UHGV virus genome: UHGV-1569641
From: a virus
Direction: 5' to 3' (one strand)
DNA: 11,942 bases
Made by a program: the position numbers and the translations under genes
In this document: piece by piece, positions 1 through 11,942 of the stretch
How positions within the stretch are numbered: position 1 is the stretch's first letter
Layout of the letters: the number at the start of each line of letters is the position of its first letter
The notes under the pieces: model-generated
What the model saw: the letters and a program-made list of their open reading frames with translations, nothing else
Databases searched by the model: none
Told to the model about the DNA's origin: nothing

Positions 1-228
1 CCTGGTCTCTTCCCAGGCGTCAAACCGAATCGCCACGCTGGTTAGGCGTCTTATCAGCATCATCATTGACTTGCACATTCCGGCTACCTGGTTTGTTTGC
101 CCGAGCAAGGAGTGGATTGTCCCCTTTAACGTCCCCAGACCGCTAACGACGCATGTGCCATACGCCGTGTTACAACCAAATTTTGTTAGTACCTTGTTTG
201 TTTGTCTGGAAAGAAAGACAAAATGAAG

Positions 229-267
229 TTGCGCATTATGCAAGTGTTTTTGTTGCGAGATATGCAA
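229..267. promoter_or_regulatory. Putative left operator (OL-like): two 15-bp dyad sites TTGCGCATTATGCAA (229-243) and TTGCGAGATATGCAA (253-267)
   Basis: Seen directly: two TTGCG-N5-ATGCAA sites 24 bp centre-to-centre just beyond the 3' end of the repressor gene; a third similar site TTGCGCGTTAAGCAA lies at 1036-1050 between repressor and cro. The layout matches lambdoid OL/OR. Promoter hexamers not pinned down. Confidence 0.4.
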
Positions 268-284
268 TTTAAAGGGTAATGAAA

Positions 285-302
285 AGCCACCTTTGGGTGG
301 CT
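285..302 (-). terminator. Possible intrinsic terminator downstream of the repressor gene
   Basis: 7-bp stem AGCCACC / GGTGGCT with 4-nt loop; on the minus strand it is followed by UUUC AUUACCCUUU (interrupted T-tract), about 20 nt after the repressor stop codon. Confidence 0.3.
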
Positions 303-322
303 AATTGATGAGGAGGTAAGGG

Positions 323-1015
323 TTAATTGTGTCGCTTAAGGGTTTGTGACTGGCTGATTAAGACCTTTCCAAAGACCATAAACCGGTGTTCATTTTCGCT
401 GGTAATTCCCCATTCACGGTAAATCTGGTTATCAGAAATCACCAGTAGTTTGTCAGGTATCATTTGCAGTCGTTTGACATAAATTTTATCATCAAAACCA
501 AATACATAGATACCATCTCCATCAAACTGATTGATACTGACATCAACGAAGATGAGATCTCCTGGCTCAATGGTTGGACACATACTGTCCCCACGAACGT
601 TGATAACTTTAATGTGATTGGCTGGCCGTCCGCCAAACATCGATACAGCATTATCAGTTCTGTATTCAATGGCATGAATCACATCAATGACATCACCGCC
701 CTGGATAAGGCCATTTCCCGCACTGGCACTGACATCCAGCATTTCAATACGGAATACATCCTTCACCTGCGCAACATCCTCACTAATACTGTTTTTACAT
801 ACAGTATTACTTTTGACGTCTGAGGTAAAGAGATCAGCAATATCAACACCTAAGCTCCTGGCAATATTACTCAGGGCTTGTTCAGTGAATTGTTTCTGCT
901 TACCTGTTTCCAGGCGTGAGATATTCGCCGCATCCACTCCTATTGCTTCAGCGAGATCGGCGATTTTCATGTTCTTCGCCTGGCGAAGTTGTCTGACTCG
1001 GTTTCCTATGTTCAT
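323..1015 (-). CDS. cI: CI-type phage repressor (N-terminal XRE-family HTH, C-terminal S24 LexA-like autopeptidase domain)
   Basis: 230-aa ORF. N-terminus has an HTH (QAKNMKIADLAEAIGVDAANISRLETGK). C-terminus has a GDSMCPTIEPGDLIFVD Ser motif and a downstream YVKRL Lys, consistent with a Ser-Lys dyad, plus an Ala-Gly candidate cleavage site (SASAGNG). Divergent from cro. No Shine-Dalgarno upstream of the ATG. Confidence 0.9.
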   Translation of the reverse strand: MNIGNRVRQLRQAKNMKIADLAEAIGVDAANISRLETGKQKQFTEQALSNIARSLGVDIADLFTSDVKSNTVCKNSISEDVAQVKDVFRIEMLDVSASAGNGLIQGGDVIDVIHAIEYRTDNAVSMFGGRPANHIKVINVRGDSMCPTIEPGDLIFVDVSINQFDGDGIYVFGFDDKIYVKRLQMIPDKLLVISDNQIYREWGITSENEHRFMVFGKVLISQSQTLKRHN

Positions 1016-1112
1016 GCGTTTATTACATTTCTTTATTGCGCGTTAAGCAAATCAACTTGCGCAAAATATTTGCGTGAAATAATATGCTCATCACGCAATA
1101 TGTGGAGGTCAT
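1016..1112. promoter_or_regulatory. Right operator / divergent promoter region (OR, PR rightward, PRM leftward)
   Basis: Repeated TTGCGC / GCGCAA half-sites, including TTGCGCGTTAAGCAA at 1036-1050 and the palindrome CGCAAAATATTTGCG at 1060-1074. Candidate PR: -35 TTGCGC (1057-1062), 17-bp spacer, -10 TAATAT (1080-1085), then GGAGG (1104-1108) before the cro ATG. Candidate PRM on minus strand: -35 TTGCTT (complement of 1045-1050), 17-bp spacer, -10 TGTAAT (complement of 1022-1027), about 7 nt from the cI ATG. Confidence 0.55.
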
Positions 1113-1373
1113 ATGCAATCACCATTACGGAATGTGCGTAAGGCGCACGGATTTACTTTGCAGCATGTTGCTGCTGGCGTTCAGGTCAATCCAGCGACGC
1201 TGAGTCGTATTGAAAGACTGGAACAAATTCCATCTATCGATCTTGCAGAACGTCTGGCCAATTTTTTTAAGGGTGAAATCAGCGAAATGCAGATTCTTTA
1301 TCCGGCACGTTTTCAATCTAGCCAAAACCAGAATGGGTTTAAACCACAGGAACAGGAGGTAAGCCGTGGGTAA
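1113..1373 (+). CDS. cro: Cro-like HTH transcriptional regulator (Cro/CI-type, YdaS-like)
   Basis: 86-aa ORF, first rightward gene, divergent from the repressor. HTH motif TLQHVAAGVQVNPATLSRIERLE. GGAGG RBS upstream. Overlaps the next gene by 8 nt. Confidence 0.8.
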   Translation: MQSPLRNVRKAHGFTLQHVAAGVQVNPATLSRIERLEQIPSIDLAERLANFFKGEISEMQILYPARFQSSQNQNGFKPQEQEVSRG

Positions 1374-1923
1374 TCATCACTGGAAAGTGGAAAAACAGCC
1401 TGAGTGGTACGTGAAAGCTGTCAGAAAAACTATCGCGGCGTTGCCGGGGGGTTACGCTGAAGCTGCTGAGTGGCTGGATGTAACAGAGAACGCATTATTT
1501 AACCGCCTTCGTGCCGATGGCGATCAGATTTTCCCGCTGGGATGGGCAATGATTTTACAACGTGCTGGTGGCACTCACTTCATTGCCGACGCTGTGGCGC
1601 AGTCTGCAAATGGCGTCTTTGTGTCTCTTCCTGACGTCGAGGATGTGGACAATGCCGATATTAACCAGCGTTTACTGGAAGTCATTGAACAGATCGGCAG
1701 TTATTCAAAACAGATTCGTTCGGCAATCGAAGACGGTGTAGTGGAACCGCATGAGAAGACAGCAATTAACGACGAGCTGTACCTCTCAATTTCGAAGCTG
1801 CAGGAGCATGCAGCACTTGTCTACAAAATTTTTTGCGTTTCAGAAAGTAATGACGCCCGCGAGTGTGCAGCTCCGGGCGTCGTGGCGTCGATTGCTTCTG
1901 GTTGTGGAGAAACTAACGCATGA
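1366..1923 (+). CDS. CII-like phage regulatory protein (Phage_CP76 / YdaT-like family), GTG start
   Basis: 185-aa ORF in the cII position immediately after cro. AGGAGG RBS precedes the GTG at 1366. N-terminal region resembles CII/CP76-type regulators as recalled, not searched. Confidence 0.65.
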
Positions 1924-2258
1924 ACAGTTTAACAACACACTACCGTCGCTCGCAACTGATTGCGCTTCCTGTACCGGGTGGAAAAGCGAAGGTGGAGTAT
2001 TGCTATGCAGTAAATGTACCAGGTGACAGGGAAATTGTAACCCACAGCTTTGCTGAGTGGGCTGTGGGAGATTTCAACCGGCAGAAGGAGACAGTCCTTT
2101 GCGACAAGTTAACCGCTGGTTCAAAGATCACTACGGAGTGCCCGTCAGAGTCATTCGTTGGGAGCCGGAAACACAACGGGTTATCTACCTCCGTGAAGGC
2201 TATGAGCATGAGTGCTTCAGCCCGCTCGAACAGTTTCGTCGTAAATTCAGGGAAATAG
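1920..2258 (+). CDS. Hypothetical protein (uncertain; overlaps the next ORF in another frame)
   Basis: 112-aa ORF starting in an ATGA overlap with the upstream stop codon (translational-coupling geometry). The C-terminal half is Ser-rich and low-complexity and overlaps 2057-2258 of the DUF4222-like ORF in a different frame, so at most one is real over that stretch. Confidence 0.25.
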
Positions 2259-2278
2259 AGGTCGGTCATGAGCACTAA
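2057..2278 (+). CDS. Small DUF4222-like phage protein (true start probably TTG at 2099)
   Basis: Protein-like sequence [52 protein letters not shown] resembles small lambdoid DUF4222-type proteins (recollection). AAGGAG at 2085-2090 precedes the in-frame TTG at 2099. The GTG at 2057 is the track start. Confidence 0.5.
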
Positions 2279-3209
2279 ATTAACCGGCTATGTATGGGAT
2301 GGTTGCGCTGCGTCAGGCATGAAATTATCCAGCGTGGCAATTATGGCCCGCCTGGCTGATTTCAGTAATGACGAAGGTGTGTGCTGGCCATCAATTGAAA
2401 CTATTGCCCGTCAGATTGGCGCGGGGATGAGTACCGTCAGAACGGCTATCGCACGGCTGGAAGCAGAAGGCTGGTTAACGCGTAAGGCGCGTCGCCAGGG
2501 TAACCGCAATGCGTCGAATGTTTATCAGCTTAACGTTGCGAAGCTTCAGGCAGCGGCATTTTCTCAACTGTCAGATTCTGACCCGTCAAAATCTGACGCA
2601 TCAAAATCTGACACGTCAAAATTTGATGCGTCGAAATCTGGCAAAAAAGCGGGTTTTCACCCGTCAGAATCTGGCGGGGATCCGTCAGTAAAATCAAAAC
2701 ATGATCCGTCAGATAAAAAACCTTCTCGTCCGGACGCTTCGCAACCGGACACGCAGACGGCTGAACAGGATTTTTTAACTCGCCATCCTGATGCGGTTGT
2801 ATTCAGCCCTAAAAAGCGCCAGTGGGGAACGCAGGATGATTTGACCTGCGCACAGTGGCTCTGGAAAAAAATCATTGCCCTGTACGAGCAGGCCGCCGAA
2901 TGTGACGGCGAGGTGGTTCGTCCCAAAGAACCGAACTGGACAGCATGGGCAAACGAAATTCGCCTGATGTGTGTGCAGGATGGTCGTACTCACAAACAAA
3001 TCTGCGAGATGTACAGCCGCGTCAGCCGCGATCCGTTCTGGTGCCGTAACGTGCTCAGCCCGTCGAAGTTGCGGGAAAAATGGGATGAGCTTTCCCTGCG
3101 CTTATCGCCGTCCGTCAGCACGCACACAGAAAAACGTGAAGACCCGTACTTCAAAGCCAGTTACGACAACGTGGACTACAGCCAGATCCCGGCAGGATTC
3201 AGGGGGTGA
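2268..3209 (+). CDS. Replication initiation protein, lambda O-like (N-terminal wHTH, iteron-encoded linker, C-terminal domain of unclear family)
   Basis: 313-aa ORF. N-terminal HTH-like DNA-binding region (SIETIARQIGAGMSTVRTAIARLEAEGWL). The middle of the gene holds tandem iterons encoding a low-complexity SKSD-rich linker, the same architecture as lambda O and ori. Confidence 0.75.
   Translation: MSTKLTGYVWDGCAASGMKLSSVAIMARLADFSNDEGVCWPSIETIARQIGAGMSTVRTAIARLEAEGWLTRKARRQGNRNASNVYQLNVAKLQAAAFSQLSDSDPSKSDASKSDTSKFDASKSGKKAGFHPSESGGDPSVKSKHDPSDKKPSRPDASQPDTQTAEQDFLTRHPDAVVFSPKKRQWGTQDDLTCAQWLWKKIIALYEQAAECDGEVVRPKEPNWTAWANEIRLMCVQDGRTHKQICEMYSRVSRDPFWCRNVLSPSKLREKWDELSLRLSPSVSTHTEKREDPYFKASYDNVDYSQIPAGFRG
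2568..2720. repeat. Iteron array (putative phage origin of replication) inside the O-like gene
   Basis: Seen directly: 15-bp tandem units CCGTCAAAATCTGAC (2583-2597), GCATCAAAATCTGAC (2598-2612), ACGTCAAAATTTGAT (2613-2627), GCGTCGAAATCTGGC (2628-2642), preceded by TCAGATTCTGAC (2571-2582). Further CCGTCAGA-type copies at 2661-2675, 2682-2695 and around 2705-2720. Units contain an internal dyad (TCAGA-N-TCTGA); an A-rich stretch follows. Confidence 0.7.
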
Positions 3210-3211
3210 TC

Positions 3212-3700
3212 ATGAGTCTTTTGAATGACGTTCAGAAATTCATTGAAGCCCATCCGGGCTGTACTTCCGGAGACATTGCGGATGCTTTTGCAGGTTACTC
3301 ACGGCAGCGCGTTCTGCAGTCAGCAAGCAAGTTACGTCAGAGTGGGCGTGTGGCTCACCGTTGTGAAGGAGATACACGCAGACATTTCCCGCGCCTGACT
3401 GAGAGAGCGCAGGAGCCGGAACCACAATCTGTTCGTGAAACCAGACCTGTGCGCAATTTCTATGTCGGCACTAACGACCCCCGGGTGATTTTGTGCCTGA
3501 CCCGCCAGGCGGAAGAACTGGAGTCCAGGGGCTTATACCGTCGTGCTGCAACGGTGTGGATGGCGGCATTCCGTGAAAGCCACTCCCAGCCAGAACGAAA
3601 CAATTTTCTGGCGCGTCGTGAACGGTGTTTACGGAAAAGCAGTAAGCGGGCTGCATCAGGTGAAGAGTGGTACCTCTCAGGGAATTACGTGGGGGCTTAA
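3212..3700 (+). CDS. PerC-family-like transcriptional regulator (N-terminal HTH-like region plus C-terminal PerC-like motif)
   Basis: ATG at 3212 preceded by a G-rich RBS; the track start at 3206 is an upstream GTG. C-terminal ELESRGLYRRAATVWMAAF...RRERCLRK resembles the PerC/Pch motif as recalled, not searched. Confidence 0.5.
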   Translation: MSLLNDVQKFIEAHPGCTSGDIADAFAGYSRQRVLQSASKLRQSGRVAHRCEGDTRRHFPRLTERAQEPEPQSVRETRPVRNFYVGTNDPRVILCLTRQAEELESRGLYRRAATVWMAAFRESHSQPERNNFLARRERCLRKSSKRAASGEEWYLSGNYVGA

Positions 3701-4352
3701 TGAGTAATAAATATTGCCAGGCGCTGGTGGAGCTGCGGAACAAACCAGCCCATGAACTGAAGGCAGTGGGCGATCAGTGGCGCACGCCGGACAACATTTT
3801 CTGGGGAATTAACACCCTGTTTGGCCCGTTTGTTCTGGATCTGTTCACTGACGGTGATAACGCCAAATGTGCTGCGTATTACACGGCGGAAGACAACGCG
3901 CTGGCGCATGACTGGTCAGAACGCCTTGCGGAGCTTAAAGGTGCTGCCTTTGGTAATCCCCCATACAGCCGCGCCAGTCAGCATTAGGGGCAATACATCA
4001 CCGGCATGCGTTACATCATGAAGCATGCCAGTGCCATGCGTGATAAAGGCGGGCGCTATGTTTTCCTGATCAAAGCTGCCACCAGCAAGTGTGGTGGCCG
4101 GAAGATGCAGATCATATTGCTTTTATTCGCGGGCGTATTGGTTTTGAACTGCCTGCCTGGTTTATCCCGAAGGATGAGAAGCAGGTGCCGACAGGCGCTT
4201 TCTTCGCTGGTGCTATTGCTGTTTTCGACAAGACCTGGAAGGGACCGGCAATCAGCTACATCGGGCGCGATGAACTTGAGGCATGTGGTGAGGCCTTTCT
4301 GGCGCAGGTTCGCCAGCAGGCAGAAAAACTGGTCAGGGAGATGGCGGCATGA
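3700..4352 (+). pseudogene. Phage Dam-type N6-adenine DNA methyltransferase, disrupted by an in-frame amber codon and a 1-nt frameshift
   Basis: N-terminal part (from ATG 3700) carries the catalytic NPPY motif (FGNPPYS) and ends at TAG 3985-3987. The same frame resumes with MTase-like sequence (KGGRYVFLIKAATSK), then the homologous sequence continues in the -1 frame from about 4089 (WWPEDADHIAFIRGRIGF...) to the stop at 4352, which overlaps the next gene start in ATGA. Confidence 0.6.
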
Positions 4353-4675
4353 CGACGTTAACTCAATGCCAGCAGCAGGTGCTGGATATGCTGATTTCTT
4401 ATCAGAAAGAACGTGGCTTCCCGCCAACCAATCAGGAGGTGGCAACCATGCTGGGATACCGTTCAGTGAATGCAGCGGTGGAGCATCTTCGCGCACTGGA
4501 GAAAAAAGGCGTCATCACGATAAAGCGTGGCGTGGCCCGGGGCATCACGCTTCATACCGCGGTGAAGGACGACGACAGCGAGGCGGTCGGGATTATCCGC
4601 TCACTGCTTGCCGGTGAGGAAAACGCAAGGCTGCGTGCAGCCCACTGGTTACATGAGAGGGGCCTGAAAGTATGA
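4349..4675 (+). CDS. LexA N-terminal DNA-binding-domain-like protein (winged helix; no peptidase domain)
   Basis: 108-aa ORF. LTQCQQQVLDMLISYQKERGFPPTNQEVATMLGYRSVNAAVEHLRALEKKGVI resembles the LexA N-terminal DNA-binding domain (recollection). ATGA-coupled to both neighbouring genes. Confidence 0.6.
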   Translation: MTTLTQCQQQVLDMLISYQKERGFPPTNQEVATMLGYRSVNAAVEHLRALEKKGVITIKRGVARGITLHTAVKDDDSEAVGIIRSLLAGEENARLRAAHWLHERGLKV

Positions 4676-5061
4676 AGCTGATCCTGCCTTTTCCGCCCAG
4701 CGTGAACACGTACTGGCGACACCCCAACAAAGGGGCGTTTGCTGGTAAGAGCCTGATAAGCGCGGCGGGGCGAAAATTCCAGAGCGCGGCGTGCGCAGCA
4801 ATAGTTGAGCAGTTACGTCGTCTGCCGAAACCAACGTCGGCACCTGCTTCAGTGGAGATCGTGTTGTTTCCTCCGGATAACAGGATCCGCGATCTGGACA
4901 ACTATAACAAGGCGCTGTTTGACGCCCTGACCCACGCGGGGGTGTGGGAAGACGACAGTCAGGTGAAAAGAATGCTGGTGGAGTGGGGACCGGTTATCCC
5001 GGAAGGGAAGGTCGAGATCACTATCAGTAAGTACGAGAAAACGGCGGGTGCAGCTGCCTGA
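4672..5061 (+). CDS. rusA: RusA-family Holliday junction resolvase
   Basis: 129-aa ORF with RusA-like features (PPSVNTYWRH near the N-terminus, DLDNYNKALFDALT acidic motif). Typical position in the lambdoid nin region. Confidence 0.8.
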   Translation: MKLILPFPPSVNTYWRHPNKGAFAGKSLISAAGRKFQSAACAAIVEQLRRLPKPTSAPASVEIVLFPPDNRIRDLDNYNKALFDALTHAGVWEDDSQVKRMLVEWGPVIPEGKVEITISKYEKTAGAAA

Positions 5062-5080
5062 TTAAGAGGAGAAACGAAGT

Positions 5081-5890
5081 ATGAATAATCTGATGGTCAT
5101 TGATGGTATTGAAGTTCGTCGTGATGCTTATGGGCGTTACAGCCTGAACGATCTGCATCGCGCAGCAGTAGCATCTGGTGCAAATGCCAGAACCAAGGAG
5201 CCAGGAAAGTTTCTTTCCAGCCAACAAACTGTTGAGCTTGTTCATGAATTAACCAACACCCAGAATTTGGGTGTTGACCCGGTGAGCGTGATTCATGGGG
5301 GAAATGAACGGGGAACGTATGTCTGTAAGGAACTGGTGTATGCCTATGCAATGTGGATCAGCCCGTCATTCCATCTGAAGGTGATCCGTACTTTCGATAT
5401 GGTAACCAGCGCGCCGGAAAAGTTATCCGGACAGGCTGCTGACAAGATGCAGGCTGGCGTGATTCTGCTGGACTTTATGCGCCGGGAGTTAAATCTGTCT
5501 AACTCATCTGTGCTTGGGGCCTGTCAGAAACTCCAGGAGGCTGTTGGCTTACCGAATCTGGCACCGCGCTATGCCATTGATGCACCTGCTGACGCGCCTG
5601 ATGGCTCAAGCCGCCCCACGCTGTCGCTGAGTGCACTGCTGAAGCAGTATGGTATCCGCCTGACGGCTAATCAGGCATATCACCAGATGGCGAAGCTGGG
5701 GATCGTTGAACAACGCGAACGATACAGCCGTACCGCGATTAACAACATCAAAAAATTCTGGTCGCTGACAGCGAAAGGCTGCATGTTCGGCAAGAACATC
5801 ACCAGTCCCGCAAATCCGCGCGAGACGCAGCCGCATTTCTTCGAATCCCGATTCCCTGAGCTGTTAAAGCTGCTCGATACCGTTCATTGA
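5081..5890 (+). CDS. KilA-N domain protein (Roi / antirepressor-like)
   Basis: 269-aa ORF. The N-terminus (VIDGIEVRRDAYGRYSLNDLHRAA...QQTVELVHEL) matches the KilA-N pattern. Strong RBS AAGAGGAGA upstream. Confidence 0.7.
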   Translation: MNNLMVIDGIEVRRDAYGRYSLNDLHRAAVASGANARTKEPGKFLSSQQTVELVHELTNTQNLGVDPVSVIHGGNERGTYVCKELVYAYAMWISPSFHLKVIRTFDMVTSAPEKLSGQAADKMQAGVILLDFMRRELNLSNSSVLGACQKLQEAVGLPNLAPRYAIDAPADAPDGSSRPTLSLSALLKQYGIRLTANQAYHQMAKLGIVEQRERYSRTAINNIKKFWSLTAKGCMFGKNITSPANPRETQPHFFESRFPELLKLLDTVH

Positions 5891-5891
5891 G

Positions 5892-6887
5892 GTGACCGTG
5901 AGAGCACTACTGACCCCTGAAATTGCCCCGCGTATGGGGATCGTATTGTTCAGGCCAGGTTCAGAGCTGATGCCCCTGTTTATGCAGGGGCGTGTCCTGC
6001 TGGAGCCTGAGCCGGAACGTTATTCATCTTTTGCCAGTGGTGCCGTTCCGGCTGCATCACAACCGCTGGCGGATGATCCTGCCGTTCGGGCCGTGTTCCG
6101 CAATGAGGCAGTGATCCGTCGTGCTGGTGGCGTGGAATGTCTTGAAAGCTGGTTACTTCGTGAAAAAGGCTGCCAGTGGCCTCATTCCGGATGGCACAGC
6201 GAGAACATGACCACAATGCGACACGCTCCGGGTGCAATCCGTCTGTGCTGGCACTGCGATAACCAGTTGCGCGATCAGTTCACGGAACGGCTGGAATCAA
6301 TGGCAACGGATAACTGTGCCCGCTGGGTGTTGTCTGTTGTGCGTCGGGATCTCGGTTTTGATGACAGTCACGTTGTGACAATGCCGGAACTGTGCTGGTG
6401 GCTGATTCGTAATGATCTGGCGGATGCCTTACCGGAAAGTGCAGCCCGTAAGGCACTGAGATTACCGAAGCCTGTTGTGCCGTCTGTCACCCGGGAAAGT
6501 GACCTGGTGCCTTCGGTTCCTGCCACCAGCATCATCCAGGATAAAGCGAAAAAGGTGCTGGCGCTGAAAGTGGATCCGGAGTCGCCGGACTCTTTTATGT
6601 TACGCCCAAAACGTCGCCGCTGGGTTAATGAAAAGTACACGCGATGGGTTAAGACGCAGCCGTGCGCATGTTGTGGAAAACCTGCTGATGATCCCCACCA
6701 CCTGATAGGCCACGGTCAGGGTGGAATGGGGACAAAAGCGCATGACCTCTTTGTGTTGCCTTTGTGCAGAAAGCATCACGACGAGCTGCATGCGGATAAT
6801 GTGGCATTCGAAGAGAAGTATGGCTCCCAGCTGGAGCTGATATTTCGTTTTATCGATCGTGCGCTGACGATTGGTGTGCTGGCCTGA
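5892..6887 (+). CDS. DUF968-like (YdfU-like) phage protein with C-terminal Cys/His-rich putative metal-binding motif
   Basis: 331-aa ORF; start uncertain (GTG 5892 or GTG 5898 after GAGG). C-terminal [22 protein letters not shown]...[10 protein letters not shown]. Sits immediately upstream of Q, as ydfU does relative to quuQ in the Qin prophage (recollection). Confidence 0.55.
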
Positions 6888-6904
6888 TTTTGTGGAGAAA
6901 GTTG

Positions 6905-7288
6905 ATGCGTGATATTCAGATGGTTCTTGAGCGTTGGGGAGCGTGGGCGGCTAATAATCATGAAGATGTGACCTGGTCGTCCATTGCCGCCGGTTTTAAG
7001 GGATTAATTCCTTCAAAAGTAAAATCTCGCCCGCAATGTTGTGACGATGACGCGATGATCATTTGCGGGTGCATGGCCCGTCTGAAAAAGAACAACAGCG
7101 ATTTGCACGATTTATTAGTAGATTATTATGTAGTCGGTATGACATTCATGTCACTGGCAGGTAAGCATTGCTGCTCTGATGGTTATATCGGGAAAAGGTT
7201 ACAAAAAGCTGAGGGCATAATTGAAGGGATGTTAATGGCATTAGATATCCGGTTAGAGATGGATATCGTTGTTAATAACTCTAATTAA
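6905..7288 (+). CDS. Late-gene antitermination protein Q (Q21/Q82-type)
   Basis: 127 aa from the ATG at 6905 (GGAGAAAG RBS); the track start at 6890 is an upstream TTG. Cys-rich zinc-binding-like motifs ([20 protein letters not shown]). Located just upstream of the late region. Confidence 0.8.
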
Positions 7289-7309
7289 TATGCCAATTGT
7301 TTACTAAAA

Positions 7310-7339
7310 ATTATTAAAAATGGGGCGTTGAGACGCCCC
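7310..7339 (-). terminator. Rho-independent terminator for the porin transcript (minus strand)
   Basis: Stem GGGGCG / CGCCCC (7322-7327 / 7334-7339) with loop TTGAGA; on the minus strand it is followed by A-UUUUU-AAUAAUUUUU. Confidence 0.55.
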
Positions 7340-7358
7340 CAAAAATAAAGGGTAATAT
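7328..7358 (+). promoter_or_regulatory. Candidate late promoter PR' / qut region (approximate)
   Basis: Inference from position (Q-dependent late promoters lie just downstream of Q) plus sigma70-like hexamers TTGAGA (7328-7333) and TAATAT (7353-7358, 19-bp spacer) or GGTAAT (17-bp spacer). Not strongly supported by sequence alone. Confidence 0.3.
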
Positions 7359-7427
7359 ATAACAGAAGGTTTATATAGTTAGAAGCAAGGTTGTGCTTCT
7401 AAAGGAAGTGGCTTGAGGGAGCCACTT

Positions 7428-7467
7428 ATATGTTGGGGAGGCAACGCCTCCCGCAACATATCTTTTT
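7428..7467 (+). terminator. Rho-independent terminator on the plus strand (candidate tR' / end of the Q transcript)
   Basis: Long GC-rich stem (ATATGTTGGGGAGG / CCTCCCGCAACATAT, one bulged G) with 5-nt loop, followed by C-TTTTT. The strand-specific T-tract is on the plus strand only. Lies immediately before the convergent porin stop codon. Confidence 0.6.
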
Positions 7468-7477
7468 CGTAATCAGA

Positions 7478-8560
7478 TTAGAACTGGTAAACCAGACCTA
7501 CAGCAACGATGTCATCAGTATCAATACCAGCTGTTTTGGTAAACTTACTATCGTCAATTAAGTTGATTTTGTAATCAACAAAAGTGGACATGTTTTTATT
7601 AAAGTAGTAAGTAGCACCGACATCGACATACTTGACTAAGTCTCGGTCACCATGAACACCAAGGTCTTTACCTTTTGACTGAAGGTAAGCAACAGATGGG
7701 CGCAGACCGAAGTCAAACTGATATTGTGCTACTGCTTCAAAGTTTTGTGCTTTGTTTGCAATATGGTTATTACCAAAAACGGTCATATTCTGAGTTTCAG
7801 AATATGTGGTAGCCAGATAGATATTGTTCGCATCATATTTCAGGCCTGCAGCCCATACTTCCGCATTTTTGCCGGAGGCATTGAATTTGCTCTTACCATA
7901 GGCGACCTGACCGTCAGTGCGATCTGATTTAGCATAGGTTGCACCCACGCCGAATCCTTCATACTCATAAGTAGTGGAGAAACCGAAACCATCACCATTG
8001 GCTTCAGTTACGTCAGTGCGGTCATTTTTACCCTGATACTGAGCAGCAAAGTTCAGGCCATCGACCAGACCAAAGAAGTCGTTGTTACGATAAGTTGCAA
8101 CACCAGTAGTGCGACCAGTCATGAACACATCTGTTTGGGTCCAGGTATCACCACCGAATTCTGGCAGGACGTCAGTCCACGCACCGATGTCGTATGCTAC
8201 ACCGTAGTTACGGCCGTAATCGATTGAGCCGTAATCACCAAATTTCAGGCCTGCAAATGCAAGACGGGTTTTGTCTTTGGAAGAACCTTGAGATTCAGCG
8301 CGGTTGCCTTTGAATTCATATTCCCACTGACCGAAACCAGTCAGTTGATCGTTGATTTGGGTTTCACCTTTGAAGCCAAGACGGGCATAAGTAGTATCAC
8401 CATCATCTGCATCATTAGAGGAGAAGTAGTGCTTAGCATTAACTTTCCCGTACAGATCCAGCTTGTTACTGTCTTTATTATAAATTTCAGCTGCCTGAGC
8501 AGACATCGCCATCAGTACTGATGCAGCTACAGCAGAAATTGCCACTGTTAATTTTTTCAT
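7478..8560 (-). CDS. nmpC: Outer-membrane general porin, NmpC / Lc / OmpD-type (prophage-encoded, lysogenic-conversion porin)
   Basis: 360-aa ORF with signal peptide ([29 protein letters not shown]), porin motifs ([19 protein letters not shown]) and C-terminal VYQF. Opposite orientation to the flanking phage genes; appears intact. Confidence 0.9.
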
Positions 8561-8988
8561 CGTGAGCCCTTTTTTTTGAACTATTATTAAAAAATGATGT
8601 CACTGCGCGATAAATATTCATCTAATCAATGTGATTATTTCAAGATGTAAGTTTTGGTTTCTCGTTTGATTTGTGAAGTAGATCTCTATTTTTATCTGAA
8701 CTTTTTTCTATCGAATCCTATTCATAGCTCTTGGCTGAATAAAAATAAATCTATTAGCCAATTTATACTAACGGTTGTTATTTATAAGTGCTCTATAATT
8801 TGAAGGTTCAATTTAAATCGGCTAAAAATAACACTGGAAATTATTTGTTGGTTATTTGTTGAGATTTGCTTATGTATTTGTAGTGGTGTTTTCAATACTC
8901 GGTAGCATTCTCGCAAATATCATTTAGTGGTTTACGTACGTAAAAAATTGGTTATGCTGTTAAGAGTGGTTACTTCGTCACACAGCTT
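8561..8988 (-). promoter_or_regulatory. AT-rich upstream regulatory region of the porin gene (promoter not pinned down)
   Basis: About 570 bp of AT-rich non-coding DNA between the porin start and the holin gene. AAGGG RBS about 8 nt upstream of the porin ATG. Contains a tandem GTTATTTGTTG motif at 8840-8861. Confidence 0.35.
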
Positions 8989-9012
8989 AAACCCGCCGTC
9001 GAGCGGGTTTTT
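8989..9012 (+). terminator. Rho-independent terminator-like hairpin on the plus strand, upstream of the lysis cassette
   Basis: AAACCCGC-cgtcga-GCGGGTTT followed by TTTTT cc ATTTTTT on the plus strand; about 120 nt upstream of the holin start. Confidence 0.5.
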
Positions 9013-9133
9013 CCATTTTTTGAGTCTCGATATTAGCTGATAACCCAATACCTGAGTTATTCACTGACTTCGAGTCTGTTACGTTTCGTAGTATTCCCTC
9101 AATTTACACCCGCTTTGTCTGCGAGGTGGGGTT

Positions 9134-9349
9134 ATGAAATCCATGGATAAGTTAACAACGGGTGTCGCCTATGGCACCTCAGCAGGTAGTGCCGGGTACT
9201 GGTTTTTACAGCTGCTAGATAAAGTCACGCCCTCACAGTGGGCGGCAATTGGAGTGCTGGGTAGCCTGGTATTTGGCCTGCTGACGTACCTGACAAACCT
9301 TTATTTCAAGATTAAAGAAGATAAGCGTAAGGCTGCGAGAGGTGAATAA
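9134..9349 (+). CDS. S: Class II holin, S21-type pinholin, with dual-start motif
   Basis: 71 aa, two transmembrane segments, N-terminal MKSMDK (Met1/Met4 dual start typical of S21), C-terminal charged tail [13 protein letters not shown]. Very similar to phage 21 S as recalled. Confidence 0.9.
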
Positions 9350-9846
9350 TGTCGCCATCATTACGCAAGGCTGTAGCAGCTGCTATTGGTGGTGGGGCTG
9401 TTGCCATAGCGTCTGTGCTCATCACTGGTCCGAGTGGTGACGATGGTCTGGAAGGTGTCAGCTACATACCATATAAAGATATTGTTGGTGTATGGACTGT
9501 ATGTCACGGGCATACAGGAAAAGACATCATGCTCGGTAAAACGTATACCAAAGCAGAATGCAAAGCACTCTTGAATAAAGACCTTGCCACTGTCGCCAGA
9601 CAAATTAACCCGTACATCGAAGTCGATATACCGGAAACAACGCGCGGCGCTCTTTACTCATTCGTTTACAACGTGGGTGCTGGCAATTTCAGAACATCGA
9701 CGCTTCTTCGCAAAATAAACCAGGGCGATATCAAAGGCGCATGTGATCAGCTACGGCGCTGGACATACGCTGGCGGTAATCAATGGAAAGGACTGATGAC
9801 TCGCCGTGAGATTGAGCGTGAAGTCTGTTTGTGGGGGAAACAATGA
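9349..9846 (+). CDS. R: SAR endolysin (phage 21 R-type lysozyme, GH24 / T4-lysozyme fold)
   Basis: 165 aa. N-terminal Gly/Ala-rich weakly hydrophobic signal-anchor-release segment ([20 protein letters not shown]), then lysozyme core ([12 protein letters not shown]...VWTVCHG). Start overlaps the holin stop (TAATG). Confidence 0.9.
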
Positions 9847-10301
9847 GCAGAGTAACCGCGATTATCTCCGCTCTGGTTATCTGCATCATCGTCTGCCTGT
9901 CATGGGCTGTTAATCATTACCGTGATAACGCCATTACCTACAAAGCCCAGCGCGACAAAAATGTCAGAGAACTGGAGAAGGCGAACGCCACCATCGCTGA
10001 CATGCGGAAGCGTCAACGTGATGTAGCAGAACTCGATGCAAGATACACAAAGGAGCTTGCTGATGCTAACGCGACTATCGAAAGTCTCCGTGCTGATGTT
10101 TCTGCTGGGCGTAAGCGCCTGCAAGTCGCCGCCACCTGTGCAAAGTCAACGACCGGAGCCAGCGGCATGGGCGATGGAGAAAGCCCAGGACTTACAGCAG
10201 ATGCTGAACTCAATTATTACCGTCTCCGAAGTGGAATCGACAAGATAACCGCGCAGGTTAACTACCTGCAGGAATACATCAGGACGCAATGCCTGAAATA
10301 A
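9843..10301 (+). CDS. Rz: Rz-like inner-membrane spanin (i-spanin)
   Basis: ATG at 9843 overlaps the lysozyme stop (ATGA). N-terminal TM helix ([14 protein letters not shown]) and coiled-coil periplasmic domain. Track start 9831 is an upstream alternative. Confidence 0.8.
10063..10248 (+). CDS. Rz1: Rz1-like outer-membrane lipoprotein spanin (o-spanin), embedded in Rz in the +1 frame
   Basis: ORF fully inside Rz. Lipobox LLGVSAC followed by a Pro-rich mature region ([13 protein letters not shown]). Start chosen at the internal Met ([20 protein letters not shown]) of the 10036-10248 track ORF. Confidence 0.7.
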
Positions 10302-10333
10302 TTTTTTTGCAAATCACAAAGTCCATTTAATGA

Positions 10334-10355
10334 GCCTCGCGATGCGGGGCTTTTT
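10334..10355 (+). terminator. Rho-independent terminator after the lysis cassette (first of two)
   Basis: Stem GCCTCGC / GCGGGGC (one G-U pair), 3-nt loop, followed by TTTTT. Confidence 0.5.
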
Positions 10356-10362
10356 GCAATAA

Positions 10363-10387
10363 ATGCGTACCGCAACGCATGTTTTTT
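10363..10387 (+). terminator. Rho-independent terminator after the lysis cassette (second)
   Basis: ATGCGT-accgca-ACGCAT hairpin followed by G-TTTTTT. Confidence 0.5.
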
Positions 10388-10502
10388 ACACCGAATCTGC
10401 CCCTTTGGAATGGGCCTTTGAGGATACCAGTTAGTGCTGGCGAGCCTCGGTGGGCTGGTTTCCTGTGCGGCAAAGGTTCATTTCAAAGAGTAGGTACACG
10501 CT

Positions 10503-11000
10503 ATGAAATCATTAACCCTCTTCAATTAACCAATTCGTATCGGTGAAGATGGCATGATCTGCCTCACTGATATGTGGAAAGCCAGTGGTAAAAGTGAATC
10601 TGAATCGCCTTACCACTACCTGCGAAACAAGCAGACCAAAGAGTTCTTAGCCGAGCTGGAGAAAAACCACGAATCTGTGGTTTTTACTGAGCGCGGTGTA
10701 CACGGTGGAACATATGGCGGGAAGTTTGTTGCTTACGATTATGCGGCTTGGTTAAACCCCGGGTTCAAGTACGCGGCCTATAAAGTCCTCGATGACTACT
10801 TCACCGGAGAACTTCAGCATCGCAACAGCTTAAGTGCGCAGCTCAACATGAAATGTCATGAGTTTGACCAGAAGAAAGACATGGCGAGCTTCTGCGGACA
10901 AGGGCTGGCAGCATGGCGCTATACGAAGCCAGTGTTGGTCGCTGAGATTAACTCCCTGGCTAACCAGCTGCAGATTACGATCCCCGGGCTTCCGGGATGA
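10503..11000 (+). pseudogene. KilA-N domain protein interrupted by an in-frame TAA near the N-terminus (a truncated product from ATG 10554 is possible)
   Basis: ATG at 10503, eight codons (MKSLTLFN), TAA at 10527-10529, then the same frame continues PIRIGEDGMICLTDMWKASGK...EFLAELEK, a KilA-N-type N-terminus. The first downstream ATG is 10554, which is the track ORF 10554-11000. Confidence 0.5.
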
Positions 11001-11266
11001 GTGATCATGTTATTGAATGCGCCTCCAGAGCGGGGCGCGACTTCTCAGAGTTCATGAAAGGCGAGAAGGGCATGATGGAAGCATTGGCCTCGGTGGACGA
11101 GTTTGGCGAGCAGCTGCGCCTCAACGGCTGTGTCAATCATCACTTTGTTAGCTACATGATGCGGAACTCGATCATGCAGGCATTCATGGACATGGCAAAA
11201 GCCGAGAGGAAAGAAGAGCGCCGGCGTAAGCGAGCGGAAGCAAAAGCAAAAGCAAAAGTGAAGTAG
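10997..11266 (+). CDS. Hypothetical small protein with Lys/Glu/Ala-rich C-terminal tail
   Basis: 89-aa ORF starting in an ATGA overlap with the KilA-N stop. C-terminal AKAERKEERRRKRAEAKAKAKVK. No family recognised. Confidence 0.45.
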   Translation: MSDHVIECASRAGRDFSEFMKGEKGMMEALASVDEFGEQLRLNGCVNHHFVSYMMRNSIMQAFMDMAKAERKEERRRKRAEAKAKAKVK

Positions 11267-11303
11267 CCATTACAAAGCCCATTTACGGGTGGGCTTGATA
11301 ATG
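11256..11303 (+). repeat. Hairpin-containing repeat, copy 1 (AAGTGAAG-TAG-CCATTAC-AAAGCCCA-loop-TGGGCTT-GATAATG)
   Basis: Seen directly: stem AAGCCCA (11275-11281) / TGGGCTT (11290-11296), followed by GATAATG; begins at the stop codon of the 89-aa ORF. Paired with copy 2 at 11552-11606. Confidence 0.5.
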
Positions 11304-11490
11304 AAACCGGAATTTATTCTGGGCCACCAGTTAACGGCAGTACCACGAAACAACCCAAGCCAGTAAGTGGGGAAATAACACCGGCAGCCACTGAAAGATG
11401 AACCTCCTGCCTTATGGCAAAAAAGATTCTTTGTGGTGGCGGACTGATGGAAAGACATCCTAATTTCAGCCAAACATTGAAGGAGTTGTT

Positions 11491-11562
11491 ATGTCAGCAG
11501 AAGGTTTCAATAACCCATCAAAATTCCGGGATGAGTGGGATAGCAGCGTAAAGAGTAAGTGA
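11491..11562 (+). CDS. Possible 23-aa small ORF (MSAEGFNNPSKFRDEWDSSVKSK)
   Basis: ATG preceded by a strong SD (GAAGGAG, 5-nt spacer). Too short to judge; could be a gene remnant. Confidence 0.2.
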   Translation: MSAEGFNNPSKFRDEWDSSVKSK

Positions 11563-11606
11563 TGCCATCACAAAAGCCATTCCCTACAGAGTGGCTTTGA
11601 TAATGG
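11552..11606 (+). repeat. Hairpin-containing repeat, copy 2 (AAGAGTAAG-TGA-TGCCATCAC-AAAAGCCA-loop-TGGCTTT-GATAATGG)
   Basis: Seen directly: stem AAAGCCA (11574-11580) / TGGCTTT (11592-11598), followed by GATAATGG; begins at the stop codon of the 23-aa ORF. The stem sequence differs from copy 1 but pairing is preserved. Confidence 0.5.
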
Positions 11607-11803
11607 CTTATACCCTACACGGGATAACTTAACTGATATCCCTTTTAAAGGATAAAGGTATTCAAGCCTGACATATCATGCGCTGTATCGTCGCCGTATT
11701 CCCGTATTAACAGAGACCGTAGCCCGACGGGGAACTCCTTCTGCGCGAGTGTGCAGGAATAATCAAAAACGATGCACACCGGGGGTACCGGGTACACATA
11801 TTT

Positions 11804-11942
11804 GGTGATGCTGCCAACTTACTGATTTAGTGTATGATGGTGTTTTTGAGGTGCTCCAGTGGCTTCTGTTTCTATCAGCTGTCCCTCCTGTTCAGCTACT
11901 GACGGGGTGGTGCGTAACGGCAAAAGCACCGCCGGACATCAG
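11804..11942 (+). mobile_element. IS1 insertion sequence, left end (inverted repeat plus start of insA); continues beyond the window
   Basis: GGTGATGCTGCCAACTTACTGATTTAGTGTATGATGGTGTTTTTGAGGTGCTCCAGTGGCTTCTGTTTCTATCAGCTGTCCC... matches the IS1 terminal inverted repeat and 5' region as recalled. Confidence 0.85.
11859..11942 (+). CDS. insA: IS1 InsA (transposition regulator / N-terminal part of the InsAB' transposase), 5' partial, GTG start
   Basis: Translation from GTG 11859 gives (M)[27 protein letters not shown], the InsA N-terminus with its zinc-finger Cys residues. Runs off the window edge. Confidence 0.8.

Follow-up and report, generated by a model that had tools for sequence, protein, structure and literature searches.

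The window, by which is meant the whole 11,942-nucleotide stretch of DNA analysed here (from virus genome UHGV-1569641), corresponds, in a lambda-like E. coli prophage, to the early-right and lysis region (Table 1). The gene of principal concern encodes an O-like initiator that matches PHROG 391, 'replication initiation O-like', over its full length (5.5e-135). It goes by several names: RefSeq has 'helix-turn-helix domain-containing protein', and phage records have 'replication protein O' or 'primosomal protein'. It is a full-length relative of yfdO in the K-12 element CPS-53. The more likely start of the PerC-family gene that follows is the ATG at 3212. A scan of positions 1000-3800 for promoters and terminators yielded no signal above chance.

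Table 1. Genes, protein domains and DNA elements of the window
Feature	Position	Strand	Basis and remarks
cI-like repressor gene	323-1015	-	ORF list, Pfam/PHROG
cro	1113-1373		ORF list, Pfam/PHROG
cII/YmfL gene	1366-1923		ORF list, Pfam/PHROG
DUF4222 gene	2057-2278	+	PHROG 1343, RefSeq annotation; 11-nt overlap with the initiator start
O-like initiator gene (313 aa), very probably with the origin inside	2268-3209	+	ORF; PHROG 391
N-terminal winged-helix DNA-binding domain (aa 1-98)	2268-2561	+	Pfam HTH_36 (4.3e-11), weak DnaD_N
Five tandem iterons, GTCARAWTCTGAC	2570-2642		Starts at 2570, 2585, 2600, 2615 and 2630; 15-bp spacing; at most two mismatches
Sixth, separate iteron, GTCAGAATCTGGC	2663-2675		A single mismatch to the dyad on either strand
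Two 24-bp A-rich direct units, each starting GATCCGTCAG	2679-2726		Direct repeat; GATC at 2679 and 2703
Lambda-O-type C-terminal helical domain (aa about 166-278)	2763-3101	+	phmmer
C-terminal tail (aa 279-313)	3102-3206	+	Disordered in AlphaFold2 model; last nine residues at 3180-3206
PerC-family gene, yfdN-like	3206-3700	+	Pfam PerC 7.5e-9; PHROG 1324 'transcriptional activator'
Damaged dam gene	3667-4352
Gene for a LexA DNA-binding domain alone	4349-4675
RusA, KilA-N and DUF968 genes	Between the LexA-domain gene and Q
Q antiterminator gene	6890-7288
Porin gene	7478-8560	-
Holin, lysozyme and Rz genes	After the porin gene

The initiator gene is matched in 3357 of 5426 complete E. coli genomes, with a copy at no less than 80% coverage in 1576 of the 5426, and many E. 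coli genomes carry it at 100% identity. Viable phages with the module at 95-97% identity include SfII, mEp460 (in part), PhiR49_1, Kati and several Stx2a phages.

In the AlphaFold2 model of the initiator, the N-terminal domain consists of helices and a beta wing, and the linker that the origin encodes (residues 102-156) is predicted to be disordered (pLDDT <50). Comparison of the full model with the PDB (Foldseek) produced matches to winged-helix proteins (MarR-type and others) only, and a sequence search of the PDB with the family profile produced winged-helix regulators only. Pfam and NCBIfam searches with the C-terminal half assign it to no family; phmmer shows its residues ~165-280 to be homologous to the C-terminal domain of lambda O (E 5.8e-23), by which O makes contact with P in lambda. 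The first-pass annotation of this DNA had seen here a C-terminal domain of ~190 amino acids with a possibly unrecognised function. Its make-up can be recognised: it comprises the disordered linker, the lambda O C-domain homologue and a disordered tail that resembles the end of DnaT.

Tandem Repeats Finder reports a 15-bp period between 2577 and 2640, in 4.3 copies with 81% matches. The repeating unit is a 13-bp dyad, of which the copy at 2570 is a perfect palindrome. With up to two mismatches allowed, the window contains 13 strand-matches to this unit against 1.08 expected, a number that none of 200 shuffles reached, and in the entire 11.9 kb one site lies outside the initiator gene. The half-site CCGTCAG occurs 11 times in the window (1.1 expected), seven of the 11 being on the + strand between 2142 and 3118. 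The initial description of this region as tandem 15-bp dyad iterons inside an O-like gene is borne out by the repeat finder and the excess of matches alike; the range then assigned to them, 2583-2642, does contain genuine iterons and is slightly short, because the array starts at 2570, 13 bp earlier. The array lies in the middle of the open reading frame, where it encodes an SKSD-rich stretch, and this is also the location of the annotated origins of lambda and P22. A stretch matching the sixth iteron, CCGTCAGAATCTGG, is conserved in relatives. The A-rich segment next to it is moderate in its AT-richness (GC 0.42-0.45, AT skew +0.2 to +0.33); its DNA, both GATC sites included, is conserved across groups of different iteron specificity, and it is put forward tentatively as a candidate unwinding region.

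Codon usage separates the DNA of the repeats from the peptide that it encodes. Across 51 distinct related genes, taken from a range of enterobacterial species and with the rest of the same genes serving as the control, the first serine of the repeats is written TCA in 165 of 172 cases (96%, against 16% of serine codons elsewhere), the lysine AAA in 135 of 135 (100%, against 60%), the second serine TCT in 118 of 130 (91%, against 8.5%) and the aspartate GAC in 78% (against 50%). Synonymous codons are nearly fixed in the repeats and selection therefore acts on the DNA. The repeats also change along with the DNA-binding domain: proteins with the recognition helix STVRTAI are paired with the iteron TCAAAATCTGAC, those with STVIGLI or STVITLI with units of the GTCCAGAWTCTGGAC type, and those with KSxTVxAAI with GTCAA-N3-TTGAC, while other types of N-terminal domain go with repeats of 23- or 24-bp period in the same place. 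The array grows by 15 bp at a time: in a set of 80 IMG/VR contigs whose C-termini are 97-100% identical, the protein has 308, 313, 318 or 323 amino acids and, correspondingly, 5, 6, 7 or 8 sites; these near-identical copies are informative on iteron number and not as an independent test of the relation between tail and loader that is set out below. An unrelated N-terminal domain is joined to the same C-terminus in 14 of the 80. In the wider family the number of repeats in the linker ranges from almost none to about nine.

The homology with lambda O, the selection on the DNA and the change of iterons with the DNA-binding domain uphold the proposal that the repeats are the iterons of an origin within an O-like initiator gene, and the segment 2268-3209 can be taken with high confidence to comprise the initiator of the phage and its origin. 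That reading is sound, and the replicon is of an ordinary, known kind. As in lambda, the gene order is cI, cro, cII, initiator, the origin is in the middle of the initiator gene, dyad iterons are followed by a stretch richer in A/T (here moderately so), and the repeats encode the linker between N- and C-terminal domains. The two initiators differ in their DNA-binding domains, Phage_rep_O in lambda and a different winged-helix family, HTH_36, in the window; in their sites, of which lambda has four of 18 bp, against 13-bp iterons at 15-bp spacing; and in their ends, LDLTNTDWIYGVDL in lambda O and DnaT-like here. In lambda, P follows O; in the window the next gene is PerC-like and P is absent. 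The replicon is of the lambda kind, with its origin inside O and no P behind it. P22 gp18 is likewise an O-like initiator with an internal origin, but its C-terminal domain and tail are others than those of the window initiator, and P22 brings its own DnaB-type helicase, gp12, whereas the phage of the window brings none. A similar layout (winged-helix N-terminal domain, small helical C-terminal domain, functional C-terminal tail) is found in the replisome organisers B. subtilis DnaD and SPP1 G39P, whose systems are Gram-positive and use loaders of the DnaI type or G39P. Here the structural scores are low and membership at sequence level is lacking. The winged-helix domain has a weak Pfam DnaD_N match, and the initiator also matches PHROG 2514, 'DnaD-like helicase loader' (3e-29).

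Phmmer finds no open reading frame in the window that matches lambda P, DnaC, DnaB or P22 gp12, in agreement with the original remark that the initiator gene is followed by a PerC-like gene and not by a P- or DnaC-type helicase loader. A loader located elsewhere in the prophage, simply outside the window, had been named as the finding that would undo that remark. For SfII and mEp460 this objection is answered, because the absence extends to whole viable phages: a six-frame search of both complete genomes found no P, DnaC, DnaB or gp12. SfII is inducible and infective (PMC3772137). The loader-less state of these phages is real.

At its very end the initiator resembles a host replication protein. 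The last nine residues, SQIPAGFRG, are identical in eight positions with SQIPPGFRG, the end of E. coli DnaT, and the match is between exact C-termini (BLASTP): the window protein ends ...DYSQIPAGFRG and K-12 DnaT, as translated from the genome, ends ...EPDSQIPPGFRG. When initiator and DnaT are compared with hhalign, the last 34 columns align (E 5e-5). Neither hhalign nor BLASTP discerns any DnaT similarity outside the tail, including the N-terminal oligomerisation domain and the acidic PriB-binding linker, and PF17948, the DNA-binding three-helix domain of DnaT, is not detectable in the initiator. Since the alignment is limited to those 34 columns and PF17948 is undetected, the tail is shared with DnaT and the initiator is not a member of the DnaT family. 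Among 22 homologues of the initiator (57-99% identity), P308, G310, F311 and R312 are invariant and the preceding ~25 residues vary. DnaT orthologues for their part conserve KRD(I/V)NxxSEPDxxIPxGFRG, and the tails of some phage initiators match this whole 20-residue stretch, for example RERDINAISRPDTTIPPGFRG. (Phage tails also come in variants, GFRGAK being one example.)

The tail is not tied to one protein architecture. It is found on three unrelated C-terminal domains, the lambda-O type, Pfam Phg_2220_C and the type present in mEp460. The mEp460 initiator, for all that it has another DNA-binding domain, other iterons and that third kind of C-terminal domain, agrees with the window protein in every one of its last 24 residues; the tail is therefore the one constant feature of these loader-less initiators.

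The relation between tail and loader was surveyed at 77 loci, one genome per species, by searching the initiators and the open reading frames within ±6 kb of them with lambda P, DnaC, DnaB and P22 gp12 (single-sequence phmmer, together with Pfam on cluster representatives). At the 53 loci with a GFRG tail there is no P and no DnaB; in two (L058 and L067) the initiator is directly followed by a DnaC homologue, and the other 51 are without a loader, in a search that detects homologues and that a novel loader fold would escape. In L067 the gap between initiator and dnaC is 3 bp, the same as that between dnaT and dnaC in K-12. The C-terminal domains of the 53 are of the lambda-O type in 13 cases and Phg_2220_C in 38, with two unassigned. 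Where the tail is of the lambda-O type, or a related one without GFRG, a P homologue lies directly downstream in nine of nine loci, on two kinds of C-terminal domain. The tail is clearly of a W..W kind in eight of these nine, HWNSPEAWENTL and DWNNTDWADGL being examples; L074, the ninth, has DCEEWFCT as its end and a weak match to P (E 8.6e-7). Among the nine, the L049 initiator combines the Phg_2220_C domain with the group-A DNA-binding domain, so that it is essentially the tail that sets it apart from relatives lacking a loader. Six loci have tails of a third type, …RWNxIWK…, and no loader, and yet another initiator (L059), with an SSB-like DDDFI tip, is accompanied by DnaC. Tail type thus predicts the neighbouring loader gene across the 77 loci, which are related prophages and not fully independent of each other, a problem that their mosaic structure lessens.

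These observations suggest the following course of events. Dimers of the N-terminal winged-helix domain would bind the five or six dyads, generating a complex like the lambda O-some, as the anatomy of the origin and the homology of the protein lead one to expect; this complex may, more tentatively, destabilise the adjacent A-rich, GATC-bearing segment. Homology searches find no P, DnaC or DnaB in the phage, and the helicase must therefore be host DnaB, supplied by way of host DnaC. The signal for its delivery would most likely be the short disordered C-terminal tail, ...IPxGFRG. DnaT, the adaptor of the host primosome, has the same tail, so that initiator and DnaT would share a docking partner. 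In the relatives with a lambda-O-type tail the same job would fall to P, encoded immediately downstream. Taken as a whole, this reading (an iteron-bound O-some to which host DnaB-DnaC is recruited through a DnaT-like tail) is the one toward which we lean, and on balance we also expect the tail to mediate recruitment of some host replication partner, judging from sequence comparison. To name the partner is to go further out on the limb. Supposing the tail to be a docking signal, DnaC or the DnaB-DnaC complex has about an even chance of being what it binds, PriA a distinctly lower one, and some other partner a lower one still; without that supposition, the identification of DnaC or DnaB-DnaC is tentative and more apt to be wrong than right. 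DnaC or DnaB-DnaC is favoured for three reasons: the sole loaders found beside GFRG tails are DnaC homologues, the gap to dnaC in L067 equals the dnaT-dnaC gap of K-12, and lambda-type tails go with P. The suggestion, made at the outset, that the initiator may recruit host DnaB/DnaC directly is plausible in the light of the strong association of tail and loader. [quoted passage not shown] The likeness to DnaT is that of a short motif, and such a motif might in principle serve some other purpose.

As partner, the chief rival of DnaC or DnaB-DnaC is PriA. The initiator would then only mark and open the origin, the DnaT-like tail would recruit PriA or PriA-PriB, and the restart primosome PriA-PriB-DnaT would load DnaB, as at the primosome assembly sites of phiX174 or ColE1. 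It speaks for such a route that the DnaT C-terminal domain docks on PriA in the preprimosome, and that the L059 relative of the initiator ends in its SSB-like tip, the SSB tip being a PriA-binding signal. PriA-dependent starts are also known for phages and plasmids (PMC5778457). However, the contact with PriA uses the globular C-terminal domain of DnaT, which is not detectable in the initiator, and a PriA route leaves unexplained why GFRG tails have no other loaders next to them than homologues of DnaC, in the arrangement of the dnaT-dnaC operon. We regard it as unlikely, though well worth keeping in mind.

Considerably less probable is a non-homologous loader encoded by another phage gene, whether the PerC-like yfdN or the DUF4222, DUF968 or KilA-N genes, with the tail irrelevant to loading. 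Several early genes are without assigned function, and yfdN occupies the place of P in lambda and, like P, overlaps the stop codon of the initiator gene, with a product whose N-terminus is winged-helix-like and gives a faint Ren/MarR signal. But the stretch from GFRG initiators up to Q (occupied by PerC-like, Dam/Dcm methyltransferase, DUF977, LexA-domain/RusA, KilA-N/ANT and DUF968 genes) has no gene common to all GFRG loci and none that is loader-like: a PerC-like gene adjoins only about a third of these initiators, a DUF977, DUF1627 or methyltransferase gene comes directly after the initiator elsewhere, and no downstream gene has an ATPase or helicase-binding signature.

An equally improbable proposition makes the GFRG tail a signal for regulation or turnover (a protease or chaperone tag) and leaves the capture of DnaB-DnaC to the lambda-O-type C-terminal domain. 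Lambda O is unstable, being a substrate of ClpXP, short motifs at protein ends frequently serve as degrons, and the lambda-O-type domain has been kept despite the absence of P. Yet one would not expect a degron to shut out P genes (present at none of 53 loci with the tail, against nine of nine), nor to turn up on three unrelated C-terminal domains in exactly the phages that are loader-less.

Recruitment of DnaB-DnaC to the phage origin by host DnaA has precedent among iteron replicons that lack their own loader (the plasmids pSC101, P1, F and RK2), but the window contains 27 matches to the DnaA box where 25.3 are expected, none of them in or beside the iteron array and the nearest site with one mismatch being at 2860; since boxes are not enriched at the origin, a DnaA-assisted route is very unlikely and the DnaA-box idea was rejected. 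That the repeats encode only a flexible Ser/Lys/Asp linker and constitute no origin is scarcely credible: the peptide is of low complexity and predicted to be disordered, but its synonymous codons are almost invariant, its repeats have dyad symmetry and vary in step with the DNA-binding domain, and its position is that of the lambda and P22 origins.

To return to the preferred reading, of host DnaB-DnaC recruited through the tail, the comparison with DnaT is one of ends and of neighbours. The same motif stands at the very C-terminus of both proteins, and dnaT is followed by dnaC just as two of the tail-bearing phage relatives are followed by a dnaC homologue; some annotation pipelines in fact call these phage proteins 'primosomal protein (I)'. 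The DnaT N-terminal domain and PF17948 have no counterpart in the window initiator, and it is PriA and PriB that bring DnaT to forks, whereas the initiator is predicted to bind specific duplex DNA at an origin. DopC, like the window initiator, joins an O-like N-terminal domain of the HTH_36 type to a DnaT C-terminal motif, but it is the product of a domesticated chromosomal gene without iterons, paired with the P-like DopE and not thought to be an initiator (PMC5509034). Because DopC has already been described with a DnaT motif, a DnaT-like end on O-like proteins is not unheard of, and the parallel between O/P, DopC/DopE and DnaT/DnaC was drawn by Brezellec et al. in 2017 (PMC5509034).

Apart from those precedents, our searches of the literature found no description of a likeness between initiator and DnaT that is confined to the terminal motif, of such a motif moving between unrelated C-terminal domains of initiators or of its mutual exclusion with P genes, and no explanation of helicase loading in these loader-less phages; searches on the letters of the motif (PGFRG, IPPGF) and on the function of the DnaT tail yielded nothing relevant. 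A class of 'initiator-solo' phage replication modules was reportedly defined by Weigel and Seitz (2006). What is new and amenable to test is probably the DnaT-type tail as a putative signal for helicase delivery. A bolder generalisation, possible but speculative, is that the tails of initiators form a small, portable docking code, setting the route by which the helicase comes, in which the lambda-O type (…DW..G.) docks P and the DnaT type (…IPxGFRG) docks a DnaC-type loader, whether of host or phage. If that were so, the DnaT tail would be the missing link through which the PriA-PriB-DnaT preprimosome hands over DnaB-DnaC, and the dnaT-dnaC pair might have descended from, or swapped parts with, a phage initiator-loader pair. 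The strict either-or of DnaT-like tail and P gene bears on how DnaT recruits DnaB-DnaC during replication restart in E. coli. Host range might be accounted for in the same way, as might the interference of prophages in competition for one host partner. Few prophage replicons of E. coli are as common as this replication module, and serotype-converting Shigella phages and some Stx2a phages are driven by the same module; the papers on 'Eru' of Stx phages concern other replication modules.

Two GATC sites, 24 bp apart, lie in the A-rich segment of the origin (window 2679-2706) and are conserved in the related initiator loci L007 and L022-L073. Asp is encoded by GAT in this segment, in contrast to GAC in the iterons. 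In most relatives, a methyltransferase acting on adenine, of the Dam, D12-class or MT-A70 type, is also encoded no more than one or two genes away from the initiator. Together, the conserved pair of sites and the methyltransferase neighbours suggest that the origin is under methylation- or SeqA-type control. In the window itself, dam is broken into two ORFs (3667-3987 and 4089-4352): compared with the dam gene of SfII, a phage with a related replication module, a GAG codon near 3985-3987 has become a TAG stop, and 1 bp is missing near 4088. Its state as a pseudogene implies that this prophage is probably decaying, with the initiator gene still intact. The small hairpin between two of the iterons (see the table) is probably there by chance, since its stem is not conserved among relatives.

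Features of the window within and downstream of the initiator gene
Feature	Window position	Strand	Remarks
Small GC hairpin and T-run	2650-2663	-	CGGGTGAAAACCCG CTTTTTTG; between iterons 5 and 6
dam (N6-adenine methyltransferase) pseudogene	3667-4352		By comparison with SfII dam
Protein consisting of a LexA DNA-binding domain only	4349-4675		
RusA	4672-5061		
OmpC/NmpC-type porin gene	7478-8560	-	360 aa; signal peptide

In most lambda-O-type C-domains with the GFRG tail, 10 residues (…YEQAAExDGExVRP…) are inserted that are absent from lambda O (alignment A5); insertion and tail do not coincide strictly, there being exceptions both ways (P0160, L012). One family member, P0185, bears the tail motif twice (…YSIPKGFRGHDENEGYRGFG…ETEIPHGFRG). 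A third type of initiator tail, …PEFAMSRWNxIWK…QGG.AA, is borne on an extension of ~70 residues (L028, L043, L047, L053, L056 and L071; protein P0139). No P, DnaC or DnaB gene was found near the initiators with this tail, which may be a further loader-less solution. The L059 initiator (3777-4679 of its locus) ends differently again, in …DIPEGFNQ…GGTDDDFI, the last part of which resembles the C-terminal tip of SSB, and is followed by a DnaC homologue. The P0127 protein cluster (90% identity) contains both 323-aa initiators and 246-aa DnaC-like ATPases; this mixture is probably a clustering artefact, arising where gene calls read through, or fused, the junction between an initiator gene and dnaC.

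The porin gene, annotated as 'OmpD' in PhiR49_1 (another phage with a related replication module), lies between Q and the holin gene, on the opposite strand, a placement like that of nmpC in DLP12; it looks like a lysogenic-conversion gene that the phage has gained, a 'moron'. The LexA-domain gene lies directly upstream of the RusA gene and overlaps it; at L034, a LexA DNA-binding domain and RusA are joined in a single fused ORF (9307-9942).

Follow-up and report, generated by a model that had tools for sequence, protein, structure and literature searches.

A phage N-6-adenine-methyltransferase gene, very probably inactivated in two steps, in the early-right operon of a lambdoid prophage

How does a phage methyltransferase gene come to be broken in two places while the genes on either side of it are whole, and does the damage record selection against methylation in the host or the ordinary decay of a resident prophage? 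The locus that raises this question lies in the window, by which we mean the whole 11,942-nucleotide stretch of the virus genome UHGV-1569641 analysed here. On its plus strand, a methyltransferase open reading frame opens with the ATG at 3700 and stops at an in-frame TAG at 3985–3987 (ORF list and translation), leaving an N-terminal fragment (3700–3987) of 95 codons plus the premature stop, with the catalytic NPPY motif, contained within FGNPPYS, at codons 86–89 (nucleotides 3955–3966). The homology continues beyond the TAG for 33 further codons in the unchanged frame until about 4086 (the middle segment, plus strand, codons 97–129, EGQYITGMRYIMKHASAMRDKGGRYVFLIKAATS, 3988–4086), and it is completed by a C-terminal segment in the −1 frame, comprising codons 131–217 and the TGA (4087–4352, plus strand), which shows up as an 87-amino acid ORF at 4089–4352 with a GTG start at 4089. 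A tblastn search of the window with an intact homologue, a 217-amino acid protein of Escherichia coli EC96 (WP_000066917.1), returns exactly two pieces: residues 1–130 in frame 1 (3700–4089), with a single stop at codon 96, and residues 130–217 in frame 3 (4086–4349). The original prediction for this locus, made from the nucleotide sequence of the window, had described an NPPY-bearing ORF ended by TAG at 3985–3987, a resumption in the same frame, and a move to the −1 frame from about 4089, and had proposed a protein-to-DNA alignment as a check. The coordinates hold in the ORF list and translation, the translation bears out the course of the frames, and the tblastn search with the EC96 protein, like the DNA alignment described below, gives the one nonsense and one frameshift lesion that had been expected. 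A single unbroken frame over the whole methyltransferase domain is not found, given the stop at codon 96 and the frame change after codon 129, and the window copy is, judged from its reading frames, a pseudogene of the phage N-6-adenine-methyltransferase family and no functional member of it.

The family assignment draws on both the intact counterpart and the fragments. The intact homologue matches the Pfam family PF05869, "DNA N-6-adenine-methyltransferase (Dam)", with an E-value of 1e-45 and 156 bits, and the NCBIfam model TIGR01712, "phage N-6-adenine-methyltransferase", with 255.6 bits (the profile cut-offs are 28.1 bits for PF05869 and 97 bits for TIGR01712, the latter being an equivalog model). 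Both window fragments match the corresponding parts of the two profiles: the N-terminal fragment aligns to positions 3–73 of the 169 in PF05869 (E=7e-25, 88 bits) and scores 121 bits against TIGR01712, and the C-terminal fragment aligns to positions 102–167 of PF05869 with 34 bits, over the cut-off, and scores 81 bits against TIGR01712, which is under the cut-off because the fragment covers only a third of that model. The (D/N)PP(Y/F/W) motif of amino-methyltransferases is present as NPPY. A search with hmmscan against all of Pfam (E≤0.01) gave no match to any other family, including that of the E. coli and T4 Dam enzymes. The prediction of a phage adenine methyltransferase is therefore upheld by the profile assignment to PF05869, and the description "Dam-type" is apt as Pfam's name for that family but not as membership of the E. 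coli/T4 Dam family. A PDB sequence search with the intact protein gave nothing meaningful (best E-value 0.75), and a literature search on PF05869 and pseudogenised phage N-6-adenine methyltransferases gave nothing specific to the present subfamily; the study of Drozdz et al., 2012 (PMC3299994) deals with another group, that of non-specific enzymes. In the RefSeq phage records NC_021857 (positions 3001–3654 of the compared locus, L015), NC_003444, and NC_019716, the methyltransferase is labelled "phosphoadenosine phosphosulfate reductase". The profile PHROG 33262 is a 495-position fusion that the methyltransferase matches only at positions 283–492, and the reductase label, carried by the methyltransferase in many RefSeq phages, is a propagated misannotation traced to this profile.

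DNA alignment with the genes of EC96 and of E. coli YJ6 reduces the damage to exactly two disabling differences from the intact EC96 gene. The older lesion is a one-nucleotide deletion at 4086–4087 (plus strand), by which AGCGAAG became AGCAAG; it shifts the frame after codon 129 and destroys the C-terminal 40% of the enzyme. The younger is a G-to-T change at 3985, by which TAG (3985–3987, plus strand) replaces the GAG of Glu96. In the intact context the lost base stands between ACCAGC and AAGTGTGG as a single G between C and A; it belongs to no homopolymer, and run slippage is therefore not the mechanism. This corrects the original placement of the deletion in an A-run. Repairing both sites in silico yields an uninterrupted ORF of 217 codons whose product matches that of EC96 in all but one residue.

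Intact copies of the same gene are common, and they are constrained. All 41 of the near-identical phage records, among them the viable temperate phages SfII, SfV, mEp460, and cdtI and many Stx2a/Stx2c phages, give an uninterrupted 217-codon match, and in an evenly spaced sample of full-length copies from E. coli genomes every one (48 of 48) is exactly 654 nt long. The intact genes of SfII, SfV, mEp460, cdtI, and the Stx2a/Stx2c phages share 97–99% nucleotide identity with the window copy and occupy the same position, from yfdN/PerC to the LexA-domain gene, with like overlaps of starts and stops; they run uninterrupted through 217 codons, whereas the window copy has an amber codon at 96 and the one-nucleotide deletion after codon 129. 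Between EC96 and SfII there are 13 synonymous and 2 nonsynonymous differences, giving an omega (dN/dS) of about 0.04, a value that points to purifying selection on the intact gene. The methyltransferase family has 587 records, from phages of enterobacteria and beyond, and the gene is kept by selection under normal circumstances, presumably acting in lytic growth or transfer. The differences that disable the window copy, measured against orthologues that are intact and constrained, recur in independent assemblies, as expected of a prophage pseudogene produced by point lesions.

The distribution of the two lesion alleles bears on whether they are real and in what order they arose. The gene might in truth be intact and the lesions a product of sequencing or assembly, since errors of this kind commonly take the form of single-base indels or substitutions, and complete E. 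coli genomes lack the TAG allele: a 61-nt probe for it has a perfect match in 0 of 1707 that carry the gene. Such an error is nevertheless extremely unlikely, because the deletion is common to two complete E. coli genomes finished independently, YJ6 and ETEC6, in which NCBI annotates the gene as frameshifted, and is present in every metagenomic or isolate contig covering the site; the deleted base, moreover, sits in no homopolymer. At least 10 contigs, from different projects and assemblers, encode the exact 95-amino acid product (the eight shown come from eight different samples in ENA, Logan, and NCBI), and TAG and deletion occur together in all 5 of the contigs that extend across both sites. 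Both lesions are real, chance and sequencing error being excluded. Separately, four short contigs with the TAG allele end at equivalents of window positions 3984–4113, in or near the middle of the pseudogene, which suggests assembly breaks arising from near-identical prophage copies in the same samples.

A 61-nt probe for the deletion finds a perfect match in 2 of about 1709 complete gene-carrying E. coli genomes, namely YJ6 and ETEC6, and both of these have GAG at codon 96. Because deletion-only alleles exist and the TAG is absent from the 1707 complete genomes, the TAG is nested in the deletion lineage, with the deletion first and the TAG later; the nonsense change thus struck a gene that was already dead. 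The locus had been predicted to carry two independent inactivating lesions, and two there are, but they are sequential, the deletion being older and shared with YJ6 and ETEC6. The pseudogenes of these strains (HXS64_RS17475 in YJ6 and FNW97_RS02675 in ETEC6) have the identical one-nucleotide deletion in the same prophage backbone, with 99.9% identity over 751 nt, and differ in lacking the TAG at codon 96, which makes them an earlier stage of the same decay. The YJ6 and ETEC6 prophage is about 99.1–99.8% identical to the window, and ETEC6 is the best match to the window among 5,426 complete E. coli genomes (87% coverage, 99.1% identity). Outside short recombination patches, the window and YJ6 differ at about 8 sites in 8.4 kb, the TAG among them, and a single substitution in 653 nt matches this background divergence of about 1 per kb, with no excess.

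Could the pieces nonetheless make an enzyme? Function might be retained through recoding, by amber read-through together with a programmed frameshift, or through conserved sub-genes whose products assemble. Two small PHROGs families seem to speak for such sub-genes, phrog_22740 matching the N-terminal part only and phrog_26052 the C-terminal part only; their existence shows that fragments of the gene were deposited earlier and is no demonstration of function. We regard a split or recoded enzyme as exceedingly improbable. Few genomes have the lesion alleles (2 of about 1709 for the deletion and 0 of 1707 for the TAG), slippery or repeat sequence is absent at the site, the window has no tRNA gene from which a phage-borne amber suppressor could come, and a two-piece assembly would be without residues 96–130, including the conserved RYVFLIK strand. 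The viable phages, furthermore, all carry a single 217-codon gene, which also answers the alternative, raised with the original prediction, that the pieces are separate conserved genes. A phase-variable or programmed-frameshift methyltransferase was likewise considered and rejected, the deleted base being a lone G in AGCGAAG with no repeat and the deletion allele occurring in 2 of about 1709 genomes. The window copy would be unable to produce a functional methyltransferase because the 95-amino acid product, which is without more than half of the methyltransferase domain, ends 6 residues past NPPY, and the middle and C-terminal parts lie in different frames.

The setting of the gene is that of an operon whose geometry has survived the damage. 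On the upstream side, yfdN, an intact gene for a PerC-family regulator (3206–3700, plus strand; identified by annotation in relatives), ends in a TAA that overlaps the dam ATG as TAATG. On the downstream side, an intact gene for a 108-amino acid protein with a LexA DNA-binding domain only (4349–4675, plus strand) begins at an ATG at 4349 that overlaps the final TGA of the methyltransferase (4350–4352) as ATGA, in agreement with the prediction of intact operon geometry. The genes from 2268 to 5061 overlap start to stop, and a promoter/terminator scan of the plus strand found no promoter-like or terminator-like site between 1900 and 5060. This places the methyltransferase inside a repressor-controlled early-right operon, where, from the gene order, it should be silent in the lysogen. 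The LexA-type protein encoded at 4349–4675, which is without an S24 peptidase domain, adjoins the methyltransferase throughout the phage group. In Salmonella phage 118970_sal3 the homologue (positions 1501–2394 of the compared locus, L014) has 297 amino acids, made up of the domain and a C-terminal extension of about 85 amino acids; there RusA comes directly after the methyltransferase, and a separate LexA-like gene is absent.

The deletion has a further consequence, from which a different role for the TAG could be argued. In the deletion-only allele, as in YJ6, translation from the dam ATG would run on to give a 305-amino acid chimera whose end is equivalent to window position 4617, and in the window the same original frame, out of register over the next gene, remains visible as an artefactual 203-amino acid ORF created by the frameshift (4006–4617, plus strand). 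The tail of the chimera holds a hydrophobic 19-mer, IILLLFAGVLVLNCLPGLS, with a mean Kyte-Doolittle value of 2.3. The TAG abolishes the chimera when translation starts at the dam ATG, and it might have been favoured for blocking an out-of-frame protein with a membrane-like segment, relieving toxicity or occlusion of the downstream start at induction; the wide spread of the TAG sub-lineage over its ten or more contigs could be counted in favour of this. The two-hit pseudogene would then record compensation, not continued decay. We think such compensation very unlikely, since one substitution in this length of sequence is at the background rate and needs no selection, the aberrant frame can still be entered at the ATG at 4006, shortly 3′ of the TAG, and lysogens are expected to keep the operon silent.

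The preferred reading, stepwise decay, fits the state of the surrounding prophage. The window takes in the part of a lambdoid prophage that serves immunity, replication, and late control. First in the gene order is a cI-like S24 repressor (326–1015, minus strand), after which come a cro-like HTH gene, a CII/YmfL-like gene, an O-like replication protein, yfdN/PerC, the methyltransferase, and the LexA-domain gene, followed by RusA, a KilA-N gene, DUF968/HNH, antiterminator Q, an ompC-like porin on the opposite strand, holin, lysozyme, and Rz. The porin, an intact OmpC/NmpC-like protein of 360 amino acids encoded between antiterminator Q and the lysis genes (7478–8560, minus strand), is a typical prophage "moron". 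Downstream of the lysis genes, an IS1 element has been inserted, of which the window includes the left end with its left inverted repeat (beginning GGTGATGCTGCCAACTTACTGATTTAGTG; 11805–11942, plus strand); the equivalent site in ETEC6 is annotated as IS1B transposase, and this IS1 end is an independent sign of prophage degradation. The sister prophage in ETEC6, at the argU/intD site, still has its full complement of head and tail genes and on that account is not deeply "cryptic"; its damage consists of an IS1 between the lysis genes and the terminase, a tail fibre truncated by IS2, and a partial gene near int. Another decayed copy is found in E. coli K-12, where yfdM of the defective prophage CPS-53/KpLE1 corresponds to the first 267 nt of the gene (for example, NZ_CP010443.1 3214877–3215143), with 97.4% identity and likewise adjoining yfdN; it has lost its 3′ 60% by deletion or rearrangement, whereas the window copy is full length with two point lesions. 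Taken together, the IS1 end, the insertion-sequence damage in ETEC6, and the K-12 remnant place the prophage lineage at an early to middle stage of decay and mark the gene as one that is known to break down in resident prophages. Of the readings offered with the original prediction, prophage gene decay is thus the best, supported by the IS1 end in the window and by the IS1 and IS2-truncated tail fibre of ETEC6.

Some other features of the window reflect differences from its relatives. At 6190–6267, in the DUF968/HNH gene, there are six clustered substitutions unique to the window when it is compared with six near-identical relatives, a pattern suggestive of a short patch of gene conversion from another prophage. 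Relative to ETEC6, the stretch 9217–11562 is mosaic, with many substitutions in the end of the holin gene, lysozyme, and Rz, and from about 10067 it carries different cargo, including a 148-amino acid KilA-N/ORF11CD3 protein (10554–11000) and an 89-amino acid ORF (10997–11266) with no Pfam match.

Compared with relatives, every other gene in the 12-kb window has its full length; the methyltransferase alone is broken, which could be read as targeted loss. Knock-outs might have been selected if the methyltransferase were harmful in the host, through ectopic methylation or disturbed Dam-dependent regulation, and two lesions in this one gene with none in its neighbours is the pattern that such a process could leave. 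Several observations make adaptive loss highly unlikely. The lesions are nested, deletion then TAG, and so count as one inactivation, not two; about 1,700 other E. coli genomes have both sites undamaged, and the length is intact in all of the sampled genome copies and phage records noted above; omega is low; and a repressed early operon would give little or no expression in lysogens. The suggestion of selection against methylation in this host, made with the original prediction, is unsupported for the same reasons, the gene being intact in nearly all other carriers at an omega of about 0.04.

M.EcoVT2Dam is described as a GATC-specific orphan methyltransferase of the Stx2 phage VT2-Sakai/933W (Radlinska and Bujnicki, 2001, as cited in PMC6602927), and orf32 of VT2-Sakai is presumably this enzyme. 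It resembles the present gene in being a small phage enzyme of PF05869 with an NPPY motif, encoded in the early-right/nin region, but it has only 31% identity to the intact homologue over 144 residues, is 175 rather than 217 amino acids long, and is encoded elsewhere in the genome, with ninB and ninE on either side. The GATC specificity of M.EcoVT2Dam cannot simply be transferred to the present subfamily.

The evidence taken as a whole leads us to conclude, with high confidence, that the locus is a two-hit pseudogene of a PF05869/TIGR01712 methyltransferase, situated in the early-right operon, and that the lambdoid prophage around it is beginning to decay. In an ancestor of this prophage lineage, one G was lost at 4086/4087, shifting the frame after codon 129. 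This first loss may have been tolerated in the lysogen because the prophage repressor shuts the operon off, and an unexpressed gene would be unselected under vertical inheritance; if the enzyme was GATC-specific like M.EcoVT2Dam, it would also have duplicated the host Dam. In the sub-lineage that includes the strain of the window, the G-to-T change at 3985 followed later, converting Glu96 to amber; with the gene already dead, this second change was probably neutral to selection.

For annotation, 3700–4352 should be treated as one pseudogene, where gene callers report a pair of short "Dam" ORFs, one of 95 and one of 87 amino acids. The first lesion is already flagged in the public annotation of the sister strains. 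The locus is a case of ordinary stepwise prophage gene decay, of little importance beyond annotation, though it makes a small textbook example. Its nested lesions give no evidence of counter-selection on methylation, and the combination of the deletion and the TAG nested within it offers a handy lineage marker for the prophage and its host clone.

Follow-up and report, generated by a model that had tools for sequence, protein, structure and literature searches.

The IpeX locus behind an intact prophage porin gene and a predicted match to the ompC Shine-Dalgarno sequence

Introduction

An intact porin gene lies antisense between the Q antiterminator gene and the lysis genes of virus genome UHGV-1569641. 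This leads to the question whether its 3' untranslated region (3'UTR) encodes the small RNA IpeX, how such an RNA would act on the host porins, and where late transcription starts relative to the insert. The window, the whole stretch of DNA that was analysed, comprises 11,942 nucleotides. According to reviews, IpeX is a 167-nt RNA of DLP12 and PA-2 that forms part of the porin transcript, reduces OmpC and OmpF post-transcriptionally and is described as an Hfq-independent sRNA. Reviews also deny any base pairing of IpeX with ompC or ompF and report a lack of complementarity.

Gene order and identity of the locus

The Q gene, of the QuuD/H-19B/933W type, is located at 6905–7288 on the plus strand (PF06530, E 9.8e-54). 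Its open reading frame has a mechanical start at TTG 6890, and the likely start at ATG 6905 gives a product of 127 amino acids; the gene shares 98.8% nucleotide identity with K-12 quuD. On the minus strand, 7478–8560 encode an Lc/NmpC-type porin of 360 residues with a signal peptide and an intact reading frame, in which the Pfam match to Porin_1 (PF00267, E 1.9e-151) spans residues 29–360. The lysis cassette at 9134–10301 on the plus strand consists of an S21-type (phage-21-type) holin (9134–9349, PF04971), lysozyme (9349–9846, PF00959) and Rz (9831–10301, PF03245). Open reading frames and Pfam matches thus uphold the predicted intact antisense porin of NmpC/Lc type between Q and the holin, and the identical gene order occurs in 36 phage records.

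The porin is 91% identical in amino acid sequence to Lc and likewise to intact NmpC. Its N-terminal 180 residues are nearly identical to Lc; compared with Lc/NmpC the allele is 5 residues shorter and has changes in the C-terminal half. A cluster of 2741 members contains this exact sequence, and some of them are named 'outer membrane porin protein LC'. In K-12 the DLP12 porin gene is split by IS5, whereas the gene studied here is intact, as in PA-2. Within the porin regulatory region (8561–8930), positions 8669–8689 match exactly a feature of the PA-2 record J02580.1 (1363–1383) that is annotated as a CRP site upstream of lc. According to the literature, transcription of the porin gene in the lysogen would run from its own promoter towards Q.

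The spacer behind the porin gene is identical to both known IpeX regions. Positions 7289–7480 match the DLP12 quuD-nmpC spacer of K-12 strains (MG1655 574340–574531) and the region 3' of lc in PA-2 (J02580.1) in 192 of 192 nucleotides each, so the predicted IpeX-like arrangement is borne out by 100% identity in both alignments. The 167-nt IpeX RNA would share the strand of the porin gene and occupy 7311–7477, behind the stop codon at 7478–7480 and up to a Rho-independent terminator; we infer its ends as the first base past the stop codon and a position just beyond the terminator U-run, and the length is taken from a review table. Sequence, position, strand and terminator are the same as for IpeX of DLP12 and PA-2 (Castillo-Keller et al. 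2006, as cited in reviews). This is almost certainly the IpeX locus. The whole is very probably explained as the known Lc/NmpC porin 'moron' of a lambdoid prophage with its 3'UTR-encoded IpeX, an arrangement that is already described, and the locus itself adds nothing new.

Among 5426 complete E. coli genomes, 2503, or nearly half, carry the IpeX locus, but it is annotated by neither RefSeq nor Rfam. An Rfam search at the gathering score returned no family for IpeX; at E values up to 10 only chance-level matches appeared, and MicC was absent from them. A search for IpeX-like tails downstream of the closest porin genes on the chromosomes of Salmonella, Citrobacter, Enterobacter and others found none; such tails are confined to the prophage porins of E. 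coli and E. albertii. The literature indicates that the porin transcript would give rise to IpeX at its 3' end and that IpeX would lower OmpC and OmpF after transcription, so that the lysogen would exchange its major porins for the phage porin. The lowering of OmpC that the original prediction had given as background is supported by the reviews, which name OmpC and OmpF. A literature search for PA-2 receptor data found none.

Structure of the 3'UTR

The minus-strand RNA from 7480 to 7300 folds into four hairpins and a terminator hairpin. The minimum free energy is -64 kcal/mol, compared with -32.8 ± 4.2 kcal/mol for dinucleotide shuffles (z = -7.4), none of 200 being as good. In folds of both strands, hairpin 1 (7428–7461) has 15 bp and a single bulge, and CTTTTT (7462–7467) comes directly after it on the plus strand. 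Hairpin 2 (7406–7427, 8 bp) and hairpin 3 (7379–7402, 9 bp) were defined by the minus-strand fold and by variant comparison. Hairpin 4 (7356–7377, minus strand) has a weak A/U stem in the fold and an 8-nt loop, ACCUUCUG, with an unpaired probability of 0.67–1.0. The intrinsic terminator of the porin/IpeX transcript (7316–7339, minus strand) was called by the terminator scan, with a stem at 7339–7322 followed by AUUUUU and its U-run at 7316–7320. Fold and terminator scan therefore agree with the predicted 3'UTR of about 170 nt with at least four hairpins and a minus-strand intrinsic terminator.

The structure was compared in 13 distinct variants from E. coli prophages and E. albertii, which are at least 87% identical. 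Helix cells are paired in 96% of cases, as opposed to 36–51% when the partners are slid. The terminator stem is invariant, every change falling in its loop, and three one-sided changes, hairpin 2 being among the sites, all lead to G-U pairs on the minus-strand RNA. Hairpin 1 carries one compensatory change, C-G to U-A, in E. albertii. With this single compensatory pair, covariation among the 13 variants is not significant (210 of 500 shuffles equal it), because the family is too shallow.

The same palindromes also fold on the plus strand (z = -5.5), and both of the plus-strand terminator-like features that had been predicted are present: the hairpin at 8989–9010 with its T-run was called by the scan, and the palindrome at 7428–7461 is followed by CTTTTT. 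The latter was not called on the plus strand because its stem is bulged; owing to the CTTTTT it is nevertheless terminator-like for transcripts leaving Q, and this face of hairpin 1 (7428–7467) would stop them. As hairpin 1 reads as a terminator on the plus strand and the last hairpin as one on the minus strand, as the palindromes fold on both strands and as a REP survey lists ipeX as REP-containing, the hairpins might be mere insulators or terminators that separate the convergent genes for Q and the porin, and the tail might lack an RNA function of its own in this prophage. We consider this very unlikely. The sequence is identical to one that others showed to lower OmpC and OmpF, two terminators would be enough and yet five hairpins are kept, and the tail stays 100% identical where the adjoining porin coding sequence falls to 64–83%.

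Likely position of the late promoter

The original prediction had placed the late promoter near Q, with late RNA running antisense through the porin gene. This placement is not supported: a homologue of the pR'-qut-tR' module lies at 8931–9014, and a promoter scan of the plus strand at 7289–7480 gave no promoter-like site. Positions 8930–9012 align column for column, with 77–78% identity, to the annotated pR'-qut-tR' of 933W (20665–20746) and of VT1-Sakai, the 933W promoter used as reference being annotated as putative only. The module occurs in 356 phage records and is found directly upstream of the SfII holin. In the alignment to the 933W and VT1-Sakai pR', the likely promoter at 8931–8958 on the plus strand comprises a -35 element TTTACG (8931–8936), a 16-nt spacer and a -10 element TATGCT (8953–8958). 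These hexamers are poor, matching at 8 of 12 positions, and score under the promoter scan threshold. The putative initial transcribed block at 8965–8985 is homologous to the 933W qut region and also present upstream of the SfII holin. The scan-called hairpin at 8989–9012 aligns with the 933W and VT1-Sakai terminator and is most likely tR' (8989–9014), through which Q-modified polymerase would read.

On this homology pR' is probably located at 8931–8958, downstream of the porin gene, and late transcription most likely starts past the porin and does not cross it. Starting at about 8965, it would read through tR' into S-R-Rz under the control of Q. The alternative of a promoter beside Q, from which Q-modified polymerase would cross 7428–7467, the porin gene in antisense and 8989–9012, draws on the overlap of pR' with the end of Q in 933W-type phages and on the two plus-strand terminator-like hairpins. 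It is unlikely, since the module homologue lies at 8931–9014 and not after Q, and similarity to the 933W Q gene stops at nucleotide 348 of 399 with nothing promoter-like beyond. Even with pR' past the porin, read-through of early (pR) transcripts may produce antisense RNA across this gene. The solved Q21 is a remote relative of this Q at best (E 7e-8), and promoter data for Q21, considered for transfer, were dropped for this reason. In the 1986 PA-2 record, the 21 nucleotides at 8965–8985 are labelled as a second CRP site.

Predicted pairing of IpeX with ompC

In spite of the reviewed statement that complementarity is absent, a strong and seemingly unreported base-pairing match was found between IpeX and the ompC Shine-Dalgarno (SD) sequence. 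The proposed seed at 7343–7371 on the minus strand (IpeX nt 110–124 and 130–138) is complementary to ompC -21 to -7, including the SD GAGGG, and to -31 to -23. The predicted duplex of 15+9 bp covers the SD and part of the MicC site. Two of 300 dinucleotide shuffles reached 15 contiguous base pairs on the ompC SD. The duplex energy is -26.4 to -26.7 kcal/mol; the validated 5' end of MicC reaches -22.5 kcal/mol against this ompC target. None of 9988 background E. coli windows (minimum -21.5) and none of 43 real translation start regions (minimum -17.8) reach the ompC value, and the ompC site ranks first of 4762 windows taken from both strands of the entire 11.9-kb stretch. Opening costs are 4.2 and 5.0 kcal/mol, and the duplex is present in the cofold minimum free energy structure (-118.4 vs -100.0). 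Pairing is kept in 13 of 13 IpeX variants, at -21.6 to -27.5, and 5365 of 5371 E. coli genomes share the ompC leader at 99% identity or more.

Other measures were less discriminating. In the unbiased scan of the 11.9-kb stretch the lead of ompC over G+C-rich coding windows is below 1 kcal/mol (-26.7 vs -25.9), and a windowed duplex test over the full length separated IpeX only weakly from shuffles (7 of 100). RNAduplex applied to full-length RNAs gave meaningless long duplexes, a scan with 24-nt windows failed to pick up the two-helix site, and a Smith-Waterman-style complementarity score did not discriminate, strict gaps splitting the site and lenient gaps producing noise. Pairing with ompF was unremarkable in the scan (about -19 vs a best value of -33.6), and a shorter pairing of about 10+5 bp with its SD/AUG region is possible. 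ompA scored at background (-11.4). The 2006 IpeX abstract reportedly describes ompA as unaffected by IpeX and Hfq independence as holding for ompC and not for ompF. A candidate pairing of the late leader (9006–9058) with the ompA start region, at -31.3 kcal/mol, was dropped as a match of poly-U with poly-A that was equalled in the background. Plus-strand similarity to porin leaders did not extend beyond the 24 nt of the proposed pairing and thus does not speak for an origin from an inverted porin 5' end.

The pairing calculations suggest that IpeX would use its hairpin 4 loop, together with the single-stranded linker that precedes the terminator (nt 110–138), to pair with ompC -31 to -7 and would then occlude the ompC SD in the manner of MicC. 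Whether base pairing is the mechanism of IpeX we regard as evenly balanced. An unusually long duplex would, if true, explain an effect on ompC without Hfq. Contrary to the reviews, IpeX would then be a base-pairing antisense RNA, a MicC mimic that the phage has evolved in the tail of the mRNA for its own porin, a reading that we put forward tentatively and with slightly less than even confidence. IpeX may also be real and act indirectly, through titration of a protein or RNA or as a highly structured competing RNA, and in line with the reviews it would not pair with either ompC or ompF; in that case the complementarity described above would be fortuitous. Such indirect action, with which the only moderate energy-based statistics of the pairing are consistent, is plausible though on the doubtful side: the 24 bp fall exactly on the SD and the MicC site and involve the most accessible parts of IpeX, the predicted duplex is stronger than that of MicC, and the pairing is present in all variants.

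Discussion

MicC and MicF are antisense sRNAs that block the translation start of another porin, and IpeX would resemble them only if the proposed pairing holds. Like them it is encoded beside a porin gene, and it carries both MicC seed blocks, GUUAUAU and CCUUUAUU; its site on ompC overlaps that of MicC and extends over the SD. IpeX is however no homologue of MicC, as collinear similarity ends with the seed blocks and Rfam gives no match, and it derives from a 3'UTR, in contrast to the separate, divergent genes of MicC and MicF. CpxQ, DapZ and SroC are 3'UTR-derived sRNAs that are released from the 3' end of an mRNA and share its terminator. The 3' end of IpeX, an A/U-rich stretch followed by the terminator U-run, is of the same type, but IpeX is prophage-borne with host core genes as targets. 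The predicted duplex at the ompC ribosome-binding site would run counter to the description of IpeX, current since 2006, in which base pairing has no part in its mechanism.

The porin-IpeX unit is a textbook case of a prophage replacing the major porins of its host, and it likely affects superinfection and permeability. The late-region map is corrected here in that the unit probably occupies the slot between Q and pR', which would insulate its expression from late transcription. In the Stx phages H-19B, 933W and VT1-Sakai, whose Q genes belong to the same Pfam family as this Q and share 75–81% nucleotide identity with it over most of the length, pR'-qut-tR' overlaps the end of Q, whereas here the porin-IpeX unit is inserted between Q and the homologous module, which follows 1.64 kb downstream. 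Other phages carry other antisense cargo genes in the slot between Q and pR'.

Prophage context and the porin gene

The window covers part of a lambdoid prophage, spanning the immunity region through the lysis genes. Its left part carries genes for a cI-like repressor, cro-like and cII-like proteins, replication, RusA, KilA-N and DUF968. Cargo-like genes encode a PerC-like activator domain protein (3206-3700), a Dam methyltransferase fragment covering only profile positions 1-73 of 169 (3667-3987), a small LexA DNA-binding domain protein (4349-4675) and, 3' of Rz, a second KilA-N/ORF11CD3 protein (10554-11000). The Q antiterminator gene (plus strand, 6890/6905-7288; PF06530) is followed by the intact antisense porin gene that had been predicted between Q and the holin (minus strand, 7478-8560, 360 aa; PF00267, E 1.9e-151). 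A 573-bp A+T-rich spacer leads to a phage-21-type holin gene (9134-9349), lysozyme and Rz.

The porin is 91% identical to Lc and to intact NmpC, with the differences mostly in the C-terminal half. The exact protein is common, belonging to a cluster of 2741 members, some of which are named 'outer membrane porin protein LC'. When compared with an NmpC-carrying strain, DNA identity drops to 64-83% in the porin 3' half (64-88% for the stretch 7470-8269) and jumps back to 100% in the 100-bp block after the stop codon. The tail at 7270-7469 and the segment 8870-9069, which holds the probable late promoter pR' and terminator tR', are 100% identical, and the remaining upstream region within 8270-9169 is 98-99% identical. 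This sharp mosaic boundary suggests that porin alleles have been exchanged between conserved flanks. In many E. coli genomes automatic annotation gives this porin the name 'porin OmpC' (gene ompC), and phage records label it 'OmpD'; ompC copy counts taken from annotation would be inflated.

Identity and structure of the porin 3' tail

Alignment of 7289-7480 gave 100% identity both to the quuD-nmpC spacer of DLP12 in K-12 strains including MG1655 and to the sequence that follows lc in phage PA-2 (J02580.1). The predicted resemblance to the IpeX small RNA was thus borne out, and on sequence identity this is the already known IpeX locus. Reviews describe IpeX as a 167-nt RNA of DLP12 and PA-2 that is produced within the porin transcript and reduces OmpC and OmpF. 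Measured as 167 nt from the first base 3' of the porin stop codon, IpeX would span 7477-7311 and end just past the terminator. The segment is present in 2503 of 5426 complete E. coli genomes (80-100% identity) and in 36 phage records. Among the closest porins examined, IpeX-like tails were found only behind prophage porins of E. coli and E. albertii, and none behind the chromosomal porins of Salmonella, Citrobacter, Enterobacter and others. An ipeX annotation is absent from the MG1655 RefSeq entry, and a search of Rfam 15 returned no family matching IpeX.

The proposed structured 3'UTR, with at least four hairpins and a minus-strand terminator, was recovered: four hairpins on the porin strand (7428-7461, 7406-7427, 7379-7402 and 7356-7377) precede a G+C-rich terminator hairpin (7322-7339) with a U-run. 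The tail has a minimum free energy of -64 kcal/mol, compared with -32.8 +/- 4.2 for 200 dinucleotide shuffles (z = -7.4). Across 13 distinct variants (87-100% identical), 96% of cells are paired, against 36-51% with the partners slid; the terminator stem is invariant and its loop variable. One compensatory change, C-G to U-A, occurs in hairpin 1 of E. albertii, and three one-sided changes all give G-U pairs in the minus-strand RNA but A-C mismatches on the other strand. In the covariation control 210 of 500 shuffles did as well as the IpeX variants, which is not significant, given so shallow a family; the IpeX structure therefore rests mainly on thermodynamics.

Predicted pairing of IpeX with ompC

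OmpC is the receptor of phage PA-2. Against the K-12 ompC leader, IpeX can form 15 uninterrupted pairs (14 Watson-Crick, one G-U), a run length matched by only 2 of 300 dinucleotide shuffles. IpeX nt 110-124 (AACCUUCUGUUAUAU) are complementary to ompC -21 to -7 (AUAUAACAGAGGGUU), which contains the Shine-Dalgarno sequence GAGGG. Past a short internal loop, nine further pairs would make a second helix between IpeX nt 130-138 (CCUUUAUUU) and ompC -31 to -23. The predicted energy of IpeX nt 105-142 with the ompC start region is -26.4 to -26.7 kcal/mol, compared with -22.5 for the 5' end of MicC, an antisense RNA on ompC, -21.5 for the top-scoring background window (9988 windows of 65 nt, from 50 kb of MG1655) and -17.8 for the best of 43 real translation start regions. 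With the IpeX seed, which was picked after the ompC match was seen, the predicted values for the start regions are -18.8 for ompF, -16.2 for ompN, -15.7 for the phage's own porin and -11.4 kcal/mol for ompA. When ompC was tested in reverse against all 40-nt windows on both strands of the 11.9-kb window, the IpeX site ranked first of 4762, ahead of G+C-rich windows by less than 1 kcal/mol; a windowed-energy shuffle test was weak (7 of 100). The ompF pairing lies within the top 0.7% of background for the fixed seed and does not stand out in the reverse scan.

Both nucleation sites lie where IpeX is most accessible (predicted unpaired probability 0.7-1.0), with opening costs of 4.2 and 5.0 kcal/mol, and the joint fold includes the duplex (-118.4 versus -100.0 for the monomers). 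The pairing is kept in 13 of 13 IpeX variants, and 5365 of 5371 E. coli genomes carry an ompC leader with at least 99% identity. Reviews describe IpeX as acting without base-pairing to ompC or ompF. On these predictions, direct pairing as the IpeX mechanism is an evenly balanced proposition. No published report of the duplex was found in the literature searched, and the predicted duplex is an addition of this analysis.

Such pairing would make IpeX work like MicC, MicF and 3'UTR-derived small RNAs. The two seed blocks of MicC, GUUAUAU and CCUUUAUU, also occur in IpeX, and an 11-nt exact identity (CCAACAUAUAA) links MicC nt 64-74 to IpeX nt 45-55 (7426-7436) in the 3' arm of hairpin 1, yet IpeX is not a MicC homologue. 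CAUAUAA in this region is also part of the ompC target and could pair with the IpeX seed.

Probable late promoter and proposed cargo slot

The original interpretation also placed a late promoter near Q, with transcription running antisense across the porin; this part was not supported. No site resembling a promoter occurs on the plus strand within 7289-7480, and hundreds of Stx phage records contain a match to 8930-9012. In the records sampled the match overlaps or just follows the end of Q, and 933W and VT1-Sakai carry annotations there for the late promoter pR', qut and a terminator. Alignment to these phages places the -35 (TTTACG, 8931-8936), the -10 (TATGCT, 8953-8958), a qut-homologous block (about 8965-8985) and tR' (8989-9014) on the plus strand. 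The first 348 nt of Q share 75-81% DNA identity with Stx-phage Q genes. Late transcription would accordingly start near 8965, with 8989-9012 as tR', and probably bypasses the porin; this placement of pR' downstream of the porin is an addition of this analysis. Both plus-strand hairpins noted earlier, near 7428-7467 and 8989-9012, are present, and hairpin 1 as read on the plus strand (7428-7461 followed by CTTTTT) would most plausibly stop transcripts leaving Q.

We infer that the porin-IpeX unit fills a cargo slot between Q and pR'. Lambda_2E9 carries an antisense Blc lipocalin gene after a related QuuD-like Q (L086 segment, 2050-2574), and 434B an antisense LpxR-like lipid A deacylase gene after a Q fragment (L089 segment, 2094-3053). 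In Shigella phage SfII, a pR'-like module directly upstream of the holin follows a different antisense gene, for a 340-aa hypothetical protein (L087 segment, 121-1143). Wherever named, the cargo at the equivalent site of these three phages is outer-membrane-related.

At 8965-8985 stand the same 21 nt that the 1986 PA-2 record annotates as a second CRP site, within the part that is homologous to the 933W pR' initial transcribed/qut region; the early annotation could be mistaken, or the 21 nt could serve two purposes. The late leader just after tR' (plus strand, 9006-9058) is complementary to the ompA translation start region at -31.3 kcal/mol, mostly a U-tract on an A-tract with similar background scores, and this match is probably due to chance.

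Follow-up and report, generated by a model that had tools for sequence, protein, structure and literature searches.

A probable single-base nonsense allele of a KilA-N domain gene behind the lysis cassette of a lambdoid Escherichia coli prophage

The KilA-N domain gene at positions 10503 to 11000 of the window, by which we mean the whole 11,942-nucleotide stretch of virus genome UHGV-1569641 analysed here, has an in-frame TAA as its ninth codon. This is very probably a genuine single-base nonsense mutation, C to T at 10527, in an accessory gene of the prophage late region, most likely leaving a null or strongly weakened allele. It is an ordinary lineage-specific nonsense allele of the kind that belongs to prophage gene decay, and it is already in public data as a normal 148-aa protein. 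In itself it matters little, being a further point mutation in a prophage accessory gene of unknown function. It does flag the public annotation, which names the exact 148-aa product 'KilA-N domain-containing protein' and not a truncated allele, so that a remnant passes for an ordinary protein. Moreover, the TAA allele and the intact allele of the plaque-forming phage ECP1, one base apart in the gene, are a ready-made pair for probing a widespread gene that follows the lysis cassette. A preliminary description of this locus is upheld in its overall reading, with two corrections: the residue replaced by the stop, expected to be a conserved Gln, is variable, and the product of a restart would lose two beta-strands according to a structural model, where the description had named one.

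The stop codon and the gene that it interrupts

The frame opens at ATG 10503, continues through AAA TCA TTA ACC CTC TTC AAT and meets TAA at 10527-10529, giving the eight codons MKSLTLFN, as had been described. Past the stop it reads PIRIGEDG, a Met at 10554 and then ICLTDMWKASGK, and it stays open up to the TGA at 10998-11000; a mechanical ORF list records 10554 to 11000 as an ORF. The parts of the gene are the following:

10503..10529, plus strand: residual 5' end of the KilA-N gene, with the original start, seven more codons and the premature TAA (intact 165-codon homologues start at the equivalent position)
10527..10529, plus strand: premature ochre stop, T for the C of CAA (Gln9) (DNA alignment and codon-by-codon comparison)
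10554..11000, plus strand: remaining 148-codon ORF, encoding KilA-N minus about the first 16 profile positions and a complete ORF11CD3 domain (ORF list, Pfam)
About 10827-10985, plus strand: ORF11CD3 domain, residues 92-144 of the 148-codon ORF (Pfam)

Homologues of this gene are present in hundreds of prophages and isolated phages (BLAST against complete E. coli genomes and phage records). The same gene, in the same position after Rz, with the same pair of domains and followed by a small ATGA-overlapping ORF, is hkbK in HK620, gp19 in ECP1, gp49 in Stx2 phage 1717 and 'kilA' in phage 2851. Orthologues of this hkbK type, from lambdoid and P22-like phages, share 93-99.8% nucleotide identity with the window and are intact at 165 codons, whereas the window allele has TAA at codon 9. 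In ECP1, HK620, 1717 and E. coli Ecol_448, the intact gene (498 nt, annotated "KilA-N domain-containing protein") starts at the equivalent of 10503 and lies directly 3' of the holin-lysozyme-Rz lysis cassette, with the small ORF next to it.

At the position of the stop, the DNA alignment has CAA in ECP1, Ecol_448 and 1717, ACA in HK620 and TAA in the window. Codon by codon, the change from C to T at 10527 is the sole difference between the 498-nt gene of the window and the alleles of ECP1 and Ecol_448. The closest intact orthologues thus carry a sense codon that is one mutation away from a stop, as a nonsense allele requires, and this one-base difference bears out the earlier suggestion of a nonsense mutation such as CAA to TAA. 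The 1717 allele differs from that of the window in 34 synonymous and 6 non-synonymous codons, a balance which argues that the family is under purifying selection. A Dcm (CCWGG) deamination hotspot was considered as the cause of the C-to-T change and rejected, there being no such site around 10527 (TTCAATCAACC).

To judge from its domains, this is not a random frame that happens to contain a stop, since Pfam finds both KilA-N and ORF11CD3 above their curated gathering cut-offs (23.8 and 25, respectively) and an intact 165-codon allele is one base away. In the intact protein, KilA-N (PF04383) covers residues 9-101 and profile positions 8-106 of 107 at 57.6 bits, and ORF11CD3 (PF10549) covers residues 109-161 at 50.5 bits. 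In the 148-aa ORF of the window, ORF11CD3 is complete (50.8 bits, profile positions 1-54 of 54) and KilA-N is incomplete, with its N-terminal strands missing (49.4 bits, profile positions 17-106 of 107). KilA-N and ORF11CD3 are both part of the "Bro network", a set of phage regulators with shuffled domains (PMC10111431), and PHROGs places the KilA-N gene in phrog_129, "transcriptional regulator".

The intact 165-aa protein, in which KilA-N at the N-terminus is followed by a helical ORF11CD3 domain at the C-terminus, is therefore predicted to bind DNA. Its AlphaFold model, built with 17 homologues, is confident (pLDDT 87.5) and has strands at residues 2-6, 9-13, 60-63 and 69-72, helices at 21-28, 36-41, 43-54 and 74-84 and a long C-terminal helix at 86-156, showing the APSES-like alpha+beta fold that is looked for in KilA-N proteins. 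Comparison with P1 KilA and the KilA-N/APSES (Mbp1) fold reveals a similarity to P1 KilA at the domain level only: the C-terminal domain differs, and DNA binding by the window protein is a prediction. Searching the PDB by sequence returned chance-level matches only, Foldseek returned nothing significant, and a literature search on hkbK, or on KilA-N together with lambdoid or spanin, found no functional study of the subfamily.

The region around and 5' of the stop is, by comparison with its relatives, real coding sequence, because the homologues keep the first 17 residues and the DNA differences there are mostly synonymous. All 17 full-length homologues, taken from Escherichia, Salmonella, Cronobacter, Yersinia, Erwinia phage phiEt88, Enterobacter and Endozoicomonas and reaching down to 38% identity, carry the N-terminal motif MKxLTLFNxPxRV..GM, in which L6 is invariant and M1 and R12 are nearly so. 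Of the first 17 codons, six show purely synonymous differences between the window and HK620, and the differences are largely in the third position. Hence the conservation that the preliminary description had proposed to look for is found in the N-terminal segment and not in the residue at the stop itself, which is Q, T, E, K or A among the homologues.

Distribution of the TAA allele and the state of its prophages

Many contigs are recorded with exactly this 148-aa product, and ten places were examined. In seven of them (L006-L009 and L012-L014; NCBI/ENA assemblies, some of them chromosome-scale contigs), the upstream DNA is identical to the window, TAA included, and an independent human-gut metagenome contig (L016) also has the TAA. 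Over about 7 kb these copies match the window at 99.75-99.87% identity (a divergence of about 0.15-0.25%), and their downstream structures differ: some have seemingly full called late genes, some have a deletion beside the chromosomal xdhC, and an IS3-family insertion lies downstream of the allele in one copy, as IS1 does in the window. The copies share the allele and differ downstream, which indicates that it arose once and was inherited in a shallow clade. The TAA allele is not confined to visibly dead prophages, as two of them (L006 and L009) have a seemingly complete set of called late genes, terminase through portal, in the stretch examined. The TAA allele was found in none of the 336 RefSeq complete E. 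coli genomes, 20 phage records and one plasmid that have this 61-nt region, each match carrying at least one mismatch. An exact-pattern scan over one genome per species gave no match for the TAA allele either; E. coli is a single genome there, which makes the scan uninformative.

The window is a segment of a lambdoid, DLP12-like E. coli prophage. Its genes run in the order DUF968, antiterminator Q, porin (on the opposite strand), holin, lysozyme and Rz with embedded Rz1, and the KilA-N gene is co-oriented with the holin, lysozyme and Rz/Rz1 genes and directly 3' of them. Four further features describe the setting:

323-1015, minus strand: cI-type repressor
5081-5890: second, unrelated KilA-N domain gene (269 aa, 79 bits) in the early/nin region, between RusA and DUF968 (Pfam)
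7478-8560, minus strand: OmpC/NmpC-type porin gene between antiterminator Q and holin, as in DLP12
11806..11942, plus strand: left end of IS1, an inverted repeat GGTGATGCTGCCAACTTACTGAT followed by the InsA N-terminus from a GTG, running off the end of the window (sequence)

A Dam-like N6-adenine methyltransferase gene at 3700-4352 is disrupted twice, by a frameshift and by an in-frame stop some 95 codons in, and it differs in one of 653 bases from the copy in the near-identical ETEC6 prophage, a frameshifted pseudogene in RefSeq. The terminal repeat at 11806, which we take to be that of IS1, places the element downstream of the KilA-N operon, and the aligned ETEC6 segment is annotated as IS1B transposase. 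Since the alignment to the ETEC6 prophage continues across the IS1 junction, ETEC6 and the window may share one insertion, which is absent from the other TAA-allele prophages. The broken Dam-like gene and the IS1 insertion mark the prophage as decaying. Like the DLP12-type defective prophages of E. coli K-12, the window combines a porin placed between Q and the lysis cassette with IS insertions and damaged accessory genes; unlike that pseudogene context, some of the TAA prophages have seemingly full called late genes in the stretch examined. Elsewhere in the segment, six window-specific substitutions cluster in a 78-nt stretch of the DUF968 gene (6190-6267), the rest of the 7-kb region being near-identical to its relatives, and this cluster looks like a short recombination patch.

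We propose that the mutation arose once, in the ancestor of the shallow prophage clade, and then spread with the prophages. Translation from the native start would end after eight codons, and the resulting null or strongly weakened allele would be tolerated by a prophage that is in decay and can do without the gene. A fraction of the ribosomes may restart at ATG 10554, producing a 148-aa protein without the KilA-N beta-hairpin and with ORF11CD3 intact, and such a restart would keep up some translation of the ATGA-coupled downstream ORF. What counts against a loss of function is that the ORF is otherwise untouched in comparison with the intact allele. The TAA clade has about 25 variable sites in 6.9 kb, of which one, synonymous, falls in the ORF, too few to judge selection; in a clade as shallow as this, the lack of further change fits a recent neutral mutation and continued selection on the truncated product alike.

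Restart downstream of the stop and other readings

The first in-frame start past the TAA is ATG 10554, 24 nt downstream, and it is preceded by a candidate ribosome-binding sequence:

10542..10546, plus strand: GGTGA, Shine-Dalgarno-like, 7 nt 5' of ATG 10554 (duplex energy with the 16S 3' end)

Pairing with the 16S 3' end reaches -7.6 kcal/mol at ATG 10554 versus -6.5 at the native start, and the site lies within a predicted hairpin. With GGTGA at this spacing and the stop 24 nt away, restart at ATG 10554 is plausible. In E. coli, ribosomes are well known to restart downstream of early nonsense codons, as in lacI. As in lacI and in T4 rIIB, a very early stop is followed in the window, a few codons on, by an in-frame ATG with a Shine-Dalgarno-like sequence; the restart products of lacI and rIIB have been shown biochemically, whereas restart in the window is a prediction from the DNA. 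The restart product would lack KilA-N profile positions 8-16 (Pfam), and model strands 2-6 and 9-13, not the first alone, both precede Met18. With this beta-hairpin of the APSES-like sheet gone, its KilA-N domain would probably be destabilised, and its ORF11CD3 helix would, in the model, be intact.

It follows that the truncated 148-aa form could itself be functional and kept by selection by way of restart, as a less toxic or dominant-negative KilA-like protein, the stop being an adaptive attenuation. We consider this unlikely. The in-frame ATG with GGTGA at ideal 7-nt spacing speaks for it, but an equally good match precedes 17% of all plus-strand ATGs in the window and is thus not distinctive. 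Likewise, the ORF is free of secondary lesions in all nine sequences with the TAA allele, but the clade is too shallow for their absence to count. The same 148-aa ORF has also been made independently in three lineages (L010, L011 and L015) by IS insertions at codons 4-16; these cases were found by searching for the identical 148-aa product, however, so that the sample is biased and gives no sign of enrichment or targeting. In addition, the lost segment would comprise two core strands of the modelled fold, and the gene is of full length in each of the 20 phage records that have this region. 

Still less likely, in our estimate, is a variant in which the KilA-N/ORF11CD3 gene harms lysogens, so that its 5' end is hit repeatedly by inactivating or attenuating changes (the TAA and the three IS lineages), with the restart product being retained for its ORF11CD3 half or for the coupled gene. 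The IS insertions in the KilA-N gene lie at about 4736-5994 in L010, about 5961 in L011 and about 5998 in L015; that of L010 is a simple IS3 insertion at codon 15/16, with duplication of 10547-10550.

Two readings would leave no mutation to explain, and both are very improbable. One holds that the gene naturally starts at ATG 10554 and that the 51 nt upstream are a conserved non-coding leader, in keeping with the 148-aa product that gene callers report. None of the 17 full-length homologues starts at the equivalent Met, though, a finding that the preliminary description had named as fatal to its own reading had it gone the other way; every one has the N-terminal extension, even at 38% identity, and the third-position, synonymous character of the differences from HK620 in codons 1-17 is that of coding DNA. 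Pfam moreover aligns KilA-N from residue 9 of the intact protein, and the model has two confident strands in the segment. The other reading takes the TAA for a sequencing or assembly error in a gene that is intact in the real genome, and a single-base difference from the common intact allele is indeed what such an error would look like. This concern, raised in the preliminary description, is answered by the identical base in seven other assemblies and the gut-metagenome contig, copies that differ from the window elsewhere and downstream. Lastly, readthrough of the TAA by an ochre suppressor tRNA or leaky termination, with the full-length protein still being made, is practically negligible: no recoding signal is evident around the stop, ochre suppressors are rare in natural isolates and, although the base after the stop is C, UAA is the stop codon that leaks least in E. 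coli.

Upstream region, transcription and the downstream ORF

The KilA-N gene is flanked by an intergenic region on its 5' side and by an overlapping small ORF on its 3' side:

10302..10502, plus strand: Rz to KilA-N intergenic region with terminator-like hairpins (sequence scans)
10997..11266, plus strand: 89-codon ORF of phrog_875, unknown function, its ATG overlapping the KilA-N stop as ATGA (ORF list, PHROGs)

A consensus scan of 10302-10502 found no sigma-70-like promoter. As the gene has no promoter match of its own and terminator-like hairpins lie in the intergenic region, the most likely source of its mRNA is the Q-antiterminated late transcript. An SOS-controlled gene of the antirepressor type was considered and set aside, as no LexA-box-like site was found in 10302-10502. 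An ORF in the +2 frame (10379-10546, 55 aa), which spans the terminator-like hairpins, was judged spurious. At 10389-10513, a stretch made up of about 115 nt of upstream DNA and the first three codons of the gene matches, at 94-97% identity, the DNA that precedes Rha-family regulator genes in other prophages of E. coli. Because this stretch is common to Rha-family gene loci, it appears to mark a mosaic exchange junction right at the KilA-N start codon, where alternative Bro-network genes would be swapped behind the lysis cassette.

The 4-nt ATGA overlap is also present in ECP1, HK620, 1717 and Ecol_448, and the 89-codon ORF has a weak Shine-Dalgarno match of its own (-4.1 kcal/mol). Its translation is probably coupled to that of the KilA-N gene and would then fall together with that of the KilA-N frame. 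Near its 3' end lies an AAAGCA repeat (11238-11255), from which the AKAKAK tail of the 89-aa product is translated. One of the TAA copies (L013) is without one 6-nt AAAGCA unit and has an 87-aa product, which suggests that the length of the repeat varies by in-frame slippage.

Follow-up and report, generated by a model that had tools for sequence, protein, structure and literature searches.

A covarying stem-loop family behind stop codons in the lysis-to-terminase region of lambdoid and P22-like phages

Results

Gene neighborhood of the two hairpins

The window, meaning the whole stretch of 11,942 nucleotides that was analyzed (UHGV virus genome UHGV-1569641), is a DLP12-like lambdoid prophage of E. 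coli. The repressor gene is followed by early genes, a porin gene, and then the holin, lysozyme, and Rz genes (9134–10301), with two terminators after Rz in a terminator scan. The features relevant to this study are listed below.

323–1015, minus strand: cI-type repressor gene
10554–11000, plus strand: KilA-N gene, co-oriented with the 89-residue gene after it
10997–11266, plus strand: gene upstream of copy 1, 89 residues, hkbL-like (HK620), based on the ORF list and the annotation of relatives
11268–11303, plus strand: hairpin copy 1, subtype A, core CATTACAAAGCCCATTTACGGGTGGGCTTGATAATG, based on its fold and a covariance-model match
11304–11459, plus strand: conserved non-coding block of about 150 nt between the copies, common to P22, HK620, and VSe13
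11491–11562, plus strand: predicted small ORF of 23 residues (MSAEGFNNPSKFRDEWDSSVKSK) with a strong ribosome-binding site (RBS), AAGGAG-N5-ATG
11564–11607 with flank pairs, plus strand: hairpin copy 2, subtype B, core CATCACAAAAGCCATTCCCTACAGAGTGGCTTTGATAATG at 11566–11605, based on its fold and inverted repeat
11606–11668, plus strand: right-flank module that occurs most often, GCTTATACCCTACACGGGATAAC...GGATAAAGG, following each of subtypes A, B, and C

The stop codon of the 89-residue gene ends 1 nt ahead of copy 1, and the same gene together with the element is also present in HK620. A Pfam search with the 89-residue protein (10997–11266) gave no match. Past this gene come some 540 bp without an annotated gene and then, from 11804, the left end of an IS1; in intact relatives, the gap is followed by convergent DUF1398 and YlcI genes and the nohD terminase gene. 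The block at 11304–11459 is considered non-coding because one-base indels rule out a coding function. It ends sharply at GAAAGACATC, beyond which five different continuations are found among the phages. No covariation signal was obtained for this block, in which variation is too low to judge structure, and the Rfam family Proteo-phage-1 gives a weak, partial match inside it (11354–11389). The 23-residue ORF and copy 2 form an insert behind the block, and the same insert occurs in several IMG/VR contigs.

Structures of the two copies

Both hairpins are found in the sequence as the preliminary description of this DNA had them. In copy 1, the TAG stop of the 89-residue ORF (11264–11266) is followed by one base and then by the core, in which a lower stem (CAUUA/UAAUG), an internal loop (CA/GA), and an upper stem (AAGCCCAUU/GGUGGGCUU) lead to a UACG loop. 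In copy 2, three bases separate the TGA stop of the 23-residue ORF (11560–11562) from the core. Here, GC/GC flank pairs lengthen the lower stem, which contains one C·A mismatch, so that the hairpin extends over 11564–11607; the upper stem is AAAGCCAUU/GAGUGGCUUU. The upper stem comprises nine pairs in both copies. Predicted folding energies amount to −15.8 and −16.7 kcal/mol for copies 1 and 2, with z-scores of −3.1 and −3.3 relative to shuffled sequences.

Two covariance models built from relatives, R1 and R2, each matched exactly these two sites in the window, the next matches scoring 11.8 bits or less. With R1, copy 1 scored 55.7 bits and copy 2 54.6 bits (E about 1e-12 for the 11.9-kb window), and with R2 the scores were 53.9 and 49.4 bits, respectively. 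A full third copy after Rz (10305–10370) was considered and rejected; only a left-arm remnant is present there (10313–10329), and neither model matches it. The hairpin at 285–313, which had been put forward as similar, lies outside the family. Its score is only 10.5 bits (E about 1), and it is an ordinary, classical terminator on the minus strand (AGCCACCCAAAGGTGGCT, then TTTCATTACC), located 20 nt past the stop of the cI-like repressor gene (323–1015).

The cores of copies 1 and 2 agree at about 28 of 36 aligned positions, a likeness of about 70 to 78%. One earlier suggestion was that the copies are remnants of a duplicated gene junction. They turn out to be two subtypes, and for each of them other phages carry copies that are 90 to 100% identical but flanked by unrelated sequence. 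A recent local duplication is rejected on the same ground, each copy being closer to copies in other phages than to its neighbor in the window. The “AAG-stop” start that the two sites share is coincidental because the two upstream ORFs are unrelated, and the conserved unit starts at CAT(T/C)AC and ends at AATG.

Covariation and strand preference

Members of the family are 36 to 42 nt long, and all have the ends YATTRCA ... GAYAATG and the 3′ flank GAUAAUG. The common anatomy consists of a lower stem, CAUUA/UAAUG (5–7 bp), with two covarying flank pairs, a 2 × 2 internal loop, CA/GA, and an upper stem of 8 to 10 bp, in which the sequence varies and the pairing is kept. The CA/GA loop is present in 40 of 40 variants, a uniformity that arises partly by construction because those positions belonged to the search patterns.

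As proposed in the preliminary description, a covariance-model test for compensatory changes was run. In the 52 distinct sequences aligned in this way, 98.2% of the cells pair and 9 of the 14 pairs change on both sides; the 27 extra pair types compare with 19.2 ± 1.5 in shuffles, and none of 500 shuffles reached the observed number. For 30 distinct sequences, pairing was found in 98.6% of the cells, as compared with 32 to 52% when partners were slid; both sides change in five of the pairs. In a count that does not depend on an alignment, at least six of the first seven upper pairs form in 72 of the 75 unique sequences bearing the basal motif, the random expectation being 1.4%. These sequences contain 29 different upper-arm 7-mers, and some of the stems, for example GGGGGCGG/CTGCCCCC, are wholly unrelated. 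Two flank positions outside the core covary as well (paired in 117 and 114 of 141 contexts vs. 65 and 100 expected), and the lower stem is therefore usually 7 bp long. The pairing kept through many compensatory changes in related genomes indicates that the hairpin secondary structure is under selection, as had been argued from the two window copies.

The pairing also has a preferred strand. G·U cells number 59 of 560 on the plus strand, whereas 6 favor the minus strand, and the plus-strand G·U pairs become C·A mismatches if read on the minus strand. At position −1/+1, a G·U or U·G pair is found in 67 of 141 contexts. Covariance-model scores are 18 to 23 bits on the minus strand versus 36 to 61 bits on the plus strand, and every copy in a locus points the same way as the lysis and terminase genes. 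Our best reading is that the element acts single-stranded on the late-gene (plus) strand, most probably within the Q-dependent late RNA. The G·U asymmetry by itself would also be compatible with a hairpin of plus-strand single-stranded DNA.

Occurrence in phages and prophages

The two sites are members of a widespread, conserved stem-loop family of lambdoid and P22-like phages of Enterobacterales, which came to light in a search of related phages and prophages for further copies, as had been suggested. When the gap was compared with E. coli genomes and phages by BLAST, the result was a patchwork: many matches begin exactly at copy 1 or copy 2, and some matches consist of the 36–41 nt element alone, including those in mEp213 and E. 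coli ES5. Related hairpins lie between Rz and the small-terminase gene in HK620, P22, VSe13, and mEp213. HK620 carries two copies (18882–18917 and 19135–19171), and its GenBank record has nothing annotated at either position. Copies 90 to 100% identical to copy 1 are found in HK620, mEp213, and VSe13 and in prophages of Enterobacter, Leclercia, and Budvicia. P22 lacks the first copy, behind rha, and a given copy is therefore dispensable; the P22 element is of subtype C (BK000583, 40311–40347). The DLP12 stretch of K-12 included in the analysis lacks the element.

Among 5426 complete E. coli genomes, 1359 contain sequences 90 to 100% identical to subtype A, at 1567 places in total (median 1, maximum 4 per genome). 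A species-level genome scan turned up subtypes A and B in Escherichia, E. albertii, Shigella, Enterobacter, Leclercia, Pseudocitrobacter, and Budvicia, along with a few metagenome bins labeled as other phyla, in which the sequences match enterobacterial copies. The sequence downstream of copy 2 was found in at least 120 viral contigs, where it is preceded by subtypes A, B, and C, behind many upstream sequences; in IMG/VR contigs, subtype B, the type of copy 2, follows no fewer than five distinct upstream sequences. The pattern CATTACAGRG...CYCGATAATG retrieved at least 120 viral contigs, a group that BLAST places in Klebsiella temperate phages. The samples of viral contigs were chosen by patterns that fix part of the element or one flank; the species-level scan alone left both flanks free.

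None of the 4227 families of Rfam 15 reached its gathering threshold over the elements in the window and 17 related loci. At E ≤ 10, the matches were at chance level only (e.g., mir-458 with 22 bits vs. a threshold of 59). Full-text literature searches, by sequence and by topic, retrieved no description of the element. It is thus apparently unannotated, being carried neither by Rfam nor by the genome records examined.

Placement behind stop codons

A stop triplet lies 1 to 3 nt upstream of the element in 91 of 141 distinct contexts (65%). All three stop codons occur at this place, and the distances vary. As a rule, the element begins behind a stop codon that closes either the last lysis gene or an accessory gene that has been inserted at this place, and the genes in question are mutually unrelated. 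They include hkbL-like genes (with a KilA-N partner), two kinds of Rha, the Gp49/Sf6 gp66 family, and a Tad2-like gene, Tad2 being a Thoeris anti-defense domain, as well as Rz/Rz1 themselves, one gene for a membrane protein, and further uncharacterized genes. A search of the complete HK620 and Klebsiella phage Mulock genomes with the model gave matches only between the spanin and terminase genes. A signal for stop-codon readthrough or recoding was rejected, given all three stops, the varying distances, and no conserved extension.

On the downstream side, the next ORF with an RBS starts anywhere from 16 nt to more than 400 nt away, and it is more than 100 nt away or was not found in 87 of 164 contexts. 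Because this distance is so variable, we assign the element to the upstream gene, as part of its end. In the Klebsiella-type group, the RBS of the small-terminase gene follows about 7 nt past the element and its ATG at 19 nt. The terminase partners are of at least three unrelated types (NohD, P22 gp3, and HNH plus P27-like), and a binding site for the small terminase was rejected, the element co-occurring with unrelated terminase families. One contig, L229, carries three copies behind three successive small genes, ahead of an HNH–terminase module.

Two further readings of the local sequence were discarded. For a promoter in TTGATAAT, inspection revealed no usable −35/−10 pair, and a scan found none. 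The ATG within GATAATG is not a real start codon, the frames downstream being neither conserved nor intact (indels and early stops break them); an apparent excess of changes at third positions that suggested coding of “MKPEFILG...” is undone by a frame-breaking indel.

Element edges and mosaic joints

The edges of the element are sharp mosaic breakpoints that join unrelated genes. The information content, about 0.1 bit per position over the left flank, rises abruptly to 1.3 to 2.0 bits from the first base of the element. We distinguished 34 classes of left flank and 19 of right flank, which are joined in mixed combinations; in this sample, 18 different left flanks are joined via the element to the right-flank module at 11606–11668. 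BLAST matches to other phages start or stop exactly at the element, and in the species-level scan the flanks differ for nearly every match.

Breakpoints also fall inside the element. In HK620, the truncated copy CATTACAAA is fused to a terminator, whereas mEp213 has a full copy next to the same left flank, and the left-arm remnant after Rz in the window (10313–10329) is a truncated copy as well. Contig L131 carries a hybrid with subtype-B arms and a subtype-C-like loop. A MITE-like insertion was considered and set aside, a consistent target-site duplication not being seen in the flanks. The preliminary description covered neither the spread of the family nor the anchoring to upstream stop codons nor the coincidence of the edges with mosaic breakpoints.

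Discussion

A hairpin in the late mRNA

We read the element as an intercistronic hairpin that processes or stabilizes late mRNA and whose conserved base doubles as recombination homology, and we give this reading a probability of about 0.5. It retains, as the best reading, the RNA processing or stability element that had been among the possibilities raised at the outset. The hairpin would be a candidate RNase III-type site, with an irregular helix of about 16 to 19 positions, or a barrier to 3′ exonucleases, and either way the upstream cistron would gain a protected 3′ end. The fate of the lysis and accessory messages could in this manner be uncoupled from that of the packaging and head messages downstream. 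What would be expected of an RNase III site, namely an irregular intercistronic hairpin of about 1.5 to 2 turns with an internal loop, is found in the element. The near-identical unit of 36 to 40 nt would, in addition, be sufficient homology for phage recombinases, and we infer that it is for this reason that unrelated genes are joined at the element edges and that accessory genes come with a trailing copy.

The base conservation (CAUUACA...GAUAAUG) exceeds what an RNase III or exonuclease-barrier mechanism needs. This strong conservation hints at a specific binding partner or at homogenization by recombination. Likewise, a purely general role in “punctuation” does not account for the many other gaps between cistrons of the late operon that lack the element.

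Alternative explanations

The element could act as DNA, in the form of a plus-strand single-stranded hairpin or a “linker” near the terminase-cut end that serves as a recombination hotspot or in end protection, with no role as RNA. The location fits, since the element occurs at the lysis/packaging junction only, adjoining the cos/pac region, and so do the sharp mosaic breakpoints at its edges and those marked within it by truncated copies (CATTACAAA in HK620 vs. the full copy in mEp213). The favored strand is, moreover, the 3′-ending strand for a nuclease entering at the right end, and Chi sites cluster at the right end of some lambdoid phages with the same orientation logic (PMC12315714). Some subtype-A variants even have a perfect Chi octamer on the favored strand; these are confined to some Enterobacter and Leclercia variants, however, and the window copies contain no Chi, the region 11200–11700 having neither the octamer GCTGGTGG nor any plus-strand Chi with one mismatch. 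A homology patch requires no hairpin, yet the pairing has been kept through many compensatory changes, and anchoring to the stops of co-oriented genes is expected of a transcript feature rather than of DNA ends. The terminases concerned are of at least three unrelated types and include those of headful phages, which have no fixed end. On balance, we regard a purely DNA-level function as unlikely.

Being adjacent to a stop codon in 65% of the contexts, the hairpin might alternatively control translation: a terminating ribosome would open it, and this would modulate termination or recycling or would couple or insulate the next cistron. The short spacing in the Klebsiella-type group (small-terminase RBS about 7 nt and ATG 19 nt past the element) and the conserved 3′ arm, which terminates in UGAUAAUG, are in keeping with such a role. 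Yet the next cistron is often remote, with an RBS-bearing ORF more than 100 nt off or not found in 87 of 164 contexts; past copy 2 in the window, more than 1 kb is free of co-oriented genes. Downstream RBSs are not sequestered by the hairpin, and the ATG inside the element opens no conserved ORF (9 codons in window copy 2, 3 codons in HK620, and 25 residues in P22). Translation control is accordingly a rather improbable function. We consider it more doubtful still that the folded plus strand is an attC-like recombination site at which a dedicated recombinase or nuclease of the phage or the host inserts or swaps accessory and anti-defense genes. Much of the architecture would suit such a site, with conserved inverted ends enclosing a central palindrome of variable sequence and constant structure, a position directly behind ORF stops in a single orientation, arrays of up to three “gene plus site” units, boundaries that coincide with the element edges, hybrids such as that in L131, and a cargo that includes anti-defense-type genes such as that for the Tad2-like protein. 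An associated recombinase is, however, neither known nor seen, the cores are unlike the R″/R′ sites of attC, and conserved extrahelical bases are not evident; most phages have only one or two copies, and near identity over 36 to 40 nt suffices for ordinary homologous recombination by phages.

The least probable role, and a very improbable one, is that of an intrinsic terminator, either for plus-strand transcripts of the accessory genes or for the convergent DUF1398 and YlcI genes on the minus strand. Both copies are stable, fairly G+C-rich hairpins, and reading subtypes A and B on the minus strand gives UUUGUAAU and UUUUGUGAU after the hairpin. Nonetheless, the terminator scan flags neither copy on either strand, and no T-tract passes it, which bears out the early remark that these are not classic terminators. 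A U-run is missing from both strands in subtypes C and D and in the Klebsiella group, the commonest variants contain C·A mismatches in the minus-strand reading, and P22-like phages have no convergent genes at this position. In many phages, co-oriented, RBS-bearing genes of the same operon follow 16 to 50 nt downstream. Canonical terminators, moreover, are found close by: two after Rz in the window and, in L229, one directly ahead of one of the three elements, which is therefore something other than a terminator. A terminator function of the element is thus largely ruled out.

If the late-mRNA reading is correct, P22, HK620, and about a quarter of the complete E. coli genomes carry an unannotated, strongly covarying structured element. 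It sits where lambdoid phages keep fast-changing accessory and anti-defense genes, and its edges are the mosaic joints. The element would offer a testable handle on how lysis and morphogenesis messages are handled differently within one giant late transcript and on how modules are exchanged at precise boundaries. In practical terms, a small covariance model could serve as a marker that locates the accessory-gene hotspot and the cassette borders in prophages of Enterobacterales.

Comparison with known systems

Polycistronic mRNAs of phage T7 contain RNase III processing hairpins between cistrons (the R0.3 to R18.5 sites). Like the element, these are intercistronic hairpins in a long phage transcript; they occur at several junctions, share a recognizable sequence, and have an internal loop within an irregular helix about two turns long. 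The likeness would extend to the product: putative cleavage of the element on its 3′ side would give the upstream message a protective hairpin at its end. The element differs in that its helix is somewhat shorter (7 + 2 + 8–10 positions), that it is found in one region, from the lysis genes to the terminase gene, whereas the T7 sites lie along the whole operon, and that it is tied to stop codons and mosaic joints.

REP sequences stabilize upstream mRNA against 3′ exonucleases, and REP/BIME units resemble the element as imperfect palindromes of about 35 to 40 nt after stop codons inside operons. They are dispersed over the host chromosome in hundreds of copies, however, whereas E. coli genomes carry a median of one and at most four copies of the element, and all copies examined lie in late regions of phages or prophages; the element is therefore not a dispersed host repeat. 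Its sequence also differs from that of REP/BIME, and we saw no linked RAYT transposase.

Integron attC sites share with the element the conserved inverted ends around a variable palindrome of conserved structure, function on one strand, the position directly behind promoterless ORFs, the occurrence at cassette boundaries, and perhaps the arrangement in arrays. The ends themselves differ (CATTACA/GATAATG in the element and RYYYAAC/GTTRRRY in attC), and arrays of the element are very short, with one to three units in one orientation. No intI-type integrase or attI is annotated in HK620, P22, Mulock, or the E. coli loci examined. Closer in phage biology are the “linker” or boundary sequences at which lambdoid modules are said to be exchanged, according to the modular theory of Susskind and Botstein and to the work of Clark et al. 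(2001) on HK620. As with these linkers, the element is a short conserved sequence between modules with both flanks unrelated among phages; it is, in addition, a hairpin with strong covariation and strand specificity, features that a homology patch does not require.

The prophage RNAs in Rfam (AgvB, AsxR, STnc100, Esr41, IsrK, and Proteo-phage-1) are, like the element, structured RNAs from the accessory (“moron”) regions of lambdoid prophages. AgvB and AsxR are located downstream of PR′ and ahead of the lysis genes (PMC4104026), whereas the element lies behind the lysis genes, and an identity with these anti-sRNAs was rejected on account of the different locus. Among intercistronic RNA hairpins of phages, the element is distinctive in its shared base sequence, its confinement to a single region, and its link to cassette borders.

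Surroundings of the stem-loop copies

The region between the subtype-A stem-loop (copy 1) and the subtype-B stem-loop (copy 2) begins with a non-coding block of approximately 150 nt (11304-11459), which is nearly identical to sequence in P22, HK620, and Salmonella phage VSe13, with 1-nt indels present. The block ends sharply at GAAAGACATC, a sequence that acts like an insertion site for various genes. Within it, Rfam Proteo-phage-1 gives a weak, partial match (11354-11389). The features mapped in this part of the analysis are listed below.

Features of the window and related loci
285-302, minus strand: canonical Rho-independent terminator, 20 nt past the stop codon of the cI-like repressor gene
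10313-10329: element remnant consisting of the left arm only, ATCACAAAGTCCATTTA, with 88% identity to copy 1
10333-10357 and 10363-10389: two canonical terminators, both after this remnant
11491-11562: ORF of 23 aa, MSAEGFNNPSKFRDEWDSSVKSK, ending 3 nt upstream of copy 2
11618-11665: GGGATAA/TTATCCC-type inverted motifs, also found in the related loci L003 (2537-2600), L131, and L137
11804-11942: left end of IS1, continuing past the window edge

The 23-aa ORF is preceded by a near-consensus ribosome-binding site (AAGGAG, with a 5-nt spacer), and it carries no annotation in the relatives. The left-arm remnant lies 11 nt downstream of the Rz stop codon. The hairpin at 285-313, which the preliminary description had regarded as similar to the element, shows no kinship with it, the site being the repressor-gene terminator listed above.

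Altered genes and the right end of the window

Compared with the related locus L001, the KilA-N gene has a C-to-T change at 10527, within 10503-10553, that converts codon 9 from CAA to TAA; this leaves the gene either inactivated or with a new start at ATG 10554. At the right end, IS1 has replaced the convergent DUF1398/YlcI genes of intact relatives. Conservation of the segment at 11679-11783 extends to phage lambda (approximately 79% identity) and many Stx phages; in intact relatives, the minus-strand DUF1398 gene has this segment downstream of its 3' end.

Motifs associated with the elements of other phages

Several phages carry the inverted GGGATAA/TTATCCC-type motifs a short distance downstream of their elements. 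The Chi octamer GCTGGTGG is absent from copies 1 and 2 of the window and occurs, as a perfect match, in the subtype-A variants of L133 and L137 (Enterobacter and Leclercia prophages), where it spans the loop and the 3' arm, and its strand is the active one for RecBCD entry from the right genome end. L131 contains GCGGGGATAA, a 10-mer identical to the 3' portion of the repeat in E. coli type I-E CRISPR arrays, a likeness that may be due to chance.
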